Part shown: in pieces, positions 1 through 64,000 of the stretch
How the letters are laid out: every line of letters begins with the position of its first letter
How positions within the stretch are numbered: position 1 is the first letter of the stretch
Source of the DNA: Chiloscyllium plagiosum
Lineage: Eukaryota
Direction: 5' to 3'
NCBI RefSeq assembly: GCF_004010195.1
Contig: NC_057755.1
Coordinates: 2,673,804 to 2,737,803 of the forward strand
Length of the DNA: 64,000 nt
Program-made: the position numbers and the translations under genes
Notes under the pieces: generated by a model
Database searches by the model: none
Seen by the model: only the letters and a program-made list of their open reading frames with translations
Told to the model about the DNA's origin: nothing

Positions 1-254
1 GGAGCGGTGTAGCTGGGGTCAGAGGTCATGGAGGGTGGGAGGGGAGAGGTGTTGGGGCTGGAGAAGGTTACAGAGATAGGGAGGTGTATAGCAGGGTCAG
101 AGGTCATGAAGGTGGGAGGGGAGGGGTCTTAGGTCTGGAGGAAATTCGAGATTAATCCAGAAGCTCAGGTTCAATTCTTGCCACAGCACATTGCAGAATC
201 TGTCCTGAATATATGCTTGGAATTAAGAATATACTGATGACATTTTCATGGGAC

Positions 255-748
255 ATAGGACATAGAACATTACAGCGCAGTACAGGCCCTTTGGCCCTTG
301 ATGGTGCGCTGACCTGTGAAACCAATCTGAAGCCATGTAACCTACAGTATACCATTTTCATCCATATGTTTATTCAATGTCCATTTAAATACCCTTAAAC
401 TTAGTGAGTCTCCTATTGTTACAGGGAGTACGTTCCACGCCCCTACTACTCTCTGAGTAAAGAAACTACCTCTGACATCTGTCCTATATCTATCACCCCT
501 CAAGTTAAAGTTATGTCATTCGCTCTAGCCATGACCATCTGAGGAAAAAGGCTCTCATTGTCCACCCTATTGGATCCTGTGATTATCTTATATGTCTCAA
601 TTAAGTCACCTCTCAACCTTCTTCCTCATAAGACCTTCCCTCCTTACCAGGCAATGTCCTCGTAAATCTCCTCTGAACACTTTCCAAAGCTTCCACACAC
701 CTCCTATAATACGGTGACCAGAACTGCACAGAATACTCCAAGTGCAGC
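255..748 (-). mobile_element. CR1-type LINE 3' fragment
   Basis: Minus strand encodes a HLEYSVQFWSP-type ORF2 C-terminus and ends in a short CTATGT-type microrepeat tail. Confidence 0.8.
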
Positions 749-1102
749 TGTTAAAGTATAGATTTGAGATGGCCCAGGAAATCCCTTGTTGACTCAACCT
801 GTAAGGCTCTATCTTGGTTCGTCCCCAGAGATCGCACTCTTTGGTGGTCTGGAATAAAAAATAACCTCTTACAAACAATTTAGTTTAATTTTAGTCATCC
901 CCTTTATTTACTAATAGCATTACTGTTCGAACATAACACTGATACCTGTAAGATAAACTAACTGGGTTGAGGCAAATATTCTTAATTGCCTTACTCTCCC
1001 TGCCTGTCTGTTTTCTAATGTGTAGCAAATGTATTGTATAATTCAACATGGCATTTTAGTCTAAATGTTTAAGAACAAGCTTTAAGGCTATAGACATTCT
1101 CA
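749..1102 (-). mobile_element. ERV 3' LTR, partial (left arm), preceded by polypurine tract 1103-1114
   Basis: Minus strand reads AAAAGGATGGAA|TG downstream of the env stop. Homologous to 18505-18718. Distal end uncertain. Confidence 0.65.
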
Positions 1103-1140
1103 TTCCATCCTTTTGACATTTCATGACAACTACATTGCTT

Positions 1141-1347
1141 AGCTGAAAAATGTGTTGCTGGAAAAGCGCAGCAGGTCAGGCAGCATCAAAGGAGCAGGAG
1201 AATTGACATTTCGGGCATAAGCCCTTCTTCTGCTTATGCCCGAAACGTCGATTCTCCTGCTCCTTGGATGCTGCTTGACCTGCTGCGTTTTTCTAGCAAC
1301 ACATTTTTCAGCTCTGATCTCCAGCATCTGCAGTCCTCACTTTCTCT
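1141..1347. mobile_element. Penelope-like element terminal fragment arranged as an inverted pair
   Basis: 1141-1223 and 1232-1313 are inverted copies containing GGGCTTATGCCCGAAAC. Flanked by 14-bp TSD CAACTACAT(T/A)GCTT (1127-1140, 1348-1361). Empty site in right arm at ~18479-18492. Confidence 0.8.
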
Positions 1348-1382
1348 CAACTACATAGCTTATACAAGTGTAATTAGTCCAT

Positions 1383-3163
1383 TTAGTTGATTTGTATTCT
1401 CAATAAGTCAAGTGCATTCCCTGGCGAGTCATCATCCATAGGAGCAGAGTCTGAAAGATACTGGATTTCAGCATGAGAGTTCGCGCATGGAGGTACATGG
1501 GTAGACAAGGGTTGATTAACCAGCTTCCTCTTTGACTTTGGCGAAAAGCAATATACGGTCAATTCATGCATAAGCAGTTGACAATGTATATTCCTAGGAT
1601 GAGATCAAGGACAATCAGTACGTCCCACATGATCCATCCGCACAGCGACTATAGCCAGCAGGTAATACTTCATCCACGTGAATCAGATGGCGACTTGGTA
1701 GCTATCTTCCCTGCGTCTTGGCCCGTTTTGTTGATAACATCTGTGTCGTCCAAAATATCTTCTGAGAAATCATTGATGTAGGTGCAACACCGCGGGCCAA
1801 TGACTGAACAAACACTTCCTTCTTTAGCAAGGAGGACGTCTAGCACGAGCCGATTCTGAAGCATCATCATCCGGGTCTCCTGCAACTCTTTGTTCATCAG
1901 CTTCAAAGCGTGTGCAGTTGAATTGACAATCTTTGAATGTCATATGCAAGGTCACTTATCTGATCTAGGGCCATCTCACCACCCAAGCCAGGAAAAAGAC
2001 CTCCCAGCAACTTGGACCACCAGATTTGTTGATGGAAGAAGTTGTGTAAGTCCTGAATAGTTTTTCCTCTACTTTTTGTTCCGTTTAAAATCTCCTTCAG
2101 GTACCTAATGGTGGATGGTGAAAAGTGGTACGGTGTGTCCTGGGACACAATGTCCGTACCAGTTATTGGGTTAATATGGGTAGTCTTTGCTTTCGCATTG
2201 CCTATTAAGGCTAAAAGGACTGCCAAAGGTGCAGTTCTGTGAGTGAATGTTGAGTCCACTCAGAGCGAGAGCTGAATCTTGTAAACAGTGGGTGCTATCA
2301 AACCAAAGTGAATTAAACCGAATGGGTTTTTCCATCACAAATGAAGGATTGCATAAGTGGGTGAATCATATTTATACACTGTCCATCAGAATGATGGAAG
2401 TGTGAGCAGGTAACACATGAATCGTGGGTTTAGTTTGAATAAAGAAACTATTAGTAACAGAAGGAGAATTGGCAGGGCAGAGTATGTTTGGTCTTTCTTC
2501 ATCTTGAGCTGAAAAATGTATTGCTGGAAAAGTGCAGCAGGTCAGGCAGCATCAAAGGAGCAAGAGAATCGACGTTTCGGGCATAAGCCCTTCTTCATCT
2601 TTCCAGCTTGTTGTGTTTATTACAGCAGCTACTAAATACAGGAAATGTGTCAAGTTATTTCTATCAGTGGTTGTAGGTCAGATAGGAGAGGATTCCATCG
2701 AGAAGGTACAGGTGGGCAGTCTTATGGCAATCGGTGCCTTCGGGTTTGGTGATTTCGGTATTATGTGCTAAATTCTGTTATCTGTACGGTTCATTTTGAG
2801 AGGGGAACAGACAAGCATTTCAAAGTAACAGTTTTCGGTTGACAGAGTGGCTGAGGTTATGGAATTGTGCTATCTTATGATGACTGGCATAGAAGTGTTG
2901 CGAGGATGATAATAAGGTCGAGAGTGATGTTTGGATACACAATGTGAGTAGTTTAAATGAGTTTCAGCTGGGCAGCTGCATTCATGACTTCCGTGGTATT
3001 AGTACAGGTTTCATTTATATCGTCACATTGGGGTTGTCGCCGGTCTGAGATTTCACAGATGGGTTGGTTAGATTTAGGCGCATGTGTTTGGGTTGGTTTT
3101 CATTAGATGCCTGTATCAGTACTATCACTAAGACTGTGAGGGGGCACAAGCTTGCAATATCAT
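1383..3163 (-). pseudogene. env: Endogenous retrovirus env, left copy (gamma-type TM, disrupted)
   Basis: Signal-peptide-like [13 protein letters not shown]-end motif YPY*PNNWYGHCVPG, fusion peptide WWSKLLGGLFPGLGG, ISU LQNRLVLDVLLAKEG, CX6CC (CSVIGPRCC), TM and tail. Several stops and frameshifts. Confidence 0.92.
2506..2590 (-). mobile_element. Penelope-like terminal fragment inserted in left env
   Basis: Same family as 1141-1230. 11-bp TSD TTCTTCATCTT (2495-2505, 2591-2601). Absent from right env (~17299-17310). Confidence 0.8.
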
Positions 3164-4555
3164 TTGTAGACCATGTTGACTGTCCATCTACCTTTACTGC
3201 AGTTTCAGTTGTCAAAAGAACTTGATAAGGTCCTTTCCAGCGGGGACCCAATTTTTCATGATTAAAGTCTCTCTTTCAATAGTACATAGTCAACAGGGTT
3301 AATGTCTTTAAACTTTGGAGCTTTTTCTTGTTCCTTCCCTGGTACTCGATCGGCTTCTTTGACCTGTTAATGATCAGACTGCAATGCTTTGGTCAGCTTA
3401 ATCAGGTACCTGTGCATCTTTTCTGCCAGGACATGTACATCAACAGGTTGTTGGGTAGTTAATGGTGAAGACCAGGGAGTCTTCAGGGCCTTTCCATGTA
3501 TCACATTAGCTGCCGAGAATCCCGTCTTTTTCTGTGTCATGGTTCTCATGTTAACAAGGGCATTTGGGAGTACTTGCAACCAATGAAGGCCCGTTTCTTC
3601 TACCAACCTGTTTAGTTGACCTTTTAAGGTACCATTGACTCTTTCCACAATTCCCGTTGCTTGGGGATGGTTAGCACAATGGAATTTTTGATTCAAATTC
3701 AAAATCTTACATAGTTCCTTGTTTAGCTCCGCACAGAAGTGAGCGCCATTATCGGAAGAGATCGTTACTGGTGTTCCAAATCTAATATGATTTCCCTTAA
3801 CAGAATTTTACAAATAGTTGTTGCAGTCCAGTCAGTACAGGGATAAGTTTCAATCCATTTACTAAATATATCGATTATCACTAAGCAATACTTATAACAA
3901 TGACATCCAGGTAATTCCATAAAATTGAACTGGATAGTATCAAAAGCTGCACTTGGCAAGGGAGTTTCACTTGGTGGAACTTTACTGCTTTCCTGGGATT
4001 ATGCTTCGGACAAATGAGGAAATTTGCACCTGCGTGTTTTGATTTTTCTTGCAGATGGGGATTCCACCAAGTTTGAAGAATTCTGTCCACCATTCCCTCC
4101 TTACCTACATGTGTATGTGGATGAACAGAATAGGCGGAGATGAGTTGGGCAGACATGTCTGTCCTACCGGCATAACCCAAAGCTTATTGGAACTATTTAC
4201 ATAACAACCATGGTTCATCCATCTTTGCCTTTCCTCATCATAGGCATCCCCCTGGTGGGTCCGTAATTGTTCTAGGTCAGGCATGGTCAGGTTGTAAGAA
4301 GAGGAAATAGGAGAGTCTCCTTTTAGTTTCCTGTTGGTCATTTGAGTAACCATGTCTTTTTGCTCAAAAGCTGTTTCCTTAGCAGCTGCATCAGCGGCAT
4401 TGTTGCTTTCAGAGACAACGGAAGCGTCAGAGGAATGAGCATAACATTTAATAATTACCAATTAGGAGGGAAGTTGAATAGCACTGAGGAGATTAGCAAG
4501 ACAGGCAGCATTGAGTATAAGGGTTCCTGATGAGGTAAAGAAGCTGCCTCTGTTG
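3130..4555 (-). pseudogene. pol: ERV pol 3' part: RNase H C-terminus and integrase (left copy)
   Basis: VIIKCYAH...NNAADAAAK (RNase H), HxxxH...CxxC-like zinc finger, IDIFSKWIETYP, ISSDNGAHF, HPQATGIVERVNGTLK (DDE core), [14 protein letters not shown] (GPY/F). Frameshifted. Confidence 0.93.
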
Positions 4556-4702
4556 AGGAGCTGTGGCCAATATTCTCCTGCACAGGTTTTCATAATTAGG
4601 ATACAGACTTACGACTTCTGTTAGTTGTAATTCTCTTCCATCTTATCTAAGGTATCATCCATATTTATCCTACCGATTTTAAATCTCCACAAAACTAATG
4701 GT

Positions 4703-7700
4703 CTACTGGGGACTCGAACCTAATTACAACAAGGGCTTCTAATCTCAAAAAACTAAGGGGCCTCTAAACCCAACTGCTACAGGGGCCTCTAACCCCACAA
4801 AACACAGGGGTCTTTAACCCCAATTTCAGCAGGGGCGTCTGACTCCAGAAAACACAGGGGCCTCTAACGCCACTTACGATAGGGACCTCTAACCCACAAA
4901 GCACAGCGGCATCTAACCCCACATAACACAGGGCCTTCAAACTCCAATTATTACAGTGGTCTATAAACTAAATTACTGCAGGGCACTCTATACCCAATTA
5001 CTACGGGGGCCTCTAACCGCACAAAACACAAGCGGCTACTAAACCCAATTACTACAACGGCCTCTAACCTCAATTATTACAGAGCACTCAAATTCCAATT
5101 ACTACAGGGCACTCTCATCCCAAGTACTAAAGGGCACTCTAATACAATTATTACAGGGCACTCTAACCCCAACTATTACAGACAGCTCTAACCTCCATTA
5201 TGGCAATGGCCTCCAACCCTAATTACAACAGGGGCCTCAAACCCCACAAAGCATAAGGGACTCTAACCCCACTAAACATAAGGGCATCTAACCCCAAATA
5301 CTACACGGGGCTCTATCCTCAATTATTACCAGGGGTCTCAAACCCTACAAAACACAGGGGCCTCTAACCACAATTATAACAGGGGCGTCTCACCCCACAA
5401 AGCACAGGGGCCTCTAACCCCACACAACAAAGCAGCCTCAATCCCCAGTTACTATAGGGGGCTCAAAACCCACAAAACACAGGGGGAGGGGTCCAAAACT
5501 AATTACTACAGGGACATCTAACCCCAATTAATTCAGGGGATTCTAACCACAATTACTACAGGGCACTCTAAATCCACAAAGCACAGGAGTTTTTAAACCA
5601 CAACACACAGGTGCCTCTAACCCCAGTTACTACAGGGGGCTCTAACCCCACAAAACACAGTGGCTCAAGCCGCAATTACTACTGGGGGTTCTAATCTCAA
5701 TTACTACAGGGAATGCTAAACCCAATTACTACAGGGGCAACTAACCCCAACTCCTACAGGGCACTCTAACCCCACAAAGCACAGGGGCCTCTAACCCCAC
5801 AAAACACACCAGCCTCCAACCCCAATTATAACAGGAGCCTAAAACTCGACAAAACATAAGGGATTCTCACCCCACTAAACACAGCGGCCTCAAACCCCAC
5901 AACACACAGATGCCTCGAACCCCAATTATTACAGGGCACTCTAACCCCAATAATACAGCGAGCATAACCTCCATTATAACAGGGACCTCCAACCTCAATT
6001 CGAACAGGAGCCTCAAAACCCACAAAGCATAGGGGTCTCTAACCCTACTAAACACAGGGGCCTCTAACCCCAAATACTACACCGGGCTCTATCCTCAATT
6101 ACTATCAGAAGTCTCAAACCCCACAATACACAGGGGCCTCTCACCACAATTAATACAGGGATGTCTAACCCCACAAAGCACAAGAGAGTCAAACCCGAGT
6201 TACTATAGGGGGCTCAAAACCCACAAAACACAAGGGGGGTCTAAAACCAACTACTACAGGGGCCTCTAACACCATCAAAACACCAAAACAGGAATTGAAC
6301 CCAGGTCTCTAGCACTGTGAGGCATCAGAACTAACCACTGTGCCACCATACTACCAGGGACTGCAACCCGATTTACTACAGGGGCCTCTAACCCCACAAA
6401 GCATACGGGCCTCTAACCCCACAAAGTATAGAGGCCTCTAAACCCAATTACTACAGGGGTGTCTAACCCCGTAAAGCACAGGGGCCTCGAACCCCAAATA
6501 CTACACGGGGATCTATTCTCAATTACTACCTGGCGTCTCAAACCCCACAAAACAGAGGGGCCTCTAACCCCAATTAATACAGGTGCGTCTAACTCCACAA
6601 AGCACAGGGGCCTTCAACCCCAGTTACTTCAGGGCCTCACATACCACAAAACACGGGGGGGGGGGGGGTGTCTAAAACCAATTACTACAGGGGCCTCTGA
6701 CCCCATTTCTTACAGGGGACTGTAACAGTACAAAACACAGGGGCCTCTAACCCCAAATACTACAGGGCACTGTAACCCCACAAAAACAGGGGCCTCTAAT
6801 ACCACAAAACACAGGGGCCTCCAACCCCAATTAATACAGGGGATTCTAACCACAATTACTACAGGGCACTCTAAATCCACAAAGCACAGGAGTTTCTAAA
6901 CCACAACACACAGGAGCCTCTAACCCCAGTTACTATAGGGGGCTGTAACCCCACAAAACACAGCGGCTCAAGCCGCAATTACTACTGGAGGTTCTAAACT
7001 CAATTACAACAGGGGAGTCTAAACCCAATTACTACAGGGGCAACTAACCCCAATTCCTACAGGGCACTCTAACCCCACAAAGCACAGGGGCTTCTAACGC
7101 CACAAAACACACCAGCCTTCAATCCCAATAACAACAGGGGCCTTAAACTCAACAAAACATAGGGGATTCTCACCCCACTAAACACAGCGGCCTCGAACCC
7201 CAATTATTACAGAGCACTCTAACCCCAATTACTACAGCGAGCTCTAACATCCATTATGACAGGGGCCTCCAACCCCAATTACAACAGGGGCCTCAAACCC
7301 CACAAAGCAAAGGTGTCTCTAACCTCACTAAACACAGGGGCGTCAAACCCCACAAAGCATAGGGGTCTCTAACCTCACTAAATATAGGGGCCTCTCACCC
7401 CACATAAAACAGAGTCCCCAAACCCCGCAAAACAGGGGCCTGTAACCCCACAAAAACAGGGGCCTCTAATCCCAAATACTATACGGGGCTCTATCCTCAA
7501 TTACTACAAGAGGTCTCAAACCCCACAAGGCACAGGGGCCTCTAACCCCACAAAATACAAGAGCGACAAACCCCAGTAACTATTGGGGGCTCAAAACCCG
7601 CAAAACACAGTGGGGTCTGAAACCAATTACTAAAGGGGCCTCTGACACCGAGACGAGAATTGAACCCAGGTCTCTGGCCCAGTAAGATAACAGTGCTATC

Positions 7701-10497
7701 GACTGTGCCACCATAAATAGAGGAGATCAAATTTGCTTCATACAGGGCCTCTAACCTCAGGAAATACAGGTGTCACTAATCCCACAAAGCACAGGAGCTC
7801 TAACCCCACAATGCACAGGGGCCACCAATCCCACAAAGCACAAGAGCCTCGAACCCCAAATACTGCACGCGGCTCTATTCTCAATTACTACCGGGAGTCT
7901 CAAACCCCACAAACCACAGGTGCCTTAACCCCAAATACTACATGGGGCTCTATTCTCAACTACTACGAGGGGTCTCAAACCCCCACAAAACACAGGGGCC
8001 GCTAACCCCAATTAATACAGGGGTGTAAACCCCACAAAACACACCAGCCTCCAACCCCAGTTACTAGAGCGGCCTCAAAACCCACAAAACACGGGTGGGG
8101 GGTGTCTAAAACTAATTACTACAGTGGCCTCTGACCCCAGTTATTATAGGGGCCTCAAACACCACAAAACACAGGGGCCTCTAACCCCAATTACTACAGG
8201 ACATCTAACCCCACAAAACACAGGGGCCTCCAACCCTAGTTACTACACGGGATTCTAACCACAATTACGACAGGGGTTTCGAACCCCTATTACTACAGGG
8301 GCCTCTAACCCCAATTACTACAGGGGCCTCTAAAGCCACAAAACATGGGGGCCTCGAATCACACAAAACACAGGGACCTCTAAACCCGGAGGTCTCTAAC
8401 CCCAATTACTACAGGGGCCTTGAAACCCACATAACACACGGCCTCTAACCTCAGTTACTACAAGGGACTCTAATTCCACTAAAAACCAGGGCCTCCAACC
8501 CCAATTAATACAGGGGATTCTAACACAATCACTACAGGGCACTCTAAACCCAAAAACCACAGGAGTCTCTAACCCCATAAAACACAGGGGCCTCTAATTT
8601 GAATTACTACAGGGGGCTCTAAGCTCAGTTGCTATTGGGGCCTCTAACCCCAATTCCTACAGGGGCCTCAAAACCCAAAAACACGGAGGTGGGGGGATCG
8701 GGGATCTAAAACCAATTAGTACATTGGCCTCTAACCCCCTCAAAACGCAGGGGCCTCTGACCCCAATTACTACAGGGGACTCTAACTCCAATCACTACAG
8801 GGCAATCCAACCCCAATTACCACAGAGGCTTCTAATCCCATCAAACACAGTGGCTTCTAACCCCAGTTAAAACAGGGGTCGCTAACCTCAATTACAGCAG
8901 GGACTCGAACCCTAATTACACCAGGGGCTTCAAACCCCCACAAAGCACAGAGGCCTCTACCCCACAAAACACAGAGACCTCTAACTAGGCTTGCTACAGA
9001 GCACTCAAACCGCAATTACGACAGGGGCCTCTAACCCCAGAAAACATAAGGGCCTCTAACCCCATTTACGACAAGGGACTCTAATCCCAATTACTACAGG
9101 AGCGTCTAACCCCACAAAATATAGAGGTGTCTAACCCCACAAAACACAAAGGGGGCTAAAACCAATTATTACAGGGCCTCTAACCTCAATTACTACAGTG
9201 TACTCTAACCCCACAAAACACAGGGGCCTCTGACCGCAATTACTACATGGGACTCTAATTCCATTTACTACAGGGCACTCTAACCCCAATTCCTACAGGG
9301 GCCTCTAATTCCATGAAACATACGTGCCTCTAACCCCAACTATTACAGGGCACTCTAACCCAATTACTACAGCAGCCTCTAACACCACAAAACACAGGGG
9401 ACTCTAACCCCACTAAACACACGGGCCTCCAAACCCAATTAATACAGGGGATTCTAACTCCTATTACTACAGGGGGCCCTAACCCCACAAAACACAGGGG
9501 GCTCAAACTCCAATCCCTACAGGGGCCTCTAAGCCTAATTCCTACAGGGGCCTCTAACCCCAATTACTACAGGAGGCCTCTAACCTCAGGAAACACATGG
9601 GCCTCGAACCCCACAAAACACTGGGGTCTCAAACCCCATAAAACACAGGGCCTCTAAAACCACTTACATCAGGGGCGTCTAACCCGACAAAACATAGAGG
9701 CCTCTAACCCCAAATACTATACGGGGCTCTATCCTCAATTACTACCAGGGGTCTCAAACCCCACAAAACACAGAGGCCTCTAACCCCAATTATACAGGGA
9801 CATCTAACCCCGCAAAGCACAGGGGCTTCAAAACAGAGGGGATGCTAACGCCATAAAACACAGGGGCCTCTAACTCCAATTACTACAAGGGCCTCTAACC
9901 CCACAAAGCACAGTGGCCTCTGTGCCCACAAAACACAAGGGCCTCGAACCAAAATTACTACAGAGCACACTAAACCCAATTCCTACAGGGGGCATATAAT
10001 CCCACAAAACACAGGGCACTCTAACCCCAATTACCACAGGAGTGTCTGACCCCAATTACTAGAGGGGGCACTAAACCCACAAAACACAGTGTCCTCTAAC
10101 CCCATTTACTACAGGGGCCTTTAACCCCACAAAGCATAGGGGCCTTTAACCCCATACCTTAAAGGGGCCTCTAACCCCAGGAAACATAAGGGCCACTAGC
10201 TCCATAAAACACAGAGGCCTCTAACCCCAATTAACACAGGGGGCTCTAACGTCAATTACTACGGGCGGCCTCTAACCCCAAAAAGCACATGGGCCTCTAA
10301 CCACAATTACTACAGGGCACTTTAAAAACAATTAGTACAGGGGCCTATAAAACCACTAAACAAAGGAGCCTCCAACAACAATTAATACAGGGGAATCTAA
10401 CCCCAGTTACTACAGGGCACTTTAACCCCAATTGCAGCAGGGGTCTCTAACCCAATTACTACAGGGGACACTAACCTGAAAAAGCATAGGGGCCTCT
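4703..10497 (+). repeat. ~25-bp minisatellite with two interleaved unit types (GGGGCCTCTAACCCCAATTACTACA / GGGGCCTCTAACCCCACAAAACACA)
   Basis: Directly visible degenerate tandem array of ~5.8 kb running into an assembly gap. Confidence 0.95.
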
Positions 10498-10997
10498 NNN
10501 NNNNNNNNNNNNNNNNNNNNNNNNNNNNNNNNNNNNNNNNNNNNNNNNNNNNNNNNNNNNNNNNNNNNNNNNNNNNNNNNNNNNNNNNNNNNNNNNNNNN
10601 NNNNNNNNNNNNNNNNNNNNNNNNNNNNNNNNNNNNNNNNNNNNNNNNNNNNNNNNNNNNNNNNNNNNNNNNNNNNNNNNNNNNNNNNNNNNNNNNNNNN
10701 NNNNNNNNNNNNNNNNNNNNNNNNNNNNNNNNNNNNNNNNNNNNNNNNNNNNNNNNNNNNNNNNNNNNNNNNNNNNNNNNNNNNNNNNNNNNNNNNNNNN
10801 NNNNNNNNNNNNNNNNNNNNNNNNNNNNNNNNNNNNNNNNNNNNNNNNNNNNNNNNNNNNNNNNNNNNNNNNNNNNNNNNNNNNNNNNNNNNNNNNNNNN
10901 NNNNNNNNNNNNNNNNNNNNNNNNNNNNNNNNNNNNNNNNNNNNNNNNNNNNNNNNNNNNNNNNNNNNNNNNNNNNNNNNNNNNNNNNNNNNNNNNN
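10498..10997. other. Assembly gap (500 N); other gaps at 14392-14446 and 23309-23693
   Basis: Runs of N. Confidence 0.99.
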
Positions 10998-11142
10998 CAC
11001 CATTAGTCCCACAAAGTCACTCAGAGTTTCATTAAGGGTTAAACCGAAGTCAAAACCATATGCCTTTGCCAGTCATCTTACACTAGTCAAAAAAAATGGA
11101 TTCCCATGGTTCTCAAAGTGCAAATTAAATAGATAGCGTCTC

Positions 11143-11440
11143 AGCATGATGGCTCAGTGGTTCACACTACTGCCTCACAGCGGCAGGGACCTGGTTTAAA
11201 TCCTGCCTTGGGGGGCTTTTTGTGAATTTTGCCTATTCTCCTTGTGTCTGCCTTCGTTTGCTACGGTTTTCTCCCATAATCCGCAGATGTGCAAGTTAGG
11301 TGAATTGGCCATACGAGATTTCCTATAGTGTTAGGTGCATTACTCAGAGCGAAATGTGTCTGGGTGGCTAACTCTTCAGATGGTTAGAGTAAGTTGCCTG
11401 GTCTTATGACCTGTTTTGGCATCATCAATAATCTAATCTA
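11143..11440 (+). mobile_element. tRNA-derived SINE
   Basis: A-box-like TGGCTCAGTGG, B-box-like GGTTTAAATCC, (AATCT)n tail. Confidence 0.8.
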
Positions 11441-11461
11441 GCCTAATGAGATGTCTCAGAA

Positions 11462-11790
11462 TTAGAGGAGGCTTGAGATTGCAATTCTCCTTAACCAAAT
11501 CGGCCAACTCCTGGAGGTGTCAGCATCTGGTGCCTCAGGGAAAGCCAGGCTCCTAATGACTAAAAATTCTGTGGGTCCACAAGCTGTCAGGAGAATTACT
11601 TGTTGCTTTTCCTCTACTCCAATGTCATTTCCACAGAAAAAAAAAATTCTTTCCACAGACTGCACTCAATCTTCAGAGGCAGGATTGAACAAGTCAACTT
11701 GCTCAAAAAAACAGCATGATGCCAGAAGTGCTTACCCCAACTCAAAGAGCATTGTTGGGAGAGAGTTTCTTAAGGACGGTGCTTTTCTCT
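11462..11790 (-). mobile_element. Ty3/Gypsy gag N-terminal remnant
   Basis: SVERIFFFCGNDI...VILLTACG...IRSLAFPEAP resembles the N-terminus of fish Gypsy gag. Confidence 0.6.
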
Positions 11791-11865
11791 CATCACCACT
11801 GAAATAACTCCGTCAGCGCCAGTTCTCCAAATGAATAGGACGTGTGGCACCAATGCTCTTTTCTT

Positions 11866-12795
11866 TTTTTACCACCAGGAAGAACGGAAACACCCGAGTG
11901 GCCAGTGACAAGCAGTGCCCTTCACATCAAAGGGCAATGCTGTGTGATCAAACAGTGAAGGGGAGGGCAGGGATTAAATCAAAATAGAGTTGGAGGGGGA
12001 AATAATGCACTCCACTCCCTGTGTCACCCACCTCTCCCTGAACAACTCCAGGATGTCGATGGACACCGCATGCTCCTTTTCCAGAGACACCCGGGCTCTA
12101 ACATAATCGCGGAAGAGGGGCAGGCAGTCGGCCTAACGACCCCCTCCACGGCCCGCTTCCTGGATCTATTTATGGCCACTTTGGCCGGGCTCAGGAGCAG
12201 ACCCACGCGGAGGTCTTCAGACTTGCCCTCCCTCCTCCGTACCGGGTGCCAAAAGATCAGGAGCGTGGGACTGAAGTGCAACCAAAAGCAGAGGAGGAGG
12301 ATTTTGAGAAAATCAAAAAGGTCGTGCAAACACCCACACCCAATATACACGTGGTCCATGGACTCCACAGATCCACTAAAAAAACAGTTGGGCTGGGAGT
12401 CTGTGAACCACCGCAACTGCGGTTGCAGGGGACCACTGTGTGCAGCACCCTCCGCCCCAGATCCCTGAGATAAAGGGGGAGGACTCCCGCGTAGAGAGCC
12501 CTCCACTGGGGGATCCCCACCACCCGGTGGAAAATGGGCACGCCAAGGCTAATGAGGGAGAAGACGTGGACGGTGTGCAGCAGCAGTCGATACAATATCT
12601 GCTTTTTGACGTCCTTAAAACGGACAAAACTAAATTTCTGGAGGCGGCTCAGGTTGTGGGGCACACGCTTCTGCAGGAAGTACGGGACCTTGGGGCCAAT
12701 GTGAAATTCCGTCCGGACAGTGGTGAGCGCACACAGGTTTCCACTGCACAGACACTAATGCTCTTTCTTTCCTCAGAGCAAGCAGAACCTTCCAC
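11866..12795 (-). mobile_element. Tx1/L1-clade non-LTR element 3' fragment (zf-RVT region and 3' UTR)
   Basis: CFFSGSVESMDHVYIGC and LLLSPAKVAINRSR motifs. T-run at the 3' end. The 3' UTR piece recurs at 12940-12992. Confidence 0.75.
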
Positions 12796-13164
12796 ACTCC
12801 TTTTTTTAATTTTTCTTTCCCCCCCCCCCCCCACTACTGCCTAACTGCGGTAGTGTTTATTTTTCCCCAGCACCAATATGTGTTGGCAGGTGTGAGACAC
12901 AGTAAAAAACACCATGTGCAAGACTCTTTAGTCAGTTTCCACAACCAGGAAGAAAGGAAACACCCGAGTGGCCTGTGACAAGCAGTGCCCTTCTCTGTCA
13001 GCCGGGGCTGCCTGATTGGACCAGATTAACAGTCCCAATCAGGGAAGTCACTTTCTATGACCTCGTTGTAATCACTGCAGATAGCAAATGTATTAAACGC
13101 TCTACCTGTCTGACAGAATTAAACTCCAATTGCTAATATTCTCTGGCAGAGAGTGTATTAAACG

Positions 13165-13670
13165 GAGTTTTTGTAATTGGAGTTGGAGACTGCTGTGTTT
13201 TGTGTGGTAAGAGGTCCCTGCATTTTGTGGGGTTACCCGCCCCTGTAGTAATTGGGGTTCGAGGCCCCTGTAGTAATTGTGGTTGGAGGGCCCTGAAGTA
13301 ATTGAGGTTAGAGTGCCCTGTAGTAATTGGGGTTAGAGACCCCTGTGATTTGAGGGTGTAATGGCTATTGTGCTTTGTGGGGTTAGAGGTTCCTGTAATA
13401 ATTGGGGTTATAGCCTCTTCGTATTTGGGGTTAGAGGCCCCTTAATTAATTGGTGTTAGAGGCCCCTGTATTAATTTGGGTTAGAGGAACCTGTGATTTG
13501 TGGGGTTAGAGACCCCTGTCGTAATTTTGGTTAGAAACCCCTGTAGTAATTGGGGTTAGAGTCCCCTGTAGTAATTGGAGTTAGAATCCCCTGCAGTAAT
13601 TGGGTTATAAGTCCCTGTGGTTAGTGGGGTTAGAGGCCCTTGTAGTATTTGGGGTTCGAGTCCCCTGTAG
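13165..13670 (-). repeat. Inverted copy of the 25-bp minisatellite
   Basis: TGTAGTAATTGGGGTTAGAGGCCCC units. Same satellite/unique junction (13650-13700) as 4681-4720. Confidence 0.93.
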
Positions 13671-13952
13671 ACCATCAGTTTTGTGAAGATTTAAAGTAGT
13701 TAGGATAAATATGGATGCGACCATAGATAAGTTGGAAGACAAATGTCCCCTAACAGATGTAGTAAGTCTGAATCCTAATTATGAAAACCTATTGAGGAGA
13801 ATATAGAACGCAGATCCTCAACAGGGGCAGCTTCCTTACCTCATCAGGAGCGTCTATCCTCAATGCTGCCTATGTTGCTTAATCTCCTCAGTGTTTGTCA
13901 ACTTCCCTCTCTATTGGCAATTATCAAATATTCTGCTCACTTCTCTGATGCT

Positions 13953-14990
13953 GGACTGGCCTCGAGGAGGTACACATGATTGAAGTCTACTCATTAAAAT
14001 TGAACAAGGGATTTGGGAAAATAAAAAGTAAAGTGAGCAGAAAAAAGCCAAATCAGCGTGGAAAAGGGTGACTAGGGAAAAATGGGATAAATCCATGCAA
14101 CCATCATAGAGACAAAACAGGGAATTAGTCCACTAACTGAGGAAGGAACTGAACTAGATTGGACAGAACTAAAACGCAGATGTGAAGCACATGATTTAGA
14201 AGCAAAATTCGAGTTGGCTCGGGAGAAAATAGAAAAAAAGGAAAGTCAAGATTTACAGCCGAAGCTGAAACGCCAGGGGACCCGAGGAAAAGGGAACCGG
14301 AGAATAACCAACAGGCTGCAACCGTGCAGGACTTGTTCCTTATACAACAATCCCCCCCCCCCCACACCCCACCCCTCTCCCCCTCCCCCCCNNNNNNNNN
14401 NNNNNNNNNNNNNNNNNNNNNNNNNNNNNNNNNNNNNNNNNNNNNNTTTATCCCTCCCGTCCTGTCAGCCGACCTCCTCCAGTTCCTCGCCGTGTAGTTC
14501 CTCGAAGCTCACTCACAGTAATGGCCAAGGCGAACACGCTTCATCAAACAAAACGTCGCCTGAAACCCTCCTCCCTACTCTGAGGACCAACGTGCCAAGG
14601 CCGATGCTCTTCCCCCAGTGAATCATATGTCCCTGTATATTAGGAGTGTTACAATTGCACTGATAAGTGAACTTTAGGCCATTGATTTTGATCAAATCTA
14701 ACTACTGCTTTTATAACCAGTTTGTACACTTTAATCAGACAGTGAACGGAAATGATGTACGGCTGAAAGAATCAAAACCTTGCTAGTTTTTCAAAAGAAT
14801 AGTATTTCAGTTCGACATTAGAACAATCAGGAATGCAAGTTAAATTCAAACCAATACAATGTAAAATTCCAATTAGAAGGATTAGGCCATTGTACAGGCT
14901 GACAATTAAAACTCTGCCTAATTAGTATTCACAGCCTGTGACATTCTATTGGGACCACATTTAATTAATTCAAGATGAAACTACACATGG
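13953..14990 (+). pseudogene. Putative ERV gag (matrix/Pro-rich) and protease remnants, right arm only
   Basis: DWPRGGT (WPxxGT-like matrix motif) at ~13954, basic helix, poly-Pro, then a CDILLG protease-like end near 14940. Heavily decayed. Confidence 0.5.
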
Positions 14991-15899
14991 CGTCTGCATG
15001 ATTATTTTAAAACTGCACCCAGATTCGTCCCGCCATCATACTATGGTAATGGCTGCCTGTAAGATAACTTCACATAAAAATGTAGAAGTCTATATCGCCC
15101 ATTCTGCGGTATCCTTGCTTACCTCTAAACGTACTCAACACCTTACTGTGGTTCGTCTGAGATTTCATTGCTTCAGAAACGGCTTCTCTCCTTTAAATAC
15201 TGCTCTAACATTAATCCCGCTACATTGTGCAGGAAGAAGCTCTTGAACTGCATGATCGTCCCCATGATTTTTATCTATACTGATTCCCACGATGCTTTTG
15301 GTTGTGCCCATTATTTTTGTTAAGTCTGGCAGCAGCGTGGCTTCCTTACCTCATCTGGAACCCGTATCCACAATGCTGCCTGTGTTGCTAATCTCCTCAG
15401 TGCCATTCAACTTCCCTCTCAATTGGTAATTTTGAAAAGTGTTGCTCATTCCTCTGATACTTCAGTTGTCACTGAAGGAACAACGCCGCTGATGCAGCTG
15501 CTAAGAAAGCAACTCTGCTGCAAAAAAAAGGTTAATCGAATGATTAATAGGAAACAAAAGGGAGACTCTCCTATTTCCTCTTCTGACACCCTAACCAAGT
15601 CTGACCTAGAACAAATACGGACCCATCAGGGGGACGCACATGATGAGGAAAGGCATAGATGGATGAACCGTGGTTGTTATGCAATAGTTGGGTTATGCCA
15701 GTAGGACAGACATGTTTGCCCGATTCACTTCTGCCTATTCTAGTTGATTATGTTCACGCACATACACATGTAGGTAAGGAGGGAATGGTTTACAGAATTC
15801 TTCAAACTTGGTGGAATCCCCACCTGCAAGAAAAAAGCAAAACACGGAGCTGCAAATTCCATAATTTGTCAAAAGCAAAATCCCGGAAAAGGAGTAAAG

Positions 15900-16042
15900 T
15901 GTTGTTAAGACGGACCCGCGGGGTCCCGTCTTTGCGTGTTCTTTCGGAAGGAGAGACTCACACTGGCAACTATGGTTAGACGCAGACAGCAGTTTATTCA
16001 CAGAATCTTAACTGGTACAACGAATCTACAAGCATGCATTTG
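15900..16042 (-). mobile_element. Foreign LTR-like 3' end replacing the integrase core
   Basis: No counterpart in the left arm. Minus strand has AATAAA and ends ...CTTAACAACA. Confidence 0.5.
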
Positions 16043-16458
16043 GGAGAAGAAACGGGCCTTAATTGGCTGTAAGTTCTCCAAATTGCCCTTTTTAATATGA
16101 GATCTCTGGCACAGAAAAAGACGGGATTCTCGGCAGCAGAAGTGATACATGGAAAGCCCCTGAGAACTCCCTTGTCTGCACCATTAACTGCCCAACACCT
16201 TGTTGATGTGTATGTCATGGTAGAAGAGATGCACAGATACCTGATTAAGCTAACCAAAGCATTGCAGTCTTATCATCAACAGGTCAAAGAAGCCTATCAA
16301 ATACCAGGGAAGGAAGAATAGATAGCTCTAACATTTAAAGACATTAACCCCGGTGACTACTTACTATTGAAAGACTGAAGTCATGAAAAATTAGGCCCCC
16401 ACTGGAAAAGTTCTTCTCACAATTTAAAATGCACTAAAGGTAGAAGGACATTCAACAT

Positions 16459-16730
16459 TAGATTACTTACAGTGTGGAAACAGGCCCTTCGGCCCAACAA
16501 GTCCACACCAAACCTCCGAAGAGTAACTCACGCAGACCATTTCTCTCTTCAGGTAACTCTACGGGAAATTCAGCATGGCCAATTCACCGAACCTGCACAT
16601 TTTTGGACTGTGGGAGGAAACCCACACAGACACGGGGAAAATGTGTAAACTCCACGCAAACAGTTGAGGTGAGAATTGAACTTGGGTTTCTGGCACTATG
16701 AGGCAACAGTGCTAACCACCGTGCCGCCCA
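16459..16730 (-). mobile_element. tRNA-derived SINE inserted at the pol/env junction of the right arm
   Basis: Head GGGCGGCACGGTGGTTAGCACTG and TAATCT tail on minus strand. Empty site in left arm at ~3170. Confidence 0.85.
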
Positions 16731-16741
16731 CGCGTCTACAA

Positions 16742-18457
16742 GTTACATTGCAAGCTTGTATCACCTTTACAGTCTTAGTATTAGTACTGATACAGGCATC
16801 CAATGAAAACCCAACCCACGTACATGCGCCCAAATGTAACCAACCCATCTGTGAAACCTCAGACCGGCGAGAACCCCAATGTGACTGTATAAATGAAACC
16901 TGTACCAATGCCATTGGAAGTCATAAATGCAGCTGCCCAGCTGAAACTCATTTAAACTACTCACACTGTGTATCCAAACATCACTCTTGACCTTATTGTC
17001 ATCCTCGCAACACTTCTATGCCAGTCATCATGAGATGGCACAATTCCATAACCTCATCCGCTTTGTCAACCGAAAACTGTTACTTTGAAATACTTGTCTG
17101 TTCCCCTCTCAAAATGAACTGTTCAGATTGTAGTATTGAGCACATAGTACTGAAATCACCAGTCCCAAAGGCACCTATTGCCACGAGACTGTATCTTTTC
17201 GACGGAATCCCCTCCTATCTGACCAACCGCCACTGACAGAAATACCTTCACATGTTTCCTGTATTCTGTAGCTGCTGTAATGAATAAGACAAGCTGGAAA
17301 GATGAAGATAGACCAAAAGTACTCTGCACTGCCAATTCTCCTTCTGTTACTAATAGTTTCTTTATTCAACCTAAACACCTGATCTATGTGTTATCTGCCC
17401 ACTCTTCCATCATTCTGATGTACAGTGTATAAATAGGACTCACAAACTTATGCAATCCCTCATTTGTGATGGAAAAACCTATACCGTTTAATACACTTGT
17501 ACAATCAGGCGTTTGAGAGCACCAACTTTTACAAGATTCAGCTCTCGCTCTGAGTGGACTCATCATTCATTCACAGAAGTGCACCCTTGGAACTCCTTTT
17601 TGCCTTCATTGAGCATGCAAAAACAAAGCCTACCTATATTTACCCAATCACTGGCATGGACATTTTACTCTCGTATACACACGGTACCACTTTTCACCCT
17701 CCACCGTGAAGTACCTGAAGTAGATGATGAATGCAATGCCCACCAATATGTGAATCAGTGCGGAACAAAAGGTAGAGGAAATACAAAACGGGACTTACAC
17801 AACTTCTACCTTCAACAAATCTGGTGGTCCAGGTTGCTGGGAGGTCTTATTCCTGGCTCGGGTGGTGAGATGGCCCTAGATCAGACCTTGCGTATGACAT
17901 TGAAAGATTTGCCAACTCAACTGCACACGCTCTGAAGCTGGTGAAGAAAGAGTTACAGGAGACCCGGAATGATGATGCTTCAGAATCGGCTCGTGCTAGA
18001 TTCCCTCCTTGCTAAAGAAGGAAGCGCTTGTTCAGTTATTTGTCCGTAGTGTTGCACCTGCACTAATGATTTCTCAAAAGATATTCTGGACGACACAGAT
18101 GTTATCAACAAAACGGGTCACGACGCAAGGAAGATACCTGCCGCACCGTCATCCGATCCATGGGGATGGAGTGCTACCTGCTGGCTATGGTAGCTGTGTG
18201 AATGGATCATGTGGGACATACTGATAGTCCTTGATCTCATCCGAGGAACATACATTGTCATCCGCTTATGCATGAAATGGATCGTACAACGCTTTTCACC
18301 TAAGCCAAAGAAGAATCTGGTTAATCAAACCTTGTCTACCCATGTACCTCCATGCCCGAACTCCCATGCTGAAATCCAGTATCTTTCAGACTCTGCTCCT
18401 ATGGATGATGACTCGCCAGGGAATGCACTTGACTTATTGAGAATACAAATCAACTAA
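16742..18457 (+). pseudogene. env: Endogenous retrovirus env, right copy (disrupted)
   Basis: ITFTVLVLVLIQA signal peptide, EGF-like Cys motif, basic cleavage-like RGNTKR|DL, WWSRLLGGLIPG, LQNRLVLDSLLAKEG, TM, and tail ending LLRIQIN*. Stops and frameshifts. Confidence 0.92.
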
Positions 18458-18516
18458 ATGGACTAATTACATTTGTACAAGCTATGTAATTGTCATGAAA
18501 TGACAAAAGGAGGGAA

Positions 18517-18718
18517 CGAGAAAGTCTATAGCCTTAAAACTTGTCCTTAAACATTTAGACTAAAATATAATGTTGAATGATAAAACACATATGCTGCACA
18601 TTAGAAAACAGACAGGTAGGGAAGATAAGGAAATTAAGAACATTTGCTTTAATCCAGTCAGTTTAGCTTCTAGGTATCAGTGTTATGTTGTAATGGTGAT
18701 GCTATAAGTAATTAAAGG
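18517..18718 (+). mobile_element. ERV 3' LTR start (right arm) after PPT 18505-18516
   Basis: AAAAGGAGGGAA PPT. Truncated where left-arm 296-900 is missing. Confidence 0.65.
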
Positions 18719-18869
18719 AAGCCAAAGAGCCTGTACTGCGCTGTAATCTTCTATGTCCTATGCTCTATGAAAACGTCATCAGTATATTCTTAATTTCAAG
18801 CATATATTCAGGACAGATTCCGCAATCTGCTAGAGCAGGAATTTAGTCTGAAGGTCTGGATTAATCTTG

Positions 18870-20020
18870 AATTTCCTCCAAACCCAAGACCCCTACCCCA
18901 CTACCTCCATGACCTCTCACCCTAGCTACACGCCTCCATATCTCTGTAACCTCCTCCAGCCCCTACACCTCTCCCCTCCCATCGGCATGATCTCTGACCC
19001 CAGCTACATCCCTCCCTATCTCTGTAACCTTCTCCAACCCATACACCTCCTCCCAGTCCCTGCAACTCTCTATTTCTGTATAATCTTGTCACAATCTCCA
19101 GCCCAACATGCATCTTATCTCTTCCACCTCCTTCACTAAAGTCAAACCGAGCTGATCTTGTTAATATTGATTTTGCTTCATGCATCCCTTGTGCAATGTA
19201 AACTTTGTGCTTCACTTTATCAAAGCACCCTATGGTCTGTATGCCCTTGCTTCTTATGATCTAATTGTACTGCTCACAAACAAAGCTTTTCACTGTCCTT
19301 AGGTACACCTGACTATAATAAATCAAATCAAATATTCCAGCCACAATGCATCTCCCTATCTCTGTATCCATTGTGAGCACATACACTCACCCTATCTTTA
19401 TCACTTCCTCGAGCACCTACATCCTTCCCTTTTTCCATAGCTTCTTCCAGCATTTACATCTCTCTCTATCTCTGGAACCTCTATATTTACCGATCTCTAT
19501 AAAATTCTCCAGCAACTCCATCCCTCCTTATATATAGAACCACTTCCATCATCTACATCATTCCTTATCTCTGAGGTATACTCCATCCTCCACGCCACTT
19601 CCTATCTTCATCACCTCCTCCATTGCATACACACCTTCCTGTCACTTTAATCGTCCCCACCCCAAGAGCGTCTCTAATTCTGTAATTTCATCCAGCACCA
19701 ATGTCCATCTGTGTAACCTCCTCCAGCATCAATAAATGCCATTATCTCTGAAAACTCCTCCAGCTCTCACACATCTTCCAATCGCTGCCATCTCCTCCAG
19801 ATACTCCTGACCTCTATATCTCGGCAAACTCCTCCCATCCCTGCCACTCCCAGCATATCTGGAAATTCTTCCATCCCCTACATCAGTCCATATTAATGTT
19901 ATATCCTCGATTCCCGCAACTCTCCCTATCACTGTGTCATCTTCCAGCCTGTATACCATTCCTTATCGCTGTAACTTCTTACAGCAACTACATCATTTCC
20001 GGTCTCTGTATCATCCTCCA
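18870..20020 (+). repeat. Degenerate pyrimidine-rich tandem repeat (core CCCTATCTCTGTAACCTCCTCCAGC), interrupted by a LINE 3' end with (AAATC)n tail at ~19200-19333
   Basis: Core recurs many times. Its reverse complement forms positions 1-150. Confidence 0.75.
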
Positions 20021-20021
20021 A

Positions 20022-20662
20022 TGATGCAGGAATTGGCAAGGTAAGAGGAGGAAATTTACATTTTGGATTAAAATTTCTGACCCATGTTAAAAATCAGTTC
20101 TGGATAATTTTCAAGTTTTAATAAGCTCTGTGGGATATAGATAAAGCAGTGTTACTTCTGCAACCATAATTGCTTATGCAAGGTGAATTAACTAACCGAC
20201 ACCAGTGTATAATTCTTTCAGCAAAGAGCTGAGTTAGCTAAAATGTGCATGCAAGAATGGAATGTGCTTGCAAACAATGGAAGATGTTACGGACAAATAG
20301 ATAAGTTGAAAAAGAACATCAAGATATTCCAAGCTCAGCAAATTTCCCTCCTGTCAGCACTGAAGCCAGACAAGTCACTTACAGGGCGAGGGTCGCCCGG
20401 CCTGGAGTCGGGGGAGAAGTAAGCAAGGGATGAGCGCAGCTGGGCAGGTGCAGAATACAATAAGGAAACGTGATAGGTTTGAAGGCCAATTAGGTAAACG
20501 GGGAAGTACCGAGAATTAAACTGTATAAATTGTGGAGTAATTTCTAGATCGGGGTGGCTACTTGCTAGTCATCCCTTCTTGCAAGAGCGTTTCAATAAAA
20601 TTCGCTGCTTCAGAATTTGACTCGGACTGAAATTTATTATATTGTGAGCTCTGTTTCTAACA
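20022..20662 (+). mobile_element. Probable solo LTR
   Basis: TG...CA ends, TATAAA 20524-20529, AATAAA 20594-20599. Interrupts the CT-rich repeat. No clear TSD. Confidence 0.55.
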
Positions 20663-21895
20663 AACTCTAAATGCCGTTTTCATAAACTCTGGAGCATTAA
20701 TTCCCATTCCCCCTCCAACCTCAGTTAGTGCAAGAGGAAAAAAATTAGATTAAAATTTCAAACCTCACTATCTTCTGCCTGATCACCTCCCTGATGGTCT
20801 TTTCACAGCGTTGTGTTGTGTAAAGTGAATCTGCTTTGATCCTCTCTCTGATCACACTCACTCCCAGACAGATCAGCCTGAGACACAGTCAGTGCAGTGA
20901 CCTTGCCTTCCCTGGACTTCCTCATGCAGCCTCATGCCTCAGACAAAGCCAGGTTACAAACCAACTGTGATGTCAGGTATCTCTCTGTGATGTAAACGGT
21001 GAGGTCACACTGACACTGTGAGGTCACACTTTGACCTGTCCAGCACAAGGGACCTGACTGCGACCAAATAGAGGGATACTGAAACCTTCACTGTTATCAG
21101 GTTACAATATGTTCACATTCCAGAATGTACAAAGTCCTTCCAGACATAGACACTGTGGGATATAGGCAATGTACAGTATTGGGATTATCATCACCTTTTG
21201 TGCCTTCTCTTAGTAAGAGCATGGTTAGCCTTTTGCTCTGGGTAAATCGGTGACATCTGCACAGCAGCGAGAGGTGCGTGGAATGGCAACAGCCTCCTGA
21301 CAGTCTGAGGTGGTGGGTGTAACTCCTCCTCAGATGCGCAGGCTGACCAAGACTCCAGGCCATGGCTGGGCCCGTGTGCCTGCATTGGTGTTCCAAACAC
21401 ACTTATGGAGAAAACGCTTAAACTTTAATGTCTGGATGTTTTGCTTGCCTTTTGGCTTTCTATTATTTCTGCTGTTTGTTTTTAATTCTGGTTTTGTAAC
21501 CAAGGTTGTACCAGAGAATGGAGATTTTGTACATTTTTCAACGTAGTCATGTATTCCTATTCTTCAAGACACTTGACATTAAAGTCTAATCCTGGCTCTA
21601 ATTCTAGCACCAAAGCTCCAGGAAGTCAATTGTGTTAACTAAGTAGTTATATTATTGATAGTCATTTAACAAATATACTTAGTTTGTTTTATATGCTTCA
21701 CATTGAAAGGAAGAGTTGGCAATGACTTTAGATAATTCAGTAAGATAATATTTACAACTGGAAGCTGAGATTTTGAAATACTGACAGCGAGCCTATCTCC
21801 ACAGGTGATGGGAACTATTCTCAGACAGATATCCTTGAACCAGCTCTTGACCAAGATCTCATTCCCTATCTCCTTCAAATGAGTACTTTTGTTAT

Positions 21896-22310
21896 CACAG
21901 AATCTCTACAGTATGGAAACAGACCATTTGGCCCAACAAGTCGACACCATACTTGAAAAGAGTAACCCAACCAGATCCATTCCCCTCTTCTCTTACTCTA
22001 TATTTACTGACTAATGCCCCTAAGATGCACATCATTGGATTGTGGGATGAAACCGGAGCACCTCCAGGAAGCTCATACTTGAAAAGAGTAACCCAACCAG
22101 ATCCATTCCCCTCTTCTCTTACTCTATATTTACCTCTGACTAATGCCCCTAAGATGCACATCATTGGATTGTGGGATGAAACCGGAGCACCTTCAGGAAG
22201 CTCATGCAGACACGGGGACAATGTGCAAACTCCACATACACAGTTGCCTGAGGCTGGAATCAAACCGAGGGCCCTGGAACTGAGGCAGCAGCACTAATCA
22301 CTATACCACC
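21896..22310 (-). mobile_element. tRNA-derived SINE with internal ~126-bp tandem duplication
   Basis: SINE head at ~22255-22310. 21948-22073 is repeated at 22074-22202. Confidence 0.85.
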
Positions 22311-22589
22311 ATATCCTCACACTAACAGTAAGCAAACATTGCCGGTTTGAATGTAGAACTTCTCACTCTAGCAGGTCCTGTACTCCTCTGATTCTTGTGT
22401 TACCCAACAGAATCTTCAGAAATAACAATACTCTTCTCATCCAACTGCAGCTTCAGTGCTGGTTACAGAACGCACTCTCATTGCAATGACAATAAGCGAT
22501 TTGCTGCATTGTTGGAACAGGCATTATGCTTAATTCCTCTCAAGCACAAACACTGACCAATCTTAGATCATGAGAACTATACTTACATC

Positions 22590-23725
22590 TGAGACACAAG
22601 GTTTCAATGCCAGCCTAAGAGGTATAGTTAGTAAGTTTGCAGATGACACCATAATTGAAGGTGTCGTGGACAGCGAAGAAGTTTACCTCAGATTGCAACG
22701 GTATCTTGATCAGATGGGCCAATTAAACTGAGGAGTTTAATTTAGATAAGGTCCGAGGGAGTGTTGCTGAACAAACCGATCTTGGACTGTAGGTTCATAA
22801 CTCCTTGAATGTGGTGTCTCATGTAGATAGGATAGTGAAGAAGGCGTTTGATATGTTTTCCTTTATGGGTCAGAGTGTTGAGTATAGGAGTTGGGAGGTC
22901 ATGTTCCGGCTGTACAGGACATTGGTTAGGCCACTGTTGGAATATTGCGTGCAATTCTGGTCTTCTTCCTATTGGAAAGATGTTATAAACTTGAAAGAGT
23001 TCAGAAAAGATTTACAAGGAAATTGCCAGGGTTGGAGGATTTGAGCTATTGGGAGAGGCTGAACAGGCTGGGGCTGTTTTCCATGTATCATTGGAGGCTG
23101 AGGGGTGACCTTATAGATGTTTACAAAATTATGAGGGGTATGGATAGGCTAAATAGGCAAAGTCTTTTTTCCCTGTGGTGGGGAAATCTAGAACTAGAGG
23201 GCAGATGTTTAGGGTGAGAGGGGAAAGATATAAAAGAGATCTAAGGGGCAACTTTTTCACTCAGAGGGTGGTATGTATATGGAATGAGCTGCCAGATGAA
23301 GTGGTGGANNNNNNNNNNNNNNNNNNNNNNNNNNNNNNNNNNNNNNNNNNNNNNNNNNNNNNNNNNNNNNNNNNNNNNNNNNNNNNNNNNNNNNNNNNNN
23401 NNNNNNNNNNNNNNNNNNNNNNNNNNNNNNNNNNNNNNNNNNNNNNNNNNNNNNNNNNNNNNNNNNNNNNNNNNNNNNNNNNNNNNNNNNNNNNNNNNNN
23501 NNNNNNNNNNNNNNNNNNNNNNNNNNNNNNNNNNNNNNNNNNNNNNNNNNNNNNNNNNNNNNNNNNNNNNNNNNNNNNNNNNNNNNNNNNNNNNNNNNNN
23601 NNNNNNNNNNNNNNNNNNNNNNNNNNNNNNNNNNNNNNNNNNNNNNNNNNNNNNNNNNNNNNNNNNNNNNNNNNNNNNNNNNNNNNNNNNNNNCTGCTGT
23701 ACATTTCGATGACTGTATGACTCTA
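22590..23725 (+). mobile_element. CR1-type LINE 3' fragment (spans gap)
   Basis: SKFADDT, LEYCVQFWS, RLRGDLIDVYKIM, (ATGACT)-type tail. Confidence 0.9.
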
Positions 23726-23934
23726 TAACAGGAAAACTGACAGCACAAATGTTACCTAACCACCAACCAGCAGAGAGTTCACAGATGGAGACAAAAAACT
23801 GTACTAGTTGAGCAACAACAATGACAACCACATGGAGCCTTCCAATTTGCACCAGAATATACAGTCAGATCCAATAAACTAACTGAAGACACACAGCATG
23901 CGTTCAGAAAAATTGTACGCTTACTAACAAAGTA

Positions 23935-24612
23935 AAAGTTAAAGATCAAATAACACCACTTTATAATCCACCAGGTTTATTTGGAAGCACTAGCTTTCGA
24001 GCACTGCTCCTTTGTGGTTGCATGTGTGCTTTGTAGAGTGGGCACATGCGTTTGACGTACATGGTACATTAGCAAGACCAAGCAGATGCCAGGACAATGG
24101 CTAAATGGACACCGACAACAATCGCCAGACAGGAATGTTTCCTCCAGTCAGAGAGCACTTCAACGTTCAGGGACATTGGTCTCAGAACTTCGGGTGACCA
24201 TCCTCCAAGGTGGACTCCGGGATATGCAGCAATGCAGAGAGGCAGATAGCCAAGGTCGGTTATCATGAGGATAGGCTAAACTGGGACCTTGGATTCATGT
24301 CACACTATAAGTGACCCACTACACTGTACACTCTCTCACACATGCACACATACACGCACACTCACACAGACTCTCTCATACAAACGCTGTCTCTCAGACA
24401 CACATACACCTCTCATGCTTACAACCAGGCATACACACCCGCACACGCGTATACTCCATCACAATCACACACCCACTCGACCAATCACACACACACCCAA
24501 ACACAAAGGAGCAGCGCTCCGAAAGCTAGTGCTTCTAAATAAACCTGTTTGTCTATAATCAGTTATTTTGCGATTTTTAACTTGGTCCATCCCCGTCTAA
24601 CACCAGCATCTG
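23935..24612 (+). mobile_element. Penelope-like element 3' fragment with inverted terminal piece
   Basis: EHFNVQGH and LRVTILQGGL C-terminal motifs, CA-rich tract, terminal GCTCCGAAAGCTAGTG also inverted at 23988-24010. Confidence 0.7.
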
Positions 24613-24639
24613 CAAGAAAAGATAAACGAACAGGCACTG

Positions 24640-25716
24640 CCAAGAATACTGCATTTAACCTTGTATTCTGTATTCAAATTCGAGTTTCCAAAACATAATT
24701 CAACGTGCAAAAGTGTGAAGTGACTCATCCGCTACTGACCAGCTAATTTCTGCATCCAGTCAATGTCCCGTTGCAATCTACAGCAGCCCTCCACACTAAT
24801 CACCACTCTACCAACCTTTGCATCATCGGCAAACTTAACAACACTCCCTTTCACTTCCTCATTCAAGTCATTTGTAACAATAACAAAGAGCAGAGGTCCC
24901 AGAACAGATCCCAATAAAACACTACTGGTCACCGAGCTCCTTCTGAATACTTCCCACCTAATACCACCCTCTGTATTCTATGCACCAGCCAATTCTGAGT
25001 CCAGATAGCCAGATTACCCTGTATCCCATGCCTACATACTTTCTGAATGAGCCTACCATGAGGAACTTTCTCACACATCTTGCTAAAATCCATGTACACC
25101 ACATTCACTGCTGTGCTTTTATTAATGCATTTTGTTACATCCTCAAAGAATTCAATAAGATTGGTGGTGCATGACCTGCCCCTGGCAAAGCCATGCTGAC
25201 TATCTCTAATCAAATTATGGTTTTCCAAGTAATCATAAATTCTGACTCAGAATCCTCTCCAATAGTTTGCACTTCACAGACGAAAGACTGACTGGTCGGT
25301 AATTCCCAGGATTATCCCTAATCCCCCATCTTGAACCAGGACATAACATGTACGCCCTCCTTTCATCTGGCATTACTCAAGTGGACAGTGAGAATGCAAA
25401 GATGCAGCAAAATCTTCCCACACTTCCTGTAGTCCACTTGGGTAGATCCCATCTGGCTCAGGGGAGTTATCTATCCTTATATTTTTCAAAGTTTTCAGCG
25501 CATCTACCTTCTTCACATGAACCTGTTTGAGCTTACTAGCCTGTTCCACGCAGTTTTTACAAACATCAATGTCCCTCTCATTAGTGAATACTGAATGATC
25601 GTATTTATTAAGGACCTCCAATAATCTTCGGACTCCAGTTACAAGATCCTTACAGTATCCCTGATCAGCCCTACCCTCACTCTGGCCATCCTCTTGGTCC
25701 TCACAAAAGTGTTCCA
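24640..25716 (-). mobile_element. CR1-type LINE ORF2 fragment
   Basis: SQHGFARGRSCTTNLIEFF, YMDFSK, GSVLGPLLF, KFADD. Confidence 0.9.
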
Positions 25717-25724
25717 CACACTTT

Positions 25725-27315
25725 TAATGGTAAGGTCCGAGTGAGTGTTGCTGAACAAAGAGACCTTGGAGTGCAGGTCCATTGCTCCTTGAAAGTAGAA
25801 TCGCAGGGAGATAGGATTGTGAAGAAGGCATTTGGTATGCTTTCTTTTATTGGTCAGAATATTGAGTATAGGAGTTGGGAGGACATGTTGCAGATGTACA
25901 GGACATTGGTTAGGCCACCTTTGGAAGATAGACTGCAGTTCTGGTCTCCCTCCTTTCAGTGGGATATTGTGAAATGTGAAAGGGTTCAGAAAGCATTTAC
26001 AAGCATATTACCAGGGTTGGAGGATGTGAGCAATAGGGAGAGGCTGAATAGACTGTGGTTGTTTCCCCTGGCGTGTCAGAGGCTGAGGGGTGACCTTATG
26101 GAAGTTTGTAAAATCATGCGATGCATGGATAGGGTAAATAGACAAAGTCTTTTCTCCGGGGTGCGAGAATCCAGAACTAGAGGGCATAGGTTTAGGATGA
26201 GAGGGGCAAGAGATAAAAGGGAGCTGAGGGGCAAGGTTTTCATGCAGAGGGTGATACGTAAATGGAATGGTCTGCCAGAGAAAGTGGTGGAGGCTGGTAC
26301 AATTACAGCATTTAAAGATATTTGAATGGGTATATGAAAGGAAAGATTCAGTGGGATATGGACTAAGTGCTGGCAAGTGGAATTGGATTGCGTTGGGATA
26401 TCTGGTCGGCATGGACAAGTTGGACAGAAGGGTCTGTTTCCCTGCTGTCCATCTCCCTGACTTAATGTTACATTCCACTAGAATTTTCCTTCAGTTTACC
26501 TGCTTCCGCTTATTCAGGCCCCCTTGTATTTCTCCTAAGTCCATTCTTCAGTGTTTTTCTGGTTACCTAGTAACCTTCTTCTTCCCTGTCTAATCCTTGT
26601 TTACTCACTCTTCTTCATCTTTACTAGGTGTTCCACATCCCTTGACACCTAAGGTTCCTTCTCCCTCTCATTCCCTTCCTTGCCTCAGTGGGACAAACCT
26701 ATCCAACACCATCAGCAAATGCTCCCTATACCACCTCCACATATCCATCCCGCATTTCCCTCGAGTACATCTGTTCCCACTTTAGGCCCCCTCCCGTTCC
26801 TGCCTAGTAGCATTGTCATTTCCCCTCCCAAACTGAACATTTTCCCATACAGTGTGCTCCTATCCCTCCACATGACTACAGCAAAAGTAATGAAAGAACA
26901 GGGAGATCTTGGGGACATGTCCATAGATCACTCTTAGTTGTCACCCAGGCTGATAGGTTTGTTAAGAAGGCGTTATGCTGTTTGGCTGTCATTAGCAGGG
27001 GATATAAGAGCTGCAAGGTTATGCTGCAGCTCAATCAAGCCCTGGTTACAGCACACTTGGAATATTGTGTTCACTTCTGGTCACCTCATTAGAGGAAGGA
27101 TGTGGGAGCTTTAGAGATGGTGCAAAGGAGATTTAGCAGGATGCTGTCTGGATTGGAGGGCATGTCTAATGAAGAAAGTTTGAGGGAGCTAGGGATTTTC
27201 TCATTGGAGCGAAGGACGATAAGAAGTGATTTCATGGAGGTGTACAAGATGATGAGAGGCACCGATGGAATGAACTGTGGCAGACATTTTCCTGGGGCCG
27301 AAATGGCTTTCTCAA
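25725..27315 (+). mobile_element. Two CR1 3' fragments (25725-26460, 26893-27315) flanking a minus-strand CR1 piece (26470-26890)
   Basis: QRDLGVQVH...RLRGDLMEV motifs on plus strand. Confidence 0.8.
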
Positions 27316-27469
27316 GCTGGTCTGTTTTTTTACTGGAGGTTAGGTATTGTCATTTTGGCTCAGGTTTTGTCCATTCAGGTAACGAGTTCCGCAACATCGA
27401 ATGAGAGCATTGCTTTGTCTTTATCTATGTTTAAGTTTCTTTTGCTGTTTTGGAATTCCTTTGATAATA

Positions 27470-27778
27470 GGGCAGCAGAGTGGCACAGTGGTTAGCACTG
27501 CTGCCGCACAGCACTCGAAACCCAGGTTCAATTCCTGCCTCCAGCCACTGTCTGTGTGGAGTTTGCACATGCTCCCCATGTTTGTGAGGGTTTCCTGTGG
27601 GTGCTCTTGATTCCTCCCACAATCCAAAGATGTGTCGGTTAGGTGAATTGCCCGTAGTGTTAGGTGAAGGGGGAATTGTAGGGAAATGGGTCTGGTGGGT
27701 TACACTTTGGAAGGTCAGTGTGAAGTTGTTGGGCCGAAGGGCCTGTTTCCACACTGTAAGTAATCTCATCATCATCAT
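27470..27778 (+). mobile_element. tRNA-derived SINE
   Basis: TGGCACAGTGGTTAGC...GGTTCAATTCC head, (ATC)n tail. Confidence 0.85.
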
Positions 27779-27899
27779 TGGAATAAGTGTTGGGATCCAC
27801 TGGTAAGTTATTTTAGCTTTGTTCAAATTCTTTTGTACGTTTATGTGACACAGTTCCGAGATTGTCACAATAGGTCTAAGTGGTATATCTGGTTAGTAA

Positions 27900-28210
27900 A
27901 CCTTAGATAATTAGAAAATTATCGGGTGTTTTTGCCTTCAGGTTACATCTTTTATCAATCTGTATTGGTTATGAGTCCGTTTTTGCATAAGGTCCATAGT
28001 GTAATGTTTATTCCTTTGGCTGGGTGTGGCGTGGGTCGCACTCCCTCTGTTGGTAGTGTCAGTATCTGCATGTAGTTTCTGTGGTTTTTGAACATGTTCC
28101 GTGTTGTTCATGAATACTGTCATTCTGCCTTTATCTGCCAGTGCAATGATTGTGTTTCTGTGCTTTTTGCATGTTTTAGGCCTTCTCTCGCTCTTTTGTG
28201 TTAAGGTTGT
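27900..28210 (-). mobile_element. Penelope-like RT N-terminal remnant
   Basis: IIALADKGRMTVFMN matches the PLE 'ADKG' motif. Confidence 0.6.
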
Positions 28211-28519
28211 TATGTATAGAACAACACAGCACAATATAGGCTCTTCGACCCTCGAGGTTGTGTCGACCTTTTATCCTATTTTAAAATTAAACTAACCTAC
28301 GAACCCGACACATTACTATCATTCATGTGCCTAGCCAGGGGTTTCCTAAATGTACCTAATGTATCTGACTCAACTACCGCCACTGGCAGTGCATTCCACA
28401 CACCCACCACTCTGTGAAAAAATCCTACCCCTGTAACTTCCCCGAAAAGTTCATCCAATATGTAATGGTCTCTGTTACCTCATGAATGTAACATTTTTAA
28501 TACACTAAAATTCAGGGAT

Positions 28520-29395
28520 ACACTCAGATCCTCCTTCCGTATATGCTTTTTGATACAATTGCTTTCGTTTTTAATCTTTCTGTTGTAACTCAGTTAATTT
28601 CTCTGAGCTAAAGATATCTACGTTGTCCTCCATTGCTTCCTGTTTTGTCTCAAACATTTGATTAGCTATCATCTCTGATAATTCTACATCAATTTTCTTA
28701 TCTGTACTCTTTGATTTCTCCTGTTTCAACTGGTGACTTTGTGACCTCGTTAGAACATAGTGAGGAAAATTCCCAGGATGTGCTTTTGTAGGACTTCAGT
28801 TCCATTGGCGTTCTAACCACAGGAGGCAGTACTCATACTTTGACCCAATGACGTTGTTAGCAAGGGCAAATTGTATTTCTGGAACTGAGTGTTTGTCAGT
28901 ACTCCGACCAGCACCTCTCCATTTTTCACTGGATACTCTAACATCACTCTATGTAACTGAGCACTTATTGTCTCACCATGAATTCCACGTACTAGCACTT
29001 TGTCTGGCAATATTCCTTCTGATTTACATATCTCCTGATCCCTAAACATCATGTTTGACATGATTCTGTGTCCTATAATACTGTCACCTCTTTCACAACT
29101 GCACCTGGCCTGTGCAAGTAATCTTCACCTGCGAACGTAAATAAAATAAAGAGATCTGGCACTTCCTCATTAATCAACCAACGAGCAGTTTGTAATTTCT
29201 GTTGCAGCCTCTCAGCCATCATTGTGCTTTGCTTTACCACTCCAATGAAATTCCCTGGTTATCCCATTTGCCTGCTTCCATTCTTCCCAGTGCTTTTCCT
29301 CACCCACCAACACTGTAATTTCATGTGGCCTGCTTGATTGCAGGGAAAACTCTGGAGCTTTTTAACTTTTCTTTCACCTTAATGGATTTCCTTTT
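28520..29395 (-). mobile_element. Gypsy-type LTR retrotransposon internal remnant (zinc knuckle/protease region)
   Basis: CWWVRKSTG-like decayed knuckle region and VRGIHGE...LHRVML...GEVLVGV protease-like segment. Confidence 0.5.
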
Positions 29396-29399
29396 TACC

Positions 29400-30670
29400 C
29401 TGTGGTAAAGTGTAGATATTATGGTCATATCTTGGGTACAGCCCATATCACAGTAGAGGTGGTGTTGAATATATTAAGGTGTATGAGGATGAATAAATCA
29501 CCTGCTCCTGAACAGATGTATGCAAGAACACTGCAAGAGGCTGGAGGAGAAATTCAGTGGGCCCTCGCTGTTATGTTTGTTTCAGCGTTTGCCAGGGCTG
29601 AGGTCACATAAGATCAGAGGGTAAGGAATGTTGTGCCCTTATGCAAGAAAGGCTGCAAAAATAAAAACTGGGAGATACAGAGCAGTATGCCGACCATCTG
29701 TAGTAGGTAAGTTACTTGGGATTATTCTGAGAAATAAGATATGCATACACGTGGAAAGATAGTGTTTCATTAGGAATACTCAGCATGGCTTTGGACATGG
29801 GCAATCATGCCTCACACATTTGTGAGAGTTCTTTGATGAAAGGGACAGGAAGACTAATAAAGGCAGGGTAATAGATGCAGTCTATATGGATTTCTGCAAA
29901 GCCTTTGATAGGTTCCGCATGGTAGGCTATTCTGGAAGGTCAGCTCTTATGGAATCCTTGGGGACCTGGCAAATTAGATACACCATATGCTTGATGGTAG
30001 AAAGCAGAGGGTAATAATGAAAGGATGTTTGTCAGACTGGAGGCCTGTGACTAGAGGAGTGCCTCAGGGATCGGTGCTGGACCCATTGTCGTCAGTTATC
30101 TATACACAAGATTTGAATAGAAATGTATAAGGCATGATTACTAAGTTTCCAGATGATGTTAAAATAGGCAGTATCATGAACAGCGAGGAAGGCTGTCAGA
30201 AATTGCAGCAGGATCTTGATCAGCTGGAAAAGTGGTCTGACAAATGGCAAATGGAGTTTAATAAGGAGTGCAGTGGAACAGGGAGTTCAGGTGCACGGTT
30301 CTTGGAAAGTGGAGTCACAGGTACACAGGGCGGTGAAGAAAGTTTTAGGCACACTGGCCTTCATCAGTCAGGGCATTGGTCGGGGACTGTGTTTCGGAGG
30401 CATGAGGTCATGTTGCAGCTGTGCAAAATTCTGGTGCAGCCGCACTTGGAGTATTATGTACTGTTCTGGTTACCACAGTACTGCAACCAGAAAGGATGTG
30501 GAAGCGTTGGAAAGTTTCCAGAGGAGATTGACTAGGATGTTGCCTGGTATGGAGGGGAGGTCTTATGAAGTAAGGCTGGGGGACTTGAAGCTGTTTTCAT
30601 TAAAGACAAGAAGGTTAGAGGTGACTTAATAGAGACATAAATGATGATCAGAGGATTAGTTAAGGTGAAC
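29400..30670 (+). mobile_element. CR1-type LINE ORF2 fragment
   Basis: NKSPAPE, QHGF, GVPQGSVLGP, KFPDD, HLEYYVLFW. Confidence 0.88.
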
Positions 30671-30679
30671 TAAGTGTTT

Positions 30680-31935
30680 CCTGGGGGTGGAAGAAGTGAC
30701 TTTGTCTGTTTACAAAAGGTGAACAAGGTAAAGCTGCTTTAGTTGGTAGAGAAACTTGAGTTAGAGTTATCTTCATCGGTGAGTAAAGAAGAAGCAATTA
30801 CAGCAATAGCTCAGCATTGAGATTTGCTGCAAACAGTATCAGATTCTTTGGATATGGCTCAAAGTTTGATTGAAAATGAAACAGCTTGAGTTAAAGGCAA
30901 AAGAGGAAGAGAAAAAGAAATGGAAAAGAGTTTGAATTAACATTTAAAGCAGACCAAAAAGACAAGGGAAAAGTAGAGAGAGAGGGAGAGAGAGAGGGAG
31001 AAAAATAGAGAGAAAAGAGAGAGAGGAGAGAGACAGAAGAACATGAAGAGTTTGAACTTCCGAAATTGCCAAATAGTGGAAAGTTATCTTTAAAGAATGG
31101 CGGTGAAGATGAAAGGTAAGTTTAGTGGGGAAGACAATGAGAGTGGGGAAGATAATGGGAGTGCGGAAGACAATGAGGGTGGGGAAGATAATGAGGGTGG
31201 GGAAGACAATGAGGGTGGGGAAGACAATGAGAGTGTGGAAGACAATGAGAGTGGGGAAGATAATGAGGGTGCGGAAGACACTGAGAGTGGGGAAGACAAT
31301 GAGAGTGCGGAAGACAATGAGATTGGGGAAGACAATGAAAGTGGGGAAGATAATGAGAGTACGGAAGACAATTAGAGTGGGGAAGATAATGAGAGTGAGG
31401 AAGATAGGGAGGGTGAGCAAACCCATCGGAGCAGAAGGCTGTTTGGGGATCGTTTAAATCTATCAAAGCATTGCTTTCATTTGATGAGAATGATGTAGAA
31501 GTCTTTTTCATCTCATTTTAAAAGGGTGACTAAACAAATCAAGTGGCCAGCTGCCATGTGGGTTTTGTTGATTCAAAAAATCTATTGGTTAGAGCATCTG
31601 AAGTATTTGTATCACGATCAGAGGAGGTCTCTGGGGAATATGAGGTGGTGAAGAAAACCATGTTAAGTGCGTATGAACTTGTGCCAGAAGCCTACAGACA
31701 AGGTTCGGGAATCTAAGGAAAGGACCCTGATGAAATATGCATTGAGTTTGGAATGAGAATTCATGTGGAAGAGCAGAGAGTTCAAAGGCGAGATAAGCAG
31801 CTAAAATGGCTGATGGTTATGGATTTGCTCATAAATCAAAGTTTGCTTTCCCAAAATCAATTTCAGTCCATGAGGGTTAGAAACTAGGGAAAAGAGAAAT
31901 CCTCACGCGGTAACGAAAAAGTAGATCTCAGTGAA
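30680..31935 (+). mobile_element. SCAN-type Gypsy gag remnant
   Basis: E/K/R-rich coiled coil, FDENDVEVFFISF, GRASEVF, MLSAYELVPEAYRQ. Confidence 0.7.
31124..31406 (+). repeat. 18-bp minisatellite AGTGGGGAAGACAATGAG, ~15.5 copies
   Basis: Directly visible; translates as (S/G)GEDNE repeats. Confidence 0.95.
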
Positions 31936-31939
31936 GGTA

Positions 31940-34900
31940 GAGTCATAGACTCACAGGGTCAGAAAGTCCTACAGCATGAAGACAAGCCTTTTGACCGAAA
32001 TTGGTCCATGCTAACCAAAATGTCCATCAATGTTAACTCCACTTCACTGCAGAATTGGCTCATATCCTTCTTAGACCTTTCCTATTCATGTATTTGTCCA
32101 AAAGCCTTTTAAATGTTGTTACTGTACATACCTCAAGCACCTCCACTGGAAAATCATTCCATGTGCACACCTCACTCTATGTCAGAAAGCTGTCGCTCAG
32201 GTTCCCTTTTACTCTTTCCCCTCTAAACATAATCTGATACACCCTAGTCAGCAAATGCCCAATCCTGGTAAAAGGTCTGAATGAATTCACCCTATCCATG
32301 CCTCTCATGATTTTATGCACTTTTACAAGAGCCCCCTTCAGTATTCTTCACTCTAAAGAAACAATCCTAGCTTTTCCAAACACATCCTGAAAGTCAGACC
32401 ATTGAGACCTGGAAATATCCTCGTAATTTTTTTTCTGCACTCTTTCCAAGTTAATAACATTCTTCCGATAGCAAGTTTACCGGAACTGAACACAATACTC
32501 CAATTGCGGCTTCAACGGCAGCAACGAAAACTGCAACACACCTTCCCAACTTCTATGTGCAATAGAACAGCACAGGCCCTTTGGTCCTCAATGCTGCGTG
32601 AGCCTGCGAAACCAATCTGAAGCCAACCTAACCTACAGTATTCCATTATCATCCTATTTTTATCCAATGACCACTAAAATATCCTTAAAGTTGGCAATTC
32701 TACTACTGCTGCTCTAGTGCTTTCCAAGCACCTATTACTCACTGAATAAATAACCTACCTCTGACATCTGTCCTGTGTCAATCACCCTTCAATATAAAGC
32801 TATGCCCCCACGTGCTAGCCATTACCATCTGAAGAAAAAGGCTTTCACTGTCTACCATGAGTAACCCTTTGATTATCTTATATGTCTCAATTAGGTCACC
32901 GCTTAACATTCTTCTCTCAAACAAAAACAGCCTCAACTCCCTCAGCCTTTCCTCATAAGACTTTCCCTCCAAACCAGGCAAAATCCTCATAAATGTCCTC
33001 TGCACCTTTTCCAAACATTCTACATTCTTCCTATAATGCGGCCACCAGAACTGTTCTCCAAGCACGGCCGAACCAGTGTTTTGTACAGTTGCAACATGAC
33101 CTCGTGGCTCCAAACTCAAACTCTCTACTCATAACAGCTAACACACCCTACCTATTCTTAATAACCCTATCAACCTGGTTGGCAACTTTCACGGATCCAT
33201 GTACCTGGACAGTGTGGATCTCTCGGCTCATCCTAACAACCAAGAATCCAGTACTGTGTATTCCTGTTACTCTGTTCAAAGTGATTCACCTCACACTTTT
33301 TCACATTCAACTGCATTTTCCACCTCTCAGCCCAGCTCCGCAGCTTACTTATATTCCTCTATGACCTGTAACATCTTTTATTACTGTCCACAATTCCGCT
33401 GAATTGTCAGTGTCATGTGCAAATTTTCGAACCCATCCTTCTATGCCCTCATCCAGATCATTTGTAAAAATAAGAAACAACATGGACCAAACAGATTGTT
33501 GAGGTACATCACTAGCACCTGAACTCCAGCATGAACGTTTCCCATCAAACATCACCCTCTGTCTTCTTTCAGCTAGCCAATTTCTGAAATAAACCATTAA
33601 ATCACTATCAATCCTGTGCCTCTGTATTTTGTGTAATAGCCTACCGTGGGGAACCTTATCAAATGCCTTACTGAAAACCATATATGCCAAATCTACCACT
33701 TTACCCTCATCCACCTATTTGGGCACCTTCTCAAAGATGTCTAAGGTTTGTGAGGTATGATCTACCCTTCACACAGCTGAGGTGACTGTCCCTAAGCAAT
33801 TTATTCCTTTCTAGGTAAATCCTCCCTCTTATAATCCTTTCCAACACTTTACCCACAGCAGAAGTAAGGCTTGCTGATGTCTAATTGATTTGGAGATGCT
33901 GGTGTTGGACTGGAGTGCACAAAGTTAAAAATCACATCACCAGGTTCTAGTCTAATAGGTTTCTTTGGAAGCCCTAGCTTGCGAGGGAAGATCCTTAATC
34001 AGGTGATTATGGAGTACTCTACAATCCACAACCATCTGATGAAGGAACAGCCCTCCGAAAGCTAGTGCTTCCTATAAAACCCGTTGGACTATAACCTGGT
34101 GTTGTATGATTTTTAACTTTGATCTATAATTACTAGGGTTGTCTCTACTCCCCTTCTTGAACAAGAGGACAACGTTTGCTATCTTCCAGTCTTCTGGCAT
34201 TATTCCTGTAGACAATGATGACATTAAGATCAAAGACAAAGGCTCTGCAATCTCCTTAGCTTCCCAGAGAATCATAAGATAAATCCCATATGGCCCAGGG
34301 GCTTTATCAATTTTCACACGTTCCAGAATTGTTAACACATCCTCCTTGTGAATCTCAATCCTGTCTAGTCTAGGAGCCTGTATCTCAGTACTCTTTCCGA
34401 CAACATTGTCGTTTTCCTGCATGAATAATAATGAAAAATATTCAGCACTGCTCTTATCTCCTCAGACTCCACGCACAACTTCCAACTACTTCACAGGCCC
34501 TAATGTTACTCGAGTAATTTTCTTTTTTTTCCTGACATACCTCTAGAAAGCTTTAGTGCTCTCCTTGATCATGTCCTCTCCTTCCTCTTCTTGGCTCTCT
34601 CTTTAATCCTTCCAAGCTAACTTGTAACTCTCAAGACTTCTAACTGAGCCTTCATGCCTCATCTTTACGTAAGCTGCCTCCTTTTTTTGACAAGTGATTC
34701 AACTACTTTAGTAAATCATGATTCCCTTGCTTGGTCACTTCCTATCTGCTTGACAAGTACATACTTATCAAGGACACACAGTAGCTATTCCTTGAACAAG
34801 CTCTAAGTTTCAGTCGTACCCATCCACTGCAGTTTCCTTCCCCATCCTATGCATCCTAAATGTTGCCTAAGTGCATCATAATTGCCTTTGCGTCGCTACA

Positions 34901-35590
34901 GCTCTTGCCTTGCAGTTTCTCCTTATTCCTTTCCACCACTAAAGTAAATGTAGCCTAATTGTGGTCACTGTCACCAAATGACCACATACCTCCAAATCTA
35001 ACACCTGGCTAAGTTCATTGCACGAAGTAAAATCCAATATGGCTTCACGTCTTGTTGGCCTATTTACATGCTGAAAAGGGTTACACCTGAAACGTCTACT
35101 TATGCAGCTCCTGATGCTGCCTGGCTCGCTGTGTCCTCCAGTCTCCTGCCTGTCTATTTTGGATTCCTGCATTTGCTGCCTTTTTGTCTTCATCTATATA
35201 CTGTGTCCGGAAAGTCTCTTTTCACACATTGGACAAAACCTGACCCATCGAAAGTACTCAAACAATCGCATTTCCAGTCAATATTTGGAAAGTTAAAGTC
35301 CCCCATAACACTACCCTGTTATTTTCACACATATCCAGAATCACCTTTGCAATCCTTTTCTCTCCATCTCTGAAACTTTTCGGAGGCCTATAGAAAACTC
35401 TCAACAGGGTGACCTCTCCTTTCCTGTTTCTAAGTTCAACCCGTACTTCCTCAGTAGATGAGTACTCAGCAAATGTACTTTCTGCCACCGTAACACTGTC
35501 CTTGACTAATAATGGCACACCCCCACTCTCTTTTACCACCTTCCCTGATCTTAGTGAAAAATCTAAACCCCAGAACCTGCAACCTCCTAG
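31940..35590 (-). mobile_element. CR1-type LINEs (3' piece 31940-32555; long copy 32560-35590 from endonuclease to tail)
   Basis: GGVPLLVK...FYRPP (APE endonuclease), DKAPGPYGI, FSKAFDKVPH, LSGDLIETYKI. Carries PLE insertions at 33887-34120 and ~35070-35190. Confidence 0.88.
33887..34120. mobile_element. Penelope-like terminal inverted-pair insertion with hammerhead-like motif at 34033-34067
   Basis: 33924-34005 and 34033-34120 are inverted. CTGATGAAGGA...TCCGAAAGCTAGTG present. Confidence 0.75.
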
Positions 35591-35689
35591 GTTGAGCTAA
35601 TGAACCAAATTAACTCGTGACAGCAACTGTCAGATAAACCCAAAACTCCAAATTAATCAATGAAAAAAAAAACTACAAATGTTGTGTAT

Positions 35690-36120
35690 CAGAAAGTAAA
35701 TCAAAAACTGCTGGAAAAGCTGAGAAGGTCTGGCAGCAACATCAAACTTAAGGTTTCGGGTGAAGTAACTATTCCTCAGAATTGATGGTAGCGAAGAAAA
35801 TATTGGCTTCTATGAAGAAGATAAGGTGGGGAGGGGAAGCAGTAAGTGATGGTTGGGGATGCAGCTCAAAGGCAGAGAAGAACAGTTGGTCAGAAAGAAA
35901 AGAGTGGGTAACGATCTGGCTAGGAGAGTAAATAAAACTGAATAGGAACTGTCAGTGATTAACAATGGACTCTGTATTAGTGGACTGTGTGATAACAAGG
36001 CCTGGTGTGTGAACGTTGGGGTTAGAACATGGGACAACTCAAGTGCTAAAGCTGTTGAACACGACATTGAGGGAGAGGACACAGTACAAGCGGAAAACGA
36101 TGTGCTGTTTATTCCGTTTG
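35690..36120 (-). mobile_element. Penelope-like element 3' remnant
   Basis: Decayed GAAAC terminal motif near 35750-35780 and PLE-like C-terminal sequence near 36050-36120. Confidence 0.5.
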
Positions 36121-36129
36121 TGCTGTGCT

Positions 36130-37915
36130 TTGCATTTTCATATATAAGGAGCAAGAGGGTAACAAGAGAAAGTGTTGGCCCACTCAAGGGCAAAGGAGTA
36201 TTCAGAGAAAGTGGGTGAGGCTCTTAATAAGTACTTTGCATTAGTATTCACCGAAGAGTGGGCAATGACGGATGTTGAAGTTAGGAATAGAAGGTTGTTT
36301 AGTCTAGGTCAAGTCGGCATAACAAGGGAGGAAGTGTTGGGTATTCTAAAAGGGATTAATGTGGACAAGTCCCACGTTCGGATGGGATCTATCAGAGGTT
36401 ACTGAAGGAAGTGAGAGAGGAAATAGCTGGGGCCTTAACAGATATCTTTGCAGATCCTTGAATACGGGTGAGATCCTGGGGGATTGGAGAATTGCTAATG
36501 TTGTCCCCTTGCTTAAGACAGGTAGCAGGGATAATTCAGGTAGTTATAGACCACTGAGCCTGACGTCAGTGGTAGCGAAGCTGCTGAAGAAGGTACTAAG
36601 GGATAGGATGTATTCCCATTTGGAAAACAAATGGGCTCTTCAGTGATAGGCAACCTGGTTTTGTGCAGGGAAGGTTAAGTCTTACCGAGTTAATAGAATT
36701 CTTTGAGGAAGTGACAAAGTTGATTAATGAGGGAAGGGTTGTAGATGTCATATACATGGACCTCTGTAAAGCATTTGATAAGGTTCCCCATGGTAGGCTG
36801 ATGGGCAAAGTGAAGTTGCATGGGGTCCACAGTGTACTTGCTAGATGGATAGAGAATTGGCTGGGCAACAGGAGACAAACAATAATAGTGGAAATGAGTT
36901 TCTCAAAATGGAGAACTATGACTTGCGGTGTTCCACAGGGATCCGTGTTTGGACCACTGTTGTTTGTGATATACATAAATGATCTTGAACAAGGTATAGG
37001 TGGTCTAATTAGCAAATTTGCAGAAGACACTAAGATTGATGGAATTAGCAGATACTGAAGGGGACTGTCAGAGAATGCAGCAGGATATACCATAGATAGT
37101 GGAGCAGAGAAATGGTAGGTGGAGTTCAATCCGGTGATGCATTTTGGAAGATCAATTTCAAGAGCGGTATAAACAATATAAGGTTAGATCCTGGGGAAAA
37201 TTGATGTACAGAGAGATCTTCCAGTTCAGGTCCTTTGTTCCCTCCAGGTGACAACGCAAGATGAGAGAATGGCCAAGAAGGCATACAGCATGCATTCCTT
37301 CATGGGACAGGGTATTAAGTACAAAAGTTGGTAGGTCATGTTACAGTTATATAAGACATTGGTTCAGCCACATTTGGAATACTGCATACAGTTCTGGTCA
37401 CCACATTACCAAAAGGATGTGAATGCTTTTGGAGAGGGTCAAAGGAGGTTCACCAAGATGATGCCTGGTATGGAGGGCGCTGGCTATGAGGAGAGTTTGA
37501 GTGGATTAGGACAACTTTCATTAGGAAGACCAAGGTTGAGGGGGGACCTGATTGAGTTCTACAAAATCATGAGAGGTCCAGACAGGGTGAATCGCAAAAG
37601 CATTTTTCCCCAGAGTCGGGGACTCAATTACTAGAGGTCACGAGTTCAAGGTGAGAGGGGAAAGGATTAAGAGAGATATGCATGGAAAATTCATTACACA
37701 GTGGTTGGTTGGTACCTGAAATGCATTGCCAGCGGAGGTGGTAGAAGTGGGCACAATAGCATCATTTAAGATGTATCTAGGCCAATACATGAATGGGCAG
37801 GGAGTTGAGGGATACCGATCCTTAGAACATAGGCAACAGGTTTAGATAGAGTATCTGGATTGGCACAGGCTTGGAGGGCTTAACAGCCTGTTCCTGTGCT
37901 GTAATTTTCTTTGTT
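36130..37915 (+). mobile_element. CR1-type LINE ORF2 3' half
   Basis: DWRIANVVPL, YRPLSLTSVV, KAFDKVPH, GVPQGSVFGP, HLEYCIQFWSP. Confidence 0.92.
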
Positions 37916-38729
37916 CCTCATTATTTGTTCTTAATCATTGCCTGACGTGACATATCCCGTGCAAAGTTAACATGTTTTGTTCATCTTGATTTTTTCACTT
38001 GGCAAGGTGGAATTTTGGGATTCCAGGTGAGTGTTTAGTGCTGTTGGTTTGTGGTTGATGTAGATCAAGGTGAATTGCTCCATGCCTGTGATTGCAAGTG
38101 GCAGCATTGAGTGACGGGCAAACATGGATAGTGGGAAAATGAATTCCAGAGGAAGAAGGAGAAAGACTTCATTGATGTCTCACTCACCCCTTCTCCCGCG
38201 ACCTTCACATCTTGCCCCACCAACCACCATCATCATCCGCAACAACTGCTGTGCTCCCTGTGCAGCTGTTCAGGGAAAATCAAGGCCTATCTCTCTGTCC
38301 GCACTTGCCATAACCATAACCAAACCCAGGGTTAATGGCTCAGAGCTGCTGAGTCTGTGACCCCACGTTCCCTGAGGAGTATCCTTCTTCCCTTATCCTT
38401 AAATCCATTGCCATGTCCTTCTGATTGTGTCTCCTTTCTGGATGGATAGGTCCTGCATATGGGTTCAATTACACAACATTGGGGCAAATTTTCCCATCCT
38501 GAAAATGGTTGTTTTTGAAAGAACCATTTGTCTAGTCCGAGACTCCACTTTCTGCCTTGTTGCCCATTACCAACAAACTCCTCTTCTTTAATAATATTTC
38601 AGTCTCCTGTCAACAAGAACACACAAAAAAGTTAATCATGGCTATAGCATCTGACGCAAACCACACTGCATTTATGGCATAAAGCAACAGATCATATGTC
38701 AAAAATGTAGATGGTGTGGAAAAATAATG

Positions 38730-38907
38730 TTAAAAATCACACAACACCAGGTTATAGTCCAACAGGTTTAATTTGAAGCACACTAGCTTTCGGAGCGACG
38801 CTCCTTCATCAGGTGATTGCTTCCAATTAAACCTGTTGGACTATAACCTGGTGTTGTGTGATTTTTAACTTTGTACACCCCAGTCCAACACCGGCATCTC
38901 CGAATCT
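38730..38907. mobile_element. Penelope-like terminal inverted-pair insertion in the GPCR intron
   Basis: 38729-38780 and 38819-38869 are inverted. Perfect 13-bp TSD TGGAAAAATAATG (38717-38729, 38908-38920). Confidence 0.85.
38781..38815 (-). ncRNA. Minimal type I hammerhead ribozyme motif (PLE-associated)
   Basis: Minus strand: CAC-CUGAUGA-A-GGAGC-GUC-GCUCC-GAAA-GC-UA-GUG. Core intact, 5-bp stem II, palindromic AGCU stem III, CAC/GUG stem I. Confidence 0.7.
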
Positions 38908-40191
38908 TGGAAAAATAATGGTTTTCAAGTAGAAAATCCATAACCTTTTTATATAGTAGGATGCCCGAGTGGTGTATTCGTCCTCTTTTGTATGTTCCTA
39001 TACTATTTCTCATTTAATTTCTCACAGCGAACTTGGTGGCAATCTTAATCCTTTGCTGGGGTTGATGCGGTCTGTCCCGGTGCATCTCACTCTACCTGAT
39101 GGCGATCGCAGTGACTGATTTCCTTGTCATTGCCAATGGGTGCATCCTCAATCGGATCGGCCGAATCTACTTTCGTAATAGTGTCCTGTCCACTACTCCT
39201 GGATGCAAACTCACTATTATGCTGATCTTTGCCACTTGGGATTGCTCGGTCTGGCTGACAGTGGCCTTCACCTTTGACCGTTTTGTGGCCATCTGCTTAT
39301 AGAGCCTGAAGACCAGATATTGTACCGAGAAATCTGCATTGCTGGTCAGAGGAATGGTCTGTTACTTGAGTTTCGCAAAAAATGTTCCTTTCTACATCAT
39401 CCTTAAGCCCTTGTACTTTGTGGATGGGGTGCCCTGGTTCTGCATTATCAAGTCCTTCTATTACATAGAAGGCCTTCGATTCGCTGGATCACATATTAAC
39501 TCCTTTTCTCCCCTTCCTCCTCGTTCTGCTGCTCAATACCTTGACAGTATGTATTATCTTAGTTGCTATCAGGGCCCGCAGGAGACTCCGGAGCACAGAG
39601 AATCATGGAGACCCAGAGATGGTGAACCGCAGGAGATCCATTGTCCTGCTGTTCGCCATCTCACTCAGCTTCCTCCTCCTATGGGTCACTCATGCCATAC
39701 AGTTTCTCTACGTGCGAATTACTGGTGTGGGTTACTTTAACAGCCTGGACTTCAATGATCCACAATACATCCTTCAAGAGACGACCAATATGCTCCAAAT
39801 GCTCAGTTTCTGTAACAATATTTTCATCTATGCTGTGACCCAGAACAAATTCCGAGAGGAGTTGAAGCAAGTCCTAATTTATCCCTTTACCATTTTCATT
39901 GCTGTTTTAAACAGGAAACCGCAGTAAAACGCACTCCAGTCACTTTGTTTAAATTTGTGCCAACAGATGTGTAGCACTCTATTTCTCTCAATATAAGCCA
40001 AGTTCCCATACTTCAGAGATGTATATATCACACTCCAGTAGCAACAGGTCACTGTTCTCAATATTGAAAGAATATTGAACTAATTGATTTGCTGCTTCTT
40101 TGTTGACATGACAAGCTATTCTCTTTGATGAAATGTGAAGAGTCCCACAATCTCTCCCGTCATCTGGTCCAATGATGAGACTAAATTGGGG

Positions 40192-40512
40192 ATTAGATTT
40201 CGTGTTGTATGGATACAGGTCCTCCAGCCCAACAAGTCCACAGTGACCCTCCGAACAGTAACCCATCCAGATCCATTCCCCTATCCTATATTTATCCCTG
40301 ACCAATGCACCTCACACTGTGGGCAATTTAGGATAGCCAATTCACCTGACCTGCACATTTTTGGATTGTGGGAGGAAACCAAAGCACCTGGAGGAAACCC
40401 ACACAGACACGAGGAGAATGTGCAAACTCCACGCAGACAGTCACCTGAGGTGGGAATTGAACCCAGGTCCCTGGAACTATTAGGCAGCAGTCCTAACCAC
40501 TGAGCCACTGTG
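40192..40512 (-). mobile_element. tRNA-derived SINE (duplicated at ~44663-44983)
   Basis: CAGTGGCTCAGTGGTTAG...GGTTCAATTCC head on minus strand. Confidence 0.85.
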
Positions 40513-41244
40513 CAACAGTGTTTGCATTGCATTGAAAATCACTGAAACAATATTCTGCTTATTCATCAAATTATAATTCTGAATTTTGTCACAGCACATA
40601 TTTGCTGCAATATTTCGTGCAAGAGAACGAGTTTACCGGTTATAACATAAAGTTGTACATTCTGAGATCGTTAAACACATTCTACAAATGTGGAATGTCT
40701 TCTTTCTTTCTTTCTTTCCTTCACTCCCTTTTAGCCTCTTTCTTATTATCCTTATGGTCTTTTTATTTTCTTGCTTGCTTGCTTTTCTTTCCAGCCTTTC
40801 AGCCCAAAGCGGGTCTGCATAAACGAAGAAACCAACTCTACCTTCACCTTGCAGCATGTGATTTGAAGCCTTTCAGGTTACGATTGAGGTTGTACATGTC
40901 CAACATAAAGTGAATTCCAATAACCCACTTTTACCAATCATCTTAAAACTGTGCATATTGTAAATTACTGCTCTGCTCAGGAAAATGGATCCTTGCAGTT
41001 TATTTTATCTGGGTTCCTCATAATTTGTTGCATCTCAATTAAGTTAAACCTCAGTCTCCTCTGCTCTCAGGGAAATAATCCTACTTTCTCCAATCAATCC
41101 TTGTAACTGCATTCTTCATTTTGCAAGTCTTTCTGTTACCTCTATAGCTGTTATGTCTTTCTTGTAATGCAGTGATTAGAATTGCACACAAAACATCAGT
41201 TGTGGAATCACGTAATTTTAATTTACAGTTCTATTCGTACATGC

Positions 41245-43580
41245 TCACTAATGGCAGGGGGATGGGAACCAGAGTGAGAGATCAGAGGTGAGGGTAGTTG
41301 TTGAACGGGCAAAATAGAATGCAGAGAATCTGTCGAGAAGGATACACAGTTGATCGGGCAATGGGATGTGTTCAAGTTCAATATAAGCCATGTTAGGAAT
41401 AAGAGTGATGAACTTAGAGCGTGGATCTAAGACTTGGAACTACCATGTTGTGGACAGAACAAATACATTGATTTCACAGGGACAAGAATAGTTGCTGAAC
41501 ATTCCAGGGTTTAGACCTTTTAAAAAGAACAGGGAGGAATGTAAAAGAGGAGGAGAAATAGCGTTGTTAATTAGAGAGTGCATCACAATTGCTGAAAAGG
41601 AGGCTGTTGAGGAGGATTAGTCTACTGAGTCAGTAGGGGTGGGAGTCAGTAACAGGAAAGGAGCAGACACTTTATTTGGTGTTTTCTACAGACCCCCCCA
41701 ATAGCAGCAGAGAGGTGGAAGAACAGGTCGGACAGCAGAAGTTGGAAAGATGCAGATGTAACAGAGATATTCTTATGAGTGACTTCAACGTTCCCAGTAA
41801 TGGTTGGAACCTTCTTAGTGCAAATGGTCTGGATGGAGCCAGGTGTGTGAGGTGTGTCCAGGAAACATTCCTGACTCGTTATGTAGAAAGGCCGACTGGG
41901 GTGAGGCCATATTGGATTTGGTGCTAGGGCACGGGCCAGGCCAGGTGTCAGAACTCTCACCTTTACCATAGCAATGGAGAGGGATAGGAGCAAACAGTAT
42001 TGGGAGGTATTTATTTGGTGGAGGGGAAATTAAACTGCTATTAGACAGGAGCTATGGAGTATAAATTGGGAACAATTGTACAACAGAAAATGCACAACAG
42101 AAATGTGAAGGCTGTTTATGGAGCACTTGTAGTGAGTGTTGGATAACTTTGTCCCATTGATACAGGCAAGGAATGGTAAGGTGAAGGAGCGTTGGATGAC
42201 AAGAGCAGAGGAGCTTCCTATCAAGAGGAAGAAGGAAGCGTACTTTAGGCTGAGGAAGCAGGGATCTGGCACAACTTTAGAGGATTACTGGGCAGCTCAG
42301 AAAGAACTGAAAATGGACTGAGGAGAGCTAGGAGGGGACAAATAAAGCCTTGGCGTGAAAGATTAGGGAAAACCCAAAGGCTTTCTACATGTACGTGAGA
42401 ATAAGAGAATGATCAGCACGAGGGTAGGGCCAATCAGGGATAGTGGAGGGAACTTGTGTCTGGAATCTGAAGAGGTAGGGGAGCCTCTAAATGAGGTTTT
42501 GCTTCCTTGTTGATAATGAGAACACTCTGGACCAGGTTAATATTCTTGAACAGATTGATATGAAGAATGTGGATGTGCTGGAAATTCTGGGAAGCATCAA
42601 GATATATAAGTCTCCAGGGCCAGACCAAATATATCCAAGATTATTACGGGAAGTAATATTGCGGTGCCTCAGGCAATGATCTCTGCATCAGCACTCTCCA
42701 CGGGAATAGTACTGGAAGGCTTGTGGGAGGCGAATATTCTTCCTCTGTTTAAGAAGGGAAATGGGGAAATCCCTTGCAATTACTGACCAGTCAGTCTTAC
42801 GTCTGTTGTAAGCAGGTTACTGAGATATGATTTATGTTTATTTGGAAAAAACATAGTTTGATAAAAGATAGTCAGCATGGCTTTGTGAGGGGCAGGTAAT
42901 GCCTCACAAACCTTATTGAGGATGTGACAAGACGAGTTGATGAAGGTCAAGCAGTGGGATGTGGTGTATATGATTTCAGCAAGGCATTTGATAATAGTTC
43001 CCACGGTAGGCTCATTCAGAAAGTTAGGAGGTGATGGATATAGGAACATTTAGCTGTCTCGATACAGAATTGGCTGACCAAAACAAGACAGCGAGTAGAA
43101 GTGAATGTAATGTAGTCCGCCTGGAGGTTGGTGATGAGTGGTGTTCTGTAGGGGTCTGTTCTTGGGCCTCTGCACTTTGTAGTTTTTATAAATGACTTAG
43201 ATAAAGAAGTGGAAGAATGGGTTAGTAAGTTTGCCATTGACACTAAAGATCAGTGATGTTGTAGATAGTGCTAAGGGTTGTGGCAGGCTGCAACATTACA
43301 TTGACAGGATGTAGAGGTGAGCTGAGAATTTGCATGTGAAATTCAATCTGAATAACCGACAAGAGACTCATTTTGGAAGGTTGAATTTGAATGCTGAATA
43401 CAATGTTTAGACAGGATTCTTGGCAGCGTGGAGGAACAGTGGGATCTTGGTGTCCAAGCAAAAGTGCCTCCCAAATTGATAGGGCTGTTAAGAAGGCATA
43501 TGATCTGTTGGTATTCATTATCAGGGGAATTGAGCTTAAGAGCTGCGAGGTTATGCTACAGCTTTATAAAATCCTGTTGG
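41245..43580 (+). mobile_element. CR1-type LINE, truncated by the duplication junction; completed by copy 45192-47950
   Basis: RNKSDELRAWI (endonuclease start), KSPGPDQIYPR, SQHGF, SKFA. 3' tail near 47930-47950. Confidence 0.88.
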
Positions 43581-44398
43581 AGTGACTGATTTCCTTGTCA
43601 TTGCCAATGGGTGGATCCTCAATCGGATCGGCCGAATCTACTTTCGTAATAGTGTCCTGTCCACTACTCCTGGATGCAAACTCACTATTATGCTGATCTT
43701 TGCCACTTGGGATTGCTCGGTCTGGCTGACAGTGGCCTTCACCTTTGACCGTTTTGTGGCCATCTGCTTACAGAGCCTGAAGACCAGATATTGTACCGAG
43801 AAATCTGCATTGCTGGTCATAGGAATGGTCTGTTACTTGAGTATCGCAAAAAATGCTCCTTTCTACATCATCTTTAAGCCCTTGTACTTTGTGGATGGGG
43901 TGCCCTGGTTCTGCATTATCAAGTCCTTCTATTACACAGAAGGCCTTCGATTCGCTGGATCACATATTAACTCCTTTTCTCCCCTTCCTCCTCATTCTGC
44001 TGCTCAATACCTTGACAGTACGAATTATCTTAGTTGGTATCAGGGCTCGCAGGAGACTCCGGAGCACAGAGAATCATGGAGACCCAGAGATGGTGAACCG
44101 CAGGAGATCAATTATTCTGGTGTTCGCCATCTCACTCAGCTTCCTCCTCCTATGGGTCACTCATGTCATACAGTTTCTCTATGTGCGAATTACTGGTGTG
44201 GGTTACTTTAACAGCCTGGACTTCAATGATCCACAATACATCCTTCAAGAGACGACCAATATGCTCCAAATGCTCAGTTCCTGTAACAATAGTTTCATCT
44301 ATGCTGTGACCCAGAACAAATTCCGCCAGGAGTTGAAGCAAGTCCTAATTTATCCCTTTGCCATTTTCATTGCTGTTTTAAACAAGAAACCGCAGTAA
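43581..44398 (+). pseudogene. 5'-truncated duplicate of the GPR139-like GPCR exon
   Basis: Starts at VTDFLV fused to CR1. Lacks TM1 and the acceptor. Shares the frameshift (~43940) but has CAG where copy 1 has TAG. Confidence 0.9.
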
Positions 44399-47300
44399 AA
44401 CGCACTCCAGTCACTTTGTTTAAATTTGTGCCAGTCGATGTGTCGCACTCTATTTCTCTCAATATAAGCCAAGTTCCCATACTTCAGAGATGTATATATC
44501 ACACTCCAGTAGCAACAGGTCACTGTTCTCTATATTGAAAGAATATTGAACTAATTGATTTGCTGCTTCTTTGTTGACATGACAAGCTATTCTCTTTGAT
44601 GAAATGTGAAGAGTCCCACAATCTCTCCCGTCATCTGGTCCAATGATGAGACTAAATTGGGGATTAGATTTCGTGTTGTATGTTTACAGGTCCTACAGCC
44701 CAACAAGTCCACAGTGACCCTCCAAACAGTAACCCATCCAGATCCATTCCCCTATCCTATATTTACCCCTGACCAATTCACCTCACACTGTGGGCAATTT
44801 AGGATAGCCAATTCACCTGACCTGCACATTTTTGGATTGTGGGAGGAAACCAAAGCACCTGGAGGAAACCCACACAGACACGAGGAGAATGTGCAAACTC
44901 CACGCAGACAGACACCTGAGGTGGGAATTGAACCCAGGTCCCTGGCACTGTTAGGCAGCAGTGCTAACCACTGAGCCACTGTGCAACAGTGTTTGCGTTG
45001 CATTGAAAATCACTGAAACAATATTCTGCTTATTCATCAAATTATGATTCTGAATTTTGTCACAGCACATATTTGCTGCAATATTTCGTGCAAGAGAAAG
45101 AGTTTACCGGTTATAACATAAAGTTGTACATTCTGAGATCGTTAAACACATTCTACAAATGTAGAATGTCTTCTTTCTTTCTTTCTTTCCTCAAGTTCAA
45201 TGTAAGCCATGTCAGGAATAAGAGTGATGAACTTAGAGCGTGGATCGAAGACTTGGAACTACCACGTTGTGGATAGAACAAATACATTGATTTCACATGG
45301 ACAAGAATAGTTGCTGAACATTCCAGGGTTTAAACCTTTTAAAAAGAACAGGGAGGAATGTAAAAGAGGAGGAGAAATAGCGTTGTTAATTAGAGAATGC
45401 ATCACAATTGCTGAAAAGGAGGCTGTTGAGGAGGGTTAGTCTACTGAGTCAGTAGGGGTGGGAGTCAGTAACAGGAAAGGAGCAGACACTTTATTGGGTG
45501 TTTTCTACAGATCCCCAATAGCAGCAGAGAGGTGGAAGAACAGGTCGGACAGCAGATGTTGGAAAGGTGCAGATGTAACAGAGATATTGTTATGGGTGAC
45601 TTCAACTTTCCCAGTAATGGTTGGAACCTTCTTAGTGCAGATGGTCTGGATGGAGCCAGGTGTGTGAGGTGTGTCCAGGAAACATTCCTGACTCGTTATG
45701 TGGACAGGCCGACTGGGGTGAGGCCATATTGGATTTGGTGCTAGGGCACGGGCCAGGCCAGGTGTCAGAACTCTCACCTTTACCATAGCAATGGAGAGGG
45801 ATAGGAGCAAACAGTATGGGGAAGTATTTATTTGGTGGAGGGGAAATTAAACTGCTATTAGACAGGAGCTATGGAGTATAAATTGGGAACAATTGTACAA
45901 CAGAAAATGCACAACAGAAATGTGGAGGCTGTTTAAGGAGCACTTGTAGTGAGTGTTGGATAACTTTGTCCCATTGAGATAGGCAAGGAATGGTAAGGTG
46001 AAGGAGCGTTGGATGACAAGAGCAGAGGAGCTTCCATCAAGAGGAAGAAGGAAGCGTACTTTAGGCTGAGGAAGCCGGGATCTGGCACAACTGTAGAGGA
46101 TTACTGGGCAGCTCAGAAAGAACTGAAAATGGACTGAGGAGAGCTAGGAGGGGACAAAAAAAGCCTTGGCATGAAAGATTAGGGAAAACTCAAAGGCTTT
46201 CTACATGTACGTGAGATAAGAGAATGATCGGCACGAGGGTAGGGCCAATCAGGGATAGTGGAGGGAACTTGTGTCTGGAATCTGAAGAGGTAGGGGAGCC
46301 TCTAAATGAGGTTTTGCTTCCTTGTTGATAATGAGAATACTCTGGACCAGGTTAATATTCTTGAACAGATTGATATGAACAATGTGGATGTGCTGGAAAT
46401 TCTGGGAAGCATCAAGATATATATAAGTCTCCAGGGCCAGACCAAATATATCCAAGATTATTACGGGAAGTAATATTGCGGTGCCTCTGGTGATGATCTC
46501 TGCATCAGCACTCTCCACGGGAATAGTACTGGAAGGCTTGTGGGAGGCGAATATTCTTCCTCTGTTCAAGAAGGGAAATAGGGAAATCCCTTGCAATTAC
46601 TGACCAGTCAGTCTTACGTCTGTTGTAAGCAGGTTACTGAGATATGATTTATGTTTATTTGGAAAAAACATAGTTTGATAAAAGATAGTCAGCATGGCTT
46701 TGTGAGGGGCAGGTAATGCCTCACAAACCTTCTTGAGTTCTTTGAGGATGTGACAAGACGAGTTGATGAAGGTCAAGCAGTGGGATGTGGTGTATATGAT
46801 TTCAGCAAGGCATTTGATAATATTTCCCACGGTAGGCTCATTCAGAAAGTTAGGAGGTGATGGTTATAGGAACATTTAGCTGCCTCGATACAGAATTGGC
46901 TGACCAAAACAAGACAGCGAGTAGAAGTGGATGTAATGTAGTCCGCCTGGAGGTTGGTGATGAGTGGTGTTCTGTAGGGGTCTGTTCTTGGGCCTCTGCA
47001 CTTTGTAGTTTTTATAAATGACTTAGATAAAGAAGTGGAAGAATGGGTTAGTAAGTTTGCCATTGACACTAAAGATCAGTGATGTTGTAGATAGTGCTAA
47101 GGGTTGTGGCAGGCTGCAACATTACATTGACAGGATGTAGAGGTGAGCTGAGAATTTGCATGTGAAATTCAATCTGAATAACCGACAAGAGACTCATTTT
47201 GGAAGGTTGAATTTGAATGCTGAATACAATGTTTAGACAGGATTCTTGGCAGCGTGGAGGAACAGTGGGATCTTGGTGTCCAAGCAAAAGTGCCTCCCAA

Positions 47301-48099
47301 ATTGATAGGGCTGTTAAGAAGGCATATGATCTGTTGGTATTCATTATCAGGGGAATTGAGCTTAAGAGCTGCGAGGTTATGCTACAGCTTTATAAAATCC
47401 TGTTGGACTACACTTGGCACCTTGTGTCCAGTTCTGATCGCCTCATTAGGGGAAGGATGTCAATGCTTTAGAGAGGGTGCAGAGATTTACCAGGATACTG
47501 CAGTTCATGTTCGATTAAAGAAAGGTTGAGGGAGCTACGTCTTTTTTTGTTGAAGCGAAGAATGGTGAGAGGCAACTTGGTAGAAGTATACAAGGTGATG
47601 AGAGGCATAGATAGAGTGAATAGTCAGAGACTTTTTTCCTCGGGCAGAAATGGCTATCACGAGCTGCATAATTTTTCATGATTAGAGGAATATTTAGGGG
47701 AGGCGTCAGAGCTTGTATATTTTTTAAACACAGAGAGTGGTGCGTTCGTGGAATGCACTGCCACCGTTGGTAGTAGAGTCAGATGCATTAGGGACATTTA
47801 AGCGACGCTTGGATATGCACATGACTGATATAAAAATGAAGGGTATGTAGGTTGGTTTGATCTTGGAGTAGGACAAAAGATTGGTACAACATCGAGGGCA
47901 GAATGGTTTGTGTTTGCTGTACTGTCCTGTGCTTTATGTTGTATGTTCTAAGGTTGAAGATCTTAGTTCCTCTACCCCTTTCATTATTTCAATCAAAGCG
48001 AGGTTCTGAATTCAGACAAGCGTGCGTTCGGCATTTGGGGAGAGTCAACTGAATTCAGAACCATTTGCCATCACCTACTCAACTGAAGAACTGACAACA

Positions 48100-48470
48100 T
48101 TCTACATTTGATAGCCATTACCTTTACTCTGAACTACAACAGTGATACTTACATCGTCTGCAAACCACCCTTCATCCTTTACACCCAAATCATTAATATG
48201 TACAAATAATGCAAAGGTATCCAAAATTGAGCCCTGTGGAATATCATTGCAAACAACTTTCAATTCACTCAAATTTCTATCAATTATTACCTCAAATTTC
48301 CTTTCACTGAACAAATTTTAGATTGAACTGGCAACATTCTCCTGTGTTCCTTAAAATTTTGTTTCTTGGGCTATTCTATCAAATGGGACCTTGTCAACTG
48401 ACCTACTAAACTCCATATTGACAACATCTACTGCATTACCATCATAAATCCTCCATGTTATGTCCATAAA
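48100..48470 (-). mobile_element. Old CR1/L2-type RT remnant
   Basis: DKVP, IPQGSILD, FADD motifs. Confidence 0.7.
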
Positions 48471-51151
48471 TATGGCATTTAGTATGACTCAACCTTCCTT
48501 GAATTGATGTATTTATTGGCAGGTGTATTTTGTTGCAAAATACAGAGAAAAGTATTGTACAGCATTGCCTCTTTCCAACGCCATCTTAAAACATACAGTG
48601 CCATCTCACTTTCAATGTTGCCTGCGCCACTACGAGTCCTCGCTGGGCCACAAAACCCCACGACTATACCAAGTGGCAGTTTCTCCTGTCAGAATTTATT
48701 CTAAAAAAATGCAAACTATGGAATTCAGACCTGGCTTAAATAGCACATCTTTTTTAATGCTGCACGCTACATTGTTCACAGATCTCCAACCCTCTGATAC
48801 ATCATTGGTATGTGGTGAGCATTAGAAAATGATTTGCGATGTGACACTTATTTCATGTTTGGCTTCCTTTAAACGGGTGAAGGATCAATCACCCTCTTAA
48901 TTTATCCACTTTCACAGAGAACATTTCCGATATTCCAGCTCGGACTATGCATATTGTATCTCATAATTAATTCCTCCTCTTTGACTAGATTGCCTATATC
49001 ACCCAGTTCTTTGTGAAAACAGAGTCACAGAGACAAACACTCGTTGAGAATCTCCATCTTCTACATCTAAGTGTGCGATGCCCTTTACATCCTAGATCAG
49101 CCCTATTGTTTCTTAATTATCCTGCTGCTGTTTGTTAATGTGTTTGTTGAAGTACTGATAACATATCTTTGGTTTTTCCTGTCAATGCATTGTTCTATCA
49201 CTTTGTTGATTTCCTAATTCTCATCTTTACTTCAATCCTGTACGTTCAACACTCGGCTATGCTTATAGCTTTGCCCCTTTCCATAATGATGACAAATTTA
49301 GTTGCAATCTGATTGCCATCTGGTTAAGTCACTCACTGCTATTTCATTCAATCTTCCAGCTTCTTTTCCTAAAATAATCCATAATCCAGAACTGTGCTAC
49401 TCTCATTTGTCTTATTATTTACATTATGAAGAGAAAACAATATCCTCTTGAATGTTCTTGCAAACATTTGGTGCCCTTTGAGTTTTCCACACTCTTTGTA
49501 ATTCAATTAAGATTATTTTAGTTGAAGTAAACAACTGTTACTACCTTATTGTGTTTTTCTCTCTATATAAAGTGAGTTTGACTTTGAAATGTGGCTGTAG
49601 TTTTAAGTTGATACAGGGAACAGGTGATAAAAGCAAAAGGATCATACAAGAAACAACATGGCAAGGCGTGACTCGGATCTGAATGGTTGGATTTGCTTTC
49701 CGTTATTTGCCTCTATAACATGTCTTCTCCAAGACCATGGACAACCTTATCGTCTCGGGAGATCTTCCATCTGTAACCTCCAACCTTAGTTCCCTTAACA
49801 CCGCACCACCCATTTCTATCTCTGCTCCAAAATTAATAAATCTGATTGCCCTGGCCGATCTGAGCAGCATCTGCAGTCCTCAGTATCTCCAACTCTCCAA
49901 TATGTTGAATGACATTCTACACTTCACTTTCATGCACGTGGCAAAGTGAATAATTTAATAACTAATCGCTCCTTCAAAGAGGAAGACGATGGAGTTGTTT
50001 GCACAAAGGTTAATTCTCATTCTCTCTTCCCCTGGTGACTTGCTGAAGTTCAATGCAAAATTCTGTTTGCACGTGGGAATGTTCGGATAGTTTCAACGAT
50101 ATCAGCCAATAAAATTTGTTAGCTTCTGTTAGATATGTTTCATTTTTCTTTATTGTATTGGAAAAGTTACACCATTCAACAATAAAAAGCAGTTAGCATT
50201 TGTCGAGCATGTTGAATATAATAATACGGCCAAAGGTGATTTACATAACTGATTATAAAGCTAAATCCAAAAACACACTTCCAAAAAAGGCATCAGGAGT
50301 GTGACAGAAAACCTCATGAAAGTGTTAAGACCAAATGAGCATCTCAAAGGATTTCACAGGGTCTGTCAGGCAGTGAAAGCTTTAGAAAACATTACACTGT
50401 CCGAATTCTGGGCAGATTAAAGTAGACCGTTGATGTGCTGGGCTTTCCCATTATTAAGGATACTTATACTTTCATAAACTCCTTGTCCAGTGAGTTGTCC
50501 CATTCTCTACGGTCATTCACGATTGGTTGTGACAGAACTGCAGACCGGAGATTTCGACCTTTGGTCGTGAATTCACTTAGCTCTGATTATTAACCACTGC
50601 TTAAGCTATTTAACTCGCAAGTAATCTTGTTGTGCAGCTTCACGAGATTGACAACGCATCTTAGTTCTGCATTGTGCTGCCCTTGGTAGGCCCTCCTCCA
50701 CTCTTCAATCCACCAAGATTGAACCCTGGCTTGATGGTAAAGGTAAAGTGTAGGGTCCGTCAGGCCATTCGGGTGCAGATTATGTTCGAATACAGTTTGG
50801 CCGCTGTTGACTACAATGCCTTGTAAAAGTTCAATTTTGAGTTGCCAGATCTACTGAGAAACTCATCCCATTCAGCATGGTGGCAACATACAGCACATGT
50901 GAGGTGTTATCAAAGTGAAGGGTGAACATTGTCTCCATAAGCTGTGTGGTGGTCAGTCTTTCTCAACTGTCATGGACAGAGACATCTGTGGCAGACTGAT
51001 TGGTAAGGGCGAGGTTAAGGATGTTTTCTTCCATCCTGTTAGTTTATTCATGAACTACTGTACACGCATTCAATGCAGAATGTCCTTTAGGATTCCAATG
51101 TTTCTGTCAGTAGTGCTGTTGCAGATGTTTTACATTGAAGTCCACAAGCCG

Positions 51152-51586
51152 TATTACTGAAAACAGGTGAACTGAAAACAGAAACTGAAGGGTTTGGAAC
51201 ACGAAGGGTTAGTACTTACAGAGTGTGGAATGGTGTGCTCTTGGGCTCGCCTGCTGCATGCAACAACTCGGATGGGGAGGTGGAACTTTGGACCGTGCTG
51301 ATCCTCTCGCCGGAAGAGGAAATATTTGGCACAGCGAGCCCCGCGCACGCGCACGCGCACGAAAACAACTAACCATCAAACGTGGGCTTTCACAGGCTTT
51401 TTTGTCCATGTCATTGACACGTCATTAAGAGAATAAAAACTACAGTGCCTTTTGTTCTGAGAGAGATGGTGTGGTCAAGTCCCGCAGTTAGGTGACAGTC
51501 ATGCTGACTCACCGAAAGCTTTTGTTTAATAAACTGTTCTTTGACTTGCCTCTACATTTGGGTTTTTATTAATTTTACATACAACA
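51152..51586. other. CpG-containing island of non-LINE sequence: solo LTR or promoter/first exon
   Basis: (GCGCAC)3 at ~51343-51360, AATAAA at 51432 and 51528, ends ...ATACAACA. Minus-strand GTAAGT donor-like site at ~51213-51218. Confidence 0.35.
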
Positions 51587-51589
51587 TCC

Positions 51590-52420
51590 TCTAAACGCTT
51601 CCTATTGGGATACCTATCCCCATGCCTTTTACATGGTGTAATGTACCCACCTTCCCCACTTCCTCTGGCTGCTTGTTCCATACTCGCACCACTCTCTGTC
51701 TGAAAATCTTGCCCCTCAGTTCTCTTTTCAATCTTTCCCCTCTCACCTTAAAGCTCTGCTCTCTAGTTTTGGACACCCCTATCGTGGGCAAAAAAAAGAC
51801 CTTGGCTCTTCACTCTAAGAATGCCCCCTCATGGTTTTCTATATCTCAGAAACCTCCCCTCAGCCTCTGATGATCCAGGGAAAGTCGACCCCAACCGATT
51901 TAACCTTTCTCCACAGCTCAAACCTTCCAACTCTGGCAAAATTCCTGGAAATCTTTTCTGATCCCTTCAAGTTTCATAACATCTTTCCTGTAACAGGGAG
52001 AACAGAATTGGACATTGCATTCCAAAAGTGGCCTAACCAGTACCCTGTGGAACCTCAACATGACATTCCAACTCCAATGCTCTGATGAATAAAGGAAAGC
52101 ATACTAAATGCCTTCTTCACTATCCTATCTACCTGCAACTCCACTTTCAAGGAGCTATGACTCTGCACTCCAAGATCTGTTTGTTCAGTAACACTCCCGA
52201 GAACTTTCCCATTAAATGCGTAAGTCATGCCTCGATTTTCCTGACAAAGATGGAACCTCTCACATCTCTCTGAATTAAAATTCATCGATCACTCCTCAGC
52301 CCATCGGCCCATCTGATCAAGGTCTATTGTAGTCTCAGGCAACCTTATTAGCTGCCCAGTGCATCACCAATTTTGGTGTCATTTGTAAACGTACTAACCA
52401 TCCCCCCGATGATAACATCC
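51590..52420 (-). mobile_element. CR1-type LINE 3' fragment
   Basis: TDLGVQSHSSLKV, FRQRVVRVWN. Confidence 0.88.
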
Positions 52421-53007
52421 AAGTCTCAAATGTGTTTACGGGAGCAGTGGTGCATCTGCATACATGGACTTATGACATCAATGTTGGCAAGAAAGTTTGA
52501 GAGAACATCTCATGAAGAACACTGTTTGCTGGACCTTGTTCATAGTGACGGATACTGTGAGAGCAATGAGATGTTCGTTATACGATTAGAGAGGGCTGTG
52601 GAAGAAAGCAGCAGGTCAATGGTTTAGCCCAGGGCTCCCCAGTCTGTCCCTGTTCTTCCCCCACCCCCACTGGACCGATTCTTGGAATGCACACAGACAC
52701 AAAGCTGCAGTTTCAAACACAGAGCAGCCACAACACACGGTTACAACATCAACTCACACAAGATCTTTGCACAAATTAACACACGATCTTTGCACAAATT
52801 ACTACAAGTTTGTCCCAGAAATTAACACATGACATTTGAACAAATGAACACAAGCATTACTACACACTAAGACAAACATGTAAAGTCAGCAAGCTTGATG
52901 TCCTTGAAATTTATACAAATGATGATAAATGAATTATGCAAATGAGCACACAATTTAAAATTTCACACAAGACTATTATACAAATGAAGGGGGATACAAT
53001 TTTTACA

Positions 53008-53975
53008 AACACACCGACTCCCACAGCTACCGAGATTACACCTCTTCCCACCCCATCTCCTGCAAAAATGCCATCCCGTATTCCCAATTCCTCCAGCTCC
53101 ACTATATCTGCTCCCAGGAAGACCAGTTCTCCCACAGAACACACCAGATGGCCTCCTTATTTAGAGATCGCAATTTCCCTTCTCTCCAACACATCTCATC
53201 CACATCCCGCAGCTCCACCCTCAAACCCCACCCCTCCAACCATAACAAGGACAGAACCCCTCCTGGTGCTCACCTTCCATCCTCCCAACCTTCGCATAAA
53301 CCACATCGTCCGACGACTTTTCCGCCACCTCCAAACGGACCACACCACCAGGGATATATTCCCCTCCCCACCCATTTCCACTTTCCGCAAAGACCGTTCC
53401 CTCCGTGACTACCTGGTCAGGTCCATACCCCCAAACAACCCACCCTCCCTTCCTGGCACCGTCCCCTGCCACCGCAGAACTTGCAAAGCCTGCACCCTCA
53501 CCTCCATCCAAGGCCCCAAAGGAACCTCCCACATCCATCAAAGTTTTACCTGCACATCCACCAACATCATTTATTGTATCTGTTGCTCCCAATGTGGTCT
53601 CTTCTTCATTGGGGAGACTGGATGCCTCCTAGCAGAACGCTTTAGGGAACATCTCCCGGATACCCGCACCAATCAACCCCACCACCCTGTGGCCCAACAT
53701 TTCAACTCCCCCTCCCACTATGCCGAGGACGTGCAGGCCTCCTCCACCGCCGCTTCCTCACCACCCGACTCATGGAGGAAGAACGCCTCATCTTCCATCT
53801 TGGAACACTTCAACCCGAGGGCATCAATGTGGATTTCACCAGTTTCCTCATTTGCACTTCCCACACCTCACCCCAGCCCCAGCCTTCCCGCTCAGCACCG
53901 CCCTCATCCCCTGTCTTACATGCCTATCTTTCTTTCCACCTATCCAGTCCAGCATCCTCTCTGACCTATCACCTC
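53008..53975 (+). mobile_element. Penelope-like element RT C-terminus and GIY-YIG endonuclease remnant
   Basis: LVLTFHP, PCHRRTCKAC, NIIYCICCSQCGLFFIGETG...RFREH, VAQHFN, EERLIFHLGTLQPEGIN. Confidence 0.9.
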
Positions 53976-54009
53976 TATCCCCACCGAAGAGTCTGCTTTC
54001 GTGCTGTAT

Positions 54010-57000
54010 ATCTCTATGCCTCTATGCATTTTAAACATTGTAACTGTATCTGCATTCATCACTTTCTGTCAGTTCATTCCAACACGCAATCCAATCTCTG
54101 TCCTTTTTAAATCTTTCTCCTGCCACCTTTAAATATGAGCCCCTGTTTTGATATTCCCCCACCTGAGGGAAAAGACCTTGTGATTTACCTTCTCTATGCA
54201 CGTCATGGTTGTATAAACCTCAATGAGGTCATCCCTCCATCTCCAATGTTCCAGTGAGAAATGTCCCCGCCTTTCCAGTCTATTTTTACATCTCAAACCC
54301 TCCATTCCTGGCAACAACTTGGAAAATCTTCACTGAGCCCTCTCCAGTTTAATCCTTCCAGTAACAGGGCAACCAGAATTGCACACATTAATCCAGAAGA
54401 GGCTTCCCCAACACGCTGTAAAACCTCAGTATAACATCCCAAATGCTGTATTCAATGGTCTGAGCAATGAAGGCAAGCATGCTAAATGCCTTCTTAACCA
54501 ACCTGTCTACCTAGAACACACATTTCAAAGAATGATGTACCTGAACCCCAAGGCCTCTCTGTTCTACAGCACTGCCTGGGGCCCTGCCATTAGTCCTATC
54601 CTTGTTTGTTTTACCAAAATGCAATCCCTCACACGTTTCCAAATCAAACTCCACCTGCTACTCTTCAGTCCATTGACTCAATTGATCAAGATCTCTGCAA
54701 TCCAGGTAACATTCTTTACTGACCACTTCACTACCAATTTGGGTATCATCCACAAACTTACTCACAATGCCTTCCATATTCTCATCCAAACCATTTCCAT
54801 AAATGACAAACAAAAGTGGATCCAGTACCGATCCCTGGGATACCGCTGGTCACAGGTATCCCATCAAAAACATATACCTCCACCATCGCTATCTGTTTCC
54901 TGCTATGAAGCCAATGTTGTATCCAATTGGCAAGGTCACCCTGAATCCCATGTGCTCTAATTTTACTTATTTGATTACTATGCAGAGGCTTGTCAAAGGT
55001 TTTGCTGAAGTCCAAGTAAACAATATTTATTGCTCTGCCCACATCGATCTTTTTGGTCACTTCTTAAAAAAAATCGACCAAATTTGTGAGACATGAGTTT
55101 CCTCACACAAATGCTGACTATCCCTACTCAATCCTTGCCCCTCAAAATACATATAATCCCATCTTTCAGAATCATTTCCAATAACTTATCCACTACCAAA
55201 GTCAGACTCACATGGTTATAGTTCCCTGGCTTCTCCGTCCATCTCTTCTTGAACAATGGCACAACATGACCCACCCTCCAGTCCTCTGGTATTTCACCCC
55301 TGTTTATAGATGATACAAATATTACTGCTGGGGGTCCTGCAATTTCCTCCCGAACGTCCTACCTTGTCCTGGGATACACTTGCTCAGGTCCTAGAGATTT
55401 ATCGACCTTCATGTTTTCGAAGACCTCCAGCACTTTCTGTTCTGTTATGTCATCCCTGTTTTCAAAGCATCAATATTTATTTCCCTGAGTTCTCTAGCCT
55501 CCATTTCTTTCTCAACATTAAAAACTGATGCTAAATAGCCATCTCCTGAGGTTCAATACAAAGATAACCTTGTTAATCTTTAAGGGGTCTTGCTCTGAGT
55601 GGAGTTGCTGTCTGGCTCTTAATGTCTTTGTAGAACCTTTTTGGATTATCCTTAACCTTATCTGCCATGACTATCTCATATCACTCTTTGCCTTCCTGAT
55701 TTCTTTGTTAAGAATGCTCCAGTACTCTTTATACCCTTCAAGAGATTCAGTTTGATCCTAATTGTTTGTATCTAACATATGATTCTTTTTTATTCCTGCC
55801 TGGAATTTCAATACCTTTATTCACGCATTGTTCTCTAATCTTACCAGACTTGCCTTTCCCTCTGTCAGGAGCAACATGCTCGGAACTCTCCTTACCACAC
55901 TTTTCTAAATGGCGCCAGATTAGGAAAATTAAAATCCCTTGCTATTACAACACTATTATTCTTGCATACATTTGAGATCTCAACATATTTTCTTCTCAAT
56001 TTCCCTCTGACTACTGGGGGGCCTGTAGTCCAATCTTATCAAGTTGATCATCCCTTTCTTATTTCTCATTTCAAACCATAGATTTTCACTAAGTAGTCCC
56101 TCAGTAATAGCTGCACTAAGGACAGTAGTAATTGAATATCCGTGATTTCATGTGTAAACACCCTAAACTCCTCAGTTAGATTCCAGTCTGTAGTTCACTC
56201 CGCAGTACTGGTTAATCAATTGTGAACCACACTGTACCCCTCAACTATACTGCAATCTGTAACTCACTCCCTGGTACCTGTTACTCTATATATTAATTCC
56301 CCATCACTCTTCCTCAATCAAAACTGCTCCTCTCCCTCCTCTCTTACCTCTCTTTCTGTCCTTCCTATAGCATCTAAAACTCAGAACAGTGATCAGCCTG
56401 TCCTGTCGTTGCCTCAGCCACATTTCTGTAATCGCTCTAACAGGCGGGTTCTATGATGCCATACACACCCTGAGTCCATCAGCTTTATCTATGCAGAAAT
56501 AAATGCAGATTAATTCTTCAGAGTTACTTTGGGGTCTGAATTGCTGTTGTCTAACAGTAGTAATTGAATATCCGTGATTTCATGTGTAAACACCATAAAC
56601 TCCTCAGTTAGATTCCAGTCTGTAGTTCACTCCCCAGTACTGGTTAATCAATTGTGAACCACACTGTACCCCTCAACTATACTGCAATCTGTAACTCACT
56701 CCCTGGTACCTGTTACTCTATATATTAATTCCCCATCACTCTTCCTCAATCAAAACTGCTCCTCTCCCTCCTCTCTTGCCTCTCTTTCTGTCCTTCCTAT
56801 AGCATCTAAAACTCAGAACATTGAGCAGCCTGTCCTGTCCTTGCCTCAGTCACGTTTCTGTCATCGCTTTAACAGGCGATGCCATACACACCCTGAGTCC
56901 ATCAGCCTTATCTGTACAGAAATAAATGCAGTTTAATCCTTCAGAGTTAGTTTGGGGTCTGAATTGCTGTTGTCTACCTTTTCTAAATAACTTGGGTTTT

Positions 57001-57570
57001 TTTCGATTCAAAATCATCCTCATCTTTCTGTCCATTTGCACTGTTACATAGGGAAGCCCCACCCTTCCCCCAAAACAAAGTGTTTACAGCCTCTCGAAAT
57101 AGAACCCAACAGGATATATGTCCCTTCCCAGTTCAGGTGAAACTCTCTCTTTTTGAACAGGCCTTTTCTGTCCCAGAAGAGATCCCGATGATCCTAGGAA
57201 CGGAATCCCTGCACATTGCACCACCTTTTCAGCCATTGATTTATCTGTCCTGTTCTTCCCTCATTTGAAATTGAGACCGGAAGTAAACCAGAAATTACTA
57301 CACGTGATGTTCTGTTTCGTTAACCTTCTATCCAAGCTCTTAGACTCACTCTGCAAAGCCCTAACCCCATTCCCTGACGATGTCATTCCTCCCGATGTTT
57401 TCAACAACTTCCGGCTTCTCACTCTCCCCTTTGAAAATCTGCTTCAAATCTTTTGAGATGTCGTTCACCTTGGCACCAAGAAAGCAACAGACCACACTAG
57501 GGTTCACGTCTACTGCTGCTAAATCCCTTTTCTGTGCCGCTGACAGGACACTCTCCTGTAACACTTGTTC
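54010..57570 (-). mobile_element. Long decayed CR1-type LINE including ORF1 esterase-like end
   Basis: PEVVENIGRNDI (ORF1 esterase-like), GLNCIYF (endonuclease start), YLDFSKTFDK, RDDLIEVY. Internal 432-bp duplication 56122-56976. Confidence 0.8.
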
Positions 57571-57649
57571 TTTTTAATTTAGACAAACCTGTTTAACATG
57601 ATTCATTCTTGGTGCCCAAGATCTGACTCCTACTTCTGCTTGCCTCTGA

Positions 57650-58150
57650 GAGACTTGAATACCCTTGCCAACTTTATACGTGCACCATTGAGAGCTTTCT
57701 GTCTGGATGTATCCAACTGTTCCATTCAGGATCGGAGACGGTTATTGAGAGTTGTGAATTTGGCCCAGACAATCACAAAGGCCAATCTCCTATGTATAGA
57801 ATCCATCTACCAGGTCCGCTGTCAAGGAAAGGCTGCTAGACTTCTCAAAGATTCATCCCACCCTGGAAATGTTTTTCACCATCTCTACTTTCAGGGAGAA
57901 GGTACACATGCATCAGCTGGTTTCGAAGCAGTTTCTACTCTAATGTTTTTAGAATACTGAATGGACTCACAAACTCTGAACATGCGCCTGTCCCTGTGTT
58001 TTTGTTTTTTTGCCGCTGTTTACCTATTATTTACTTATCTATGCTACTTAACTCTGTGATCTACCTGTATAACTCACAAGGCAAAGCTTTTTCACTATAC
58101 CTCAGTACATGTGACAATAAACAAATTCAATTCAAATTCAATTCAATTCA
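57650..58150 (+). mobile_element. Rex1/Babar-type LINE 3' end with (AATTC)n tail
   Basis: DRRRLLRVVNLAQTI...KDSSHPG motif and pentamer tail. Confidence 0.75.
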
Positions 58151-58276
58151 AAATGGAATGTCAGTTTGAGAGAGAAATAGCCACACGAGAACTCTGAACG
58201 ACCTATTATCTTTCCAGACAGACGATTATTTATCTGACTCATCCTGCTGCGTAATCCCTTCTCTAAATCGACTCTG

Positions 58277-58570
58277 ATGTCGGGGAGCTGGTGTTGGACT
58301 GGGTGGACAAGGTTAAAAATTACACAACCCCAGGTTATAGTACAACAGGTTTATTTGGAAGCATTAGCTTTCAGAACGCTGCTCCTTCATCAGGTAGCTG
58401 TGGAGCAGGATGTTTTGCAAAATATTACAATGTAATGCAACCGAAATGATACATTGAACAAACGGAATTGGCTGTTAAATCTTTCATCTTTTAAAGTTAT
58501 TTCAAGAATGTGACTTAGAAGAAGCTCTGGGAGTTACATATTAATGAACCAATACCTGCAATCCATTCTA
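58277..58570 (-). mobile_element. Penelope-like terminal fragment with hammerhead-like motif 58362-58396
   Basis: Minus strand CTGATGAAGGAGCAGCGTTCTGAAAGCTA. Confidence 0.7.
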
Positions 58571-58574
58571 AAAG

Positions 58575-58980
58575 ATACTCATTTCAGTCAGTATCTCACT
58601 TCTGGGCATCTGTTATTCAATATATAAACTTCCTAGATACCTTCGATAAGATTGCAGCCTGGATCTCACTCCTGGGTCGGTTATTCTATAATTTTTGCTC
58701 CATATACCTGTTATTTTATACATAAAACCAATCTCCCAAACTCTCTATTAAATTCCAGCCCATATCTCTCTCCTGAGCATCTGTGATTCCATATGTAAAC
58801 ACCCTAAACTGCTGACTTAGATTCAAGTCTGCCTCTCACTCCCCATATTTGGTTAATCAATTGTGAACAACACTGTCCCCCTTGACTATACTCCTGTCTG
58901 TAACTTAATCCCTGGTACCTGTTACTCTGTATATTAATCCCCAATCCCTCAAATAGATTACAGACTGAAACTCACTCTGC
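58575..58980 (+). repeat. Degenerate ~60-bp tandem repeat (CTCACTCC...CTGTTATTCTATATA), related piece at 56130-56310 and 56562-56742
   Basis: Recurrent core. 58785-58942 aligns with 56142-56303. Confidence 0.7.
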
Positions 58981-58984
58981 GGTT

Positions 58985-61175
58985 TGTTAAAGGGAACTAT
59001 GGAGCTATGAGGGAGGAGCTGGCCAAAGTTCAATGGTGCAATACCTTAGCAGGGATGACAGTGGAGGAACAATGGCGGATATTTCTGTGTACAATGCAGT
59101 AGTTGCAGGATCAGTTCATTCCAAAAAGGAAGAAAGATCCTAGGAGGAGGCATGGGTGGCCGTGGCTGACGAGGGAAGTTAAGAAACATATAAAGTCAAA
59201 AGAGAAAAAGTATAACGTAGGAAAGATAAGTGGGAAAACAGAGGACTGGGAAGCCTTTAAAGAACAACAGAGGAGTACTAAGAAGGAAATACGCAAAGAA
59301 AAAATGAGGTATGAAGGTAAACTGGCCAATAATATAAAGGAGGATAGTAAAAGCTTTTTCAGGTATGTGAAAGGCAAAAAAAATTGGTTAAGACTAAAAT
59401 TGGGCCCTTGAAGACAGAAAGAGGGGAATATATTACGGGGAACAAAGAAATGGCAGAAGAATTGATTTGGTACTTTAGATATGTGTTCACTGGGGAAGAC
59501 ACAAGCAATGTCCCTGAGGTAACAGTGGCTGAAGGACCTGAACTGAAGGGAATTTATATTTGCCAGGAATTGATGTTGAAGAGACTGTTAGGTCTGAAGA
59601 CTGCTAAGTCCCTGGGGCCTGATGGTCTACATCACAGGTTACTGAAGGAGGTGGCTCTAGAAATCGTGGAATGCTTTGGTGATTATTTTCCAGAGTTCGA
59701 CAGATTCAGGATTGGAGGGTGGCTAACGTTATACCACTTTTTACGAAAGATGAGAAAGGAGAGAGGAAACAAGAAATTATAGACCAGTTAGTCTGACCTC
59801 AGTGGTGGGAAAGATGCTGGAGTATATTAAAAAGGATGAAATTACGACACATCTGGATAGTAATAACAGGATAGGTCAGAGTCAGCATGGATTTATGAAG
59901 GGGAAATCATGCTTGACTAATCTTCTGGAATTTTTTGAGGATGTAACTCTGAAGATGGACGAGGGAGATCCAGTAGATGTAGTGTACCTGGACTTTCAGA
60001 AAGCTTTTGATAAAGTCCCACATAGGAGGTTAGTCAGCAAAATGAGGGCGCATGGTATTGGGGACAAAGTACTAACTTGGATTGAAAGTTGGTTGGCTGA
60101 TAGGAAACAAAGAGTAGTGATAAACGGCTCCACTTCAGAATGGCAGGCAGTGACCAGTGGGGTACCGCAGGGATCAGAACTGGGACTGCAGCTTTGTACA
60201 ATATATGTTCATGATATAGAAGATGGTATTAGCAATAACATTAGCAAATTTGCTGATGATACTCAGCTGGGTGGCAGGGTGAAATGTGAGGAGCATGTTA
60301 GGAGATTACAGGGTGACCTGGACAAGTTAGGTGAGTGGTCAGATGCATGGCAGATGCAGTTTAATGTGGATAAATGTATGGTTATCCACTTTGGTGGCAA
60401 GAAAAGGAAGGCAGATTACTGTCGAAATGGAATCAATTTAGGAAAGGGGCAATACAAAGAGATCTGCGTGTTCATGTACACCAGTCAATGAAGGTAAGCA
60501 TGCAGGTACAGCAGGTAGTGAAGAAGGCTAATAGCATGCTGGCCTTCATAACAAGAGGGATTGAGTATAGAAGCAAAGAGGTTCTTCTCAGCTGTACAGG
60601 GCGCTGGTGAGACAACACCTGGAATACTGTGTGCAGTTCTGGTCTCCAAATTTGAGGAAAGACATTCTGGCTATTGAGGGAGTGCAGCGGAAGTTCATGA
60701 GGTCAATTCCTGAAATGGCGGGATTACCTTACCCTGAAAGACTGGAGCGACTGGGCTTGTATATCCTTGAGTTTAGAACACTGAGAGGGGATTTGATTGA
60801 GACATATAAGATTATTAAAGGATTGGACGCTCTGGCGGCAGAAAACATGTTTCCGCTGATGGGTGAGTGCTGAACCAGAAGACACAGCTTCAAAATACGG
60901 GGGAGACCATTTAGGACAGAAATGAGGAGAAACTTCTTCACCCAGAGAGTGGTGGCTGTGTGGAATGCTCTGCCCCTGACGGCAGTGGAGGCCCAGTCTC
61001 TGGATTCATTTAAGAAAGAGTTGGATAGAGCTCTCAAGGATAGGGGAATCAAGGGTTTTGGAGATAAGATAGGAACAGCATACTGATTAAGGATGATCAG
61101 CCATGATCATTTTGAATGATGGTGCAGGCTCGAAGGGCAGAATGGCCTACTCCTGCACCTATTGTCTATTGTCTA
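58985..61175 (+). mobile_element. CR1-type LINE, 5'-truncated, least decayed copy in the window
   Basis: 229-aa open RT segment (QHGF, YLDFQKAFDKVPH, GVPQGS, KFADD) and (CTATTGT)n tail. Confidence 0.95.
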
Positions 61176-61454
61176 CAATGCATAAGCTCACTGAGACCAT
61201 CGATGAGATTCCAGTCCCTAACTCAGTATAAACTAAACAGTTGAATATTACATTGGGAGCAGAAACAAAGAAAGCTCAAATTTAATTTTTACCAGATTCT
61301 GATTCTCCAAAAATATTTGATAAAGTGCAGTGGTTCAAAAAGGCAGCTCCCTGCCACCTTGTCAAGGGCTAATGGGAATGGACCCAGCCAGTGATGCCCA
61401 CATCCCATGAACCAATGAAATTGATCAATCCTTTTGCTTTGTTAATCACTCGCT

Positions 61455-64000
61455 GATGGACGCCGCCGCCATTTTCTGCTCGGATCCGCTGATCCTGCAC
61501 AGAAACATGTGCATCTGTGACCAGTTCAAACAGGTCTCCGGGGCCAGGGTAAACCGAAGCATGAGTGAGGCCATGCTCTTCGAGAAAAAAAGAAGGAACA
61601 TATGTCAGGTATAGACAGGGTAAATCGAGTGAATTCTTAGAAGAGTAAAAAGAAAGTAGGAGTATGCTTAAGAGGGAAATCAGGAGGGCAAAACAGGGAC
61701 ATGAGATAGCTTTGGCAAATAGAATTAAATAGAATCCAAAAGGGTTTTACAAATATATGAAGGACAAAAGGGTAACTAGGGAGAGAATAGGGCCCCCTCA
61801 AAGATCAGCAAGGAGGCCTTTGTGTGGAGCGACAGAAAATGCAGGAGATACTAAATGAATATTTTGCATCAGTATTTACTGTGGAAAAGGATATGGAAGA
61901 TATAGACTGTAGGGAAATAGATGGTGACATCTTGCAAAATGTCCAGATTACAGAGGAGGAAGTGCTCGGTATCTTGAAATGGTTAAAAGTGGATAAATCC
62001 CAGGACCTGATCAGGTGTACCCGAGAAGTCTGTGGGAATCTAGAGAAGTGATTGTTGGGTCTCTTGCTGAGATATTTGAATCATTGATAGTCACAGGTGA
62101 GGTGCTGGAAGACTGGAGGTTGGCAAACGTGATGCCACTGTTTAAGAAGGGCGGTAAAGACAAACTGGGGAATGATAGACCAATGAGCCTGACCTCGGTG
62201 GTGGGCAAGTTGTTGGAGGGAATCCTGAGGGACAGGATGTACATGTATTTGGAAAGGCAAGGACTGATTTGGGATAGTCAACATGGCTTTGTGCGTGGAA
62301 AATCATGTCTCACAAACTTGATTGAGTTTTTTGAAAAAGTAACAAAGAAGATTGATGAGGGCAGAGCAGTAGATGTGATCTATATGTCCCTTGATGTAAA
62401 GATCCCCCATTTAATATTTTATTCCTCAAGAGAGCATTGGTAGCTGAATTGCTTCCAGATCTCCAATAGAATGCAAGGAAAACAGAACAATAGCATGAAT
62501 GGTTCTCTCATTTTCTTCCTCTTAAGGACTTTTCTTAATGGCAGATGGAGTTTAATTCAGATAAATGCGAGGTGCTGTATTTTGGGAAAGCAAATCTTAG
62601 CAGGACTTATACACTTAATGGAAAGGTCCTAGGGATGGTTGCTGAACAAAGAGACCTTGGAGTGCAGGTTCATAGCTTCTTGGAAGTGGAATCGCAGGTA
62701 GATAGGATAGTGAAGAAGGCGTTTGGTATGCTTTCCTTTATTGGTCAGAGTATTGAGTACAGGAGTTGGAAGGTCATGTTGCAGCTGTACAGGACAGTGG
62801 TTAAGCCACTGTTGGAATATTGCGTGCAATTCTGGTCTCCTTCCTATCGGAAAGATGTTGTGAAACTTGAAAGATTTCAGAAAAGATTTACAAGGGTGTT
62901 GCCACGGTTGGAGGATCTGAGCTACCGGGAAAGGCTGGATAGGCTGAGGCTGTTTTCCCTCGAGCGTCGGAGGCTGAGGGGTGACCTTACAGAGTTTTAC
63001 AAAATTATGAGGGGCATGGATAGGACAAATAGACAAAGTCTTTTTCCCTGTGGTCGGGGAGTCCAGAACGAGAGTGCATAGGTTTAGGGTGAGAGAGGAA
63101 AGCTATAGAAGAGACCTAAGTTGCAACCTTTTCACGCAGAGGGTGGTACGTGTATGGAATGAGCTGTCAGAGGATGTGGTGGAGGCTGGTACAATTGCAA
63201 CATTTAAGATGCATTTGGATTGCTATATGAATAGGAAAGGTTTGGAGGGATATTGGCCGGGTGCTGGCAGGTGGGACTAGTTTGGGTTGGGATATCTGGT
63301 TGGCGTGAACAGATTGGACCGAAGGGACTGTTTCCATGCTGTACATCTCTATGACTCTATAACAAGGCCGACCAATTCTCCATCCCCTTCACCATCAGGA
63401 CTGACCACCTGAAGGTGCTGGGTGTTTGATTTGGACGGGCTGGGGTGTGTACCAAGTCTTGGGAGGAGCGTATCAGGAAAGTGAGGCAGAAACTGGGCAG
63501 ATGGGAGCAACGGTCACTCTCCAACGTGGGTGAAAACCTCGTCATCAGGTGTGAGGTACTGTCATTGTTGTTATATGTGGCACAGGCCTGGCCTAGACGT
63601 GTGCCACTGCAGTCACCCGGGCCATCTTCCACTGCATATGGTCCGAAGGGACACCATGTATAAAGATCTGGGCAACGGGGGAAAAAACACCTCCAATGTC
63701 ACCCTCACCCTGATGGTCACCCTTGCATGTGGCTGCATCAAGCTGTGCGTGGATCCCCGGTACGCAAACACGAAGTGTCACTATGTTTTACCTGTCCCCG
63801 GTGTTGCAACGGATGGGCCTGGCCTCGATACCGCAGAACACTCCAAGTAGTTGGACCGTTCCGGATCACCTGTCCTTCGTGGAGAAATTTATGAAGAAAA
63901 GCAGATTTGACCACAAGTCCATCCGGAAGTGGTCAGCACATAGTGTCCTTGAGACCCTTTGGGAAAAGGAGAGGGTGGATCCTATTGAGTGGTTCCCTGA
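61455..64000 (+). mobile_element. Tx1-type LINE ORF2 remnant (61455-61583 and 63361-64000) split by a CR1
   Basis: ICDQFKQVSGARVNRSMSEAMLF before the CR1 continues as IPFTIRTDHLKVLGV...WEERIRKVRQKLGRW after it. Confidence 0.8.
61585..63360 (+). mobile_element. CR1-type LINE fragment with central part replaced by 62386-62537
   Basis: EDWRLANVMPLFKKG, SQHGFVRGKSCLTNL, LEYCVQFWSP, CTATGACTCTAT tail. Confidence 0.9.

Follow-up and report, generated by a model that had tools for sequence, protein, structure and literature searches.

Two decayed retroviral fragments in a 64,000-nt stretch of Chiloscyllium plagiosum DNA (the window) carry, at the N-terminal end of Env's surface subunit (SU), a cysteine-rich motif of EGF type. 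The reading that we consider likely is that they belong to a gamma-type ERV family whose SU started with EGF modules, that this cassette was host-derived, that the short form seen in the window came about by loss of ∼540 nt from a longer form, and that the cassette had a role in attachment. Gamma-type Envs are already known; what is new here is the host-type EGF cassette in the Env of a gamma-type ERV.

The first 19 kb of the window hold two inverted fragments of one retroviral element, which are 86 to 91% identical (88.9% over the SU segment used for the phylogenetic tree) and are separated by 25-bp satellite arrays:

∼93-4460, minus strand: left ERV arm, 3′ part of pol into env
3018..4461, minus strand: left pol 3′ end, with an integrase core remnant and the integrase C-terminal domain
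3370-3807, minus strand: left integrase core remnant (Pfam rve, 17.9 bits, below cutoff)
3018-3275, minus strand: left integrase C-terminal domain (Pfam MLVIN_C, E = 3.6e-11, 43 bits versus a cutoff of 29.2)
∼15320-18920, plus strand: right ERV arm, 3′ part of pol into env
15324..16460, plus strand: right pol 3′ end with integrase remnants, the inverted counterpart of 3272-4359
16461..16733, no strand assigned: insert of ∼273 nt in the start region of the right env, absent from the left copy

The 16461-16733 insert looks SINE-like, and residues derived from it recur in two other contigs (L002 and L003). The right env is broken by a stop codon at 16988-16990, by more frameshifts, by a stop inside CX6CC and by the ∼273-nt insert, while the breaks of the left env include a 1-nt gap inside the EGF-like motif. 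With several stops and frameshifts in each, neither window copy retains an intact, expressible env frame, and stops or frameshifts were also present in all further ERV copies that were read. The window arms are thus two dead, inverted 3′ integrase-env fragments of one ERV family, and both env copies are non-functional relics.

The env landmarks retained in the two arms are:

16736..16987, plus strand: 5′ part of the right env, a signal-peptide remnant and the eight-Cys N-terminal SU module
16775-16798, plus strand: right signal-peptide hydrophobic core, LVLVLIQA
16880..16969, plus strand: right-copy EGF-like motif, reading CDCINETCTNAIGSHKCSCPAETHLNYSHC, within the stop-free frame 16673-16987
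16991..18600, plus strand: remainder of the right env, spread over several frames, SU core through membrane-anchor/tail
17387-17398, plus strand: CXXC (CVIC) of the right SU
17643-17663, plus strand: PNHWHGH of the right SU
17783-17791, plus strand: TKR of the right env
17822-17845, plus strand: WWSRLLGG of the right env, fusion-peptide-like
17978-18001, plus strand: ISD (LQNRLVLD) of the right TM
18029-18055, plus strand: CX6CC of the right TM, with an internal stop
18194-18457, plus strand: membrane-anchor/tail frame of the right env
1400..3131, minus strand: left env, in several frames, signal core through CX6CC
3108-3131, minus strand: left signal-peptide hydrophobic core, LVIVLIQA
2939..3027, minus strand: left-copy EGF-like motif; compared with the right copy, it has a 1-nt gap
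2150-2170, minus strand: PNNWYGH of the left SU
1999-2022, minus strand: WWSKLLGG of the left env, fusion-peptide-like
1838-1861, minus strand: ISD (LQNRLVLD) of the left TM
1784-1810, minus strand: CX6CC (CSVIGPRCC) of the left TM, intact

As expected for a gamma-type Env, the env frame lies on the integrase strand directly 3′ of the pol integrase, SU contains a CXXC motif that is also present in other ERV copies, and TM combines ISD and CX6CC with a match to Pfam TLV_coat, the left TM frame at 1673-1939 (minus strand) scoring 26.4 bits and so exceeding the cutoff of 22.5. When compared with solved structures, the TM frame of L031, a relative of the window copies, matched filovirus GP2 with an E value of 3.7e-13 and syncytin-2 with an E value of 4.7e-4. 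Taken together, CXXC, ISD, CX6CC, TLV_coat and the GP2 and syncytin-2 matches therefore show that the Env of this ERV family is of the gamma type (covalent, CXXC/CX6CC). A word-indexed protein search with the TM ORF, conducted among longer lengths, gave no match at E ≤ 1e-3, which is weak evidence. In its position after pol, its signal peptide and its SU CXXC, the Env is like those that class I ERVs carry, among them the anamniote GTEs as set out in the main text of a survey of anamniote Envs (bioRxiv 10.1101/2021.11.23.469661), and its TM, with ISD and CX6CC and related to filovirus GP2 and syncytin-2, is likewise of that kind.

The original prediction had placed the EGF-like motif at 16880-16969 in the right arm and 2939-3027 in the left, and its letters and coordinates were confirmed in both. 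The right copy is laid out as CDC-INET-C-TNAIGSHK-C-S-C-PAETHLNYSH-C, in a frame that terminates at the stop codon 16988-16990; in the left copy the frame shifts between TNTT and GSHE and then reads GSHECSCPAETHLNYSHC. The motif starts ∼27 codons past the signal-peptide core and occupies the extreme N terminus of the mature SU. Its placement within env also stands, since it follows the MLV-type integrase C terminus (MLVIN_C) and the signal core and precedes CXXC, ISD and CX6CC, with TLV_coat in TM. A further claim, that one frame runs on through the SU motif, ISU and CX6CC, holds when frames and both copies are combined and fails within either copy. In one RNA run, three reads were found, touching only the last 40 nt of the query stretch.

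Several features of the motif are those of an EGF module, and others depart from it. Translated in six frames, the 64-kb window contains a single instance of a relaxed Asx pattern, C-x-[DN]-x4-[FYH]-x-C-x-C, for a chance expectation of 0.015 per mononucleotide shuffle (200 shuffles), or 0.005 when the following Cys is included. The strict Asx-hydroxylation pattern of PROSITE, C-x-[DN]-x4-[FY]-x-C-x-C, is not found in the window, as His occupies the aromatic site. Nor does the window contain the calcium-binding start [DN]-x-[DN]-[EQ]-C1, the right copy reading CDCINE at this point, and the C5-C6 loop (PAETHL-YSH) is without the usual G-[FY]. In a Pfam scan the window segment reached no gathering cutoff (hEGF, 18.9 versus 29.3 bits; EGF_CA, 14.7 versus 27 bits). 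Against PDB sequences, all five matches of the 63 window residues at E ≤ 10 were EGF modules, and a fibrillin cbEGF pair scored best (E = 0.012). Indeed, every sub-threshold match of the segment was to an EGF-type family or chain, and its language-model look-alikes, which provide a lead only, were EGF_CA/EGF_3 clusters (score of 0.90).

The short module is widespread in the genome. A search of the 3.56-Gb assembly with the 105-aa frame yielded 44,708 first-look candidates, many of them due to the first 21 query residues, which derive from the insert, and at least 149 matches among the 150 candidates scored. By a hand count among the matches listed, the module lies at roughly 70 places, and the motif was present in all 30 loci that were fetched. 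CDC is read in 23 of these 30 loci, CDD being peculiar to the left window copy. Contigs from DNA runs under three organism labels, two of them beyond this one, also span the motif. At the aromatic position, nine of the 30 loci contain Tyr or Phe and conform to the Asx pattern, 13 contain His, and eight are otherwise broken. At position 16922, the T that gives the Tyr codon TAT held most of the word depth in each of three runs (402.6 of 454.7, 132.8 of 194.3 and 446.8 of 488.5). The original prediction had taken His to stand in place of Tyr; given this Tyr majority, His is a derived state within the subclade to which the window copies belong. Of the nine copies with Tyr or Phe in the tree, seven form a sister clade to the remaining short clade.

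In a Pfam scan of 12 other short-form segments, none reached any gathering cutoff, and 11 matched at least one EGF-type family at E ≤ 1. The best EGF_CA score was that of L029 (26.4 bits versus a cutoff of 27), the alignment running from profile position 1 over DFSEW.... Another short-form copy, L016, matched a fibrillin-1 cbEGF among PDB sequences in phmmer (best E = 6.3e-4); in these alignments its segment SDQLKLQCVCMYDTC.. is paired with the entire N-terminal half of a fibrillin cbEGF (E values of 6.3e-4 and 7.5e-4).

Some matches within the same genome are split into two parts that lie ∼600 nt apart inside one open frame, and these define a long form of the env N terminus. Specifically, L031 contains a single frame of 357 aa that begins with the signal peptide, crosses both EGF modules and continues into the SU common to the short form. 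Its signal peptide is followed by a Cys unit that reads ..CNLPVCNISDGLNLQ.DCINGICVN.., then by a Thr-rich stretch of 68 aa (32% Thr), and then by CPTCHPDATCRNKTNNLGVECQCNHGYTGNGIGASGC. The six-Cys module that comes next in the long form reads NDDECIIFPTAPSEDRICQLHETCINTVGSYECSCPAETHLSYSHC in copy L037. The long-form ORF contains 11 N-x-S/T sequons, and integrase frames lie upstream of the long form and TM frames downstream. A query with the long insert gave 45 matches from 79 candidates in this genome, at ∼25 places, and the SU segment common to both forms adjoins the insert in 36 of 37 long-form records, which speaks against a reading of the long-form loci as host exons instead of env. An ESM Atlas search with the long-form N-terminal unit returned no usable match.

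The EGF HMM scan that the original prediction had proposed was positive for this long form in part and left the window segment below threshold. When five long-form ORFs were scanned with Pfam EGF_3 (PF12947; cutoff of 28.5), L031 and L034 scored above the cutoff with 34.9 and 35.0 bits, L032 and L033 below it with 26.9 and 23.0 bits, and L035 gave no match; the EGF_3 domain is absent from the short form of the window. The second long-form module alone scored 14 to 17 bits with EGF_CA (PF07645), versus a cutoff of 27. Calcium-binding starts reading NDDEC, NNNEC or NDDDC are present in the long form at four distinct places, and the full PROSITE EGF_CA pattern is likewise found at four distinct long-form places.

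Further evidence on the nature of these modules comes from the long-form pair. With the 95-aa pair as query, phmmer found 62 matches at E ≤ 1e-3 among 1.84 billion representatives, nine of them at ≤ 1e-10, with a best E value of 1.7e-18 and identities of 29 to 51%. Several of these matches cover both modules in a single stretch, and all 12 that were inspected are multi-EGF proteins in which EGF_3 occurs with EGF_CA and/or cEGF; those with names come from amphioxus, from a coral (an ADGRE1-like protein), from a choanoflagellate and from a plant (a kinase). When aligned by MAFFT, the ERV pair is in register with the host tandem units, including the linker GNGIG-x-SGC-x-D-x-DEC. An AF2 model of the pair, which leaned on an alignment of 24 rows (11 ERV and 13 host EGF), shows two β-hairpins per module with a pLDDT of 78; the cbEGF-like module in it has six Cys in EGF spacing and two modelled hairpins (pLDDT of 65 to 81). 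All seven Foldseek matches of the pair model at E ≤ 1e-3 are tandem EGFs, from uromodulin (33% identity over 84 columns), NELL1, NELL2 and EMR2, with CD97 and Notch1 EGF11-13 just below this group. A profile search of the PDB that returned ADGRE5 (E = 1.1e-40) was rejected as independent support, 13 of its 24 rows being host EGF proteins, and an AF2 model of the 318-aa long-form SU N terminus, built from 10 ERV rows, was unusable (pLDDT of 30).

These data bear on whether the SU N terminus is simply rich in Cys and resembles EGF by chance or convergence, without common descent. EGF profiles are often grazed by Cys-rich peptides, neither the window nor any of the 12 other short-form segments has a Pfam match above cutoff, and the long-form pair alone has no match at E ≤ 0.01 among PDB sequences. 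However, EGF_3 exceeds its cutoff in two of the five long-form ORFs, the phmmer matches span both modules at E values down to that given above and consist, wherever inspected, of EGF proteins, and the pair model folds as tandem EGFs. The window motif is in turn homologous to the cbEGF half of the long form, with 55 to 76% identity from residue 64/65 onward. Fortuitous resemblance is thus very improbable, and we regard it as largely refuted already. The proposal that the window motif derives from an EGF/cbEGF-type module lacking its own C1-C2 part is upheld.

Comparison of the two forms suggests how that part was lost. Copies of the short form match the long-form pair only from residue 64/65, in the C2-C3 loop, onward; what lies upstream of this point in them corresponds to the long form's first Cys unit. 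The short form is the long form minus ∼540 nt. In the long form this segment is flanked by an imperfect 18-nt repeat (13 of 18 positions identical), each copy of which encodes N-x-x-C-x-N, and the short form has one copy of it. The window motif from ETC onward is the counterpart of C3-C6 of the long-form cbEGF module. The original prediction had held that the C1-C2 segment was simply trimmed away; instead, its place is taken by the first unit's N-terminal half, which has the look of a degenerate cbEGF start in its own right. The short module, which has eight Cys, is best read as a hybrid EGF that joins this N-terminal half to C3-C6 of the cbEGF. The same junction contradicts the view that the DINE of the left copy is a cbEGF calcium-binding start: DINE is a product of the junction, its I-N supplied by the first unit and its E-T by the cbEGF, and the true D-x-D-E-C start is found in the long form only.

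The simplest account of these features would be a deletion between two EGF-like repeats that turned the long form into the short form. The opposite course, in which the short eight-Cys module came first and an insertion of ∼540 nt gave rise to the long form, draws on the greater number of short-form copies and on the phylogeny. For the latter, duplicates and records covering <420 nt were dropped from 70 records with a match, and 48 copies (20 long, 28 short) were compared over 566 columns. In the midpoint-rooted tree the long and short forms are reciprocally monophyletic clades, ∼22% apart at the DNA level, so that the tree gives no direction of change. Deletion is nonetheless favored because an insertion would need to supply exactly a D-x-D-E-C start, C1 and C2, completing a half cbEGF in register, and it would also have had to add an upstream EGF_3 in the canonical tandem arrangement, whereas a one-step deletion, between two 18-nt segments of similar sequence, accounts for all of this. 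We therefore give the insertion scenario hardly any credence. In the deletion account, the older architecture would have led from the signal peptide through a Cys unit resembling a degenerate cbEGF, a mucin-like stretch rich in Thr, EGF_3 and a six-Cys cbEGF-like module with D-x-D-E-C into the remainder of SU. Loss of ∼540 nt between two similar C2-x4-C3 segments would then have produced the short form, with template switching or recombination between EGF repeats as the likely mechanism.

Where the cassette came from can be judged from its type. Its modules resemble uromodulin EGF I-II, ADGRE2/EMR2, ADGRE5/CD97, NELL1/2, Notch EGF11-13 and fibrillin cbEGF in Cys spacing and modelled fold, and share with metazoan tandem EGFs the core C-x-N-x-x-G-S-Y-x-C-x-C and the linker GNGIG-x-GC-x-D-x-DEC. 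Unlike these proteins, the ERV modules have an atypical C5-C6 loop, are only ∼20 to 45% identical to them, and sit inside a viral glycoprotein; in the short form of the window, moreover, what stands at the calcium-binding start and at C1 is not the cbEGF's own. Because this type of cassette is that of metazoan extracellular proteins (adhesion-GPCR E, uromodulin or NELL-like), capture from a host transcript would be the most economical and most likely origin.

The search of the same genome for a donor, whose first look was insensitive to distant EGF exons, gave 88 matches from 138 candidates with the EGF-pair query. The coordinates and query ranges of the long-insert and EGF-pair matches correspond to long- or short-form ERV copies, and a separate host gene was not seen among them. 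The protein libraries likewise held no donor (best outside identity of ∼45%), and word-indexed protein searches with the long-form ORF among near lengths and with the EGF region among longer lengths found nothing at E ≤ 1e-3, again weak evidence. That no donor was found in this genome would fit a cassette that is genuine but did not come from the host of this lineage, being either an old, vertically inherited feature of an Env clade or a gain from another virus. Consistent with this, the best outside matches are invertebrate proteins with only 41 to 45% identity, and the ∼22% DNA difference between the long and short clades implies that the cassette is old. On the other hand, tandems of EGF_3 and cbEGF with the linker named above are typical of metazoan extracellular proteins, and the envelope literature that was searched does not mention EGF in retroviral Envs. 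The original prediction that no such Env architecture had been described accords with a full-text search, largely of literature outside the subscription journals, that found none, and the main text of the anamniote Env survey contains no occurrence of "EGF" (bioRxiv 10.1101/2021.11.23.469661). We consider a non-host source unlikely and continue to favor capture from a host transcript. That survey, in its main text, reports a related event, the capture of an OGFr domain in amphibian RVs-GTE. Both cases involve host-type coding sequence in a retrovirus with a gamma-type Env, but unlike the OGFr domain, the host-type sequence of the ERV described here is fused in frame inside Env, at the SU N terminus.

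As to function, the cassette was most likely an attachment or receptor-binding add-on at the SU N terminus while the virus was active, a putative role assigned by analogy. Unlike gammaretroviral Envs, this Env has EGF-type modules, joined in the long form by the mucin-like stretch, in the position that the receptor-binding region occupies in them. Filovirus GP carries a mucin-like domain on the receptor-binding subunit of a class I fusion protein that is GP2/TM-related. The Thr-rich stretch of the long form, with its predicted glycosylation, may be likened to that domain in composition and differs from it in its position in the protein; it may have acted as a glycosylated spacer or shield. Cosset et al. 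reportedly constructed, in 1995, engineered MLV Env chimeras that display EGF at the SU N terminus. A binding role is suggested in part because the EGF_3/cbEGF tandems of the nearest solved relatives are protein-binding modules. It is suggested further because, according to the report on GFP-EMO virus (PMC544597), an engineered MLV with EGF at the Env N terminus replicates, so that the SU N terminus tolerates an EGF fold, and because the EGF insert of that virus is deleted on passage. The engineered Env is like the ERV Env in that an EGF fold immediately follows the signal peptide in a gamma-type SU; it is man-made and displays the 53-aa growth factor EGF (PMC544597), whereas the modules described here are natural, of the EGF_3/cbEGF matrix/adhesion type, and fixed in the germ line.

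The most far-reaching version of this history is that a host EGF_3-cbEGF and mucin-like cassette was acquired naturally, was used in attachment, was streamlined by in-register recombination into a single hybrid EGF and, in that state, came to occupy dozens of positions in the germ line under at least three related host labels. As a chain of events we hold this to be conceivable, though rather less probable than its failure at some step. We rate the interest of the finding as moderately high, its weight being tempered by a donor not found, by decayed copies and by a function argued from analogy.

Point change and env swapping are regarded as the main sources of diversity in retroviral receptor-binding regions. 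A host protein-interaction module taken in frame into SU would, if true, represent another path by which new receptors come into use. It would likewise mean that nature has put the SU N terminus to the use that vector engineers have long made of it, and that engineered EGF-display Envs have a natural counterpart. The long and short forms may serve as a worked example of domain shuffling, through recombination between EGF repeats, in a viral gene. For annotation of this genome there is a practical warning as well: EGF-like matches that lie beside ERV pol or env remnants would be viral, not host exons.

The right env copy carries a segment in its start region that the left copy lacks, and the interval separating the two inverted arms of the endogenous retrovirus (ERV) consists mostly of extensive satellite arrays (25-bp period). 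The features concerned, in window coordinates, are as follows:

16461-16733, insert of ~273 nt, start region of the right env
4758-10405 and 13145-13670, satellite arrays with a 25-bp period, between the inverted ERV arms
10397-11136, stretch open in all six frames for ~180-218 codons
22747-23172 and 25731-26157, direct repeat of ~430 nt, repeat families D5 and D6

The insert has a tRNA-derived, SINE-like appearance. Residues derived from it are also present in two related copies from the same genome, L002 (contig C97927) and L003 (contig C40327), with protein identities of 95% and 90%, respectively. Because both share these residues, their sequences indicate that they are duplicates or haplotigs of the right-copy locus and not independent integrations. 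The assembled sequence has a palindrome-like order of ERV 3′ part, satellite and ERV 3′ part, which may be real or an assembly effect. The stretch open in all six frames is probably masked or low-complexity sequence; the whole window contains 940 Ns. The two direct-repeat units are 81% identical and are spaced 2984 nt apart.

The following features belong to the long form of the env, as represented by the copy L031, and to its relatives:

L031 1944-2370 (residues ~42-184), N-terminal Cys unit and Thr-rich stretch
L031 3561-4265, frame of the transmembrane subunit (TM)
G000:C8:81241314-81241890 and C8:81257936-81258512, two long-form-like loci (L064-L070)

The L031 Thr-rich stretch is 32% Thr across 68 residues, and the long-form ORF contains 11 N-x-S/T sequons. 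Searches of Pfam and the ESM Atlas revealed no recognisable relative of the Cys unit and Thr-rich stretch: the sole Pfam match was EGF_STAB1-2 (E value of 0.05-0.08), and the N-terminal unit gave no usable match in the ESM Atlas. The C8 loci, which lie on one contig with 16 kb between them, have diverged further than any other copy (protein identity of 53-56% to L031, with many stops) and group as a pair on a long branch of the env tree.

In phmmer searches against solved structures, the L031 TM frame matched filovirus GP2 with an E value of 3.7e-13, compared to 4.7e-4 to 0.14 for syncytins or MLV TM. By this measure, filovirus GP2 is a much nearer match to the TM of this ERV family than the syncytins or MLV TM are.
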